45,976 nt of DNA, taken from positions 1-45,976 of the forward strand of contig JAHQWW010000022.1 in the NCBI GenBank assembly GCA_029856365.1, written 5' to 3'. A program made the position numbers and the translations under genes. Under the pieces are notes generated by a model. It did no database searches, was not told the origin of the DNA, and saw only the letters and a list, made by a program, of their open reading frames with translations. Source of the DNA: Candidatus Hodarchaeota archaeon. Lineage in GTDB: Archaea > Asgardarchaeota > Heimdallarchaeia > Hodarchaeales > Hodarchaeaceae. This document shows, piece by piece, positions 1-45,976 of the stretch. How positions within the stretch are numbered: position 1 is the stretch's first letter; each line of letters starts with the position of its first letter.

Positions 1-1
1 A

Positions 2-118
2 GATTCAATGAAACGAAACCTTAAATGTGAGATCCTAGTACCAAATGATCTTATTAAACCAGAGTTTGTAAGTGCTTATGGTGCAGCGCTTACAGCACAA
101 GATCGAATAGGAGGATAA
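2..118 (+). CDS. 3' end of benzoyl-CoA reductase ATPase subunit (BzdP/BcrD-like), partial
   Basis: Frame 2 reads DSMKRNLKCEILVPNDLIKPEFVSAYGAALTAQDRIGG*. PEFVSAYGAAL is the typical C-terminus of BadF/BadG/BcrA/BcrD activases. The stop is 4 nt before bzdQ, with an AGGAGG SD at 109-114. Confidence 0.7.
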   Translation, partial: DSMKRNLKCEILVPNDLIKPEFVSAYGAALTAQDRIGG

Positions 119-122
119 AACA

Positions 123-1007
123 ATGACGAGTACAGAAAGTATAGAATATTGGAGATGGACTGAATCACGTTGGACAAACCCAGATTTAGATTGGAAAGAT
201 GCCGATATTATAACTGCTGGTATAGATGTTGGATCAGTTAGTACCCAAGCGGTGGTTATGGTTGATGGAAACCTGTATTGTTATTCAAACATGAGAACTG
301 GAAGTGATAGCCCAGATAGTGCCAATAGAGCTATAAATTGGGCACTTGAAGATACAGGACTCACTTTAAACAAAATTGAGTACGCTGTTGGCACAGGTTA
401 TGGCCGTGTTAATGTTCCTTTCGCAAAACGAGCTATAACGGAAATTGCTTGTCATGCACGTGGAGCGAATTATATGTATGGGCCAACAATCAGAACGGTA
501 CTAGATATGGGTGGTCAAGACTGTAAGGCGATTCGCTGCGATCAACGTGGAAAGGTTACCGCCTTTCTCATGAATGATAAATGCGCAGCGGGAACAGGGC
601 GAGGTATGGAAGTTTTTGCAGATCTCCTGCAAGTTCACATCAATGATGTTGGGCAGATGTCATTAGTAGATGATGAACCTGAGCCTGTAAGTAGTACATG
701 CGTTGTTTTTGCCAAATCTGAAGCTGTCGGATTACTTCGAAAGGGTTGGTCTAAAGAAAGAGTTTTAGCTGCTTATTGTGCAGCAATGGCTCATAGAGTT
801 GTTACTCTCTTAGAACGGCTTGGAGTAGAAAATGATTTTGCTATAACTGGTGGTATTGCAAAAAATATTGGTGTAGTTTCTCGCATCGAAAAAGAATTAG
901 AGATAACTGCTCCTGAACCTAATGTTGATCCTCAGCTTGCAGGAGCGATTGGGGGTGCTTTATTTGGGAAAGCTTTAGTAGAAAAGGCTCGTAAGAAGGC
1001 GGGTTAG
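123..1007 (+). CDS. bzdQ: Benzoyl-CoA reductase, Bzd type, subunit Q (ASKHA ATPase, BcrA-like)
   Basis: GIDVGSVS, GTGYGR, EIACHARGA, DMGGQDCK, MNDKCAAGTGRGME and SSTCVVFAKSE motifs. The N-terminal EYWRW..S.W extension is characteristic of BzdQ. A ferredoxin follows. Confidence 0.88.
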   Translation: MTSTESIEYWRWTESRWTNPDLDWKDADIITAGIDVGSVSTQAVVMVDGNLYCYSNMRTGSDSPDSANRAINWALEDTGLTLNKIEYAVGTGYGRVNVPFAKRAITEIACHARGANYMYGPTIRTVLDMGGQDCKAIRCDQRGKVTAFLMNDKCAAGTGRGMEVFADLLQVHINDVGQMSLVDDEPEPVSSTCVVFAKSEAVGLLRKGWSKERVLAAYCAAMAHRVVTLLERLGVENDFAITGGIAKNIGVVSRIEKELEITAPEPNVDPQLAGAIGGALFGKALVEKARKKAG

Positions 1008-1049
1008 AATTTCATTCAATTTAGAGTCATAACAGGGAAAGAATAAGAA

Positions 1050-1337
1050 ATGAAAGCAAACTATGGATATAAAGATGGTTCAGGAGAATATTTCATCACA
1101 GTAGATACAGATCTGTGCGATGGCTGTGGTAAATGTGTCGACACTTGCCCTGAGGGAGTTCTCGAAGTTGTAGAAAACGAATTAGATCCTTTAGCAGAGG
1201 AACTTGTTGCAAGAGTTACCGAAGAACATCGTAAAAAGATTAAATACTCGTGTGCTCCATGTAAACCAACTGGTGAATCAAGAGAATTACCTTGTGTTCA
1301 AGCTTGCGAACCTAGGGCTTTAACTCACTCTTGGTGA
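1050..1337 (+). CDS. bzdM: Benzoyl-CoA reductase-associated 4Fe-4S ferredoxin (BzdM-like)
   Basis: ANYGYKDGSGEYFITVDTDLCDGCGKCVDTCP N-terminus, KYSCAPCKP...PCVQACEP..LTHSW C-terminus, and position after bzdQ. Confidence 0.82.
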   Translation: MKANYGYKDGSGEYFITVDTDLCDGCGKCVDTCPEGVLEVVENELDPLAEELVARVTEEHRKKIKYSCAPCKPTGESRELPCVQACEPRALTHSW

Positions 1338-1446
1338 GTCAATTTAACCCTATGAGGACAACTATCATAATATGGGAATCTGCGTTCTTCATCAACCTTA
1401 TTTTGAATAGATTCTTCAGATATATCATTTTTAGGAGAGTTTAAAG

Positions 1447-3975
1447 ATGGAAACAATATCTATAAGCATCAATGATACTAGGATTAATGTAAAGAAAGGA
1501 ATAACAGTATTAGAGGCTGCTGAAGTTACTGATATTTATATTCCAAGACTCTGCTCACATCCAGATTTATCGTCATCACAAGACTTAAAACCAGTTGAAT
1601 CTATATACAGAGGCGATGTAGAATATAAGAACGATAATTCATCAATTTCACAAACACATGAAGGTTGTCAACTTTGTGTTGTGAAAATAGAAGGAACTGA
1701 AGAATTTGTAACATCATGTAATACAATAATACAAGAGAATATGATAATTTGGACTGATTTGCCTGAGATTCACGATTTTAGACGAGAAAGAATGATGAAA
1801 ATTCTCGCAAAACATCCACATGCATGTTTAACTTGTGCTCAACAAGAGGGTTGTAGTCGTGAACCATGTTCCACTAATGTTCCCGTAGAAGAACGATGTT
1901 GTCCAGAGTTGGGAAGGTGTGAATTACAAAAAGTGGCAGATTATATAGGGATAAGAGACGACACCCCACGCTATAAACCTCAAGGAATTCAAATTCTCGA
2001 TGCTGAACCTCTATTTATACGAAATTATGAATTGTGTATAGGATGTACTCGATGTGTAAGAGTTTGTCAGGATGTCCGAGGGGTTAATGCGCTTGGATTT
2101 ATCTTTTCTAATGGTGAAACAATCGTAGGAAGCATCAAAGCTACGCTTAAGGAATCAGGATGTAAATTTTGTGGGGCATGCGTTGAAGTTTGTCCTACAG
2201 GAGCTTTGTCTGACAAAAATATTCTGTGGGCTGAACGTGAAAGTTCGCTTATTCCTTGTCGTAATACGTGTCCCTTAAGGATGGATGTTCCCCGCTATAT
2301 TCGACTAATTGCGGAAGGTAAGTTTGGAGAAGCTGCTGCAGTCATTCGCGAGAAAACTCCTCTCCCCTCTGTCCTTGGAAGAGTATGTTTTCATGTATGT
2401 GAAACAGAATGCCGTCGGGGTCAGCTTAACGATCCAATTGCCATATGTGCTCTCAAACGTTTTACTATAGATCATGACACAGAAATATGGCGATCGAAAG
2501 TTTCTACTTTTCCTGCAAGTGGGAAAAAAGTTGCTATAATCGGTTCTGGTCCTGCGGGACTCACAGCAGCATATTATTTGGCCAGAAGAGGCCACTCACC
2601 TGTTATTTTTGAAGAAAGCTCCGAATTAGGAGGTATGTTAAGAAAGGGGATTCCTGAATACCGATTACCCCGAGAAATATTTGAAAAAGATCTTAAATAT
2701 ATAAAAAATGCAGGAGTAGATTTCAAGACCAATGTCATAATAGGACAAAAATTAACTATTGAGGATTTACAAAAACGATATAAAGCAATTTTCATATCTA
2801 TTGGAGCACAACAAGCTAAAAAACTTAATATTGAAGGAGTAGGACTCAGGGGAGTTCTCTGGGGATTGGAATTTTTAAGTGATGTGACACAAGGAACTGA
2901 AGTACAAGTAGAAAAAAGAGTTCTTGTAATTGGAGGTGGTGGGGTTGCAATGGATGTTGCATTAACTGCACTTAGGTTAGGGGCTAATGAAGTCCAGATA
3001 GCATGTCTTGAATCACGGGAAGAAATGCCAGCCCATGAATGGGAGATTCAAGAAGTAATGGATGAGAATATAACTCTTCATTGTTCATGGGGGCCCAAAA
3101 AAATCATTGGTACGAAAGATCAAGTAGAAAAGGTAGAATTGGTTCATTGCACAAATGTTTTTGATGAGAAAGGTAAATTTAATCCAACATTTGATGAAGC
3201 AACCTTAAAGACAATTGAAACTGATATGGTGATTATGGCGATAGGTCAGAATCCTGATTTATCTGTTTTAGGAACAGAAACATCAGTTCAAACTTCCCCA
3301 TCAGGATTAATCAGTGTGAATGATACTGACCTTTCATCAAATGTAAAAGGAATTTTTGCTGGAGGAGAAGCGATAAAGGGACCCTTATCAGTTGTTGAAG
3401 CAATTGAAATGGGACGAAAAGCTGCCAGTTCCATAGATAGATACTTGGGAGGTAATGGCAATATTGATGAAACACTAATTGAGCTAGACACCCCAAATCC
3501 TTGGCTTAGTCGAGAGGAGGATTTCTTTGATAGAATCCGTGTTCAAATGCCATGTCTACCTCTCACAGACCGTATAACCAGTTTTAAAGAAATAGAACTA
3601 GGCCTGAATGAAAAAATGGCTATGGAAGAAGCGAAGCGATGTCTTAAATGTGATTTACGGTTACAAATCTCATCTGTAACATTACCCCCAGAAAAATGGC
3701 AAGAATTTACTCTCGAGAATATTAGAAGTGTTCCAGTGATAGAAGGTGCTTTTCAGCTTCTTGATGAAAATAAGCAAATTATATTCATCCAAGGAACTCC
3801 CAATCTACGTCAAACTTTAGAAGAACAGCTGAACACTAATGAAAAAGCCCAATACTTTGGTTACGAAGAAGATCCGATGTACACAAAGAAAGAGAGTGAA
3901 TTACTCCAACAGTTCATGCAAGAATTTGGGAGAATGCCAGAAGGTAATGAAGAATTAGATGACGATCTCTTTTAA
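1447..3975 (+). CDS. BzdV-like NAD(P)H:ferredoxin oxidoreductase (NuoG-like Fe-S N-terminus, GltD-like FAD/NAD(P) module, extra C-terminal domain)
   Basis: IPRLC...CQLC...SC 2Fe-2S motif, HPHACLTC, two CxxCxxCxxxC motifs, GRVCFHVCETECRR, GSGPAG, GGGGVAMD and EAKRCLKC. Located in the bzd cluster. Confidence 0.8.
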   Translation: METISISINDTRINVKKGITVLEAAEVTDIYIPRLCSHPDLSSSQDLKPVESIYRGDVEYKNDNSSISQTHEGCQLCVVKIEGTEEFVTSCNTIIQENMIIWTDLPEIHDFRRERMMKILAKHPHACLTCAQQEGCSREPCSTNVPVEERCCPELGRCELQKVADYIGIRDDTPRYKPQGIQILDAEPLFIRNYELCIGCTRCVRVCQDVRGVNALGFIFSNGETIVGSIKATLKESGCKFCGACVEVCPTGALSDKNILWAERESSLIPCRNTCPLRMDVPRYIRLIAEGKFGEAAAVIREKTPLPSVLGRVCFHVCETECRRGQLNDPIAICALKRFTIDHDTEIWRSKVSTFPASGKKVAIIGSGPAGLTAAYYLARRGHSPVIFEESSELGGMLRKGIPEYRLPREIFEKDLKYIKNAGVDFKTNVIIGQKLTIEDLQKRYKAIFISIGAQQAKKLNIEGVGLRGVLWGLEFLSDVTQGTEVQVEKRVLVIGGGGVAMDVALTALRLGANEVQIACLESREEMPAHEWEIQEVMDENITLHCSWGPKKIIGTKDQVEKVELVHCTNVFDEKGKFNPTFDEATLKTIETDMVIMAIGQNPDLSVLGTETSVQTSPSGLISVNDTDLSSNVKGIFAGGEAIKGPLSVVEAIEMGRKAASSIDRYLGGNGNIDETLIELDTPNPWLSREEDFFDRIRVQMPCLPLTDRITSFKEIELGLNEKMAMEEAKRCLKCDLRLQISSVTLPPEKWQEFTLENIRSVPVIEGAFQLLDENKQIIFIQGTPNLRQTLEEQLNTNEKAQYFGYEEDPMYTKKESELLQQFMQEFGRMPEGNEELDDDLF

Positions 3976-4007
3976 CTCAAGAAAACCGTAGGGAGAATAG
4001 AGTAGAC

Positions 4008-4250
4008 TTGAGAAGAGAAGAAAATACGAAAAAATCGCAGTTGGAGAAAGAAGGATGGGAGAGGAAGTTTACCATCGAAGAACATCGAGTGAAAGAATAC
4101 GTAGAATTATATAAATCATTAAATCAAGAAGTACGTGTTGAATCTGTAATTCAAGGTGAAATGGAAGGATGTACAGAATGTTTTAAGGCTGATTGTACCA
4201 AATTCCGAGTGATATATACACGAGATAAAGAATTACTTGAAAAAAAATAA
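4008..4250 (+). CDS. Small hypothetical protein with CxxC, last gene of the bzd cluster
   Basis: 80-aa ORF with TTG start and GGGAG SD. Contains EGWERKF...YVELYKSL...CTECF...IYTR and lies 32 nt after the oxidoreductase. Confidence 0.7.
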   Translation: MRREENTKKSQLEKEGWERKFTIEEHRVKEYVELYKSLNQEVRVESVIQGEMEGCTECFKADCTKFRVIYTRDKELLEKK

Positions 4251-4270
4251 AAAAGAAGAGAGAGGGAGAG

Positions 4271-4444
4271 TTACGGGGTTATTATATCTGAAAGTATATG
4301 AACCAACCAAGCTAAATTGATCAAGAAGACAAATAAAGCTCCAAATAATGCAGGTATTATAAATTACATGAATTCATAAAAGAAATTGAGCTCAATCGGA
4401 ATGAAATCAGTTGCATATGGAGGGGGAGCTGAAATTGTTGTTCC
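4271..4444 (-). pseudogene. Possible remnant of a membrane-protein gene
   Basis: Minus frame reads GTTISAPPPYATDFIPIELNFFYEFM*FIIPALFGALFVFLINLAWLVHILSDIITP*. It is protein-like with a hydrophobic helix, has one internal TAA at 4364-4366 and no usable start. Confidence 0.3.
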
Positions 4445-4528
4445 TTATTTATGGATACATTCCTAACAGCGAAAAGTTAAAGGATTTGATTCTTTTTATA
4501 CGTTTCCTTGTTAAATGGTGACTAATAA

Positions 4529-5158
4529 ATGGGTAATTGTGAAAAATGTGGAAAACAAATTGATGAAGGAGCTGTTTTTTGTTCAGCTTGTACTCATGGT
4601 TTTGCTGCGAAACCTATGATAGCTACTAAAGTTGATACTACAGAGAATGGTGTGGAACATGAAATTTTCTCTTTCAAGGTGAAGCCCTCTAAATTATCCA
4701 GATTGATTCGTCTAATGCCTATTATCTTTAGTATTTCCTACATTCTTATAGGATTGATTGCAATATTCCCTAACGTAATTTCCCCTGAAGAAACCTCTAT
4801 TATTTTACCAGTTGGACTCATGATTCTTGGTTTATTGATTTTATATCCAATTTCCAAAGGTTCTCAACAAGATTATTCCCTCTTCTTCTCACTGGGACTC
4901 ATTATACTTACTTTTGGAATTGCAATGGTTATTCCTGATTATATCAATCTCATCCTTTCGTTTGGTACTATGTTGGTTGGTTTATCCCTAGTTTTTTTGC
5001 TTTTTCGTCACTCAGATCGTAACCGCGTACTTTTACTAGTCTTAATGATTGTCATTGTATCACTCGGAATTGGTATGGTTCTTCCTGATTATATAAGTAT
5101 CATATTAGCAGTTACTTGTATTTTATCTGGTTTATTGGTATTTCTTGTGAAATTATGA
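4529..5158 (+). CDS. Zinc-ribbon domain membrane protein with internally repeated TM hairpins
   Basis: N-terminal CEKCG...FCSAC, about 6 hydrophobic helices, and the repeat GIAMVIPDYI / GIGMVLPDYI. Confidence 0.75.
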   Translation: MGNCEKCGKQIDEGAVFCSACTHGFAAKPMIATKVDTTENGVEHEIFSFKVKPSKLSRLIRLMPIIFSISYILIGLIAIFPNVISPEETSIILPVGLMILGLLILYPISKGSQQDYSLFFSLGLIILTFGIAMVIPDYINLILSFGTMLVGLSLVFLLFRHSDRNRVLLLVLMIVIVSLGIGMVLPDYISIILAVTCILSGLLVFLVKL

Positions 5159-5176
5159 ACTGAAAAATAATTAGGT

Positions 5177-5995
5177 TCAACTTTTCGAGAATCCTCCATG
5201 ATGAAATTCTATTGAATACTTGAGGTTCCTCTTTTCACAATAATCTCTAATCTCTGTTTCAATAATATCCCAATAGGTTCTTTCATTTTTACGAATTTCT
5301 TGGTATTTAGGTATTAAATCAGGTTGATTTCCTTTAATAATGCTCATAATTCTCGGGATATTATGTGGTCTGAAGTTTAAGTTCTCAAACATATAATTGT
5401 GTGTATAATCAACTGTTTCTTCAATGATTGCTTGATAATCAGTAATCTCTGGGAAAAACGGGGAAATAAACAAATAAGTTTGGATTCCTGATTCTGAGAT
5501 AGTTCTTATTGCTTCTAACCGATCTGAAGGTTTCGATGCGCCCCGCTCAATTTTTCTCGCAAAAGTCGCATCTAATGTGCTTATTGAGATTCCAACTTCA
5601 ATATTTTTGAATTTCTTGAATAGATCAATATCTCTAACAACCAATTTTGATTTCGTAAGAATAGAGATTATTGCATCAGTCCCAACAAGTCTTTCCAAAA
5701 TTTGGCGAGTATTCTGAAACTTTTTCTCAAGAGGTAAATATGGATCAGTAACAGAACTCAGTAAAATCCTCTTTCCGTGATATCTCTCTGGTTTAATCTT
5801 ATTAGCATTGAACTCCTTGATGTCTAAAAATTCACCCCATCTGTCACCTTTATGGCCGGTAAATCTAATCATGAATTCAGCGTAACAATAAATACATCCA
5901 TGTTGGCAACCAACATAAGGATTAATAACATAATCAATCGATGGGATATTGCTTTTGCTGATAATGCTTTTAGCTTCTCGAAAACGGACTTTCAT
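5177..5995 (-). CDS. Radical SAM protein, SplB/spore-photoproduct-lyase-like (COG1533)
   Basis: INPYVGCQHGCIYCYA (CxxxCxxC), SSVTDPY and LTKSKLVVRDIDL. Confidence 0.85.
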   Translation of the reverse strand: MKVRFREAKSIISKSNIPSIDYVINPYVGCQHGCIYCYAEFMIRFTGHKGDRWGEFLDIKEFNANKIKPERYHGKRILLSSVTDPYLPLEKKFQNTRQILERLVGTDAIISILTKSKLVVRDIDLFKKFKNIEVGISISTLDATFARKIERGASKPSDRLEAIRTISESGIQTYLFISPFFPEITDYQAIIEETVDYTHNYMFENLNFRPHNIPRIMSIIKGNQPDLIPKYQEIRKNERTYWDIIETEIRDYCEKRNLKYSIEFHHGGFSKS

Positions 5996-6078
5996 TCGTA
6001 TCTTCTCTCTTTGGAGGGAGTTGTTATGCTAATAGACAATTTTAGTTTACTGTAAGGAAAAAAAACAAAGGGCTTAAT

Positions 6079-6747
6079 CTAACTCAAAGCTGTGATAATT
6101 TCATCCGATGTGAGAACACGAGCGAATCCTGCTCTGAGTACTTTTAATTCTGCTTCATGTAGAGTTGTATCGTTAGTTGAAGTCACGTCACTTCCCACAA
6201 CGACTTTAAAACCTCTTTCGTACCCCTGTCGCGCAGTCATTCCGCAACAATAATTTGTGAGGGTCCCACAAATAATTATAGTATCTTTTTTCAAGTTTCT
6301 AAGAATTGTTTCTAACGGAGTATCATAGAAAGCTCCATATGAGGGTTTGTAAATAACAATCTCCTCTGATAATGGCGATAACTCGCGCACGATACGTCCA
6401 TCTCTAAATATGGAAGGATCCTCAATCCCCAATTCTGGATACCTATTAGGCATCAAATCTCCAGTAGTTGGACGATCAAACCGAAAATGGGTATATGCCG
6501 AAGCAGTATAAATAACTGGAATATTTCTCTTCCTACAATGTTTTATTAATGTTTTAATTTTTTTTACCTGTCGGGTGGCTTCAGGAACCCAAAATGGTGT
6601 CCAATGAGGTTTTACAAATTCATCTTCCATATCAATTACAAGGAGTGTACAGTTTTTTTCTACTATTTCAAAACCTGCATCTCCTTCCTCATATGCCTTT
6701 CGAGCTAATGCAACAATCTCTGCTTCTGTGAATTCACCAAGTTTCAT
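6079..6747 (-). CDS. Isochorismatase-family cysteine hydrolase
   Basis: LLVIDM, KPSYGAFYDT and GTLTNYCCGMTARQG give the Asp-Lys-Cys triad. Confidence 0.88.
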   Translation of the reverse strand: MKLGEFTEAEIVALARKAYEEGDAGFEIVEKNCTLLVIDMEDEFVKPHWTPFWVPEATRQVKKIKTLIKHCRKRNIPVIYTASAYTHFRFDRPTTGDLMPNRYPELGIEDPSIFRDGRIVRELSPLSEEIVIYKPSYGAFYDTPLETILRNLKKDTIIICGTLTNYCCGMTARQGYERGFKVVVGSDVTSTNDTTLHEAELKVLRAGFARVLTSDEIITALS

Positions 6748-6924
6748 TCATCTTTCCTCAGATAATCAATTTTACATATTGATATTCATTAATCGCTAAA
6801 CTTTGAATTTAGGTTTATAGAAAGAGTAGTAAGATAATATGCTGATTTGAATAAGTCAAAATTCGACATCTCCAATATTCAAAGGTTTTGAAAACAATAA
6901 AATGAGGAGAATTGTTGGAGGAAA

Positions 6925-7866
6925 TTAATATTTCGACTCCAGAGCACGTACGTAAGTCACAGTGGCTTCATTAAATGGGACAGGAATGTTATATTGTTTT
7001 CCAAGCTCAACGATTTTTCCATTTATGAATGCTATTTCTGTTGGGCTTTGATTCTCAATGTCTATCAACATACTTGGTTTATGGTGGCCGCCCTTAGAGA
7101 GGTAACCCATGCAAATATCATGAAAATTAGCCCCAAAAGAAATTCCCAGAGCTTCAGTTACAGCAATTCCCTCTTTGATGATTTGACTGGCTACATTATT
7201 AGTATCATCGAACTCCATAGCCTCTCTCATTGTTTGGCCAGTGATTGCACATACTGGTGCAAGAGCTGCATTTAATATCACCTTTTTCCACACTTCAGGT
7301 TGAATGTCATCTACAGATTCAGTTGGAAAGTCAGGTGATGATATTAGTTCTGCTATTACACGAGCTTTATCCTGGTTTTTAGGTGAAAAAGCTCCAACAT
7401 AGTTTGGGGGATTAAAAAATGTCATATCGATTATTCCTGGTCTTAACACATTCCCAGCATAATTAATCACATTTCGAAACGCTCTTTCTTCACCAAATGC
7501 TTTCGCAAGTACTTTTTCTGTTCCAAATCCATTTTGGTGACTAACTACATCGGTATCATCAGAAATAACTTGTGCAAGATCTTGAACCACTTGTTCTAGA
7601 TATGGAGTTTTTACTGAGATAATAACGAGATTCACGTCAGTGTCTTTTAATTCAGAAACAGATAGCTTCAAGTGATCAGCATCAAATTGAGAAGTGATAG
7701 TTGCAGCCCCAATAATTTGTAAGCCATATTTTTCAATAGCTTCCATGTGAGCCTTCCAAATATCTACTAATGTGACATCAACTCCCTTTTTTGCAAGAAA
7801 AGAACCGAGAATGCCACCTGATGGGCCTGCTCCTATTATAGCAACTTTAAAATCTTTATTTGTCAA
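6925..7866 (-). CDS. panE: Ketopantoate (2-dehydropantoate) reductase family protein
   Basis: IIGAGPSGG Rossmann motif, SVK, HQNGFG, WKKVILN, PSMLIDIE and TEIAFING. TTG start with GAGGA SD. Confidence 0.82.
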   Translation of the reverse strand: MTNKDFKVAIIGAGPSGGILGSFLAKKGVDVTLVDIWKAHMEAIEKYGLQIIGAATITSQFDADHLKLSVSELKDTDVNLVIISVKTPYLEQVVQDLAQVISDDTDVVSHQNGFGTEKVLAKAFGEERAFRNVINYAGNVLRPGIIDMTFFNPPNYVGAFSPKNQDKARVIAELISSPDFPTESVDDIQPEVWKKVILNAALAPVCAITGQTMREAMEFDDTNNVASQIIKEGIAVTEALGISFGANFHDICMGYLSKGGHHKPSMLIDIENQSPTEIAFINGKIVELGKQYNIPVPFNEATVTYVRALESKY

Positions 7867-8077
7867 AATTAAATCCTCAGTTTTTTCATACGTTATATAA
7901 GATTCATTTTAACGCTGTGAAATGAAAATTCTTGTTGTTTTAACAAGAACAGAGTATCCAATATTATATATTAATAATACCTTTTCTACACTTATTTCTA
8001 ATTAGGATTTAAATATGAATACATTCCCTCAAAGATCATTAAATCGGATATTTTTATCCCTGTATTCAGTATGAATT

Positions 8078-8725
8078 TTAACTTTCAATCGAGGAACTTG
8101 TGGGTTGTTGTAATGTATTCTTGATGTCGTCCCAGCTTAACTTTTGTTGTAAAAAATCACTAATTTCACGACTGTAAAGACGTTCAGCCTCAAACTGCTT
8201 TTTGAAGTCTAAACAGGCATTTTCAGTAAATTCTGAACATTCCTTGCACAGCTTTATTTTCCTTTTACTTGTTTGTAAACGCTTCATTCTTTGAAAAACC
8301 GCCAAAAACATAATTATAAATAGAAATATTATAATTTTATCAATCCATAAAGGTTGTAACCAAAGTTCTGCTAATGCCATTCCCCAGCCAGCACCCAGAG
8401 AGATTCTAATAACGTCTTTGATTCTTCGATTATGAAAGGAATGGAGTAAACCAATCCATGCGGGGCTAATAACTCCGAGAACAATCATGAAGACTTCAAA
8501 TGGCGAAAAATTACTAAATGGATTTAACAATAAGGTTACTAATAGCGTTATCAACGCTGAACTATATGTCCATGCGCATCCTCGACAGATAAACCAACTA
8601 CCTACATGAAAAACTTCTTGTTGGTAGTCAGAGCATAATGGATGATGAGCAAAATGAAAAGGGAGTAAAATCTGAAGGTAACGTTTTAAAAAAAATAACC
8701 GGTGATTCCTTGGTAATATCTTCAC
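8078..8725 (-). CDS. Membrane protein with His/Cys motifs (DUF2085-like)
   Basis: AHHPLC...ICRGC before about 4 TM helices, and C-terminal CKEC...C. Confidence 0.6.
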   Translation of the reverse strand: MKILPRNHRLFFLKRYLQILLPFHFAHHPLCSDYQQEVFHVGSWFICRGCAWTYSSALITLLVTLLLNPFSNFSPFEVFMIVLGVISPAWIGLLHSFHNRRIKDVIRISLGAGWGMALAELWLQPLWIDKIIIFLFIIMFLAVFQRMKRLQTSKRKIKLCKECSEFTENACLDFKKQFEAERLYSREISDFLQQKLSWDDIKNTLQQPTSSSIES

Positions 8726-8760
8726 AAATATGTTGTTTGATAGTATTAGTCCTCACATCC

Positions 8761-9132
8761 TCACACTTTTGGTTGGACTCTAACCGCGGTACCATAAGCG
8801 ACTATATCCGTCATTGATGCATCTTGGCCTGACCGTGAGGAGTCAAACTTCACACCAATTACACCATTACCACCTCGCTCTGCCACATCTGTGCATAAGC
8901 GATAGATGGCGTCATTCCGAGCTTCTACCGCGCTTTGTGTATATGCTGTTACTTCTCCGCCGAAACAAGCTTCACATCCTCCAATACATCTACCCCCAAG
9001 GCCTCTTGCCCTTACTGTGATCCCAAAAGCTATTCCAAGGTATTGGACAATTTCAAATCCTGGAATCTCATCAGTTGTTGATACCATAACGTTTATTGGG
9101 TCAGTTCGTTGTCTATCCATTTTATAAGCCAT
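8761..9132 (-). CDS. YbjQ/UPF0145 family protein
   Basis: STTDEIPGFEIVQYLG, GGEVTAYT, GGNGVIGVKFD and AYGTAVRV. Confidence 0.88.
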   Translation of the reverse strand: MAYKMDRQRTDPINVMVSTTDEIPGFEIVQYLGIAFGITVRARGLGGRCIGGCEACFGGEVTAYTQSAVEARNDAIYRLCTDVAERGGNGVIGVKFDSSRSGQDASMTDIVAYGTAVRVQPKV

Positions 9133-9265
9133 ATTTATCTTTCACCTAACTTCTAATATATGAAGAATATGTAGAAATAATAAAAGGATTGATATTTTTA
9201 TATGTCTAGGCTTTACGGAAAATTAAACATTAAAGAAAGAGAATCAATTATCCATTAAAGAATCA

Positions 9266-10060
9266 CTAAATGGATGTACCTTCTTCTAAAGCGTATAGTG
9301 CTGCACCTAAGGCTACAAATAACTGAGGAAAAGGTGGTACAAAAACAGATCTACCTAATTCTTCTTCAAAAATCTCAACAATAGTGGGGTTGTGAGCTAT
9401 TACCCCTCCAGTCAAAACTACTTCATTTTCAAGGACATCAATCTCCATAACACGTTTAACAACAGAATGGAAAGCACCTCGAACCATATCTTCAAGCGCC
9501 GCACCTTCCCTGATACGACTCAGAATCTCAGTTGCTGCAAACACAGTACAATAGCTGCTGATTGAATTAGGATTTGAAGATTCACTTGCCAAGCTATTAA
9601 GATCGGTTGGTTGAACCCTTAATTTTAGCGCGAGTTCCTCTAAAAACATTCCAGTGCCAGCAGCGCATTTACGGTTCATTTTGAAACTGATACGCTTCCC
9701 ATCTCGCGTTTTGATGATTTTAGTATCTTGGCCACCAATATCAATAATGGAAAGTGCTTTATTTGGATAATAAAACTGCGCAGCTTTCGCGTTACAACTA
9801 ATCTCGGTAATTGCAGATATATTCTGGTTATCAATCACTACATTCTTTCTTCCAAATCCAGTTGCAACTATTCTTTTTATCCTAGAATCTAGATTATTGT
9901 GTTGTAGAGCTGTATGTAAGCCGTGTTCAGCAGCAATACGTAAGTTTGTTCCAGAAAAACGAATATCTGACCCATAGATATTTTTTGCTGGATCTAATAA
10001 AACCACTTTAGTGAATGATGAACCAACATCTATTCCAGCAAACAGAGAATTATGAGACAA
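9266..10060 (-). CDS. 2-hydroxyacyl-CoA dehydratase activase (HgdC/HadI-like ATPase)
   Basis: GIDVGSSFTK, ATGFGR, DIGGQDTK, MNRKCAAGTG and SSYCTVFA. Confidence 0.9.
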   Translation of the reverse strand: MSHNSLFAGIDVGSSFTKVVLLDPAKNIYGSDIRFSGTNLRIAAEHGLHTALQHNNLDSRIKRIVATGFGRKNVVIDNQNISAITEISCNAKAAQFYYPNKALSIIDIGGQDTKIIKTRDGKRISFKMNRKCAAGTGMFLEELALKLRVQPTDLNSLASESSNPNSISSYCTVFAATEILSRIREGAALEDMVRGAFHSVVKRVMEIDVLENEVVLTGGVIAHNPTIVEIFEEELGRSVFVPPFPQLFVALGAALYALEEGTSI

Positions 10061-10160
10061 ATTCTTTTCTCCATTTCAATATGTATCACTGTTGATAATT
10101 AGGATATTTCTAGTGAATCTTATAAATTCTCTGTCGAGCTAGATTATATAGGCCTTTCTA

Positions 10161-11387
10161 TCAAATACCAGCTAGCTGTTCAATGAATGCTTCAATGTTT
10201 GTCTTAGTCTGTTCTTCGCTATAAACATTCAAGTCATTAAGATCAGCATCGATCACTAAATTTGGCACTTCTGTTTGTTCTTCAATACGTTTGGGCATAC
10301 CATAACTTGTGTTCGAATTATAAGGACAGGTACGAGCATTATGAAAGATTATGCCATCAATTTGATATTTTTTAGTCATTTCTTGTAAATACTTCTCTTT
10401 ACTTGATTCTGATCGATTGATGAACAATCCTGTGTACGCTTTGGCCATGCTTGAGAAAGGTACTTGAGGATTTAAATCACTAAATATCCAGCTATTGCAG
10501 TAGGTCGAAGCTACTACACACGCTCGTAATTCTAGGAATTGTTCTGAATTTACTCTTAATTTTCCCCATATAGGCATTCCATCCCAATATAAGCGATATT
10601 TCTCATTCTCTACCGCTGCGACTCCATTCTCTACTCGCTCTTCTAGTTCTTGAGATAATAACCGATAATAGTCCACTGAAATTTGTTCCCCTCTCAATAC
10701 AACAGCTGGAAGCATATGAATGCATCCATCAAAGAATGTGAAAGGTGAAGGAACTACTATTGCTGTTTCCAAAACCTCAGTCCATAAATTAGATGTTTCC
10801 AGAGAAAGGTGAACAGTTTCTTCTAGTTTCTTTTTCTCAAAGTCATTTCCAGAGATTTTTTCTAATGAATCAGACATTTGTTTTAATTGTTCTTCTACAT
10901 AATTAATGTGACTCTGATTGATCTCCTCAATGTTTTTCGGTGAATGAATCCCTAATAATGGTACATTAAAAGTTCGAGCATAGAACGCAAACCATTCTTG
11001 TATATCTCTACATTGATTGGTATTATATACGAGTACATCAGGTTTGGGTACTTCTTCTACCCTATAAGCCTTAGTCAATGGTGTTTCTTTCATTAAAAAA
11101 GCGCCAATGTCACTTGTAAGGTATGAACAGATTTCTGGAGAATACCCCTGTGCTACAGCCACTGGTATATATTTATTAGCGATACGACTAGAACCAAGCA
11201 TGGCTGTATGATTTTCTGGATAATATACTTTAAAATCAAAGGCTAATAAGAGCTCTGCGGGTCCAACACTAGAACACCAAGCCACTTTTTGAAAAGGATC
11301 TTTCGATGCGCGATCTAATTTCTGGTAGTAATCAGTGGCGACATTCCTCAGTTCTTCTACAGCATGAATGGGCTTCCGTTTACTCAA
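10161..11387 (-). CDS. 2-hydroxyacyl-CoA dehydratase family subunit (HgdA/B, BcrB/C-like)
   Basis: YPENH, GYSPEICSY, NQC, DGIIFH..TC, IDADLND and EQTKTNIEAFIE. Adjacent to the activase. Confidence 0.88.
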   Translation of the reverse strand: MSKRKPIHAVEELRNVATDYYQKLDRASKDPFQKVAWCSSVGPAELLLAFDFKVYYPENHTAMLGSSRIANKYIPVAVAQGYSPEICSYLTSDIGAFLMKETPLTKAYRVEEVPKPDVLVYNTNQCRDIQEWFAFYARTFNVPLLGIHSPKNIEEINQSHINYVEEQLKQMSDSLEKISGNDFEKKKLEETVHLSLETSNLWTEVLETAIVVPSPFTFFDGCIHMLPAVVLRGEQISVDYYRLLSQELEERVENGVAAVENEKYRLYWDGMPIWGKLRVNSEQFLELRACVVASTYCNSWIFSDLNPQVPFSSMAKAYTGLFINRSESSKEKYLQEMTKKYQIDGIIFHNARTCPYNSNTSYGMPKRIEEQTEVPNLVIDADLNDLNVYSEEQTKTNIEAFIEQLAGI

Positions 11388-11409
11388 TTGAATTTTCCAA
11401 TCCTTTTAC

Positions 11410-12876
11410 TTATGACATTAATGGTTGCCTGAGTTGTTGCCCGAAAAGGAGAATATCATCAACCTTCATCGTTTGAATTAGGTTTGTTGCTGCTGGAAAA
11501 CCTAAGAGACTACCGCCAATGATAAGTACCTGATCTTCAGGGTTCAGTAGGCCTCTCTCGTTTGCTTCTTTAGCTAACAAGTATTTTAGTTTGTTCGATG
11601 AATTCGTTACTTCAACTTGTATTGGGCATACACCCCAAACTAGACTTAATTGGCGCTTGGTTGATGGATAGGGAGTACCTGCTATAATAGGAGTTTTTGG
11701 TCTATATTTTGCTACAAGTCTTGCCGTTGAACCTCTTCTTGTATTTGTAAGAATGGCTTTGATATTCAAATGTTCTTCTTTACTTATTATATAGACTCCC
11801 CGCCCAAATACTTCGGTTATTGAAGGTTGTTTGATACCATAACCGATTGGACGCATAAATCCATGATCTTCTGCAGCTTTAGCTATTTTCTCCATATATT
11901 TAACAGCTTCAACTGGAAATTTTCCTACAGCAGTTTCTCCAGATAACATGACCGCGTCAGCTCCATCCAGAATCGCATTGCTCACATCTGATGCTTCAGC
12001 TCGGGTGGGACGAGGATTATTAATCATTGAATCTAACATCTGAGTTGCTACAATAACGGGTTTACCAACGCGATTACATTTAGAAATCAGATCCTTTTGA
12101 ACAATAGGCACCTGCTCTGTGGGTATTTCTATCCCTAGATCTCCTCGTGCAACCATAATAGCATCTGACACTTCTAAAATTTCATCAAAATTCTTTAAGG
12201 CATCACGATGTTCAATTTTACTAATAATTCCAATAGGAGAATGTGCTTCGTCTAATAGCTTACGTATTTTTAGAAGATCCTCTTTTCTACGAACAAAAGA
12301 CGCTGCTAGAAAATCAATTTCAAGCTTTCTCATGACATATTTCACGTCTTGTAAATCTTTTTCAAGAGGAAAATACAATGATAGAGGTACATCTGGAGCA
12401 TTTATTCCCTTTCTTGATTTTAAAGGACCTCCATTCAAAACTTTGCAAATTAACTCAGATCCAGCTTTTTCAACTATTCTCAGAAGAAGTAATCCGTCAT
12501 CAATGGCAAGATGATTTCCAACTTCCGCATCTGCCACAAGAGGGGGGTAATTTGTGGAACAAGTTTCTGAATTGCCTTCTAACCCTATTTCTGAGGTAAT
12601 TCTGAACTCTTGCCCTGTTTTAATTATTGTTCCTTCTTCTACTTCCCCAGTGCGTATTTTTGGGCCACATAAATCAACCAAGACAGCTAGATCATCGCTA
12701 ATATCTTTAATGAGTTCAAAACGAGCTTTATGATCTACATAAGCCCCATGACTGAAATTGAGGCGACAAACGTCCATTCCTGCTTTAACTAACTTTTTAA
12801 ATACAGAAGGATCCTCTGATGCTGGTCCAATTGTACAAACAATTTTTGTCTTTGTAATCACTCTTCTAAACCCCAT
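11410..12876 (-). CDS. pyk: Pyruvate kinase
   Basis: KTKIVCTIGPAS, RLNFSHG, SKIE, MVARGDLG, ATQMLDSM, PTRAEASDV and MLSGETAVG. Confidence 0.97.
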   Translation of the reverse strand: MGFRRVITKTKIVCTIGPASEDPSVFKKLVKAGMDVCRLNFSHGAYVDHKARFELIKDISDDLAVLVDLCGPKIRTGEVEEGTIIKTGQEFRITSEIGLEGNSETCSTNYPPLVADAEVGNHLAIDDGLLLLRIVEKAGSELICKVLNGGPLKSRKGINAPDVPLSLYFPLEKDLQDVKYVMRKLEIDFLAASFVRRKEDLLKIRKLLDEAHSPIGIISKIEHRDALKNFDEILEVSDAIMVARGDLGIEIPTEQVPIVQKDLISKCNRVGKPVIVATQMLDSMINNPRPTRAEASDVSNAILDGADAVMLSGETAVGKFPVEAVKYMEKIAKAAEDHGFMRPIGYGIKQPSITEVFGRGVYIISKEEHLNIKAILTNTRRGSTARLVAKYRPKTPIIAGTPYPSTKRQLSLVWGVCPIQVEVTNSSNKLKYLLAKEANERGLLNPEDQVLIIGGSLLGFPAATNLIQTMKVDDILLFGQQLRQPLMS

Positions 12877-13033
12877 AACTTGGTGTTCTATCTTGAAACT
12901 AACTATTCATAATTATGACAATATGGTCCTTTTCTTTTTTTTTCTTTTTAAAATATTATCGACTTTTAATGATTATGATAATTTTAATCGCTTTATTTGC
13001 CTTTTATCAACGAAAATTACGAGTTCTTTATTG

Positions 13034-13564
13034 TTAACGATTATTAAGGAGCTTTAAGCTATTGTGATAACGTTTAGGCAACGTTTGATAAAGTTTGGTT
13101 GCGTTTATGCTATATTTTTTTTGATTGTCTGTAACTTTCCCTATAATTTTTCCTGGAACACCGAGTACAAGACTATTGGGTTCAACAACTTTGTTTTGGG
13201 GAACAATACAACCACTACCGATTATACAACCGTTTCCAATCTTGACCCAATTCATTATTACCGCATTTTTACCTACTAATACATGTTTTCCTAATTCTGC
13301 TTGATGTACTATAGCACCGTGCCCAATATGACAATCTTCACCTAAAATTGTCCCTTCATCAGGGATTGAGTGAATAACACAGTTATCCTGAATATTGGAA
13401 CCGTCCCTAATTTTAATGTATCCCCAGTCTCCACGTAAAACAGCATTGGGGCCAATGAAGCAATTCTCCCCAATAGTTACAGCACCGATAACTTCCGCAG
13501 AAGGGAATAAAAACGCGGTTTTTGCAATTTTGGGCTGTTTTCCTTCGAATTCATATAGAGCCAT
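13034..13564 (-). CDS. Gamma-carbonic-anhydrase family hexapeptide-repeat protein
   Basis: AVLRGD, SNIQDNCVIH, IGHGAIVH and GVPGK. ATG at 13564 preferred over the upstream GTG at 13576. Confidence 0.9.
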   Translation of the reverse strand: MALYEFEGKQPKIAKTAFLFPSAEVIGAVTIGENCFIGPNAVLRGDWGYIKIRDGSNIQDNCVIHSIPDEGTILGEDCHIGHGAIVHQAELGKHVLVGKNAVIMNWVKIGNGCIIGSGCIVPQNKVVEPNSLVLGVPGKIIGKVTDNQKKYSINATKLYQTLPKRYHNSLKLLNNR

Positions 13565-13721
13565 TTTTTTTTCCACTCAATTTAAACAGAATATATCAGG
13601 TTCTTAGAAATGATTAGAAAATAATTAAATTTCTGCTGAAACCTGATGATTTATGCAAAAATATTTGAACATTTATGTTAAGACGCTTGTTACAACTCAG
13701 AATCATTTGTAGGGAAAAATC

Positions 13722-14489
13722 ATGTTTAAAAATCTAACTTATGAAGTGACTGAAGGAATTGCTATTATTACCTTTACTCGAGAGAAGGCCCTTAATGCTC
13801 TCAATACAGAGACTATAAAAGAATTAAATCAAGCTATTGAAAAGGTAAAGACCGAAAATGTTCGTGTTCTAGTTTTCAAAGGATCAGGAAGAGCCTTTAT
13901 TGCTGGTGCTGACATAAATGAATTTCGAGGAAAAACAGCTGCTCAAATTAAATCATTTTCATTAAGATTGCAGAGAGCTTTAAACAATATTGAGCTCCTT
14001 GAGATTCCTGTGATCGCATCCATCAATGGGTTTTGCTTAGGAGGAGGTTGTGAATTAGCCATGGCATGTGACTTAAGAATTGCTTCAACCAAGGCACTTT
14101 TTGGTCAGCCTGAGATAAAGTTGGGCATTATTCCAGGTGCAGGTGGAACACAACGCCTCCCACGATTAGTTGGTAAGACTGTGGCTAAAGAAATGATTTT
14201 TCTTGGAGACAACATTGATTCTGATAGAGCTTTCGCCATTGGCCTTGTCAATGAAGTAGTTAGCCCTGAGGATCTAGATACAACAGTGACTAAACTAGCT
14301 CAAAAACTAGCTCGCGGTCCAAGTTTTGCCTTATCACAGGCAAAGGAAGCTATCGATCGTGGAATAGAAATAGCTTTGCTTGATGCCATACAAATGGAAG
14401 CAAATATTTTCTCACTTTGTTTTTCTCATGAGGATATGGAAGAAGGAGTTTCAGCGTTCTTGGAGAAAAGAAAAGCTCAATTCAAATAA
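13722..14489 (+). CDS. Enoyl-CoA hydratase (crotonase family)
   Basis: AFIAGADI, GFCLGGGCELAMACD and GQPEIKLGIIPGAGGTQRL, with both catalytic Glu present. Confidence 0.93.
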   Translation: MFKNLTYEVTEGIAIITFTREKALNALNTETIKELNQAIEKVKTENVRVLVFKGSGRAFIAGADINEFRGKTAAQIKSFSLRLQRALNNIELLEIPVIASINGFCLGGGCELAMACDLRIASTKALFGQPEIKLGIIPGAGGTQRLPRLVGKTVAKEMIFLGDNIDSDRAFAIGLVNEVVSPEDLDTTVTKLAQKLARGPSFALSQAKEAIDRGIEIALLDAIQMEANIFSLCFSHEDMEEGVSAFLEKRKAQFK

Positions 14490-14507
14490 TCTCATTTTCT
14501 TTTTTCT

Positions 14508-15296
14508 TTATAAAAGGGATTTAACAAGACCTCCATCGATCTGAATAGCTGTTCCTGTTAAGTGACTGGCTCTTTCAGACGCGAGGAATACAACCACATT
14601 TGCAAATTCTTCGGGGGTTGCTATCCGTCCTAAAACATTCAATTTTGCCCATTTTTGGATCATTTCTTCTGGTTTTAACCCCTGTTCAGCTGATAAATCT
14701 AAAGCAAGTTGATTAACTCGTTGTGTTTGCGTATATCCAGGGCAAACTATATTCACGAGTATATTATTTTTTCCAAATTCGTTACTTAAACTCTTTGCTA
14801 ATCCAGCAACCCCCGCTCGAGCAACGTTTGAAAGAATAAGTCCTTCTATAGGTTGTTTTACAGAGACACTAGTAATCATGATAATTCGGCCAAGGTTTTG
14901 GTTTACCATGTATGGAATAACCTCTTTGCATAAATAAATCGTACTCATAAGGTTTAAGTCAATTGCCAAATTCCAATCCTCTATTGAAAAATCCAAAAAT
15001 CCCCCTGATGGAGGACCTCCACAATTAGTAACCAAGATGTCAATCTTCCCGAAATGTTTAATACTCTTAGAAACTAGGTTTTTTACTTGTGAATAATTCG
15101 TGAGGTCTGTAGGAATAGCAAGACATCTTCCATTCATTTTTTGAATTTCTTGGTATACCAATTTTAGTTTATCTGAGTCTCTTGAACAGATAATAATATT
15201 AGCACCCTCTTCTGCTAATCCTATGGCAACAGCTTTTCCCAATCCTGTACTGGAAGCAGCTACTAGAGCAACTTTTTCATTTAGCTCAAAATCCAT
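14508..15296 (-). CDS. Short-chain dehydrogenase/reductase (atypical BKR-like SDR)
   Basis: AASSTGLG, NCGGP, SNVAR in place of YxxxK, and IDGG. ATG at 15296 has a GAGGA SD; the ORF track extends to TTG 15335. Confidence 0.88.
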   Translation of the reverse strand: MDFELNEKVALVAASSTGLGKAVAIGLAEEGANIIICSRDSDKLKLVYQEIQKMNGRCLAIPTDLTNYSQVKNLVSKSIKHFGKIDILVTNCGGPPSGGFLDFSIEDWNLAIDLNLMSTIYLCKEVIPYMVNQNLGRIIMITSVSVKQPIEGLILSNVARAGVAGLAKSLSNEFGKNNILVNIVCPGYTQTQRVNQLALDLSAEQGLKPEEMIQKWAKLNVLGRIATPEEFANVVVFLASERASHLTGTAIQIDGGLVKSLL

Positions 15297-15404
15297 TCTT
15301 ATTCCTCTGTTTGGGGGGTTAAGTGTACTTTGCAAAATTTATTCTGAAATTTTTGGGTGCTTATATAATATAACTCTGAGAGTGTATAGTGAAAGTGAGA
15401 CAAG

Positions 15405-16016
15405 ATGAATCAGAAGAAAAATAAACTCAAACAACAATCGATTCATGATTACTTAGAGTTAGGCCATCGGATCTGGTTTTTGGAGTTTGAAATTGGCGAT
15501 TTTGGAGTGTCAATTGCCAATCTTTTGGAACTTCCACAGGAAATATATGATTCAAGAAAAAAATCCTTTTTTTGGGTATTTATGAAATCATTTCTCCAAG
15601 ACTGTGAAATTAGCTTCATATTTCGAAAATGGAATCCAATAGACCCAAATTTTGATACAATCGACCTCGCACTCATTGGTTCTTGGGAAACTAAAAAATT
15701 GGCCATTCCATTGTGGATTTGGAAAGATCTGCTTCTAGGTTTTGAAGTCATTCCAGCTGATTGCTTTCAAATTCTTGATTCAGAGACCTTAATTTGGAGT
15801 CAAAATATTAGTATGTCTATAGAGCAGAGTAATTCCTCTAGGAATACTACATCAAGCCAAATCGTGTTCACTGATGATTTTTTCCAAGGTCAAAAGATTT
15901 ATTTTAAACTTGAAAAAAATCATATTAAAATAACCCGTTATTTCAATAAAGTAGAGTTTTTTGATCGAATCGCACGAACTAAAATTCCAGAAATCGATGA
16001 ATCTGATTATAAGTAA
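15405..16016 (+). CDS. Hypothetical protein
   Basis: 203-aa ORF with ATG and AGTGAG SD, filling the gap between flanking genes. No motif recognised. Confidence 0.6.
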   Translation: MNQKKNKLKQQSIHDYLELGHRIWFLEFEIGDFGVSIANLLELPQEIYDSRKKSFFWVFMKSFLQDCEISFIFRKWNPIDPNFDTIDLALIGSWETKKLAIPLWIWKDLLLGFEVIPADCFQILDSETLIWSQNISMSIEQSNSSRNTTSSQIVFTDDFFQGQKIYFKLEKNHIKITRYFNKVEFFDRIARTKIPEIDESDYK

Positions 16017-16051
16017 TTTTCCCCTAATCTAATAGGGCACCGTTTCCATAT

Positions 16052-16546
16052 TTAATCTAATATAAGAGTGAGTGCTGTAGAGATTCGAGCGTTCTCTTTA
16101 ATTCGTACACCTTGACTATTAACACTTAACAATCCTTGGATTGATTGAGAATTCTTAGAAGGATCAACGATAAAAGAAGGATGGAAACATCCTGTGCTAA
16201 GAAGACGCTTATGAGGATAAACAATAGCTAGGCATTCATTTTCAGAGAAATTCTCATTATACTCTACAATATACATTCCGGTTGAAAGCGTCCACCATCC
16301 ATACTTTGGATCATCTTCGATTTTTGGTCGTAGAGGTTCCAGATCAACAGGTTGATATTCACTTCCTCCAAAATCTAGTGCACCTTGCTTTTCGAAAGTA
16401 TAAATTGTTTTTACTGTAAGATCAAGAGAAACACCTTCCAATTGCTTAGGAGCATAGATAAAGTTTTTCCAAATTTCTTCTAACTCTTTACTTTTTAAGA
16501 ATCGCACTATCATCCACTCATTGAAAAGTAAATATTTCATAATCAT
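16052..16546 (-). CDS. dCTP deaminase/dUTPase-fold protein (divergent archaeal type)
   Basis: SLDLTV..IY...G.LDFGGSEY, YGWWTL..G.YIVEYNE and GVRIKENARIST. The start may be at a downstream ATG. Confidence 0.7.
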   Translation of the reverse strand: MIMKYLLFNEWMIVRFLKSKELEEIWKNFIYAPKQLEGVSLDLTVKTIYTFEKQGALDFGGSEYQPVDLEPLRPKIEDDPKYGWWTLSTGMYIVEYNENFSENECLAIVYPHKRLLSTGCFHPSFIVDPSKNSQSIQGLLSVNSQGVRIKENARISTALTLILD

Positions 16547-16667
16547 AAAAGCCTTTTTCTTTAAAGAATCTTTATATGTTGTAGCCTGGTCCTTTGGAAT
16601 GTATTTCTGCGAGAACTAAAAGTAGACTCGGGCATGTTTCGGTCAATAATCACATGGATGATGTTCA

Positions 16668-18131
16668 ATGTCTCTTAATCTAGAACCTTTTTTCAATCCA
16701 AGAGCAGTTGCTTTGGTTGGTGCAAGTGACAAGCTCTCAAGTTGGGGATTCATTGTTGCTCATAATATTGTGCAAAATAGTTATACGGGGGAATTTTTTC
16801 CTGTTCATCCCAATAAAAAGGAAATTTTAGGATACAAAGCCTATCCTTCTATTCTTGAAATCCCGAAAGATATACACCTTGATCTAGTGATTATCATCAT
16901 TCCTGCAAGATTTGTCTTATCTATCCTTGAACAGGCAAAACAGAGAGATGTTCATCATGTTGTTATTATCACAGCTGGTTTTAAGGAATCTGGAGAGGAA
17001 GGACGAAAATTGGAGGAGAAAATTACAACTTATGCTCAACAAAATGGTATCCGATTAATTGGACCGAATGGGATGGGTATTGTAAGCACACGGGTAAATT
17101 TAACTGCAGTAATGTGGCCTGTAGCTGGATTAAGACAAGGAGACATGGCTTTTATCTCTCAGTCAGGAAATATTGGCACGATTGGTCTCACTGTTGCTTC
17201 GAGACGAGGGATAGGTCTTAATGTATATGTTTCGGCTGGTAACATGGCAGATTTGGTAATGGCAGATTATTTAGAATTCTTTGGTAAGCATGATACCAGA
17301 ACCAAAGTTATTGGCCTTTATGTAGAAGGGATTCAAGATTCCCGGCGTTTTGTAAATTTAGTGAAAGAGATATCTAAAAGCAAACCAGTTATCATATTAA
17401 AAGCTGGAGGCACAGTTTCAGGTCGTCAGGCTGCTCTTTCTCACACAGGAGCTATAACTGGTGATGACCGAGTCTTTCGTAATATTCTAGAGAATGCAGG
17501 AGCAATAATTGTAGATTCTCTTGATGAAATGTTTGACCTTGTTCTTGTTTTCTCTCGATGGGCTGAAATGAGGTTTCCTAGAGGAAGAGTTGTTATTTTA
17601 ACAAGAGGTGGTGGTTGGGGGGTAATGGCAGCTGATGCATGCTCTAGACAAGGAATAAATTTAGAGCCATTAACCAAAAATGCGTATGAACGTATTGATG
17701 AAATTCTCCCGCCCTACTGGTCGAAAGGAAACCCGATTGATACAGTTGCTTCACTAAATTTGAACGACGTCAAAGAAATTATTAAAATTATCTTTGATGA
17801 GATGCCCTCAGTCGAAGCTATATTTCTCTTAGGAGTTGGAGGGATAGCTTATCTAGCAAATCTGGCAAAACAATCCCCTTTCATTCTTGATGAGCACAAA
17901 GATCAACTTAATTTTATTTCTGATCTAGAAGTAAATCTGTTTAAAGAAGTCATCAAGCTCTCTCGAAGTTACAACAAGCCTATTTTGATAACAACCTTAT
18001 TAACTGCTCACAATTCGCCATCAATACAATTTCTTGAGTCTCAAGATTATCCAATCTTCCCTAGTCCTACTAGAATGGTTCAAACTTTTCGTTATATGGT
18101 TGATTATTACCGTTGGCGACAAAGAATATAA
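16668..18131 (+). CDS. ADP-forming acyl-CoA (acetate-CoA) ligase alpha subunit
   Basis: FFNPRAVALVGAS, GPNGMG, SQSGN, SHTGAITG (phospho-His) and NPID. No ATP-grasp beta subunit in the window. Confidence 0.9.
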   Translation: MSLNLEPFFNPRAVALVGASDKLSSWGFIVAHNIVQNSYTGEFFPVHPNKKEILGYKAYPSILEIPKDIHLDLVIIIIPARFVLSILEQAKQRDVHHVVIITAGFKESGEEGRKLEEKITTYAQQNGIRLIGPNGMGIVSTRVNLTAVMWPVAGLRQGDMAFISQSGNIGTIGLTVASRRGIGLNVYVSAGNMADLVMADYLEFFGKHDTRTKVIGLYVEGIQDSRRFVNLVKEISKSKPVIILKAGGTVSGRQAALSHTGAITGDDRVFRNILENAGAIIVDSLDEMFDLVLVFSRWAEMRFPRGRVVILTRGGGWGVMAADACSRQGINLEPLTKNAYERIDEILPPYWSKGNPIDTVASLNLNDVKEIIKIIFDEMPSVEAIFLLGVGGIAYLANLAKQSPFILDEHKDQLNFISDLEVNLFKEVIKLSRSYNKPILITTLLTAHNSPSIQFLESQDYPIFPSPTRMVQTFRYMVDYYRWRQRI

Positions 18132-18138
18132 CTGTGAT

Positions 18139-19545
18139 TCATTGATAGAATTTTGAAATCATAGCTTGAGAAAGCAATAATAATGTACTCACATCAATAA
18201 AACCAAGACACAGTAATAAGAGTCCAATAATCAATTCGTCCTCTAGTATATCTCGACCAAGGCTTTCATAGATAGATATACCTACAAGCAATCCCCACCG
18301 GACATATTCGTCTAACTCTGATATTAACTTGGAATAAACATCCTGAAATTCCTGTTTCATAGCTTGAAGACAAGCATAGGAAAGGCCTGCAAACCGTTTT
18401 ATACGTTGATCATTCGAGTGGAAAAAGGTTTCAAACTCTTTTGCACGATCATACTCCTTATGTATGAGAATGAATGAAAATGCCCTTAACAGCACAAGAA
18501 AACGGTCAAAATTGCCAGAACCCCGTTGTTGAAGTCCTTCTTCGATGAATGTGCCCAAATCAGCAAGTGACTTTTCAGATTCCAGAAAATAACTAGCAGT
18601 AATCCCTGCTGCCTTAATATCTAAAGTATTACACTGTAATAGTGCCCTTAAAACATCTGTTACTGTTTTATTCTCCTTGAGGATGGTGGAAATTTGTTCA
18701 TAATCAGGATCTAAATCCTTAAGCCCTAATAATCGAATGAGAAAATTCTTTTGTTGTTTATTATCATTAAGAAGGGACAAATATGTTAAAATGAGTGCTG
18801 AATCTGTTCCGAACTTCGAATGGAACTCTATGCCTTGTTTTATTATTTTTTCAAGCTTTTCAACTCTAATTACTGGATCAGGGATCAAAGGAAGAAGAAA
18901 AGCAGTACAAATCATTGCAATTCTCCGACTCTCCTTATTTGATAAGTTAGGGATAATTAATTCAACTATGAAATCAAACACATTTTCCGCTTTATCAACA
19001 TTTAGAGCTGCTAGTGTAAGTCCCACTAAATAACAGTCTGGACTCCCCATCTCTGCTGGATTATAAGCTTCTAGAATTGCTGGAAGGCTATCTTTCTGTG
19101 TTTCTCGAAACTTAGCCAGAAGACCCAAGCCAATTGCGTACCCTTGCTTTACAACGAGATCAGCTTTCTTAATTTTTTTTCTAAATTCATTATAGCTCTT
19201 TTTTTGGAATTTCTTATTGTTTGAAAAAAAAGCATTCACTCCTAATGCAATTGCTGCAGTCATCCTTGTTGTTGTTAAAGGATCATTCAGAGAGTTCTTC
19301 AAGGTTTTTTCCTGCTCTTTTCCTCCTTCTGAATCCAGAAGTGTTGAAAATGCTAATCCTATTAAAGCAGCACGTTTTATTATCAAATCTTGGCTTCTTC
19401 CAGCTGCTCTCAGCTGTTTTAGCTTAAATTTTCTCTCTAACTGAGGATTAAATCCTATAGCTAATGCTAATGCCTCACGTTCAGTTGACGATCTGTTTTT
19501 TCGATACTCCTGGACAAAGACCGAAAAATCCACGTTATTTTCCAA
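18139..19545 (-). CDS. Alpha-helical repeat protein (PC/HEAT-like repeats)
   Basis: About 11 units spaced ~35-40 aa of [KR]x[GA]xxx[GA]L[GA]-like helices, e.g. KRAALIGLAF, RMTAAIALGV, KQGYAIGLGL, RWGLLVGISI. TTG start with GAGGG SD. Confidence 0.7.
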   Translation of the reverse strand: MENNVDFSVFVQEYRKNRSSTEREALALAIGFNPQLERKFKLKQLRAAGRSQDLIIKRAALIGLAFSTLLDSEGGKEQEKTLKNSLNDPLTTTRMTAAIALGVNAFFSNNKKFQKKSYNEFRKKIKKADLVVKQGYAIGLGLLAKFRETQKDSLPAILEAYNPAEMGSPDCYLVGLTLAALNVDKAENVFDFIVELIIPNLSNKESRRIAMICTAFLLPLIPDPVIRVEKLEKIIKQGIEFHSKFGTDSALILTYLSLLNDNKQQKNFLIRLLGLKDLDPDYEQISTILKENKTVTDVLRALLQCNTLDIKAAGITASYFLESEKSLADLGTFIEEGLQQRGSGNFDRFLVLLRAFSFILIHKEYDRAKEFETFFHSNDQRIKRFAGLSYACLQAMKQEFQDVYSKLISELDEYVRWGLLVGISIYESLGRDILEDELIIGLLLLCLGFIDVSTLLLLSQAMISKFYQ

Positions 19546-19746
19546 AATAAGGCCCTCATTACCTACTACCTCTCTTCCAATTTAAAGATATTAATTCAAA
19601 CACATCATATTTGAATCCTTTAATAGATGGCTTTTTTATCTATCTATATCCATGAGATCTGAAAATAGTATAAAATAATGTCCAGACTAAGACCCCAGAG
19701 CATATCACAATTATTATGATCAATTACTAACAAGCTGGTTGAAATT

Positions 19747-20421
19747 ATGGGCACATTTATTCCCCACCTTCGTGATTTCGAGAAATACCTCCTGCAAGAA
19801 TTCTCAACAAGGATTAAAAACCGAACGATACCTATCATAGCTATTGGGGGATTTTCAGGAACAGGAAAAGACACAGTTGCTCGTTTTGTCCAACAATACT
19901 TTGAAAAGAATCATAACATTTCGTTAAAAATCATTAGTGCTGGCGATATTGTAAGAAAAATAGCCATTGAATCAGGATGGAAAGAAAGAAACCTAGATGA
20001 ATTTATGAAATACATTCAAAAAACGCAGAATCAAGAGTTTGCAAGGAAAGTAGACCTTGAAATTGAAAAAAATGCATTACAAACTGCCCTTTTAGAAGGT
20101 GGCATTTTCATTGGACGAATGGCCCCATATGCAATTGGAACTCATGGAATAACTATTTGGTTGGAAGTAGCAGCACAAGTGATAGCTAATCGTATTTCTC
20201 ATGATATAAATAGATCTGAATATGGTATGAATGAAGAGCAACTCATTCAAAGGATCAAATCTCGTGATAGAACTGATGGAGAACGTTTAGAAGAAATCTA
20301 TGGAATATCATTTCGAGACAAAAAGCAATTTGACTTTACTTTGCGGAATGAAGGGTATTCTATTAAGGAACTCAGAGAGATGATAGAACAATTTCTCCAC
20401 AGAAAAATTCCCTCAATTTAA
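19747..20421 (+). CDS. cmk: Archaeal-type cytidylate kinase family protein
   Basis: P-loop GFSGTGKDT, ISAGDIVR, VDLEIE, GRMA and RDRTDGERLEEIYGI. Confidence 0.75.
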   Translation: MGTFIPHLRDFEKYLLQEFSTRIKNRTIPIIAIGGFSGTGKDTVARFVQQYFEKNHNISLKIISAGDIVRKIAIESGWKERNLDEFMKYIQKTQNQEFARKVDLEIEKNALQTALLEGGIFIGRMAPYAIGTHGITIWLEVAAQVIANRISHDINRSEYGMNEEQLIQRIKSRDRTDGERLEEIYGISFRDKKQFDFTLRNEGYSIKELREMIEQFLHRKIPSI

Positions 20422-20434
20422 GGAGATAGGTAAA

Positions 20435-20938
20435 TTGGATCTTGAAATACTAGAAAAACAAGATTTAATTAAAATTATCAGAATGTATTCTAAGAACTGG
20501 CTAGCTCATGATGGCTGCTGGTTTTTAGCTGCTGAAGAAAGGCATGGACTTGCTGAGGCAATCCAGATTGACAAAGAAGGATGGAAGCGTTTTACTATAG
20601 TTGAAGCAAAAAGAATAATGAATGAATTTGACATTCCTCCAAATTCAGGATTAGAGGGATTAGAAAAAGCCCTACATCTACGGTTATACGCCTCAATAAA
20701 TATTCAGGAGGTTACACGGGTCTCTTCCACCAAATTAATACTTAAAATGAAAACTTGTCGAGTTCAGTCAGCTAGAGAAAGAAAAAATTTACCATTATTT
20801 CCTTGTAAAGAAGTAGGAATTGTAGAATATAGCGGTTTTGCTAAGACTATTGATAACAGAATTATGACTAATGTTATAGCATGTCCCCCAGATTCGATGG
20901 AACGTGATTTTCATTGTGGATGGGAGTTTACGATTTAG
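20435..20938 (+). CDS. DUF6125-like protein (V4R/ATC-hydrolase-related)
   Basis: KNWLAHDGCWF, CRVQSAR.RK.L..FPCK and CPPD...F.CGWEF. Confidence 0.75.
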   Translation: MDLEILEKQDLIKIIRMYSKNWLAHDGCWFLAAEERHGLAEAIQIDKEGWKRFTIVEAKRIMNEFDIPPNSGLEGLEKALHLRLYASINIQEVTRVSSTKLILKMKTCRVQSARERKNLPLFPCKEVGIVEYSGFAKTIDNRIMTNVIACPPDSMERDFHCGWEFTI

Positions 20939-20963
20939 AGTAACCACTAAACAGGGAAACAAT

Positions 20964-21299
20964 TTATTCTGACCAAACCCATCCGCATTTTATACACTTA
21001 TAATACGTTGTAGTCTCCCATTCCTCCTTTCTTCGGTTTTCTGCTTCCCAATACCGAGCTTCGTAGTGATTGCACCGTGGGCACGCTACTTTAATACTTG
21101 GTCGAACATCAAATTCTTCTTCAACTATTGTTAACTTCTCCTTGACGTCATGGTGTATCTTACTTGAGATCTGATAAGAAGATTCCTTGAATTTGTCTTT
21201 AAACTCTGTTTTACAAACTCGACATACCAAGGTGATGCTACCATCTTCATGTCGTTGAGGAATTAGGAGTGCACCACACTTTTCACAAAAACTAACCAA
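20964..21299 (-). CDS. Transcription factor S / RpoM (RPB9/RPC11/RPA12 family) paralogue
   Basis: Two Zn ribbons: FCEKCGALL...CRVC and CPRC...YKCIKCGWVWSE. TTG start with AGGTGAG SD. Confidence 0.88.
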   Translation of the reverse strand: MVSFCEKCGALLIPQRHEDGSITLVCRVCKTEFKDKFKESSYQISSKIHHDVKEKLTIVEEEFDVRPSIKVACPRCNHYEARYWEAENRRKEEWETTTYYKCIKCGWVWSE

Positions 21300-21516
21300 T
21301 GGAAACTCACCTTTCCTAGATTATTATCAAATCATGTCGTTCAATCACTTTAATAATCGGAAAGCCATTTTTATTATTGGAATATAATGGAAAAGTGGTT
21401 TTATGTTTGCTTTCTAAATGTTATCTTTCCACCTTTTAAAGTTTTTAATATAGACATCTCCCCTCAAGTTGATTTTGAACTATATCGCTCTAACTAAAAA
21501 AAAAATCGATATTTTC

Positions 21517-22560
21517 TCAAGAATGAACTGCTTCTAAGGTGAATATGCATTTAGTTCCTGTACTAGTAGCGCATAAGGGATCTTCAATCATCCGAAATTT
21601 CTTTCCAAGCACTTCAGAGGCATATCCACCCCAAATGTGACCTAGAAACCTACAAAAAGTTATATTTTTTCCGCGATCTTTTCCACAGATATCAACATCA
21701 CCGTAGAAAAGTAGCTCATCGATTTCATCTGGAGGCAATAGTCCAATTCCCTTTAGAATTTGGTGCCTCTCTAACCCATGTAATACTTGTCTTATACTTC
21801 TAACCATTGAAACACCAATTTGATTAGCAAATTCTTCGAGACGTTCATCTTCTTGCAATTTAAGAAATAACACTTCAACTAACTTCAAAGGATAATCTTC
21901 AATGTCTTTTCGTTCTAGAATTGTGGGGTCAAAATGTTCCACAACAGTTCTTGTTCCCTCCAGTAAGAAACGGGTAGCATCTTGAATACTAATGCCTCTA
22001 CCGACAATTGGCTTAAGTAAAGATCCTGCAGAGAGTAAGACTGTTGCCTTTTCTTTAGCAGTTGGTTGAACTGATTCAGCAAAAACATCCTCAGAAGCTC
22101 TAAATTGGAGTTCATAAGCAAAGCGAGGTGGAAGCAGCTCATTTTCTATGAAAGAAACCTTTACATTGGATTGTATGAAAGAATATCCAAGTCCTTTAAC
22201 AATTGCTGAGAGAAGAAGTTTAATTAATTCTGTGTCTTTTTCTGTTGTAGCTCTCCATATACGTCCTTTTCCTAAAAAAACTCTTCCCAGCCGTACATCC
22301 TCAGCCCACTCTATTTCACAAGGAGAAAAGCCCAATGAAGCTAAGAAGAGTTTGGCCTGAGTTAACGTGTTATCTGAGGAGGTTAAAGTGAAGTTTGACT
22401 TCACCAAGTCGTATGTCATGGTTTCTATTAACTTTCTCGTTTCTAATGTGTTTGATCGATCTAGTAGTTCCTGTGATAATTTCATAACCGCCATTGTCAG
22501 AAATCTTTTGATTTTTACTCCAGCGATTGCTTCAGAATGGCTTGGACGTGATTCAGACAA
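21517..22560 (-). CDS. Tandem V4R/TRAPP(Bet3)-like domain protein
   Basis: C-terminal FCRFLGHIWGGY..EVLG...EDPLC....TKCIFTL is V4R-like. The N-terminal half shows a similar Cys-less pattern (FLASLGF...LLSAIVKGLG...YELQF). Confidence 0.6.
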   Translation of the reverse strand: MSESRPSHSEAIAGVKIKRFLTMAVMKLSQELLDRSNTLETRKLIETMTYDLVKSNFTLTSSDNTLTQAKLFLASLGFSPCEIEWAEDVRLGRVFLGKGRIWRATTEKDTELIKLLLSAIVKGLGYSFIQSNVKVSFIENELLPPRFAYELQFRASEDVFAESVQPTAKEKATVLLSAGSLLKPIVGRGISIQDATRFLLEGTRTVVEHFDPTILERKDIEDYPLKLVEVLFLKLQEDERLEEFANQIGVSMVRSIRQVLHGLERHQILKGIGLLPPDEIDELLFYGDVDICGKDRGKNITFCRFLGHIWGGYASEVLGKKFRMIEDPLCATSTGTKCIFTLEAVHS

Positions 22561-22756
22561 GTTTAAGACCTCTTATAGAGTTTTCGATAAAAATATAACA
22601 AGAGATTTATATCTATTCAAATTTACAAAAATTAAAAGGTAAAGATAATTTAAAAAGGATTTGTTAAGAAGCTTCATTTTTATAAATTAAAAATGGACTA
22701 GAAACCGAGTCAGTACTAGGCACATTCAATTATCAAATGTAATAGAGACAGCAGCA

Positions 22757-23119
22757 ATGAATAGATTCATTCGATTTTTTAAAAAACTTTTCATTCCAGA
22801 ACTCTCTCACGATGCCTCTCGAGAAGCAGAGAAGAGAGTCAAAATTGCTCGTAGTATTTCCGATGATCAAATTTACGTTCAAACAATCAGAAATGCATTA
22901 AAAGTTGAAGATGCCAGTCTATCCGATAAGTTAACATTCGCTTTCACTTCTCTTCCCGAAGCAAACTCAAATTTTAAATATGCGAAGAATATGTTTATTG
23001 ACATTCTTGACTTTCTAATGGGCAATAATGAGATTTCTTCAGAAGAAGGTAATCTATATAAGACTCAGCTTGAAAATATCAGCTCTCTTGAAGATCTGAT
23101 GGTGATGCTGTCTGTATAG
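22757..23119 (+). CDS. Hypothetical helical protein with amphipathic N-terminus
   Basis: 120-aa ATG ORF starting MNRFIRFFKKLF. Confidence 0.65.
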   Translation: MNRFIRFFKKLFIPELSHDASREAEKRVKIARSISDDQIYVQTIRNALKVEDASLSDKLTFAFTSLPEANSNFKYAKNMFIDILDFLMGNNEISSEEGNLYKTQLENISSLEDLMVMLSV

Positions 23120-23179
23120 AAACCAATAAAACTATAAAAAAAATATTTACAGCTTCAAAGACAAAATAATTTTGAACGG

Positions 23180-23758
23180 CTATTTTGTTGAGTCTGACTC
23201 AGTATTGTTAATTTTATCACGATTAGTATATACCAGAAGTCCTGCTAAATCTTCAAAGGTTTCTTGAATATGATTCCCCGTTTTAGCGCTGGTTTCAAAA
23301 AAATTTACCATCTGCAAATGATCCTTGGCTTGTTCTCCCTCGCTAAAAGAAACTTGCCGATCATCGGCTAGATCATTTTTATTCCCTACAAGATACATTC
23401 TTACATCAGGTGAATACTTTCTTAATTGTTCTATCCATAACGGGATTTTTTCAAGTGTCTTCTTTCGAGTTAGATCATACACCAGAAGAGCGCCAGAAAC
23501 CCCTTGGAAAAAAACTCGACCTACCTGGGATGAACGAGCGTGTCCACCGATATCCCAAATTTGGAGGCCTACTTTGTACTCTCTACCCTCAAAAGGAAGA
23601 TTTACAGTCTTAACTAAGAAGTTAGCTCCAATAGTTGCCATGTAATCTCCTGGAAACCGATCCTCGACATAACGTAAGACCATCGACGATTTTCCCACAC
23701 GAAATTCTCCAAGAAGGAGGATTTTGGCGAGGAAGTTGTAGTCAACTCTTTTTGTCAT
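23180..23758 (-). CDS. Rab-like small GTPase (atypical G1/G3)
   Basis: G1 GEFRVGKS, G2 ATIGANF, G3 WDIGGH, G4 GNKND, G5 ETSAK. No C-terminal Cys. ATG 23758 preferred to TTG 23767. Confidence 0.93.
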   Translation of the reverse strand: MTKRVDYNFLAKILLLGEFRVGKSSMVLRYVEDRFPGDYMATIGANFLVKTVNLPFEGREYKVGLQIWDIGGHARSSQVGRVFFQGVSGALLVYDLTRKKTLEKIPLWIEQLRKYSPDVRMYLVGNKNDLADDRQVSFSEGEQAKDHLQMVNFFETSAKTGNHIQETFEDLAGLLVYTNRDKINNTESDSTK

Positions 23759-24041
23759 TCTGATCAACAGCTATTAATTAATGTATAGAATAATCTTGGT
23801 AATGGTGATATAGAAGATTTGAGGTTGTCCTTCTCCGAGTTTCATTAAACGAATACAAATGATAAACCACTGTTCGGGAGTGAATATTTAAGTAAATATA
23901 CTTTCTTGTTACATCTTTTGCGTAAAAGAGGAATTAAAAAAAGTTTCCAACTTCAAGTACAAATACTCTGAGTATCTAAATTCCAAGAATTGCAGGCGAA
24001 AAATAGAAATAATATTTCTCTTTAACCTTTTGTGAATAGAA

Positions 24042-24293
24042 ATGCGACAATTCTTAAGATCCTTTAGTGAAATTCGGAAATTTATTCGCCGAGGATCACC
24101 TCAAGATGTCGTTAAAGTATGTCCAATTTGCCTTACAAACAGTCTTGAAGTTATCCCCAATAGATTCTTAGGATTGTTATCTCCACCATATTATTTATGT
24201 CGTAATTGTGGATACAAAGGAATGATTTTTGCTGAAATAGAACGAAAACAATATGAAAGCCTAGATTTAACAGTTGAGACAAGATCATCTTAA
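24042..24293 (+). CDS. Small Zn-ribbon protein
   Basis: VCPIC...YLCRNCGYKG. Ends 15 nt before the M20 gene. Confidence 0.75.
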   Translation: MRQFLRSFSEIRKFIRRGSPQDVVKVCPICLTNSLEVIPNRFLGLLSPPYYLCRNCGYKGMIFAEIERKQYESLDLTVETRSS

Positions 24294-24308
24294 GGAGAGG
24301 GTTTTATA

Positions 24309-25442
24309 TTGGAATGCATAAAGATCTTAAAAAATTTAATTTGCTTAAATTCTGAAAATCCTCCTGGTAATACACGACTTACTATTGAATACATACAAAA
24401 ATGGGCCGAGGGGAATAACATTCCAGTTAGGACTCAGTGGTATGAAGAGAACCAAGCAAATATAATCCTAACTCTTGGTAAGGCAAAGAAATCAATTGTG
24501 ATGTGTGGACATCTAGACACTGTCCCAGCTGGAAATTTAAATAACTGGGATTACGACCCTTTTGGCGGAGAAGAAACGGAGGGGTATATTTATGGTCGTG
24601 GTTCAGCTGATATGAAGGGAGGGGTTTCTGCTTGTTTAAGAGCACTTAAATCCTTAAAAAATACCGTTGATATAGATAAATTGAATTATCAAATAGTATT
24701 TCTTGGAACATCTGATGAGGAGGTAGGGCTTGGCGGAGCTAAAGCTGCAATGAAACTAGGAATAATGGATAATACTGAATTCTTAATTGTGGCAGAACCC
24801 ACAAGCTTGAAGGTTGGAATCGCAGAAAAAGGAGTTTTATGGATGACTATTCGATCTTATGGGAAATCTGCTCATGGTTCAACCCCAGAAAAAGGAATTA
24901 ATGCCATTGAAGAACTAGTAAATCTTTTTCCATTATTGAGAAACGCCATTCCTCGAGTTTCTCATCCTACCTTAGGTCAAAGTACACTGAATATTGGTAA
25001 AATTAAGGGGGGTAAAAGTGCAAACGTTGTCCCTGAAAATGCTGAAATTCAATGTGATTTTCGATTAGTTCCACCTATTAATTTAACTGATTTTGCTAAT
25101 GAAATCACTCACAAAATAAAAGAGTTTGAAAAATCAAACCCTGCTCAATTTGAAACTGAAATAAATCAAATCATGCTACCTGTATCTAATTCTCACGAAA
25201 ACAAATTCATACAACTTTTTCTGAAAGTAAGCAATAATCAGACACCAATCGGTTTAAACTACGGAACTGATGCAGCTGTTCTTGTCACTCAAGCACCTCA
25301 ATCAATTCCTTTTGTTATATACGGTCCTGGTGATCCGAAAGCCATTCATAACGCAAATGAACGAGTTTTGATTTCTGAAGTTCTAGAGGTAGAATCAGTT
25401 CTTACCAAGTTTCTAAGGAGAATTACATTAATAGGGACTTGA
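24309..25442 (+). CDS. M20 family metallohydrolase (ArgE/DapE-like)
   Basis: CGHLDTVP, GRGSADMKGG, DEE, AEPT, SAHGS, GTDA and IH..NE. Confidence 0.92.
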   Translation: MECIKILKNLICLNSENPPGNTRLTIEYIQKWAEGNNIPVRTQWYEENQANIILTLGKAKKSIVMCGHLDTVPAGNLNNWDYDPFGGEETEGYIYGRGSADMKGGVSACLRALKSLKNTVDIDKLNYQIVFLGTSDEEVGLGGAKAAMKLGIMDNTEFLIVAEPTSLKVGIAEKGVLWMTIRSYGKSAHGSTPEKGINAIEELVNLFPLLRNAIPRVSHPTLGQSTLNIGKIKGGKSANVVPENAEIQCDFRLVPPINLTDFANEITHKIKEFEKSNPAQFETEINQIMLPVSNSHENKFIQLFLKVSNNQTPIGLNYGTDAAVLVTQAPQSIPFVIYGPGDPKAIHNANERVLISEVLEVESVLTKFLRRITLIGT

Positions 25443-25601
25443 CTGTCATGGAGTTCATACTCTTGGAGTCGAAGCATTGAAAGGGAGCCTCTAGAGCGTT
25501 TTCTTAGTTTTCTTGCAGAACTTATCTATTTAAGAGAAATATTCATTCTTTCTTATAATCCCAAAAAAGTAGTTAGAAATAGCAGAATTCAACTGAAGGT
25601 A

Positions 25602-26042
25602 TTAAAGCCTTTTTATAAAGTCCTCCTGTTCTTCAGTTTCGATTGCCAATGGATTCACGTCTCTTATCCGTCTGACCGCTTCCTCAGGGCTAATATGGTC
25701 AATAACTACTAGCAAAGCTGCGAGTATTGTACCTGTACGTCCATGGCCCTCCGTACAGTGAATCAATACAGGAAGATTTGGATTTTCTTTTTGGGTCTCA
25801 TAGAAGAATTCTAGGAGTATTTCCAGATCAATCTTAGTAGGAATTGAAAAATTCACAATAGGTAGATGCAAATAGGGTATTGCTAATAGGTTGGCTAATT
25901 TCTCTGAGGTTGGAGTCTCTTGAAGACAAACCATCCCAGCCCACTCGATAGTCTTGAGAAAAGGAAAATCTTCTATGAGAGGTTCGCTAGACCCAGCCAA
26001 GCGTTGTTTATCAATCCAATAGAGAAGCATTTTTAACATCAT
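25602..26042 (-). CDS. Dual-specificity/protein-tyrosine phosphatase family protein
   Basis: IHCTEGHGRTG (CX5R) and IETEEQ. The usual general-acid Asp appears as N in IVNFSIP. Start uncertain among ATG 26042, 26039 and 26030. Confidence 0.88.
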   Translation of the reverse strand: MMLKMLLYWIDKQRLAGSSEPLIEDFPFLKTIEWAGMVCLQETPTSEKLANLLAIPYLHLPIVNFSIPTKIDLEILLEFFYETQKENPNLPVLIHCTEGHGRTGTILAALLVVIDHISPEEAVRRIRDVNPLAIETEEQEDFIKRL

Positions 26043-26367
26043 CTTCCTTTTCCATTGAGATGGATTTTTTTGATTTTATTTTGATCATTATTCTTGTGCA
26101 TCAAAGGAAAGGAGGATTTTTACTTGATAATAGGCTTTGAACGTTGACTGAATTCAGATAATAATAGATTAATTCAGAGCTTACAAAAACGTTACTGTTA
26201 AAATTTGTTCACACCAAACGAATAAGATATTGAGAAAAACTAAGTTAAGACTAAAAAATCGTCAGGAAGAAGTTCATAAAAATTAGGAGAACTTGCATGA
26301 AGAGAAAAATGTTTTAATAAACTAAAAAATAATAATTATAAGCAAACACACAATAGCAGGAATCAAA

Positions 26368-27261
26368 GTGAATACAAAGGATTTTGACTTCTTAATTCAA
26401 AAAGAATTTTTGATTCTTTGTTTGCTGTTGCTGTCTTTAACCTTTACTCAAATCTCATTAGAGCAACTATCAGGAAGTAGTAGCGTTAAACCCTTTTTAA
26501 TACTGAACATCTCTCTATTTGAAATCATTGGATTATTTTTACCACTATTCACGGGAATTTATCTCTTTTTTACAAACAAATCAAAACAACAATTTACTTT
26601 TCCTCCACTAATAATATTCTTTGGAATTGCTTTGATTTCAATTCTCATTTTTGCATTCTTAGCATCTACTACATTATTCGAAGAGGAATCCCCAGTCTGG
26701 CCCGAAATAAACTCCTCTGTTTCAATTACAACACAAGAAGTTACTGAATCAGCTCAACTACCCCCAGTACCAGCAGCTTCAAACCAATTAGACACCAACG
26801 CCTTTGTTAATTTCTTACTAGAGTTGAGAAGTCTTTTCTTCTTTGGAATAATTTTTTTATCACTATTGCTGATAATATTATCAAGACGAAAATCTGTACT
26901 GAAAAAAACTGTTGTAATGGACGGTGATGAGAGCCCAATTGAAGGGCAGGAAAAAACACATAGAATGAAAACAGTATTAGAGTGCTATTATCAAGCATCA
27001 ACTAGTTTAGAAGAACGAGGGGCTGATGATTCACCCAGCTTCACTCCTACGGAATTCACAAAGGATGTTATCACAAAAACCCTAACTTCTACTCCATTGA
27101 TTGAAGGAATCACAAACCTGTTCGAAGAAGTTAAGTTTTCAAATCATAACATCACAGATCAAGAAGTTGATCAAGCTAAATCTTTAGCTTCAAAAATTAT
27201 CTTCTCGGCCGAGTCACCGTCTAATCTCAAGGAGTGTAAAGAACCAGAGGAGATAGAATGA
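26368..27261 (+). CDS. Membrane protein with C-terminal DUF4129-like domain
   Basis: Four TM segments followed by TPTEF...ITNLFEEVKFS. First gene of the MoxR operon. Confidence 0.75.
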   Translation: MNTKDFDFLIQKEFLILCLLLLSLTFTQISLEQLSGSSSVKPFLILNISLFEIIGLFLPLFTGIYLFFTNKSKQQFTFPPLIIFFGIALISILIFAFLASTTLFEEESPVWPEINSSVSITTQEVTESAQLPPVPAASNQLDTNAFVNFLLELRSLFFFGIIFLSLLLIILSRRKSVLKKTVVMDGDESPIEGQEKTHRMKTVLECYYQASTSLEERGADDSPSFTPTEFTKDVITKTLTSTPLIEGITNLFEEVKFSNHNITDQEVDQAKSLASKIIFSAESPSNLKECKEPEEIE

Positions 27262-27734
27262 ACTTATTTTATGGAATAGTATTAGTATTGTTAATCATTA
27301 TTACTTCTCGAACCATAAACATGTACAGAATGAAGTACATAAAATTAGTTACTTATCACTTTGAAAAAGCAAAAACGGAGTATATTGAACCTCCGAGGCC
27401 ATATAGCAAATCTTACAATGAATTACTTCGACTCTTAACAAGTGTACATTCAAGAAAACAGAAAGAATTGATTGTAATGTTATCACAATTAATAAAGGAT
27501 TATGCAGAACTTACAGGACAAATGGACAATATAATGCGTAATAAAAACCTTATTCTTCTTATTAACGAACCCAAAGCGTGGTATCGCCATTACAGTCAAG
27601 AGATGGCTCTCATTACCCATTCTGGTGTATTTCATAAAAAAGATCCTTCTGAAATTTTTTATCAGAAATTTATCGAAATTTTAACAGAAGTTCAACAAGT
27701 GCTTGGAATCCCATTGATTTCCAAAATGGAGTGA
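27258..27734 (+). CDS. Hypothetical membrane-anchored protein (MoxR operon)
   Basis: N-terminal TM helix, with 4-nt start/stop overlaps to both neighbours. Confidence 0.7.
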   Translation: MNLFYGIVLVLLIIITSRTINMYRMKYIKLVTYHFEKAKTEYIEPPRPYSKSYNELLRLLTSVHSRKQKELIVMLSQLIKDYAELTGQMDNIMRNKNLILLINEPKAWYRHYSQEMALITHSGVFHKKDPSEIFYQKFIEILTEVQQVLGIPLISKME

Positions 27735-28702
27735 TGGCTATTATGAACGTTGAGGAAACTTCAGAACTATGTGTGAAAGTTTTAGATGAAGTTAATAAAC
27801 ATATTATTGGTAAAAGAGAAACACTCCGTTATGTTATGTTGGCGTTTCTCGCCGATGGGCATATTCTTTTCGAGGATTATCCTGGTCTAGCGAAAACTAT
27901 GATTTGTCGATCATTCTCAACAGTACTAGGCTGTGATTTCAAACGTATTCAATTTACTCCTGACCTCTTACCTCAAGATATTGTTGGATCAGAGATTTAC
28001 AACCAAAAGATATCTGACTTCGAATTTAAAGCAGGACCAGTTTTTGCAGATATTATTCTGGCAGATGAAATTAATCGAGCAACTCCCAAAACTCAAAGTG
28101 CTTTATTAGAAGCTATGGGGGAATATCAAATAACAGTAGGAGGTATAACTTATCAGCTAGTTGGCAAAAGCAAACCCTTTCTGGTTGTAGCTACCCAAAA
28201 TCCATTGGAACTTGAAGGAACCTTTGCATTACCAGAAGCTCAAATCGATAGATTTCTAGCAAGGATTAGGATTGGTTATCCCTCAAAAGAAGCGGAAAGA
28301 ATCATTCTCTCAAATCGGATCAATCGAAAGAAAAAAGATTTTGATGTATCTCAAGTGATAGATCGGGGTACATTTTGGGAAATGCAACGTTCAGTCGAGA
28401 CCGTTTATGTTTCTGACGAAATCAAAGAATATATTGTAGAAATTGTACAAAAAACTCGTGATCTCCCTCAAGTAAAAGTAGGGTCTTCCCCAAGAGGATC
28501 ATTAGATTTAATGGCGTTGTCAAGGGCAAACGCAGCGCTAAATGGGCGAGACTTTGTGATTCCACAAGATACCAAGGAGCTTGCGCCTATTGCATTAGCT
28601 CATAGGTTGATTCTCGAAATAAGCTCTTGGTTATCAGGAACTTCATCGGAACTCCTCATCAAAACAGCCTTGGATCAGATCAAGACACCTCGTCGTGAAT
28701 AA
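27731..28702 (+). CDS. moxR: MoxR family AAA+ ATPase
   Basis: EDYPGLAKT, RIQFTPDLLPQD, LADEINRATPKTQSALLEAM, ATQNP, LPEAQIDRF and SPRG. Confidence 0.95.
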   Translation: MMAIMNVEETSELCVKVLDEVNKHIIGKRETLRYVMLAFLADGHILFEDYPGLAKTMICRSFSTVLGCDFKRIQFTPDLLPQDIVGSEIYNQKISDFEFKAGPVFADIILADEINRATPKTQSALLEAMGEYQITVGGITYQLVGKSKPFLVVATQNPLELEGTFALPEAQIDRFLARIRIGYPSKEAERIILSNRINRKKKDFDVSQVIDRGTFWEMQRSVETVYVSDEIKEYIVEIVQKTRDLPQVKVGSSPRGSLDLMALSRANAALNGRDFVIPQDTKELAPIALAHRLILEISSWLSGTSSELLIKTALDQIKTPRRE

Positions 28703-28755
28703 ATAAGATAAGTGTCTCAATTAGGTCATGATATTACATCTTAGGAGAATTTTTT

Positions 28756-30021
28756 TTGAGAAAAAAGTATAAGTTCGAAGTTCTTCTTGATTTAGCATTA
28801 ATACTCTTAATATCAGCTATTATCTTTCAGTGGTGGCTTGTTGCTGGAATAATCCTTCCAATTCTTATTATTTTCTTTTTCTCGCTTACTCCAGAAGAAA
28901 TTGACCTCAAAAATGTTGTTATTAATAGGTGGGTCTCACGAAATAAAACCGAGGAGAAAGGTGAGCTTATTTATGTAAGGTTAACCGTTGAAAATAAAGG
29001 AAAACGTGTTCCTATCCTAGAAATCCTTGATTTAATACCTGAGGAGTGTACAATAAATGAAGGATCGAATCATTGGCTCCTAGAGCTTAATGAAGGAGAT
29101 GTAATTACTTTCTCATATGCAATCCAGTGTCATCGTCGAGGGCGTTATGATCTTGGGCCTGTGTTATTAGCTGGATCTGATCCTTTTTATTTCCGATCTG
29201 AATCGAGAAAATACTCTGTTTTCAATTCATTTGATGTGGTTCCACCGCTAATCAAGCTGAAATATTTACCAATTCATCGGCAACGTTTGTTACCAGAAAC
29301 AGGTTACATCCCTAGTCTGATCTACAAGGGTAGGGATTTCGATTTTCAAGGAGTACGTGATTACCAAGAGGGTGACGAGGTGAGAGCAATAAACTGGAGA
29401 GTCACAGCTAAATTTAACAGGTTAGCAACTAATGAATACGCCCTAGATCAATCAGCTCGTGTGTTTGTAATTCTTGACCATACTGACTCAACGATCCGTG
29501 TGCTTGAAGAGAGTGTAAAAGCTGCATTAGCCACTTCAGAGTATCTTATATCTAACCGGAATAAAATTGGATTTTATGGAATAGGGGAATTTGTCAATGA
29601 AATTCCTACAGCGCCAGGTAAACGCCAGCTTCTCCGAATAAACGAATTTCTCATTGATGTTGAGGGTGCTTATCCTCTTTATGAGGAAACATTGTATTTA
29701 AGATTAACTAAAAGACTCCTACCATCCTTACCACCTTTTTCTCAAATTTTTTTCATTAGTCCGCTTTATAATCGTATTATTGTAGAATTTCTTCACGAAT
29801 TAGTTAAAAGGAATCATGAAATTACATTGATTCAGCCGAAGCTTGAAAATGATATTGAGGGAGAACCTGATTCTTCAGAGGCTTCCCGAATTGTAAATGC
29901 CCTCTTATCTCTCGATCGAGGTTTTACGATGAAAAAAGTAACTCAAATGGGAATTACACAGATACCTTGGTATATGTATGGACCCAAATATGAATCAATC
30001 AGAATGAGGCGCATAAAATGA
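28756..30021 (+). CDS. DUF58 domain protein (vWA-like MoxR partner)
   Basis: RRGRY, FQGVRDYQEGD..R.INWRVTAK and VILD. Confidence 0.9.
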   Translation: MRKKYKFEVLLDLALILLISAIIFQWWLVAGIILPILIIFFFSLTPEEIDLKNVVINRWVSRNKTEEKGELIYVRLTVENKGKRVPILEILDLIPEECTINEGSNHWLLELNEGDVITFSYAIQCHRRGRYDLGPVLLAGSDPFYFRSESRKYSVFNSFDVVPPLIKLKYLPIHRQRLLPETGYIPSLIYKGRDFDFQGVRDYQEGDEVRAINWRVTAKFNRLATNEYALDQSARVFVILDHTDSTIRVLEESVKAALATSEYLISNRNKIGFYGIGEFVNEIPTAPGKRQLLRINEFLIDVEGAYPLYEETLYLRLTKRLLPSLPPFSQIFFISPLYNRIIVEFLHELVKRNHEITLIQPKLENDIEGEPDSSEASRIVNALLSLDRGFTMKKVTQMGITQIPWYMYGPKYESIRMRRIK

Positions 30022-30617
30022 AAATGCAACAGATAATTTGGAGTCTTCAAATTATAATGATGTCCAGTTTCCTCATTTTTTCATTTATCCCTCTCTTAAG
30101 GCTTATTATTCCTTTATTTTCCTATTATCTGATAATATTTTTCATTTCTATTTTTTTACTATCGATACTCGGATTTATAGCCCTTTTTGGAATTTTAACC
30201 TTGAAATTAGATTTTAGAAACTTTGTTACCTTGTTATTTTCGTGTGGAATTCTTTTTTATATTGAAAATCCATATTTACTCGCTCTTGCTGTTATTATAA
30301 CATGGATGTTCCATGAAATGTGGTTTATTTCTTTTAAATATCACCAACTTGATAAAGAATATTCAACTTATCCTCCAGATAGTATAGAAAGACAAAAACT
30401 TCTAAAAATTTTTCAAATGCATTTAAATTCTTTTATTCTCCTCGCATGGATTGTCTTAGCAATTTCGTGGGGTATTTTGTTAATAGCAAATAATTTCTAT
30501 ATCGAACTAGGGACTGGAGAGTATGGAACCTTAGGAATTGCCATCTCTGTGGCGATTATTCTTTTAATCTACCTAGTACAGAAATATGTCCGCTCTTCAA
30601 CCAAGAATTTTGTCTGA
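30018..30617 (+). CDS. Hypothetical polytopic membrane protein (MoxR operon)
   Basis: About 6 TM helices and a 4-nt overlap with DUF58. The 3' end overlaps convergent pncA by 21 nt. Confidence 0.75.
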   Translation: MKMQQIIWSLQIIMMSSFLIFSFIPLLRLIIPLFSYYLIIFFISIFLLSILGFIALFGILTLKLDFRNFVTLLFSCGILFYIENPYLLALAVIITWMFHEMWFISFKYHQLDKEYSTYPPDSIERQKLLKIFQMHLNSFILLAWIVLAISWGILLIANNFYIELGTGEYGTLGIAISVAIILLIYLVQKYVRSSTKNFV

Positions 30618-31274
30618 AGTAATGAAGATTATCTTCTTCTCGGTCATATTCTTGAGAGTATTAGACACGCTGCCCTCTGGAGTATTTACAGCTTTCGTTT
30701 GATCAAGAACAACAACAACATCGAATCCAAATTCCTTAGCATCAATAGCAGTAAAATAAACACAATAATCCAATGCTAATCCACATATAAAGACTCTTTC
30801 AATTCCTAAAGTTTGTAAAAAAGTAGCTAATCCTGTCTCAGTAGTTCTGTCATTTTCTAGAAAAGCAGAATAGGAATCAATACTCTTATGGAAACCCTTC
30901 CGCAGAATTAGAGTTGCTTTAGCAGCCTGTAATCCAGGTACAAAGTTAGCGCCATGAGTTCCTTGAACACAATGATCTGGCCACAATACTGGACCTATAC
31001 CTTGTGCTTCTAAGGGATCATAAGGATTTTTACCAGGATGAGTACTAGCAAAAGAATGATGGCCTATAGGGTGCCAATCCTGTGTAAAAACAATGGGATT
31101 TTCAGTTTGATGAAATCTATCTGTAAGGTTGTTAATACCAGGAATAATTTGATCACCATCAGCTACAGGTAATGCTCCACCTGGTAAAAAATCATTCTGC
31201 ATATCAATGACGAGTAAGGCGTCTTTACTTGTAATCTTAACAAATCCAGCAAGTTCAACATCTTCAATCTGCAT
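30597..31274 (-). CDS. pncA: Nicotinamidase/pyrazinamidase
   Basis: IDMQNDFLPGGAL, TQDWHP, LWPDHCVQGT, RKG..DSYSAF and GLALDYCV. Confidence 0.95.
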   Translation of the reverse strand: MQIEDVELAGFVKITSKDALLVIDMQNDFLPGGALPVADGDQIIPGINNLTDRFHQTENPIVFTQDWHPIGHHSFASTHPGKNPYDPLEAQGIGPVLWPDHCVQGTHGANFVPGLQAAKATLILRKGFHKSIDSYSAFLENDRTTETGLATFLQTLGIERVFICGLALDYCVYFTAIDAKEFGFDVVVVLDQTKAVNTPEGSVSNTLKNMTEKKIIFITSDKILG

Positions 31275-31404
31275 TCTGTATCACGACTTTATATGTAGTC
31301 ATTCTATAATACATATTCAATTAGTTTAAGATCTCTTTTTCTCTAAATGTTCAAGTAATTTTTATAATAATTGACTTAAATAATTGTACCATATTTCATT
31401 TGTA

Positions 31405-31425
31405 TTTGAGTATTTTGTACTCGAG
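31405..31425. promoter_or_regulatory. Candidate NrtR-like operator in the pncA/pncB divergon
   Basis: TTTGAGTATTTTGTACTCGAG contains the GAGTA-N5-TACTC palindrome, i.e. a GT-N7-AC core, about 50 nt upstream of pncB. Confidence 0.45.
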
Positions 31426-31474
31426 TATCGAAAATTGAAAATTAATATTTTATTTCAATTGAAGATGATAATCG

Positions 31475-32947
31475 ATGTTCTACGAAAAAGATCGGGCTTT
31501 ATTTACAGATTTGTATCAATTGACAATGAGTCAAGGGTATTTTGACTTGGATATTAGAAAAGATGCAACTTTTGATCTTTTTTTCAGATCAAATCCTTTC
31601 AACGGGGGTTATACCATTGCATGTGGGATTCCCCTCGCCCTAGAATATCTTTCGAACTTTAAATTCACAGAAAACGATATCACTTATCTAAAAGAACAGA
31701 AAATGTTTTCGGAAGAATTTTTAGAGCATTTGTTGAAGCTTAGATTTACAGGAAAAGTCGAAGGTGTAAAAGAAGGATCTGTAATATTCCCATATACTCC
31801 GATAATATCTGTCACTGGCCCAATCATCGAAACACAACTAATAGAAACAGCATTACTTAATATTATTAATTATTCAAGCTTGATTGCTACTAAAGCAGCA
31901 CGTATAGTAAATGCAGCAAGAAATGGAAAAATTATTGAATTTGGATTAAGAAGAGCCCAAGGGGATAGTGCTTACATTGGGGTTCGTGCAGCTCTTATTG
32001 GGGGGTGTATTGGAACATCATTTGTACAAGGAGGGAAAATTTGGGAGTGTCCAATAGTAGGAACTCAGGCTCATTCTTGGGTTCAAGCGTTTGATTCAGA
32101 ATTAGAATCCTTTAGATCATATGCAGAAATATTCCCTGATAAATGCTTACTCTTAATTGACACTTATGATGTATTAAAATCAGGCCTCCCTCATGCTATT
32201 GAGGTGGCAAAACAGCTTCAAGAGAGAGGGAAACAAATATTGGGTGTCAGAATTGACTCCGGTGACTTGGCTTATCTTTCTGTTGAAGTTTATCGTGAGT
32301 TCAAAAGAGCAGGAATTCCTAATATTAGTATCGTGCTTTCGAATGAACTTGATGAATTCACCATTAATTCCATTGTACACCAAATCATCGAGAGAGGGAA
32401 TAATGATAAAAAAGAAAAAAAGCTCTGTAAGGAGACCATTTCTCGATTGACTTATGGTGTTGGTACAAAATTAATAACAGGAGGGCACCAAAGCGCATTA
32501 GGAGGAGTTTACAAGCTCGTGGCTTTAGATAGAGAACCTAGAATTAAAGTAAGCGAAAATGTTACCAAAACTATAAATCCAGGTGTCAAAAAGGTTTGGA
32601 GAATTATGGATGATGGAAAGTTTCTTGTAGATGTAATTGGTTTAGATGAAGAAAAGGAACCATCTTCAGGTGATAGGATCCATCACCCAATTGAACATAT
32701 GAAGAAATATCAACTACCAGAGGATATAATCGTAGAATCTCTTCACTATGAAATTATGAAAGATGGTAGAGTATTAGCAGATGAAAACCCTTCTAGCTGG
32801 AAAGCAGCTCAAGCCTTTTGTAAAAAGCAATTACGTTGTCTAGACTCAACATACAAACGATTGTTAAATCCCCACATCTATAAAGTTAGTTTAACAAAGA
32901 ATCTCTTTAATTTAAAGGTAGATATGATAAAAAAATTCTCTCAGTAA
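31475..32947 (+). CDS. pncB: Nicotinate phosphoribosyltransferase
   Basis: LFTDLYQLTM, EFGLRRAQG, GTQAHSW, LIDTYD, RIDSGDL and LGGVYKL. Confidence 0.96.
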   Translation: MFYEKDRALFTDLYQLTMSQGYFDLDIRKDATFDLFFRSNPFNGGYTIACGIPLALEYLSNFKFTENDITYLKEQKMFSEEFLEHLLKLRFTGKVEGVKEGSVIFPYTPIISVTGPIIETQLIETALLNIINYSSLIATKAARIVNAARNGKIIEFGLRRAQGDSAYIGVRAALIGGCIGTSFVQGGKIWECPIVGTQAHSWVQAFDSELESFRSYAEIFPDKCLLLIDTYDVLKSGLPHAIEVAKQLQERGKQILGVRIDSGDLAYLSVEVYREFKRAGIPNISIVLSNELDEFTINSIVHQIIERGNNDKKEKKLCKETISRLTYGVGTKLITGGHQSALGGVYKLVALDREPRIKVSENVTKTINPGVKKVWRIMDDGKFLVDVIGLDEEKEPSSGDRIHHPIEHMKKYQLPEDIIVESLHYEIMKDGRVLADENPSSWKAAQAFCKKQLRCLDSTYKRLLNPHIYKVSLTKNLFNLKVDMIKKFSQ

Positions 32948-33274
32948 TATAATCATCCACAAAAGCACTTAACAAGAGATAAATAGCACCTTCAATCCTT
33001 GGAATTACCTCCAAGCTTATTAATTAAATACTTGAAAAAAATAAAATGACACAGCATTAATTTGAATATAAATATATATTAGAACCAGATTATTTTATAT
33101 ACAAGATTTAGACCTTAATGTACGTTCCAAATAAGCACAACGATTGTAGTGTTTAGTTTATTCGATCTTTAAAAGGTTATAAAATAGCTCTCTTTGCAAT
33201 GAAAGAAAATAAGTTAATAACACATCTAACCAAAGGAGAGATCGTAAGAGATTATCGAATCAGAGGGTTACATT

Positions 33275-33829
33275 GTGCCATTGTACAAAATTTGCTTACT
33301 AGGAGACGGAGGAGTAGGAAAAACATCTCTGAGAGAACGGTTTTTGGGAAAAGGTTTTCAATCAGGATATATTCTAACAATTGGTGCAGACTTTGCAGTT
33401 CAAAATCTTGAGATCGATGGAATGCAATACAAATTTCAAATTTGGGATTTAGCTGGACAACAACGATTTGAAGCCGTAAGAGCTCTTTATTATAAAGGAT
33501 CACATGGAGCAATACTAGTCTTTGACCGAACTCGGCCTGAATCTCTCTATAATCTCGGAAATTGGAAAAGAGAGCTATTCACGAATGTTGGTCGTCAAAT
33601 TCCATACATAATTTTAGGAAACAAAAGTGATTTGCCAAATGCAATCAACCAGGAAGAGTTAACAAGTTTCGTTGGAAAATCTCAACAAGAAATATCGGAT
33701 ATATCTTTTCAGATTTCCTATCTTAATACATCAGCCAAGTCTGGTTTAAACGTAACAGAAGCATTCACGCACTTAGGCCGGACAATAAAAGGATATATTG
33801 AAATATACAAATCTCAAACAGGGAGATAA
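33275..33829 (+). CDS. Rab-like small GTPase
   Basis: GDGGVGKT, TIGADF, WDLAGQQRF, GNKSD and NTSAK. GTG start with GAGGG SD. No prenylation motif. Confidence 0.95.
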   Translation: MPLYKICLLGDGGVGKTSLRERFLGKGFQSGYILTIGADFAVQNLEIDGMQYKFQIWDLAGQQRFEAVRALYYKGSHGAILVFDRTRPESLYNLGNWKRELFTNVGRQIPYIILGNKSDLPNAINQEELTSFVGKSQQEISDISFQISYLNTSAKSGLNVTEAFTHLGRTIKGYIEIYKSQTGR

Positions 33830-33846
33830 TGGATTAAAATTGCATT

Positions 33847-34668
33847 CTACTGGAAGAATTCCTTTATAAAAGAATAAATTTCACTGGGTGTCTGCAGAAC
33901 AGTTAGTTCAGAGCTTAGATTCAGAATATTTTTCGAGTCAACTTCGCGAATTATTACTTCGATCTGATTTCCCGAGGAAAACACATCAGGATATTTTTTC
34001 ACACATACCTGACAGCCTACACAGAACTGTGGTAAAAATTGTACTTGATTAGTAGATGTTCTTTTCAGAGCGTTAAATTCACAGACATCTATATTAATCT
34101 GATCAGTTGAGGCGGGTTTTATTTGTTGTATTGGTAATTTTGTCTTAATTTTTTGTGATATAGCATCTGTTGGTAAAATTCCAACTTTTTTTCCAGATTT
34201 TAACCCACTAGACACCAAATTGGAGATTAAGGAATCTGTTATACCTAAAGCCAATTTTGCTGCTGTATTGGCTGTCAAAGGGCATGCAATGATACATTTG
34301 GCTTCGCTGTTGGCAAGACTCATCGCAATTGAAAAAGTAGGATCTTTAGATATGGTTGAATACGAAAGATCAGCTTTTTGAAGTATTTTTTTAATATTAT
34401 ATTGAGCTACACTATTCTCAAAAATAAAGTGGAGATAGTCTTTTCTCACGTTGGAATGCATTAAATTCCAGAAAAATCCATATCTATTTGCTACAAGAGC
34501 TCCAGCGTTGGAGAAAACAAAACTGATCGGAATAGATTCGTGATTTACTTTCTTTATCTGTTCAAGGATTTCTTCGAAAAAATGGCCTCCACCAGTGAAA
34601 CACCACAAAACAAAGGGAGTAGACCGATTAGTCAAAAAAGGAGGAGGAGAACTCAATGGATTTACCAT
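33847..34668 (-). CDS. Archaeal flavoprotein with Fe-S domain (AfpA / dihydromethanopterin reductase DmrX-like)
   Basis: WCFTGGGHF, CPLTANTAAKLALGITDSLISN, ILPTD, CVGCQVC and REVD..N. Confidence 0.75.
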   Translation of the reverse strand: MVNPLSSPPPFLTNRSTPFVLWCFTGGGHFFEEILEQIKKVNHESIPISFVFSNAGALVANRYGFFWNLMHSNVRKDYLHFIFENSVAQYNIKKILQKADLSYSTISKDPTFSIAMSLANSEAKCIIACPLTANTAAKLALGITDSLISNLVSSGLKSGKKVGILPTDAISQKIKTKLPIQQIKPASTDQINIDVCEFNALKRTSTNQVQFLPQFCVGCQVCVKKYPDVFSSGNQIEVIIREVDSKNILNLSSELTVLQTPSEIYSFIKEFFQ

Positions 34669-34692
34669 TCAGCTTATTTCTAAGCATGTAGA

Positions 34693-35529
34693 TTAGCCTT
34701 TTTCCTCGACTCTTTCAACTTGGCAGTCAGGGCCGAGTTTAACTGTCTTGCCACTAACATAACGAGCAGTAACCCCTTCAAGGTAAACATCACCTTCAGC
34801 AAAGATCTGTTCAACTTGGAGGTGGCCACGACCACTACCTTGCTCAATTTGAACGTCTCCACTGCAAAGTAAATCCCCGCCAATGTTACACTTCGAGTTT
34901 AACTCAGAGGAAAATGATTCTTGGCATTCAACATTTTTTTCAATTTTATACGATCCATTAAGTACAGCACTGACACATAGAATTGCACCCGCTACGCTTA
35001 ATGACCCACTTGATACTACATGACCTCCTTTGATGTCTGCTTCAATTTTACCTGAACCTGAGATGGTTAATTTTTCATGTGCAATTAAATAACCATCTAT
35101 CTTACATGATCCAGAACTGGCAAAAATAGTAGTTTCAAGAGGACCATCAGCCTTAATTGAACCTGAAGCTTTTAAGGTGTGCGTTTCTAAACCTCCTGGC
35201 AATGATGCAGATCCACTGACCTTAATCTCATCATCAGATATTTTTCCAGATCCAGAAATGGAAATGGATCCTCCCCTCCAGCCATCAATTCGTCCAGAGC
35301 CGGAAATTTTGATGTGTGAATCAGTTACCTTCCCTGAGCCAGAAATACTGATGTATGACAGATTCTTTAGAAAACTCTTCTCTTTAGCAAGACTGATCTC
35401 TTCGTCCAGTTGAGCCTCATATTTTGTTTTCAAATTGTCATATTCCTCTTGAGAAATCTCCTCATTCTTGAGACGAATATCCAATGATCTTATCAAGACT
35501 TTTAGGTCTTCTATTTCTCTGTTAGACAT
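34693..35529 (-). CDS. Bactofilin-like (polymer-forming cytoskeletal) beta-helix protein with N-terminal SHOCT-like helical domain
   Basis: Repeated ISISGSGK / KVSGSA / ASGSIKADG / SSGSLSVAG units, and C-terminal A.GDVYLE..TARYVSGKTVKLGPDC.V..VE as in Bacillus YhbE/F-type proteins. ATG 35529 with AAGTGA SD. Confidence 0.72.
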   Translation of the reverse strand: MSNREIEDLKVLIRSLDIRLKNEEISQEEYDNLKTKYEAQLDEEISLAKEKSFLKNLSYISISGSGKVTDSHIKISGSGRIDGWRGGSISISGSGKISDDEIKVSGSASLPGGLETHTLKASGSIKADGPLETTIFASSGSCKIDGYLIAHEKLTISGSGKIEADIKGGHVVSSGSLSVAGAILCVSAVLNGSYKIEKNVECQESFSSELNSKCNIGGDLLCSGDVQIEQGSGRGHLQVEQIFAEGDVYLEGVTARYVSGKTVKLGPDCQVERVEEKG

Positions 35530-35554
35530 TAATATCACTTTTTAAAAGGACTTG

Positions 35555-35577
35555 TGAATTTCTATGAAAAATTCATA
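35555..35577. promoter_or_regulatory. Overlapping palindromes upstream of the bactofilin-like gene (candidate operator)
   Basis: TGAATTT-N7-AAATTCA (35555-35575) and TATGAA-N3-TTCATA (35563-35577), in the divergent region shared with the ArsR gene. AT-rich, so could be chance. Confidence 0.3.
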
Positions 35578-35829
35578 TAATAATTTAATTTTGAATGAAA
35601 CAAATCTTCGACTAGTTAAATAATATTCTAAAAACTAAGGTTTAAGGACGAAGCCGCCGAGTTATTGAATATAACCAGGGGGTTTAATTAGGATAACAAT
35701 AATATCTCTGAGTTATTTGATTTAGTCCAAGCGATTATTTACATTATATCCAGTGATTTTTAAAAACATAATCGGATTATTTAGTAAACAAACTTTATGA
35801 GCATCTAAATCCCTTATGAGGATAGATAA

Positions 35830-36324
35830 ATGATTAAGAAGCTAGAAAAAAGAGTTGGATCTCTACATAGGCTTCTTGCCGATCCCACAAGACGAAAAAT
35901 TCTCAAATTAATTTCAACCAAGCCACTAAACCCCCAAGAACTCGCCACAAAGCTAAGCATCTCAAGACCAGCAGTAGAAAAACATTTAAAACTCCTTTTG
36001 TCAAATTATCTTTGTGAACGAACTGTTGATCCTTTTCCCACACCGCATTACGTTTATTACATCTCCGATCCAGGTGTTGAGTTGATTGAGGTCATCACCT
36101 CTGCTGCCATAACGTTTTTTCAATCCATAGATGGAATCGTGAATGCAGAAATTGAACAACTTGAACGAGATTTTGTCTTAGGACGAATTAACAGAGCAGA
36201 GTACGATACAAGAAAACCATTACTTATTAAAAAACAGAAAGAACTAGGAGAGCTCCAACTTACACGTATTTGGCTAGAGGAAGCAAAGAAGTTAGTTAGT
36301 GAATATAGCGAAGAAAATGAATAG
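35830..36324 (+). CDS. ArsR-family winged-HTH regulator with C-terminal SHOCT-like extension
   Basis: LADPTRRKILKLI...ELATKLSISRPAVEKHLKLL, then LERDFVLGRINRAEYDTRK. Confidence 0.88.
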   Translation: MIKKLEKRVGSLHRLLADPTRRKILKLISTKPLNPQELATKLSISRPAVEKHLKLLLSNYLCERTVDPFPTPHYVYYISDPGVELIEVITSAAITFFQSIDGIVNAEIEQLERDFVLGRINRAEYDTRKPLLIKKQKELGELQLTRIWLEEAKKLVSEYSEENE

Positions 36325-36341
36325 TTAGATTTTATCTTGTG

Positions 36342-37256
36342 TTAATTTATATGAAGCATTTTTATGAGGCTTTTCATGGGACGGGATATTTCTGTACGAA
36401 AAACGCGAAAACTAACGTGTTGGAGCTCTATATGAGGGGGATTGGAAGGAGATCGAATTTCTATAACATCTAAATATCTTCTATATATTTTCAAACCTGC
36501 CAAATTAACATCCTGTGGATATTCTAATGCGAAGCGATCTTCATCAAGTCGCACATTCACTGTACCTAAATACATCTTTGCTGAACTCGAAATTGCGTCA
36601 GAAATCATAAGGATAAGTTCACCTGCATCAGGAAGTCGTGGAAGTGTTGCCTTGAACCGTGCTGCAGGATCCTTACCTCCCAAGATTGGATGATAGTACG
36701 AATCAAGAGGCATAAAAGTTTTCTCCTGTACAATACCCCCTTTGGCACGATGTCCATTGATCTCTATTGAGATGTCTTCTTGTACCACATCAACTAGTGT
36801 TCGATCACTGTCTGTTAAAGCATGGGTCCGCTCAGCAGGGAAAGGATAAAGAAAATCAGCCTCCTTTAAAAGAATTTCAGTTATCCACAGCTTCTCTTTA
36901 TAGATTATTGCTAAATTCATGGTAGCTGGATCCTGAAGGAGAAGTAACTCAGGACTCTTCATCCTACTTATTGCTGCAATGCTCGTGCTTCTCATTCCTC
37001 CCACCTTATCCACAAGAGTATGGAGGATAGCTGGTACTATTATCTTATCTTGGTATTGGATGTTCTTTATTTCGCTATCGATGACAAGAGGATCTTCTTC
37101 GGGAACGTTATAAGCATGATGAATCCAAACATCTCCCTTCACAGCGAAGCGCCGTTGAATATTTTCTAATAATGATTTTCGGCCGGGAAAAGATAAATCT
37201 TCGTGATCTTCAAGGAGTTTTTTTCGAGGATTTACTTTAGGTAATTTTTCCTCCAT
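36342..37256 (-). CDS. Hypothetical protein
   Basis: 304-aa ATG ORF with AGGA SD. No motif recognised. Confidence 0.75.
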   Translation of the reverse strand: MEEKLPKVNPRKKLLEDHEDLSFPGRKSLLENIQRRFAVKGDVWIHHAYNVPEEDPLVIDSEIKNIQYQDKIIVPAILHTLVDKVGGMRSTSIAAISRMKSPELLLLQDPATMNLAIIYKEKLWITEILLKEADFLYPFPAERTHALTDSDRTLVDVVQEDISIEINGHRAKGGIVQEKTFMPLDSYYHPILGGKDPAARFKATLPRLPDAGELILMISDAISSSAKMYLGTVNVRLDEDRFALEYPQDVNLAGLKIYRRYLDVIEIRSPSNPPHIELQHVSFRVFRTEISRPMKSLIKMLHIN

Positions 37257-37455
37257 TGCAAATAATTCCTAGTTTTGTTAGTTAAAAAGGCTGCCAAAAG
37301 ACCTATCTACAATTCAATCTAGTGACTTTTTTTCTATATTAGTATTAATTTAATTTAAATAAAGTTGATCTAAATCATGTTTTATCGTATAAAAATGGAA
37401 TCTATTGATAAAAAACATTATTCTAATGATTTAGGCTTTTTAAAGGAACTAGATT

Positions 37456-38679
37456 TTAAAATTTGATCACTCGGGTTGGCACAAATCGTGCTACTCTTTT
37501 TCCTAACTCAAGACGGTCGACTAATGGTAAGATTTCGGTTGGATCGCGATAACCATACTCCAATGCTTCTATATTTTGGATGATCATTTGACTTTCCATC
37601 GGAGCATCAGTTAATTCAAAATAGATTACGCCATCTAATACAACAGATCGTACTGTAGAAAAGGGGTATATTAACGAATAACCCCCTCCATGCGGAAGGA
37701 GGTTAGCCTGTTTCAGGAAATCAAAATGCCCCATATTTTTAGCTCGTTGATACTGATTATTAGTCCAATGTTGCTTCTTAATATTTGTTTGACCCTCATA
37801 AAGATAAATAAAGGAATACCCATTGAATGCTAAGGGAAAAAGGGGTAAATTTTTTTCTCCACTCTGGTTTATTGAGTTATATAGACCAAGTCTCATAACA
37901 TAATAGTTGTTTTCTTGATAGTATCCTTGATGCGTGGGATTAGCAATACAGTTGATGTTATGTTCACCAAAAAGTTCAGTTGCAATGGATGTCCGCTTTT
38001 TCTTGCTATAAACTTCTACTTTCTGGAAGAATCTAAGGTACTCCTTTAATGACTCATCAGTAAGCCCTCCAATAGTACCAAAGGGAGTATCAACCTTTAT
38101 GAATTCTTTCTCATTCCAATGACTCAAACGTTCGGTTTGTACTTGTTGTGATGAATGTATAAGAACATAATTGCCTTGAGATAACCATTCGTTATATTGA
38201 GAATAATTTGGACTTACTCCATCCAACCTGAGAATGTCAATAAAGTGGTTTGATTTCCAGACATCCCACTTTCCTTGTTGATTCCCAATAGGCACCCCCT
38301 CTTTCTTCAGTTTATTTAACTTTCTTATTAACTCAGGTAACAATGGCATGTTATCAATTCGGTATAATCCAAAGCCACAACCGTTCGGGTGGAGTAAGCT
38401 AGGAAAAATATAGTCTTTAGTAGCGACTACGCATCCATAACCAACGCCCTCATTGAATCTTGCTATATTTCTTGTTACGCTCCCATCAGGGCCAAACGTG
38501 ACAATCGCACTTGAATCAAGGCCTAACTCCTGAAAAAACAATTTTATCTTCGCTAGTCCAATCGACATAACCTCTTTTGCCAATTGACAGGTCAGATCGT
38601 TTGTTGCCCAAGAATATAGTTCCTTTCGCGCTTCTTTCAGTAATTTGGTTAGAATCGAATCACTTTTCATCATAAGCAC
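37456..38679 (-). CDS. Divergent RtcB-fold protein (RNA 3'-phosphate ligase-like)
   Basis: Colinear RtcB-like motifs GPD, HPNGCG, SNHF, IHSS, THQG, PHGGG, YGYRD and VARFVPTRVIK. The start may be ATG 38673 or 38670. Confidence 0.75.
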   Translation of the reverse strand: MLMMKSDSILTKLLKEARKELYSWATNDLTCQLAKEVMSIGLAKIKLFFQELGLDSSAIVTFGPDGSVTRNIARFNEGVGYGCVVATKDYIFPSLLHPNGCGFGLYRIDNMPLLPELIRKLNKLKKEGVPIGNQQGKWDVWKSNHFIDILRLDGVSPNYSQYNEWLSQGNYVLIHSSQQVQTERLSHWNEKEFIKVDTPFGTIGGLTDESLKEYLRFFQKVEVYSKKKRTSIATELFGEHNINCIANPTHQGYYQENNYYVMRLGLYNSINQSGEKNLPLFPLAFNGYSFIYLYEGQTNIKKQHWTNNQYQRAKNMGHFDFLKQANLLPHGGGYSLIYPFSTVRSVVLDGVIYFELTDAPMESQMIIQNIEALEYGYRDPTEILPLVDRLELGKRVARFVPTRVIKF

Positions 38680-38756
38680 TTTTCTTTAAGGCCATTAGGA
38701 ATTAATACTAATTTCAGCGTTACTTCTCAAAGGTTTTGGCTAATCTCAATTACTAT

Positions 38757-40373
38757 TTAGTATCCATTTACTTGTCCGTCTTTACGGGGATCAGATCCAC
38801 CAATATAACAACCATTTGATGAGTTATAGTGAATGATCTGTCCACCTCCAAAGTTTGTACCAACACAATCTACGATATTGTGTCCTCGTTTCCTTAGTTT
38901 AGCTCTAATTTCAACTCCAATAGGTTCTTCTATAGCAAGAGTATTTGTTATTTGATCATGATGAAATCTTGGGGAACTAATAGCTGTTTGTGGATCCATT
39001 TCATGTAGAATTAAGTTGAGGAATACTTGAGCTTGGCCTTGAGGTTGATGATGACCTCCCATTACTCCAAAAGAATATAATAACTCATTTTCAGAGGTAG
39101 TTATCAGAGCGGGGATAATAGTGTGAAAAGGTCGTTTTTTAGGCATGTATTGATTGGGGTGACCTTTAATCAACGAAAAACCTGCCCCTCTGTTCTGAAA
39201 AGCTATACCTGTTTGTGGATCTACAACACCAGAACCAAAACCAAAGTAAAGGGAATTAATAAAAGAAACGGCCAGACCATCTTTATCAACCGCGGTCAGA
39301 TACACTGTATCATCCCCCATTTTGAGAGGAGGAGGGATTGGCCTCATTGCTTCTCTAGGATTAATTTGACTAGCGCGGGTTTGAGCATACTCTTCAGAAA
39401 GGAACTTTGTAAGAGGTATTATCATATATTCAGGATCCGCAACATATGCAAACGCATCTGCAAAAGCCAATTTTTTTGCTTCGATTAAATAATGTAGATA
39501 GTCTATTGAATTATGGGGATATTGGGCGATATCTAACTCTTCAAGAATGCTAAGAATGAGGAGAGTTACTAAACCTTGACCATTTGGACCATGTTCCCAT
39601 AATATATTATTATAGATTTCCTGAGATATTGGTGTTGTCCATTCAGCTTTATACTCTGCAAGGTCTAATGCTTGAATAAATCCGTTCTCCTGTTGTAAAA
39701 ACTCAACAATCCGACCAGAGAGTTCTCCTTTATAAAATGTGTCAGCTCCTTGTTTTGCAATGATTTTAAATGTGGAAGCTAACGCTTCTTGTTTGAATAT
39801 TTCTCCTTGAAGTGGAGAACGTTCATTATTAATGAGATATGTTTTTTTACTCCCCTCGTTGCTTGTTATTTTTGGAACCAACTCATTCCACACCTGAGCA
39901 ATAACTGGACTAACTGGAAATCCATCCTGAGCATATTTAATAGCTGGTTGGAGAATGTCTTCCCAGGAAAGATTTCCATAAGTTTCATGGATCATTTCCC
40001 AAGCACTGATTGCTCCAGGCACAGTAATAGGTATTACTCCTGTTATTGGCATTTGAACTAAAGCTAATTCCTCTACAAGATAGTTGTAAGATAATCCCCT
40101 CGGGGAATATCCTGATCCATTAATTGCTTTTGGTGAATTTTCACCTGGAACATATAAGAGAGCAAAAGCATCTCCACCGATTCCTGTTGAAAATGGTTCA
40201 ACGACATTCAATACAGCTGCCATAGCTACAATCGCATCGCAAGCATTTCCACCTGATTGGAGTATATGAATACCAGTTTGAGAAGCTAGTGGTTGAGACG
40301 AAGCTACCATCCCATTACATGCATGTACAGCGGAACGGCCAGAAAGAGGACGCCGCCAAAATTTTACAGCCAT
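38757..40373 (-). CDS. ggt: Gamma-glutamyltransferase family protein
   Basis: GMVASSQPLA, GIGGD, DTVYL (nucleophile Thr), FQNRG, KRPFHTIIP, GVMGG..QPQG and SDPRKDG. Confidence 0.95.
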   Translation of the reverse strand: MAVKFWRRPLSGRSAVHACNGMVASSQPLASQTGIHILQSGGNACDAIVAMAAVLNVVEPFSTGIGGDAFALLYVPGENSPKAINGSGYSPRGLSYNYLVEELALVQMPITGVIPITVPGAISAWEMIHETYGNLSWEDILQPAIKYAQDGFPVSPVIAQVWNELVPKITSNEGSKKTYLINNERSPLQGEIFKQEALASTFKIIAKQGADTFYKGELSGRIVEFLQQENGFIQALDLAEYKAEWTTPISQEIYNNILWEHGPNGQGLVTLLILSILEELDIAQYPHNSIDYLHYLIEAKKLAFADAFAYVADPEYMIIPLTKFLSEEYAQTRASQINPREAMRPIPPPLKMGDDTVYLTAVDKDGLAVSFINSLYFGFGSGVVDPQTGIAFQNRGAGFSLIKGHPNQYMPKKRPFHTIIPALITTSENELLYSFGVMGGHHQPQGQAQVFLNLILHEMDPQTAISSPRFHHDQITNTLAIEEPIGVEIRAKLRKRGHNIVDCVGTNFGGGQIIHYNSSNGCYIGGSDPRKDGQVNGY

Positions 40374-40389
40374 CTTGATATCATCTTCA

Positions 40390-42435
40390 TCATTTATTGT
40401 ATTTTTGAATCCAATCTATGATTCTGTTTATACGATCAATGATATGCCGCGGTTCGCCACTTCGGGAGAGCTCATGGCCATCTCGAGGATAACGGATTAA
40501 TTCTACAGTTTTTCCATATCGCTTTCCCAACCAAAATAGTTGTTCAGCATTAACAACAGGAACCCGAAAGTCATTCTCAGAATGGATTATTAAAAGTGGG
40601 GTTTGTAAGTTCCTAATATGAGCTACAGGAGAATCTTCCCAGATATCTGCAAACCGATCAATAATTTCACCTTCATACTGTTTTTCAAACCAAACAGGAT
40701 TGTCCGTGGTTGTACTAAAAGCCATAAATTCATAAACACCGCGTTGACTGATTGCTGCTTTAAATCGATTGGTTTGGGTAACAAGCCATGAGGTCATGTA
40801 ACCTCCATAACTCCCGCCAGTAACAGCGACCCTATTGGCATCTAAAAATGGATATTTTGCTAATGTAACGTCTAAGAATTCTAGAATATCAGTAGCAGGT
40901 AGATTTCCCCAATTTTTATAAATAGCAGCACGAAAATCAATACCATATCCGTCAGAACCTCTTGGATTACAGAAAACCACGGCATAACCTTTCGAAACAA
41001 GAGTATTCCATTCATGCCACAAAGTCTTCTCATGGGGAGTCCACATTACTGCTGGCCCCCCATGAATCTCTAAGACTACAGGCATTTTTTCATTAGGATT
41101 ATATTCAGGTGGAACTAATAGCCAACCTTGAAAATTGACTCTATCTCTTTCAAAACTAAACTCTTCTACTTTTGCGGGGACATAGGTTGTTAGGTATTTT
41201 TTATTTGCTTCAGTTACTCTCTCTTCACCTGATCCATCAGCTTTACACCAGAAAATATCACTTGGAAATGAAACGTGAGATACCTCGTATGCGATACGAC
41301 TTCCATTTTTTGAAATCGTAAAGCTATTTATATTTCTGTCTCCTTTGACAACCGAGTCTGTTTTTTTTGTGTTAATATCTATCTTGTGGATGTTGATTTT
41401 TCCATCACTTGGACTTAAAAATAGAAGGGTGTCTTCATTAAACCAACGTGATTGAATAGCTGATCGATTATAATTTTTTGTAATACAGACAAAATTACCT
41501 ACCTCATGTTTTTTCACATCAAAGAGAAAGATCTGACTATCGTCATACACGATCTTCTCTTTTCTTATTGCATGAAAAGAAATATATTTTCCGTCTGGTG
41601 ACAATTGAAGATTTTCTATCCCCCGACCATATACCCGACCAATAAATATTTTTTTTGAAGGATCTGAAATATCAACTTCTAGAATCTCTTGTTCTAATGT
41701 AACAGTAGGATCTTCTGCATACTTAGCTATGAAGACTGTCCTATTATCAAGGGAAAATGTCCCTAAGCTAAAATGAAACCCATATTCTCCTATGTGAATG
41801 ATTTTCCTTGGTATTTCTTGTGCATTTTCACAGTCAAATTCTAAAATATGTACAATAAAAGGTTGAGTATAACGACCATCTAAGTAAGACGTGCCTTCCC
41901 TACAGTAGCCATCAGAGATAACTCTTGGATCGGTTTTAATCTCCTTAAGTTCTTCTTTTCTAGATTTATATGCTTTAAATTCTGCAGGTTCTAGTACAAA
42001 AGAGGGAACCTTTTCTTTCTTCTGATTTAAAACCAGTTCTAACTCTTCTTCATTTACACGGGCTATAACATGGATCAACTTACTGTCATGACTCCAACAA
42101 TACCCCAAAACACCCTGTGGAAATTCAGTCACCTGAAAGGCTTCTCCGCCTTGAGTGGACATTATGAACACTTGTGTTCCTTTCTCAGCTCGAGATGAAA
42201 GAAATGCAAGGTATTCACCTGATGGTGAGAATTGAGGGGCCGTATCAACATGAGTTCCAGCAGTAAATTGTTTACATTCGCTTTCTCCAGCAACCTTAAG
42301 GTAAATTGGGCTCTTATATTGATTTTTATTTTGATTTACTTTTTTAACTGGGAACACCAATTTTTTACCATCTGGAGAAATAGCAGGAGAGTATGGGAAT
42401 TTTAGCCATACAAAATCTTCACTCTTGATTGACAT
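40390..42435 (-). CDS. S9 family (acylaminoacyl/dipeptidyl) peptidase with beta-propeller
   Basis: SPDGK repeats, IHGGP, NPRGS.GYG, GGSYGG, HSENDFRVP and GHELSRSG. Confidence 0.95.
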   Translation of the reverse strand: MSIKSEDFVWLKFPYSPAISPDGKKLVFPVKKVNQNKNQYKSPIYLKVAGESECKQFTAGTHVDTAPQFSPSGEYLAFLSSRAEKGTQVFIMSTQGGEAFQVTEFPQGVLGYCWSHDSKLIHVIARVNEEELELVLNQKKEKVPSFVLEPAEFKAYKSRKEELKEIKTDPRVISDGYCREGTSYLDGRYTQPFIVHILEFDCENAQEIPRKIIHIGEYGFHFSLGTFSLDNRTVFIAKYAEDPTVTLEQEILEVDISDPSKKIFIGRVYGRGIENLQLSPDGKYISFHAIRKEKIVYDDSQIFLFDVKKHEVGNFVCITKNYNRSAIQSRWFNEDTLLFLSPSDGKINIHKIDINTKKTDSVVKGDRNINSFTISKNGSRIAYEVSHVSFPSDIFWCKADGSGEERVTEANKKYLTTYVPAKVEEFSFERDRVNFQGWLLVPPEYNPNEKMPVVLEIHGGPAVMWTPHEKTLWHEWNTLVSKGYAVVFCNPRGSDGYGIDFRAAIYKNWGNLPATDILEFLDVTLAKYPFLDANRVAVTGGSYGGYMTSWLVTQTNRFKAAISQRGVYEFMAFSTTTDNPVWFEKQYEGEIIDRFADIWEDSPVAHIRNLQTPLLIIHSENDFRVPVVNAEQLFWLGKRYGKTVELIRYPRDGHELSRSGEPRHIIDRINRIIDWIQKYNK

Positions 42436-42690
42436 CGGGATTCACACTTCGATTTTTGCGTATACTGAAAGCTTCTAGTCTTTCTTAAAATGGTTTTCTG
42501 GGATACGCGTTATAAATAAAACGGAGAACTAAAAAAATCCATCATTGATGATATCTGAAAATGATGTAAATATTCTTATTTCCTTATTTTTCTTTTAAGG
42601 ATAGGCTCTCAAATACAGGGAAGTAAAATAATAAAATCAAGAACTGATTTATATAATAAGTAGTATCTTCATATTAATTTAACTCGAGTT

Positions 42691-42927
42691 TTGGTGGTTT
42701 TTGTAGTAGTGAAATTACTTACAAAAGAGGAAAAACCTTTTTTTCTTATCCTTGCTTTCCTTTTAAGCCTAATGGCTACAATATGCTCTATAATATTTTT
42801 TTTCGCCTCCCAAGAACCTCTTCAAAAGTTCTTTAGTTTGATTTTACTAATTATCAGCTTTTTCTCGACTATTGCATCACATTTACTGGGTCAAAGATAC
42901 TACACTGCAAAAAAAACAGTCCACTGA
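42691..42927 (+). CDS. Small 2-TM membrane protein
   Basis: Two hydrophobic helices and an upstream TTTATATA at ~42648. Start uncertain (TTG 42691 or GTG 42709). Confidence 0.5.
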   Translation: MVVFVVVKLLTKEEKPFFLILAFLLSLMATICSIIFFFASQEPLQKFFSLILLIISFFSTIASHLLGQRYYTAKKTVH

Positions 42928-42946
42928 CTCAGAAACGTTCTTTACG

Positions 42947-43429
42947 CTAGTTATCTGATGTATGAGTCTTCAACCATTCTTCTCGTAATGTAAGAATCTG
43001 CTCTTTCCGAGCTTGACATTTTCCCTTAGAGTGAATGTAGATTATCACACCAGTTGGATCTCGAATAGTAGTAAATTTATCATCATCTATGAGCTCCCCG
43101 CATACAATACATGTCATACGTTGTATTGGCTTTTTAACAATAGTTGCTCCTTGGACTTTCTGTTCTCTTTGGGTAAGATGTCTTAGTTCGTTGCTTCGCA
43201 CTTCTTGTATTAAATCTAGAGTGGTAGTCCTAGTTCTATCAAAATCATCAACATCAAAGACAACAGAATCCGTAATACGTTTTTTAACTCCTTTCTTAAT
43301 TGCTTGAGACAACTTGTAAGAAAAGAGAGGACATGCTACAAAGTGGCATTGGGTTTCTTTTGACCAATAGGTACACCATTGGTTATCCCGATATATGCAT
43401 GTCTTACGAATCTTATTGAATTCCTTCAT
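42947..43429 (-). CDS. Hypothetical protein with two Cys/His metal-binding motifs
   Basis: N-terminal C-x7-C-x8-C-x4-C and C-terminal CIVC...H-x4-C. Confidence 0.7.
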   Translation of the reverse strand: MKEFNKIRKTCIYRDNQWCTYWSKETQCHFVACPLFSYKLSQAIKKGVKKRITDSVVFDVDDFDRTRTTTLDLIQEVRSNELRHLTQREQKVQGATIVKKPIQRMTCIVCGELIDDDKFTTIRDPTGVIIYIHSKGKCQARKEQILTLREEWLKTHTSDN

Positions 43430-43761
43430 TTCTTTGTTATCTTTTATTCCTTAATTTAAAAATTTTATCGAATCATATTAGAAGGCACTTTTCTTCTTCT
43501 ATGTTTTTATTTACAAAATCAAGAGGGAAAGGAGAGTATTATATCGGAATTTCATATCTTATCCCATATTAATTTTACTTGTGTTTTTGTTGTTTTTTCC
43601 TATTTAATTATGCAAAACAAAAATTCCCCGAAAATTCGAATTGAAGGTCTAGACAGCTTTTCGGAGTCTTTCTGGATAATGGTTTAAAGCGAAAAGCTTT
43701 TGAGAGAGAAAAATATATATTCGCTTGTTTTGGGATATATTTTTGAATTTGAGTGACAATA

Positions 43762-44208
43762 ATGTCTGAAAGTGATTTGTTAAATAAACTGAAAGCCATA
43801 GATTTCCAGATTACTCCTAGTGCGCTTGAAGTTATTAAAAACAGCCATATGCAAATTAATGACCTTCTTACAGGCATTAAGCGCTCTTGGAAAAGCAAAG
43901 AAAAAGTCATTACAGTGAAAGAGGCTATCAATCTAATTCTGGACTCTAGACATGCAGGAATTGCAAGAGAAATCACTTCGGAAATAAAAGCTCATGAGAA
44001 ATTTATCCCCATTCCAAGACGACTCAGACGTACTTATACGATCCTCAAACGATTCGAGAAACCTGTAACAGCAGGGTATATTGCTCGAATTACTCATCGG
44101 AAGAAAGCTACAGAGAAAATCTATCTTAATCAATTGGTGGCTGACGGTTTTGCGAAAAAGGAGCATTCGAGGAATAAAATCGTATTTTCTCCCATATCGA
44201 ACCTCTAA
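43762..44208 (+). CDS. Winged-HTH protein with N-terminal PolD DP1-N-like helical domain
   Basis: C-terminal LRRT...VTAGYIARITHRKKATEKIYLNQLVADGF.KK...KIVF wHTH, and N-terminal FQITPSAL...VIT...A. ATG 43762 with GAGTGA SD. Confidence 0.72.
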   Translation: MSESDLLNKLKAIDFQITPSALEVIKNSHMQINDLLTGIKRSWKSKEKVITVKEAINLILDSRHAGIAREITSEIKAHEKFIPIPRRLRRTYTILKRFEKPVTAGYIARITHRKKATEKIYLNQLVADGFAKKEHSRNKIVFSPISNL

Positions 44209-44268
44209 CCCGGAAATAATTAAGTATATACCAAATTATTTCTGTTATTAGCTAGAAATGGTGTTTTA

Positions 44269-45018
44269 ATGTATAAGATCGTCCTTCTTCGCCATGGTGA
44301 GTCTATTTGGAATAAAACTGGTCTTTTCTCTGGCTGGACTGACGTAGATTTATCAAATAAGGGAATTGATGAAGCTAAACAAGCTGGTCAAGTACTTAAA
44401 GATGGAAATTATGTTTTTGACATAGCATATACATCAGTTCTCAAAAGAGCCATCCGAACCTTGTGGATTGTCTTGGATGAAATGAACTTAATGTGGATCC
44501 CAGTTCATCGCTCGTGGAGATTAAATGAAAGGCATTATGGAGCTCTTCAAGGACTTAGTAAAGCTGATACTGTTACAAAACATGGTGAGAAACAAGTTTT
44601 AATTTGGAGAAGGAGTTATGATACCCCTCCTCCCTCTTTAAAGAAGAATGATGAACGCTATCCTGGTAACGACCCAAAATATCATAGCTTAGATGATCAT
44701 GAGATTCCATTAACAGAATGTCTAAAAGATACTGTTGCTAGAGTTCTTCCTTATTGGTACGAAGTTATACTCCCTACTATTAAATCTGGTAAAAGAATTT
44801 TGATTTCTGCTCATGGAAACAGTCTTCGTGCTTTAATAAAATACTTAGAGGATTTATCAAATGACGAAATCTTGAGACTCAATATACCAACGGGAATACC
44901 ACTTGTTTACGAGCTTAATGAGCGTATTCAGCCAATTAAACATTACTATCTCGGGGATCCAGAAGAAGTCAGAAAAGCGATTAAAAAAGTAACAAACCAA
45001 GGAAAAGCTAAGAAATAG
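44269..45018 (+). CDS. gpmA: 2,3-bisphosphoglycerate-dependent phosphoglycerate mutase
   Basis: [42 protein letters not shown] and IPTGIP. Confidence 0.97.
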
Positions 45019-45216
45019 GCCTTGGTTGGATTCTAAAAAATTTTTCTCTGACTTTTGTTCAAAAATAAGGAAACTCATACCTGACTAGGACAAAATAACT
45101 TCATTGGGGAAGAATTGAATCTTCTCCTCTTATCCCGTATCTGTCTTAATTTTCATTATTTATTCGCGCTACCAAGAGGCCTATCATGATGTGCCCCACC
45201 ATACTAGATTTAAAGT

Positions 45217-45342
45217 GAGGAGTACGAGGAAAAAACGACCGTGGTATGGTAAGATTTATAAAGGAGAGAAAATTTTGCTTACATATGTGAGTTGCAATAC
45301 AAACTCACGACCATTATCTCACGAGAAAAGGTGAAATTAAAA
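45217..45342 (+). promoter_or_regulatory. Histone promoter and 5'UTR cassette, copy 1
   Basis: GAGGAGTACGAGGAA (45217-45231), TATA box TTTATAAA (45255-45262), GTGAG-N12-CTCAC (45287-45308), and SD AGGTG 9 nt before ATG 45343. Confidence 0.75.
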
Positions 45343-45546
45343 ATGGCTGGTTTTGCAAGAGCAAGAATTGAAAAACTTATTAGAACTGCTGGTGCACATA
45401 GAGTGTCAGCTGGGGCAATTGAACGCCTGAATGAAATATTAACTGATTATGGCACCACTGTTGCTAAATATGCTGTTGAGATTGCTCAACACTCTGGCCG
45501 TAAGACTGTAAAAGAATCCGACAATAAACTCGCAGCAACAAAATAA
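45343..45546 (+). CDS. Archaeal histone (HMf-type, 67 aa)
   Basis: RIEKLIRTAGAHRVS...AVEIAQHSGRKTVKESD.KLA histone-fold signature. SD spacing supports ATG 45343. Confidence 0.95.
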   Translation: MAGFARARIEKLIRTAGAHRVSAGAIERLNEILTDYGTTVAKYAVEIAQHSGRKTVKESDNKLAATK

Positions 45547-45572
45547 GGAATCTAGTAGTCTAGCGGCAATTT

Positions 45573-45603
45573 GAGGATGATTTCCTCTTTTTCCCCCTTT
45601 TTT
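45573..45603 (+). terminator. Probable histone terminator (short hairpin plus oligo-T tracts)
   Basis: GAGGA-TGATT-TCCTC followed by TTTTT CCCCC TTTTTT, 26 nt after the stop. Confidence 0.55.
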
Positions 45604-45851
45604 ATATCGTTATACTCCCTGTTCTATGGAGATATGTGTACGTTCCGTTCTTTAAACATTCATAAGGTTATGGAACAATTTCTTCCGTAGATTTAACTAT
45701 TTCTTTAAGATATATCCGTTTTATCCGCAATAAACCGAACAAATGAGGTTTTACTAGGCTTAAAATGAACAATATGAGTGTTGATTAAAACATTAAACTG
45801 CCCTCTTTTTTTCATCAACCTTAATATGACTTATTTACTTAGCATTATCAC

Positions 45852-45976
45852 GAGGAGTACAAGGAATTAGATGGCAAAAGTAGAGTAAGATTTATAAACT
45901 AGGTGATTTTCTTAAATTGCAGTGAGCTCAAACAAGAACTCACAACTGTTATCTAGGAGAAAAGGTGTATAAAAAA
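45852..45976 (+). promoter_or_regulatory. Promoter and 5'UTR cassette, copy 2 (for a gene starting just beyond the window)
   Basis: GAGGAGTACAAGGAA (45852-45866), GTAAGATTTATAAA (45885-45898), GTGAG-N12-CTCAC (45922-45943), TTATCT, and GAGAAAAGGTG (45957-45967) followed by 9 nt to the window end. Confidence 0.75.

Follow-up and report, generated by a model that had tools for sequence, protein, structure and literature searches.

Does a small archaeal gene encode, on its own, a ring of PC repeats like those in the scaffolds of the eukaryotic proteasome and cyclosome? The question is raised by a locus in a Candidatus Hodarchaeota archaeon (assembly GCA_029856365.1), studied here in a window of 45,976 nucleotides, the whole stretch of DNA that was analysed (contig JAHQWW010000022.1). 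Earlier work, cited in bioRxiv 10.64898/2026.10.28.762692, ranks Hodarchaeales with the nearest relatives that eukaryotes are known to have in the archaea. The PC domain of Apc1 spans residues 1013–1616, and Rpn1 and Rpn2 are the sole other known cases (2017 review, PMC5717348). Among the links that a survey of Asgard solenoids from 2026 lists are INTS4, adaptin/condensin and HOPS, but not Rpn1/2, and the literature searched held no description of a PC toroid from archaea.

The interval 18139–19545 is open throughout on the minus strand and translates into 468 amino acids with zero internal stops. Its TTG start at 19545 is backed by homologues, which open with MEN(D/E)..F, and comparison with four orthologues indicates purifying selection (dN/dS 0.09–0.21); the interval is a real gene. 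It is single-copy and has 35 full-length homologues of 462–489 aa. The product is the ring alone, with no catalytic motif, no second domain, and neither a signal peptide nor a further membrane segment. Its features, taken from the sequence and from the AF2 model, are:

18139..19545, minus strand: gene for a predicted 468-aa stand-alone PC-type toroid; TTG start 19545, stop 18139–18141; from the open reading frame and translation
18940..19500, minus strand: repeat units 1–5, recognisable from sequence; motif [KR]-x-x-A-x-x-[IA]-G-L-G/A
19393–19500, minus strand: unit 1, sequence-recognisable repeat
19279–19392, minus strand: unit 2, sequence-recognisable repeat
19165–19278, minus strand: unit 3, sequence-recognisable repeat
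19045–19164, minus strand: unit 4, sequence-recognisable repeat
18940–19044, minus strand: unit 5, sequence-recognisable repeat
18199..18939, minus strand: repeat units 6–12, sequence-degenerate; helix hairpins in the AF2 model
18820–18939, minus strand: unit 6, helix hairpin in the model
18715–18819, minus strand: unit 7, helix hairpin in the model
18628–18714, minus strand: unit 8, degenerate hairpin in the model
18517–18627, minus strand: unit 9, degenerate hairpin in the model
18412–18516, minus strand: unit 10, degenerate hairpin in the model
18313–18411, minus strand: unit 11, helix hairpin in the model
18199–18312, minus strand: unit 12, helix hairpin in the model
18145..18249, minus strand: hydrophobic two-helix tail, DELIIGLLLLCLGF / STLLLLSQAMISKFY; candidate axial helix pair

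The AF2 model of the 468-aa protein has a pLDDT of 91.9 and a pTM of 0.92, and a replicate on a 33%-identical relative (P0039) reached a pLDDT of 88.7, with pTM of 0.91–0.92 for the two models; both were made without templates. In a VIA-align structural search that covered 48,161 chains, the best matches were Rpn2 (8amz_N: Z 18.7, rmsd 4.4 Å, 384 aa) and Rpn1 (7ujd_A: Z 18.1, rmsd 4.2 Å, 375 aa), which were also the top two for P0039. The next match in this search had a Z of 14.7 yet an rmsd of 12.3 Å, and the Apc1 PC domain gave a Z of 10.2 and an rmsd of 5.0 Å over 349 aa. In a second look, the top 50 PDB entries were all Rpn2 or Rpn1, the crystal structure 4ady_A included (Z 18.8). Two family members superposed on the Rpn2/Rpn1 toroids over 375–392 residues at 4.2–4.6 Å (Z 17.6–20.0). 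Across the PC toroids of Rpn2, Rpn1 and Apc1, 349–392 residues align at 4.2–5.0 Å, whereas open HEAT/ARM solenoids align either over at most 290 residues at an rmsd of 6 Å or less, or over 330–370 residues at 12–20 Å. Foldseek placed Rpn2 at TM 0.58–0.60 (rmsd 6.5–7 Å) and the open solenoids PP2A-A, adaptins and importins at TM 0.3–0.4 (rmsd about 20 Å); in order of Foldseek E-value, open solenoids lead, PP2A-A first. Closed PC toroids were the only structures on which both models superposed over their whole length. From these models, the 468-aa protein is confidently predicted to fold as a closed ring like the PC domains of Rpn1, Rpn2 and Apc1, the eukaryotic proteins to which solved structures of this ring are so far confined, with ring closure and the axial plug discussed below judged from superposition statistics on predicted models. 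The preliminary description had proposed AlphaFold as a check of closed toroid versus open solenoid; two models gave the closed ring, best matched by Rpn2, Rpn1 and then Apc1, and the opposite outcome that it had named, an open superhelix with PBS-lyase HEAT proteins as best matches, did not arise.

The model resolves the chain into 12 helix hairpins and a terminal helix, spaced about 29–40 aa apart, and model and motifs together place a small-residue helix in 11 of the 12 hairpins. All 11 motifs that had been picked out by eye from the letters were recovered, each as the first helix of one hairpin. The earlier estimate of about 11 units thus stood for those 11 but overlooked one degenerate unit (unit 8, 18628–18714), and the D-x-x-[VI] said to precede several motifs is seen at four of the 11 (units 2, 4, 11 and 12). 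When units were compared with one another by hhalign, units 1–5 proved mutually alike in register (pairwise E 2e-5 to 3e-4), weaker likenesses appeared between units 6 and 11 and between units 4 and 12, and units 8–10 were degenerate. Judged by sequence, repetition is above chance for part of the array. It was the unit-versus-unit comparison that did the job, a profile of units 1–4 having failed to pick up units 5–12. A 34-position profile of units 1–5 returned chance-level matches only among PDB sequences (E 5.8) and cannot separate PC from HEAT repeats. The family's invariant polar residues lie mostly within units 6–12; the invariant positions there are K200, R204, E236, D244, D275, D277, Y278, N302, D305, K307, D375, K379 and W413, in the numbering of P0002, which begins 4 residues past the gene's start.

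Beyond the repeats, the final 35 residues form a strongly hydrophobic stretch that does not vary across the family (invariant G437, L438–L440, L443, G444, L452 and S455). The AF2 model folds them into helices 429–443 and 446–463 with a pLDDT of about 94, and in the P0039 model the superposition on Rpn1 reaches residue 471 of 473, both C-terminal helices included. A comparable hydrophobic tail terminates other Asgard PC_rep proteins. Rpn2 reportedly has two axial helices, which the original paper on its structure, by He et al. in 2012, is said to describe. On the models, the tail is a candidate for two axial helices that would plug the ring, where it would most likely be buried.

Sequence comparisons were less selective. 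Pfam PC_rep (PF01851), for which the membership threshold is 21 bits, did not match the 468-aa protein at E ≤ 10 and was missing among the Pfam families listed (25 of 37) for 31 relatives; a genome-wide PC_rep scan gave nothing at the ring gene, and within the genus PC_rep found a match in 0 of 21 genomes. The Pfam signal is limited to Cnd1 and HEAT_2 (PF13646), the latter scoring 15.2 bits on the 468-aa protein, under the 27.7-bit cutoff, and matching 21 of the 31 relatives at E ≤ 1 (best E 9.9e-6). Because true Rpn2 itself scores 72.7 bits on HEAT_2, such a match is not discriminating and is no argument against a toroid. A PDB sequence search with the family profile returned an alphaRep HEAT protein at E 0.024, Rpn1 at 0.25 and Rpn2 at 0.58. 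ESM Atlas, which holds no structure for the 468-aa protein, offered HEAT-like clusters only as neighbours. Among 5.8 billion sequences, the sole protein longer than 850 aa at E ≤ 1 was a green-lineage Rpn2. Aligned by hhalign against 17 Rpn2 sequences, the family scored 59.8 (probability 89%) over 212 columns in repeat register, as against 19.2 for a reversed control and 18.0±2.4 for 30 column shuffles; the signal was confined to the PC region of Rpn2, with the stretch of units 1–5 aligned to Rpn2 repeats 469–686. A generic Asgard HEAT_2 protein, however, scored 62.5 (93%) against the family profile, on a par with Rpn2. The profile similarity to Rpn2 is thus real at this level but not PC-specific, and sequence does not separate PC from HEAT_2-like repeats; the preference for PC repeats that had been anticipated did not appear, PC_rep being unmatched and a generic HEAT_2 protein scoring as well as Rpn2.

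We then considered where the gene occurs. The family is confined to Heimdall/Hodarchaeales MAGs; 14 of 21 same-genus genomes carry the ring gene, as do 0 of 378 other Asgard genomes. At least five genomes of the genus clearly lack it; in four of these (87–94% complete), the locus was recovered with its flanks intact. The ring protein is accessory and dispensable within the genus. In all loci examined, the gene is convergent with an ADP-forming acetyl-CoA synthetase alpha gene, and a CMK-like kinase, DUF6125, a TFS paralogue, a V4R/TRAPP-like gene and a Rab-like GTPase lie nearby, the last two 2–4 kb away. The loci read are those of close relatives, and conservation of synteny is limited to one genus-level group. 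The same neighbourhood is retained in genomes without the ring gene and is therefore silent on function. Directly upstream on the same strand, five relatives carry a GAF-PAS-HisKA-HATPase_c kinase of 723–773 aa. We rejected this histidine kinase as a constant partner; several other genomes lack it at the site, as does the one studied here, which encodes no orthologue of it elsewhere either. The genome's own set comprises one PAN (C65:1610-2680; 561.8 bits), ubiquitin (C32:13514-13711; 57.7 bits), three E2s, three JAB/MPN proteins (on C154, C91 and C36) and a PCI-domain protein (on C86). Its PAN, ubiquitin, E2 and JAB genes are unlinked to the ring gene, and no proteasome, PAN or ubiquitin-system gene adjoins the ring gene in about 20 loci.

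The reading we favour, with moderate confidence, is a stand-alone PC-type toroid serving as a soluble, dispensable protein-binding scaffold or adaptor. We infer that the real protein closes into a ring, and likewise its axial plug, its scaffold function and its homology. Since the first helices of the roughly 11–12 hairpins abound in Gly and Ala, the array would bend sharply enough for the ring to close. The hydrophobic C-terminal helix pair would most likely fill the ring centre, and the conserved polar loop face of units 6–12, together with the outer helices, would be presented to partner proteins. As it lacks both a catalytic motif and any further domain, the protein is most likely a rigid scaffold or adaptor, and would be accessory rather than core. 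The family probably belongs with a wider group of Asgard PC-like arrays, which occur alone or as the sensor or binding end of STAND NTPases. Repeat proteins converge easily; ancestry shared with the PC domain of Rpn1, Rpn2 and Apc1 is a probable origin, with a HEAT_2-type array that closed convergently about equally likely. A gene acquired horizontally from a eukaryote was judged unlikely, given 11–12% identity and related arrays in several Asgard families. A minimal Asgard ring of this kind would be a concrete candidate for the structure from which the largest scaffolds of the proteasome and cyclosome arose, and offers a small, expressible protein for testing what a bare toroid binds.

A closer tie to the proteasome would make the protein a true archaeal counterpart of Rpn1/Rpn2, its ring seated on the N-terminal coiled coils of PAN as a receiver of ubiquitin or UBLs in a primitive 19S base. 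Consistent with this, Rpn2 and Rpn1 are the best structural matches, the only long sequence match is an Rpn2, and PAN, ubiquitin, E2s, JAB/MPN and PCI proteins are all encoded in the genome. However, PAN, proteasome and ubiquitin genes adjoin the ring gene in none of the roughly 20 loci, at least five genomes of the genus do without it (four with intact flanks), and the protein is without RPN2_N, RPN2_C and the Rpn1/2 N-terminal domains; in eukaryotes, some of the docking goes through such flanking domains. Rings on Asgard STAND NTPases suggest a general binding module instead. We therefore hold such a counterpart to be unlikely. A free-standing Hodarchaeales toroid homologous to the Rpn1/Rpn2/Apc1 core, docking PAN and receiving ubiquitin-tagged or UBL-bearing clients, would be a present-day forerunner of the non-ATPase base in the 19S regulatory particle, and appears distinctly unlikely. 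What survives of the proposal in the preliminary description, a prokaryotic relative of the 26S base scaffold, is the predicted PC-like fold; a functional tie is not supported, in view of the missing synteny, the missing Rpn1/2 flanking domains and the patchy presence in the genus.

The same neighbourhoods could point away from proteolysis, to a partner or output scaffold in a signalling system built on the upstream histidine kinase of five relatives or on the V4R/TRAPP-like and Rab-like GTPase genes found at all loci. We give this a slim chance, since the kinase is missing here and in several genomes, and since the GTPase neighbourhood persists without the ring gene, which makes the linkage genus-level synteny and not co-inheritance. 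An ordinary open solenoid of HEAT_2/PBS-lyase type, with the closed ring a prediction artefact, would fit the Pfam signal, the ESM Atlas neighbours, the lead of alphaRep in the PDB sequence search and that of PP2A-A in Foldseek E-values. Two template-free models nevertheless agree on the ring, open solenoids superpose poorly where three PC toroids do so well, and Rpn2 too matches HEAT_2, which leaves this reading very improbable. We regard as extremely improbable a HEAT-like protein whose C-terminal hydrophobic hairpin is a membrane anchor. The strongly hydrophobic, invariant tail and the similar tails of other Asgard PC_rep proteins would suit an anchor, but its helices, of 15 and 18 residues with a two-residue join, are short for a transmembrane hairpin. 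Their confidence within the model indicates packing on the rest of the protein, the P0039 tail helices superpose on Rpn1 as far as its residue 824, and the protein shows neither a signal peptide nor any other membrane segment.

Compared with known systems, the favoured PC-type toroid resembles the HEAT_2/PBS-lyase repeats of alphaRep, CpcE/F and YibA in its sequence motif and in local superposition to about 250 residues (4xl5_C: Z 14.1, 5.4 Å; 1oyz_A: Z 12.3). These, however, are open arcs of 31-aa repeats that do not cover the whole 468-aa protein at low rmsd. The Apc1 PC domain of the APC/C (4UI9, 5A31, 8A3T) has the same ring (Z 9.7–10.2, rmsd 5.0–5.3 Å, 349–378 residues aligned inside Apc1 1103–1607), but the match is weaker and the domain sits in a 1944-aa WD40-containing scaffold. 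The Rpn1/PSMD2 toroid (7UJD; chain f or Z of 26S) matches over 375–388 residues (Z 17.6–18.8, rmsd 4.1–4.3 Å); Rpn1 carries the ubiquitin/UBL sites T1/T2 and NT (PMC8405992), and the 468-aa protein is without its N- and C-terminal domains. With the Rpn2/PSMD1 toroid (4ADY; chain N or U of 26S structures) it shares a ring of about 11 helix-turn-helix repeats, collinear over ~385 of 464 residues (Z up to 20.0, rmsd 4.3–4.5 Å), small-residue-rich first helices and a profile match in register across six repeats. Identity to Rpn2 is nevertheless only 11–12%, and the 468-aa protein, archaeal, stand-alone, dispensable in its genus and unmatched by PC_rep, is without the RPN2_N rod, RPN2_C and the Rpn13-binding tail. 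On its flanking family-specific domains a genuine Rpn2 reaches 304 and 143 bits, whereas Pfam found none of RPN2_N, RPN2_C and RPN1_RPN2_N in the 468-aa protein.

Canonical PC_rep arrays occur in other Asgard lineages, alone or fused to STAND NTPases (for example, L080:3733-6252:+). Two of them from genome G308 (L066:985-2385:+ and L074:688-2121:-) reach 105 and 129 bits on PC_rep and a probability of 98% against the PC region of Rpn2, whereas the 468-aa family stays below the Pfam threshold. They come from other Asgard families, and the two groups align weakly over their full length (415 columns, probability 56%). At 466 and 477 aa, with ~38-aa repeats, these proteins have the same layout as the 468-aa family and end, as it does, in a hydrophobic two-helix C-terminal tail.

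The ring gene is an open reading frame with the same boundaries as in the preliminary description:

18139-19545, minus strand, ring gene of 468 codons with a TTG start.

Its host belongs to the Heimdall/Hodarchaeales group of Asgard archaea; one of the neighbouring genes in the window encodes an archaeal TFS/Rpb9-type zinc-ribbon protein, and the closest homologues of the ring protein come from MAGs named Heimdallarchaeota, Hodarchaeota/Hodarchaeales or Promethearchaeota. Full-length homologues (n = 35, 462-489 aa) share 43-100% identity, and only a few others, at 21-36% identity and from Hodarchaeales where named, came out of an exhaustive search through 1.8 billion cluster representatives. 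One 464-aa database record (P0002) starts at a GTG four codons downstream of the TTG at 19545 (window 19533-19545), but homologue N-termini of the form MEN(D/E)xxF support the TTG. With dN/dS of 0.09-0.21 against four orthologues, the gene is real and under purifying selection. The protein diverges faster than its neighbours, at 47% identity compared with 67-80% for the flanking proteins.

The family is single-copy in the window genome; of 21 further genomes in its GTDB genus-level group, 14 contain it. No member turned up in the 378 Asgard genomes sampled outside this group, where four weak partial matches were long, HEAT-rich proteins. The ring gene is missing from five genomes of the genus (87-94% complete), four of which keep the locus otherwise intact (L061 in G072, L062 in G059, L063 in G070 and L064 in G069), with 229-776 bp separating the acetyl-CoA synthetase gene from an enoyl-CoA hydratase or CMK-like gene. 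The ring gene is thus a presence/absence polymorphism within the genus. At every locus carrying it, it is convergent with the gene for the alpha subunit of ADP-forming acetyl-CoA synthetase; in the window the two genes end 7 bp apart (18131-18139), so that any terminator would have to extend into coding sequence. Upstream, all loci encode a CMK-like kinase, a DUF6125 protein, a TFS paralogue, a V4R-like protein and a Rab-like GTPase, and this neighbourhood is retained where the ring gene is missing. Five relatives carry a further gene immediately upstream of the ring gene and co-oriented with it, for a GAF-PAS-PAS-HisKA-HATPase_c histidine kinase of 723-773 aa:

L035, 7147-9381, plus strand, histidine kinase.
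L036, 11203-13521, minus strand, histidine kinase.
L037, 7527-9761, plus strand, histidine kinase.
L042, 7668-9902, plus strand, histidine kinase.
L094, 5658-7826, plus strand, histidine kinase.

The kinase is missing from the window, where a 201-bp gap takes its place, and has no orthologue in the window genome.

We modelled the protein with AlphaFold2 from a 31-sequence alignment without templates (pLDDT 91.9, pTM 0.92). Of its 26 helices, the first is short and N-terminal and the last is a single terminal one; those between pair into 12 hairpins. All 11 motifs proposed earlier as helical repeats correspond to first helices of these hairpins, the degenerate unit 8 having been overlooked, and the repeats are confirmed, mostly via the predicted structure. 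In a profile-profile comparison of the 12 units, units 1-5 were mutually related in register (pairwise E 2e-5 to 3e-4), units 6 and 11 and units 4 and 12 more weakly so, and units 8-10 could not be recognised from sequence.

The preliminary description had proposed a relative of the proteasome/cyclosome (PC) repeat toroids of Rpn1 and Rpn2, with a HEAT/PBS-lyase solenoid as the alternative. Pfam gave HEAT_2 alone for the window protein, below threshold (15.2 bits); among 31 relatives, HEAT_2 matched 21 and Cnd1 matched 12. PC_rep was absent among the Pfam families listed for these relatives (25 of 37), and a PC_rep scan of the whole genome gave no match at the ring gene. Searched against PDB sequences, the family profile matched alphaRep (E 0.024), Rpn1 (0.25) and Rpn2 (0.58), and among proteins longer than 850 aa in 5.8 billion sequences the only match with E ≤ 1 was a green-lineage Rpn2 (P0057, E 0.05). 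Aligned with 17 Rpn2 sequences by hhalign, the family reached 89% probability over 212 columns with the repeat register kept, the window's 'NKESRRIAMICTAFLL' lying against 'DVSD-DVRRAAVLCLGFVL' of Rpn2. The signal was confined to Rpn2 residues 381-800, and its score of 59.8 compares with 19.2 for a reversed alignment and 18.0±2.4 for column shuffles (n = 30). However, a generic HEAT_2 protein from Asgard archaea that PC_rep does not match scored 62.5 (93%) against the family profile, and HEAT_2 matches Rpn2 itself at 72.7 bits, so that sequence gives the superfamily and not the branch. On this evidence the window protein is a member of the HEAT_2/PC-like repeat superfamily; the proposed relation to Rpn1/Rpn2 is favoured by the modelled fold and not by sequence preference, and the toroid assignment therefore rests on the models.

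Compared with 48,161 representative PDB chains by a method independent of Foldseek, the model matched spinach Rpn2 best (8amz_N, chain residues 354-785; Z 18.7, rmsd 4.4 Å, 384 residues), followed by human Rpn1 (7ujd_A; Z 18.1, 4.2 Å, 375 residues). The third-ranked chain had Z 14.7, yet an rmsd of 12.3 Å; the Apc1 PC domain (4ui9_A 1103-1607) matched with Z 10.2 and 5.0 Å over 349 residues. In a second comparison, drawn from Foldseek's top 1000 chains, all 50 entries listed were Rpn2 or Rpn1, among them the crystal structure of yeast Rpn2 (4ady_A, Z 18.8). PP2A-A leads the Foldseek E-value ranking, but with TM 0.31-0.40 and an rmsd of about 20 Å, compared with 0.57-0.60 and 6.5-7.1 Å for Rpn2 chains. 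Open HEAT/ARM proteins fit the model at low rmsd only over an arc of ≤290 residues. A model of a 33%-identical relative (P0039; pLDDT 88.7, pTM 0.91) kept the same top two matches and superposes on Rpn1 as far as residue 471 of 473. The outcome that would have spoken against a PC toroid, an open superhelix with a preference for PBS-lyase HEAT proteins, was not seen, and judged from the superpositions the predicted ring is very probably closed.

The C-terminal 35 residues make up a pair of short helices that are strongly hydrophobic and almost invariant. A transmembrane hairpin seems very unlikely: the helices are too short for one and are confidently modelled within a model of pTM 0.92. The Rpn2 toroid reportedly encircles two axial helices, and by analogy we read the tail as a candidate axial plug of the ring. 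Similar tails end other Asgard PC-repeat proteins. Invariant polar residues lie mostly in the loops entering the first helix of units 6-12; by solenoid geometry these loops would all lie on one rim, a candidate binding surface.

The window genome encodes one PAN, three Cdc48-like ATPases, ubiquitin, three E2s, three JAB/MPN proteins and a PCI-domain protein, all on contigs other than that of the ring gene. One ubiquitin-system cluster unlinked to it (G000:C32:7851-24910) combines ubiquitin (57.7 bits) with an E2, another E2-like gene and a AAA ATPase of 382 aa; a second such cluster (G000:C91:40247-42594), also unlinked, holds a JAB protein, an E2 and a weak ubiquitin-like match. The PCI domain, of a kind characteristic of the proteasome lid, CSN and eIF3, lies C-terminally (residues 487-534, 35 bits, above the Pfam cutoff) in a 549-aa protein on contig C86 (L006:1453-3102, minus strand). 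The best-supported reading is that the window protein would be a stand-alone PC-type toroid, serving as a dispensable protein-binding scaffold. Whether it shares ancestry with the eukaryotic PC domain is evenly balanced. A proto-Rpn1/2 acting on PAN would be attractive, the predicted fold being the one argument for it, and a proteasome role seems improbable.

The PC domain is known in Apc1, Rpn1 and Rpn2 only, according to a 2017 review (PMC5717348), and a full-text literature search turned up no archaeal PC toroid. Asgard solenoids are linked to INTS4, adaptin/condensin and HOPS, with Rpn1/2 not among them, in a 2026 preprint, which cautions that repeat architectures readily converge. Of 399 Asgard genomes, 8 contain PC_rep above the Pfam threshold, none of them from the window genus. 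Asgard PC_rep proteins include:

L066, 985-2385, plus strand, stand-alone PC_rep protein of 466 aa (genome G308).
L074, 688-2121, minus strand, stand-alone PC_rep protein of 477 aa (genome G308).
L080, 3733-6252, plus strand, PC_rep array at the C-terminus of a STAND NTPase, nSTAND3 (genome G294).
L077, 3716-7108, minus strand, PC_rep fusion (genome G310).
L081, 2129-4138, minus strand, PC_rep fusion (genome G397).
L082, 2615-4630, plus strand, PC_rep fusion (genome G398).

The last four comprise fusions of PC_rep to STAND NTPase domains, including a weak nSTAND5 match, and proteins of ~670 aa that join an N-terminal PC_rep array to a 270-aa C-terminal tail without a Pfam match. P0051, weakly related to the window family (E 7e-4) and aligning with it at 95.8%, matches PC_rep above threshold (35.6 bits). 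The two G308 proteins resemble the window protein in layout, with repeats of ~38 aa, very regular in their case, and a hydrophobic C-terminal helix pair. Their PC_rep scores of 105 and 129 bits are comparable to the 112 bits of a true Rpn2, and hhalign gives them 98% probability against the Rpn2 PC region; judged by sequence, they are better candidates than the window family for archaeal PC toroids.

Follow-up and report, generated by a model that had tools for sequence, protein, structure and literature searches.

The window analysed here, a 45,976-nt stretch of DNA from a Hodarchaeales (Asgard) archaeon, is an entire contig of its assembly (G000:C170) and ends in a tandem histone pair in which each gene is a unit of its own. 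The features of this end of the window are as follows.

44269..45018, + strand: gpmA-like histidine-phosphatase gene (PF00300, E 6e-34), the syntenic anchor upstream of the histone pair
45217-45231 (copy 1) and 45852-45866 (copy 2), + strand: purine-rich box GAGGAGTAC(G/A)AGGAA; copy 1 reads GAGGAGTACGAGGAA
45249-45262 (copy 1) and 45885-45898 (copy 2), + strand: BRE-like element and TATA box, GTAAGATTTATAAA
45286..45309, + strand: histone 1 leader hairpin, with GTGAG-N12-CTCAC at 45287-45308, identified by folding and covariation
45314-45319 (copy 1) and 45949-45954 (copy 2), + strand: TTATCT, a shared remnant
45323..45336, + strand: histone 1 leader box GAGAAAAGGTGAAA (14 nt), with GAGAAAAGGTG at 45323-45333; SD core AGGTGA plus a 5' extension
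45343..45546, + strand: histone 1, 67 aa, tail-less, HHoB-like (PF00808, E 8e-12)
45584..45603, + strand: oligo-T tract CCTCTTTTTCCCCCTTTTTT, 38 nt past the histone 1 stop codon, likely terminator
45922..45943, + strand: histone 2 leader hairpin GUGAG-N12-CUCAC, starting 24 nt after the TATA box
45957..45967, + strand: histone 2 leader box GGAGAAAAGGTG, the same span as copy 2 of GAGAAAAGGTG
45976, + strand: probable A of the histone 2 start codon; the BLAST alignment with the G007 locus ends there on the 'A' of ATG

Histone 1 scored 45.7 bits against PF00808 (cut-off 21.4), as expected of an archaeal histone of the HMf type, and the solved structure closest to it is that of the Hodarchaeal histone in 9QV5/9QV7 (E 2e-26, residues 3-67). 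It thus aligns with HHoB (PDB 9QV5, 9QV6, 9QV7; bioRxiv 10.1101/2025.05.24.653377), whose description is devoted to protein-DNA structure and, by term search, makes no mention of promoter or UTR; the same study reports ten histones in LC3, in agreement with the roughly eleven histone-fold matches in the genome analysed here. Since the window is the whole contig, the histone 2 gene is not readable in its own assembly, and syntenic loci were located through the gpmA orthologues of 17 congeners. The gene order gpmA, histone 1, histone 2 was found in G007, G011 and G012, where the copy-2 leader leads directly into another histone gene, which has 88% identity to histone 1 and encodes a 67-aa histone in each species. 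The G007 leader follows copy 2 of the window almost base for base and then continues with ATG and the 67-aa histone (PF00808, E 1e-14, 54.8 bits). A preliminary description of this DNA had predicted such a gene at the window end, and the orthologous loci bear this out. It had also counted 9 nt from SD to ATG in copy 1 and from SD to the window end in copy 2; 9 nt is correct for copy 1 (GGTG to ATG), but the gap in copy 2 is 8 nt by the G007 alignment, in which 45976 is the A of ATG, so the predicted start is 45976/45977. The G007 sequence downstream of histone 2 gave no match on any other contig of the own assembly, and the contig break is not repeat-driven, since the coding sequences of histones 1 and 2 share no exact run longer than 14 nt. 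As for the histone cluster proposed at the same time, it amounts to one tandem pair; the other paralogues are scattered on other contigs.

The two cassette copies, at 45217-45342 and 45852-45976, are in register with each other; their blocks are conserved, their spacers have diverged, and both carry in the same order the purine box, BRE/TATA, GTGAG-N12-CTCAC, TTATCT and GAGAAAAGGTG, as originally noted. By the genome-wide counts given below for these motifs, the likeness exceeds chance. The histone 1 promoter consists of a BRE-like GTAAGA and the TATA box TTTATAAA. The BRE/TATA 14-mer is exact in both copies and has no third site in the 4.24-Mb genome; the TATA box is invariant among orthologues, and the layout (G)AGTAAR-TTTATAAA recurs at many paralogues. 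Both copies therefore have, in near-consensus form, the A/T-rich TATA and the directly adjoining upstream purine-rich BRE of archaeal promoters, and the TTTATAAA box stands behind its purine-rich, BRE-like hexamer as in the canonical arrangement. The claim that the two genes are promoted separately holds: a BRE/TATA of its own precedes each gene, and downstream of histone 1 comes the oligo-T tract, which is unchanged in 4/4 aligned species while its flanks vary. The tract CCTCTTTTTCCCCCTTTTTT is likely to act as the histone 1 terminator.

Two of the shared blocks fared differently. The purine box, 38 nt before the TATA box in copy 1, is 14/15 identical between the copies, and the 15-mer occurs only twice in the 4.24-Mb genome, both times here; among orthologues it falls to 8-11/15 identity, no better than its flanks, and it is not present at the other histone paralogues. 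A role as an activator site is unsupported by this orthologue comparison. In G009, G014 and G017 the histone-1 leader lacks the whole spacer with TTATCT and its hairpin directly adjoins the box, so TTATCT is dispensable. Neither TTATCT nor the purine box is supported as an element under selection. The behaviour of these two blocks, like the adjacency of the two paralogues, is what would be expected if the two copies were alike merely through a recent tandem duplication or gene conversion and contained no element under selection. Yet histones 1 and 2 form separate orthologue sets in five species, distinguished by six diagnostic residues, and the duplication is therefore older than those species; their coding sequences are only 78% identical and share no exact run above 14 nt; and the TATA box, hairpin arms and ribosome-site box are retained in scattered paralogues and in 20 other genomes. 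Contradicted by orthologues and paralogues alike, this explanation was rejected as highly improbable.

The histone 1 hairpin has the stem (U)GUGAGUU / AACUCAC(G) and an 8-nt loop and folds at -9.4 kcal/mol in a 40-nt segment. It begins 24-25 nt downstream of the TATA box, where transcription is predicted to start. In archaea the start site lies about 23 bp beyond the TATA box (T. kodakarensis start-site map, PMC4247193), a rule that fits the foot of the histone leader hairpin, the start here being predicted. The arms of the histone 2 hairpin are unchanged in four orthologues. Genome-wide, GTGAG-N10-14-CTCAC has 6 sites in the own genome, 3/6 of them in histone leaders, while other paralogue families carry unrelated stems in the same place (GTTCTG/CAGAAC, AAGTCT/AGACTT, TTTCTAC/GTAGAAA, GTCGA/TCGAC). 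Over 25 leaders, 85.6% of cells were paired, compared with 72.6% in shuffles (0/500 reach the observed value) and 28-46% when the partner was slid; all 8/8 pairs changed on both sides, with 25 compensatory cells. The histone leader stem is thus a conserved stem with compensatory changes, as is characteristic of stabilising hairpins. Stems are 7-8 bp long and loops range from 4 to 15 nt across leaders, and in 29/36 leaders pairing begins 20-26 nt beyond the TATA box. The 40-nt start-proximal fold averages -7.7 kcal/mol at 9 own histone promoters and -3.2 at 166 other TATA promoters (Mann-Whitney p 6e-6). Comparison of the leaders indicates that the hairpin is conserved as pairing, not as sequence.

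An inverted repeat at the start site could also be a DNA operator, at which a dimeric factor sitting over the start represses or times histone transcription, the RNA hairpin being incidental. Four paralogue families share the same GTGAG/CTCAC arms and 12-nt gap, placed precisely on the predicted start, and such fixed arms and gap would suit a dimeric DNA-binding protein; binding over the start site or close to it is common among archaeal repressors (review PMC12993045). Two strand-asymmetry tests on the histone hairpin do not tell an RNA fold from a DNA palindrome: the counts were GU/UG 12 vs AC/CA 10, and the sense fold was stabler than the antisense in 31 cases vs 19 (p 0.11). The palindromes at the same position in other histone paralogues are, however, unrelated to this one and have loops of 4 to 15 nt, so one factor could not read them all, and there is covariation in the inner stem, where one pair occurs as UA, CG, GC and UG. 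We regard an operator as unlikely.

In order, the layout comprises the TATA box, about 23 nt, the hairpin, a variable spacer, GAGAAAAGGTGAAA and ATG, and it is present at 8-9 of the ~11 histone genes of the own genome. A covariance model of the leader (R1) gave 11 matches at E<0.01 in this genome, including 8 intact histone genes and 1 decayed histone remnant; it matched 20/21 other genomes of the genus, and in five congeners 25/31 matches lay directly upstream of histone genes. The motif scan suggested in the preliminary description, run on the genome and on the genus, thus found the motifs again at other histone promoters. By this comparison the cassette layout is histone-specific and common to most histone paralogues throughout one genus; some paralogues (the tailed C142 type, C48b, C36) have a degenerate box.

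The box itself is conserved well beyond an SD motif. GAGAAAAGGTG has 10 sites in the own genome, 6/10 of them directly before histone starts, where our own arithmetic from base composition gives an expectation of ~1.7 sites. In 46 leaders (paralogues and species), positions -7 to +6 around GGTG are identical in 37-46/46, whereas the leaders of gpmA orthologues, used as the control for the logo, retain GGTG alone. No 16S rRNA gene was found in the own assembly, and the 3' end was therefore taken from the congener G007 (...GGATCACCTCCT; standard CACCUCCU). AGGTGA can pair with UCACCU of this 3' end, and no other part of the box can; the box is followed by 5-9 A-rich nt before ATG, so that both complementarity to 16S and spacing within 4-10 nt are those of a Shine-Dalgarno element. 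SD-like 4-mers precede 37% of clear gene starts in the own genome and 6% of control windows. The cassette was also considered as a generic high-expression signal and rejected, as other SD-led genes lack the box and the hairpin is rare at other TATA promoters.

A counterpart to the box was found elsewhere in the genome:

G000:C9:80773-80850, + strand: candidate sRNA locus, non-coding and single-copy, with a TATA box, a 12-bp 5' stem and a free tail UUUCACCUUUUCUCC

The locus occurs as one copy in each of 20/22 genomes of the genus; the search gave no match in the box-bearing G003 and G017 (89% and 93% complete). A TATA box lies 23-26 nt upstream of the sRNA in 19/19 loci examined. The stem is 93.6% paired, with 5 pairs changed on both sides (0/500 shuffles reach this), and its GU/UG count of 14 vs AC/CA 5 favours the + strand of the locus. 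The tail ACCTTTTCTC is invariant, is the exact complement of the histone leader box and is unpaired in the own-genome fold. No reading frame in the locus is conserved, no gene follows it on its own strand, and the locus lies in a ~900-nt gap between convergent genes. That this candidate gene, which encodes no protein, likewise has its stem 24 nt after a TATA box points to a feature of transcript ends and speaks against an operator in the histone leaders. At the sequence level the locus is a stand-alone non-coding gene with its own promoter, and its single-stranded seed is complementary to the ribosome-binding site of the target in a perfect duplex of 14-15 nt, both of which are hallmarks of sRNAs that mask such sites. 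Predicted tail-leader duplexes range from -19.4 to -23.2 kcal/mol for 7 histone leaders (histone 1 box -20.6 kcal/mol, histone 2 box -19.4 kcal/mol), and the 1,633 other translation starts have a mean of -6.6 (sd 2.7, best -20.2). The histone leaders are thus the best predicted targets of the sRNA genome-wide, at most two of the 1,633 other starts ranking above. The distributions of sRNA and cassette match within the class, which counts as weak evidence, the genomes being related and not independent samples.

These data can also be read in another way: the box would be no more than a very strong ribosome-binding site or translational enhancer fixed in highly expressed genes, and the non-coding locus complementary to it would have no part in histone control, being either an unexpressed relic (e.g. 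a histone 5' end fragment in inverted orientation) or an RNA that serves some other purpose. As an SD, AGGTGA is good, in a genome where, as given above, such motifs are common at gene starts, and the box strand of the locus continues with GGCGGTTTGC, loosely like histone codons 1-5 in our own reading; the two genomes with a box and no sRNA match are in line with this view. Box and tail also show no covariation, both being invariant, and in G010 a one-base insertion is found in the box and in the tail, at non-matching places, and is not compensatory. Against this, the seven invariant bases that precede the SD core are unable to pair with the 3' end of 16S rRNA, and in a relic free of selection neither a single copy with a TATA box at fixed distance, nor a compensated 12-bp stem, nor an invariant tail of 10-15 nt would be expected, all of them kept across genomes whose GpmA proteins are only ~70% identical. 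This account seems to us rather unlikely, if less so than an operator.

The best reading, to which we assign a probability of roughly 55%, is that a strong promoter acts together with a hairpin that stabilises the 5' end of the mRNA and with an SD box that a dedicated sRNA masks. Histone transcription would start at the foot of the hairpin, so that histone mRNAs would carry a 5'-terminal stem-loop, which may shield them from 5'-end-dependent decay, and the SD core would provide for efficient translation of the very abundant histones. The sRNA would pair with the box in all box-bearing histone mRNAs, masking the ribosome-binding site and thereby tuning the output of the histone paralogues jointly; the tailed C142 type, C48b and C36, whose box is degenerate, would escape this control. 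The complementarity of box and tail suggests co-regulation of histone synthesis at the RNA level. More tentatively, and at somewhat less than even odds, we hypothesize that Hodarchaeales co-regulate their expanded histone family post-transcriptionally, the pyrimidine-rich tail of one dedicated sRNA pairing, in almost all histone mRNAs, with an invariant purine-rich box that follows a stem-loop at a short distance; this would be a prokaryotic parallel to the stem-loop and U7 snRNA control of eukaryotic histone messages, in a logic that probably does not reflect descent.

In metazoans, the 3' end of replication-dependent histone mRNAs carries an SLBP-bound stem-loop and a purine-rich downstream element that pairs with U7 snRNA. 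The formal logic is alike, i.e., a stem-loop, a short spacer and a purine-rich box complementary to the pyrimidine-rich single-stranded end of a small RNA. The archaeal element, however, lies in the 5' leader and the metazoan one after the stop codon; the stem here has 7-8 bp and a loop of ~8 nt (range 4-15) of variable sequence, compared with a fixed 6 bp and 4 nt; and the proposed action is on translation or stability in place of 3' cleavage. The histone leader element is accordingly not a eukaryotic histone 3' stem-loop. The SLBP domain PF15247 had no match in the own genome (83.6% complete) and none in the control panel either, which makes this result uninformative. The metazoan stem-loop/U7 comparison is one of analogy, not of membership. 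Among bacterial 5'-terminal stabilising mRNA stem-loops, of which the E. coli ompA leader is an example, the hairpin lies at or a few nt from the mRNA 5' end, as predicted here, and a highly abundant message carries it ahead of an SD region free of structure; the archaeal case belongs to another domain of life with another decay machinery, and its 5' end is predicted from the TATA distance only. The candidate sRNA is best compared with sRNA162 of Methanosarcina mazei, which acts in trans and covers a ribosome-binding site (PMC3510493). Like sRNA162, the candidate is predicted to be an independently transcribed, structured sRNA in which a single-stranded stretch pairs with the RBS of a trans-encoded mRNA, with translational repression as the proposed outcome. 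The sequences are unrelated, and pairing would involve the 3' tail here, as against an internal linker in sRNA162; the regulon predicted here, from sequence alone, is a whole histone family in an Asgard archaeon, addressed through one invariant 14-nt target.

Hodarchaeales are among the closest known archaeal relatives of eukaryotes and have about ten histone paralogues, some of them tailed. In one Hodarchaeales strain in culture, histones reach 21.2% of total protein (bioRxiv 10.64898/2026.07.02.735847). The present analysis adds several handles on the expression and balance of the paralogues, namely a histone-specific promoter and leader cassette, a structure where the mRNA is predicted to begin, a 14-nt box common to most paralogues and a candidate sRNA that could switch them together, with few predicted to escape. 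Should the proposal be true, it would extend RNA-level co-regulation of histone genes beyond eukaryotes, and Asgard archaea would gain, as far as our literature search showed, their first regulatory sRNA with a defined regulon. The cassette may also serve as a source of strong expression elements for future Asgard genetics. The literature searched on Asgard or Hodarchaeales histone promoters, UTRs, hairpins and sRNAs yielded no description of the cassette or the sRNA, and neither the histone region nor any of three sRNA loci matched an Rfam model at E<=1.

In other families, R1 gave weak matches only, none of them adjoining histone genes. A search for histones gave no close one in four other members of the class with the query used; in the sister family, the sole close histone (in G019) has a different leader with just GGCAGGTG. 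One R1 match outside the family precedes a PCNA-like protein (read by eye), and the full box is also found at one non-histone gene (C47).

The window is contig C170 of the source genome in full (45,976 nt; the assembly comprises 4.24 Mb at 35% G+C and is 83.6% complete), and its right end carries a histone locus with the following features.

44269-45018, gpmA-like gene, 5' of histone 1
45343-45546, histone 1, tail-less, 67 aa (PF00808)
45584-45603, oligo-T tract, 3' of histone 1, invariant in four species

Among solved structures, histone 1 is closest to Hodarchaeal HHoB (9QV5, E 2e-26). Two promoter and 5' leader cassettes, at 45217-45342 (copy 1) and 45852-45976 (copy 2), align in register, with conserved blocks between diverged spacers, which confirms the duplication reported in the preliminary description. 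Both GTAAGATTTATAAA and the 15-nt purine box have only two genomic occurrences, which lie in the two copies; three of six GTGAG-N10-14-CTCAC sites lie within histone leaders, and six of ten occurrences of GAGAAAAGGTG are immediately 5' of histone starts. Judged from sequence, the blocks shared by the two copies are not due to chance.

Using GpmA as an anchor, the syntenic locus was located in 17 congeners. The order gpmA, histone 1, histone 2 on one strand was found in G007, G011 and G012, and an inverted orientation of the histone pair in G009 and G017. A second histone gene had been predicted at the window end, and the G007 genome bears this out: a leader nearly identical to copy 2 runs into an ATG and a 67-aa histone with 88% identity to histone 1. 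Since the A of this ATG falls on base 45976, the last aligned base, the GGTG-to-ATG spacing of copy 2 is 8 nt and not the 9 nt proposed earlier; the placement of a gene start at the window end stands. No continuation of the locus was found on any other contig of the same assembly. Six diagnostic residues separate histone 1 from histone 2 orthologues in five species, and the duplication therefore predates these species. The interpretation as tandem, separately promoted genes is supported, and the oligo-T tract fits separate transcription units. The contig end coincides exactly with the predicted histone 2 start codon; simple repeat collapse was rejected as the cause of the break, because the two coding sequences are 78% identical and their longest exact run is at most 14 nt.

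The genome encodes about eleven histone-fold genes, tailed forms and a doublet among them, and eight or nine of these share one layout with their relatives across the genus, so that the motifs recur at other histone promoters, as had been anticipated. The layout consists of BRE/TATA, a hairpin, a variable spacer (0-45 nt), the box GAGAAAAGGTGAAA, 5-9 A-rich nt and ATG. A covariance model of hairpin and box (R1) demonstrated its histone specificity: at E<0.01 the 11 matches in this genome include eight intact histone genes and one decayed histone remnant, and 25 of 31 matches in five congeners lie directly 5' of histone genes. R1 matches were detected in 20 of 21 other genus genomes; other families of the class gave only weak matches without histone linkage, and the leader of the sister family's one close histone is of a different type. 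The remnant is the following.

G000:C18:111925-111990, minus strand, decayed histone copy with a cassette-like leader, a GTGAGAC...CCTCAA hairpin and GGAGAAAAAATG

Downstream of its leader (R1 E 3e-7), the frame reads MSGFVRAYDLS up to a stop codon, and the copy looks like a pseudogene remnant. The cassette elements had been considered to be under selection. Comparison of the leaders marks TATA/BRE, the hairpin arms and the box as selected elements; TTATCT is not, because G009, G014 and G017 have lost its spacer from their histone-1 leaders, and the purine box is unsupported, being conserved among orthologues no better than its flanks and absent from the remaining paralogues.

G007 has the standard 16S 3' end, ...GGAUCACCUCCU, and thus only AGGUGA of the box can pair with it. 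Across 46 distinct histone leaders, however, seven bases 5' and three bases 3' of GGTG are identical in 37-46 of 46, whereas gpmA orthologue leaders of the same genomes keep GGTG alone. SD-like motifs precede ~37% of clear gene starts in the genome, and the box-type extension is absent from other SD-led genes. On this comparative evidence, the box exceeds a Shine-Dalgarno sequence. The full GAGAAAAGGTGAAA precedes the ATG of a single non-histone gene of the genome, which encodes a multi-pass membrane protein and has no leader hairpin.

G000:C47:3129-3149, plus strand, GAGAAAAGGTGAAA before the ATG of the non-histone gene

The G007 16S match (L076, G007:C9:1695-3919, minus strand) covers 2,225 nt where the model has 1,478 positions, which makes one or more insertions or introns in the gene probable.

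Archaeal transcription starts ~23 bp past the TATA box (PMC4247193). A clear TATA box and a hairpin are both present in 36 leaders, and in 29 of these base pairing begins 20-26 nt past TATA; because the distances match, the hairpin is predicted to form the extreme 5' end of the histone mRNA, and transcription would start at its foot. The paralogue families bear the stems GTGAGTT/AACTCAC, ATGAGTC/GACTCAT, CTGAGTC/GACTCAG, GTTCTG/CAGAAC, AAGTCT/AGACTT, TTTCTAC/GTAGAAA and GTCGA/TCGAC. When 25 leaders were aligned by sequence alone with MAFFT, the 8-pair helix proved structurally conserved, with 85.6% pairing versus 72.6% in shuffles (0/500 reach the observed value), only 28-46% in slid registers, and two-sided changes at 8/8 pairs. 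The start-proximal 40 nt of nine histone promoters of this genome have a mean folding energy of -7.7 kcal/mol, compared with -3.2 kcal/mol in a set of 166 other promoters with TATA (p 6e-6). The inverted repeat could instead be a repressor operator acting as DNA, a reading that keeps some weight because GTGAG/CTCAC arms with a fixed gap recur in four families; however, the remaining families bear unrelated stems, and the covarying inner pairs point to a fold. As strand-asymmetry tests favour neither RNA nor DNA, we only infer that the histone hairpin acts as RNA, in which form it may stabilise the message. A few non-histone genes also have a strong hairpin 20-25 nt past TATA, including the following.

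G000:C98, TATA end at 8248, plus strand, non-histone hairpin promoter, -12.2 kcal/mol
G000:C80, TATA end at 17513, plus strand, non-histone hairpin promoter, -9.6 kcal/mol

Since such genes also carry them, transcript-start stems may be a wider, though uncommon, device in this genome.

Four non-histone R1 matches and one in the source genome proved to be a single conserved locus with the box in antisense.

G000:C9:80773-80850 (also L202:1501-1578), plus strand, candidate small RNA gene of ~80-110 nt with TATA, stem and tail

A TATA box (CTTATAAT and variants) is followed 23-26 nt downstream by a 12-bp 5' stem, GAAAGAAAGGGC / GCCUUUUCUUUC, an unpaired tail, ACCUUUUCUCC, and T-runs; the 3' arm and tail together form UUUCACCUUUUCUCC, which is perfectly complementary to GGAGAAAAGGUGAAA. 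Of the 22 genus genomes, 20 gave one match each to a model of the candidate (R2), and 39 further genomes of the class gave no convincing match, a distribution equal to that of the cassette. In a 20-sequence alignment the tail is invariant and the stem is 93.6% paired, with five pairs changed on both sides (0/500 shuffles); the excess of GU/UG over AC/CA (14 vs 5) supports the plus-strand reading. The locus lies within a ~900-nt gap between convergent genes and contains no conserved reading frame, and Rfam yielded no match for either the small RNA or the histone cassette. With seven histone leaders the tail is predicted to form duplexes of -19.4 to -23.2 kcal/mol, and with the histone doublet one of -17.4 kcal/mol; across 1,633 other translation starts the mean is -6.6 (sd 2.7). 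The only comparable non-histone duplex, at C47 (-20.2 kcal/mol, predicted), suggests one off-family target, while the tailed C142-type paralogue, C48b and C36 match the tail weakly and would escape the candidate. By analogy with M. mazei sRNA162, a precedent for masking of a ribosome-binding site by a small RNA (PMC3510493), the candidate could be expressed and mask the site within the box.

Pursuit of the preliminary observation thus revealed a leader cassette of histone genes that extends across the genus, and a candidate anti-box small RNA; both can be tested directly in the Hodarchaeales strain recently brought into culture. The individual parts are of known kinds: archaeal promoter, SD sequence, 5' hairpin and RBS-masking small RNA. 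A histone-dedicated regulon combining them was not described in the literature searched, recent Asgard histone studies included; searching two such studies by term gave neither 'promoter' nor 'UTR' and, in one of them, neither 'hairpin' nor 'stem-loop'. In eukaryotes, the histone 3'-end signal is read by SLBP and the U7 snRNA. Both systems place a spacer between a stem-loop and a purine box to which a dedicated small RNA is complementary, but the cassette differs in location, stem geometry and proposed action, and the likeness is treated as analogy, not membership.

Other conserved or similar elements were also observed.

45106-45127, 8-bp stem-loop GGGGAAGA-ATTGAA-TCTTCTCC with one G-U pair, ~90 nt past the gpmA stop
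L194:1501-1567, hairpin GTTGGA...TCCAAC and GGAGAACAGGTGAAAT leader in G046, a genome of another family of the class

The stem-loop downstream of gpmA is conserved, with compensatory changes in G007. The entire 150 nt 5' of the histone-1 TATA is unusually conserved in four species and includes AAAAAACGACNGTGG at 45231-45245, which is missing from copy 2. The G046 leader resembles the histone cassette in layout and lies directly 5' of a gene whose product, read by eye, we take to be PCNA-like.
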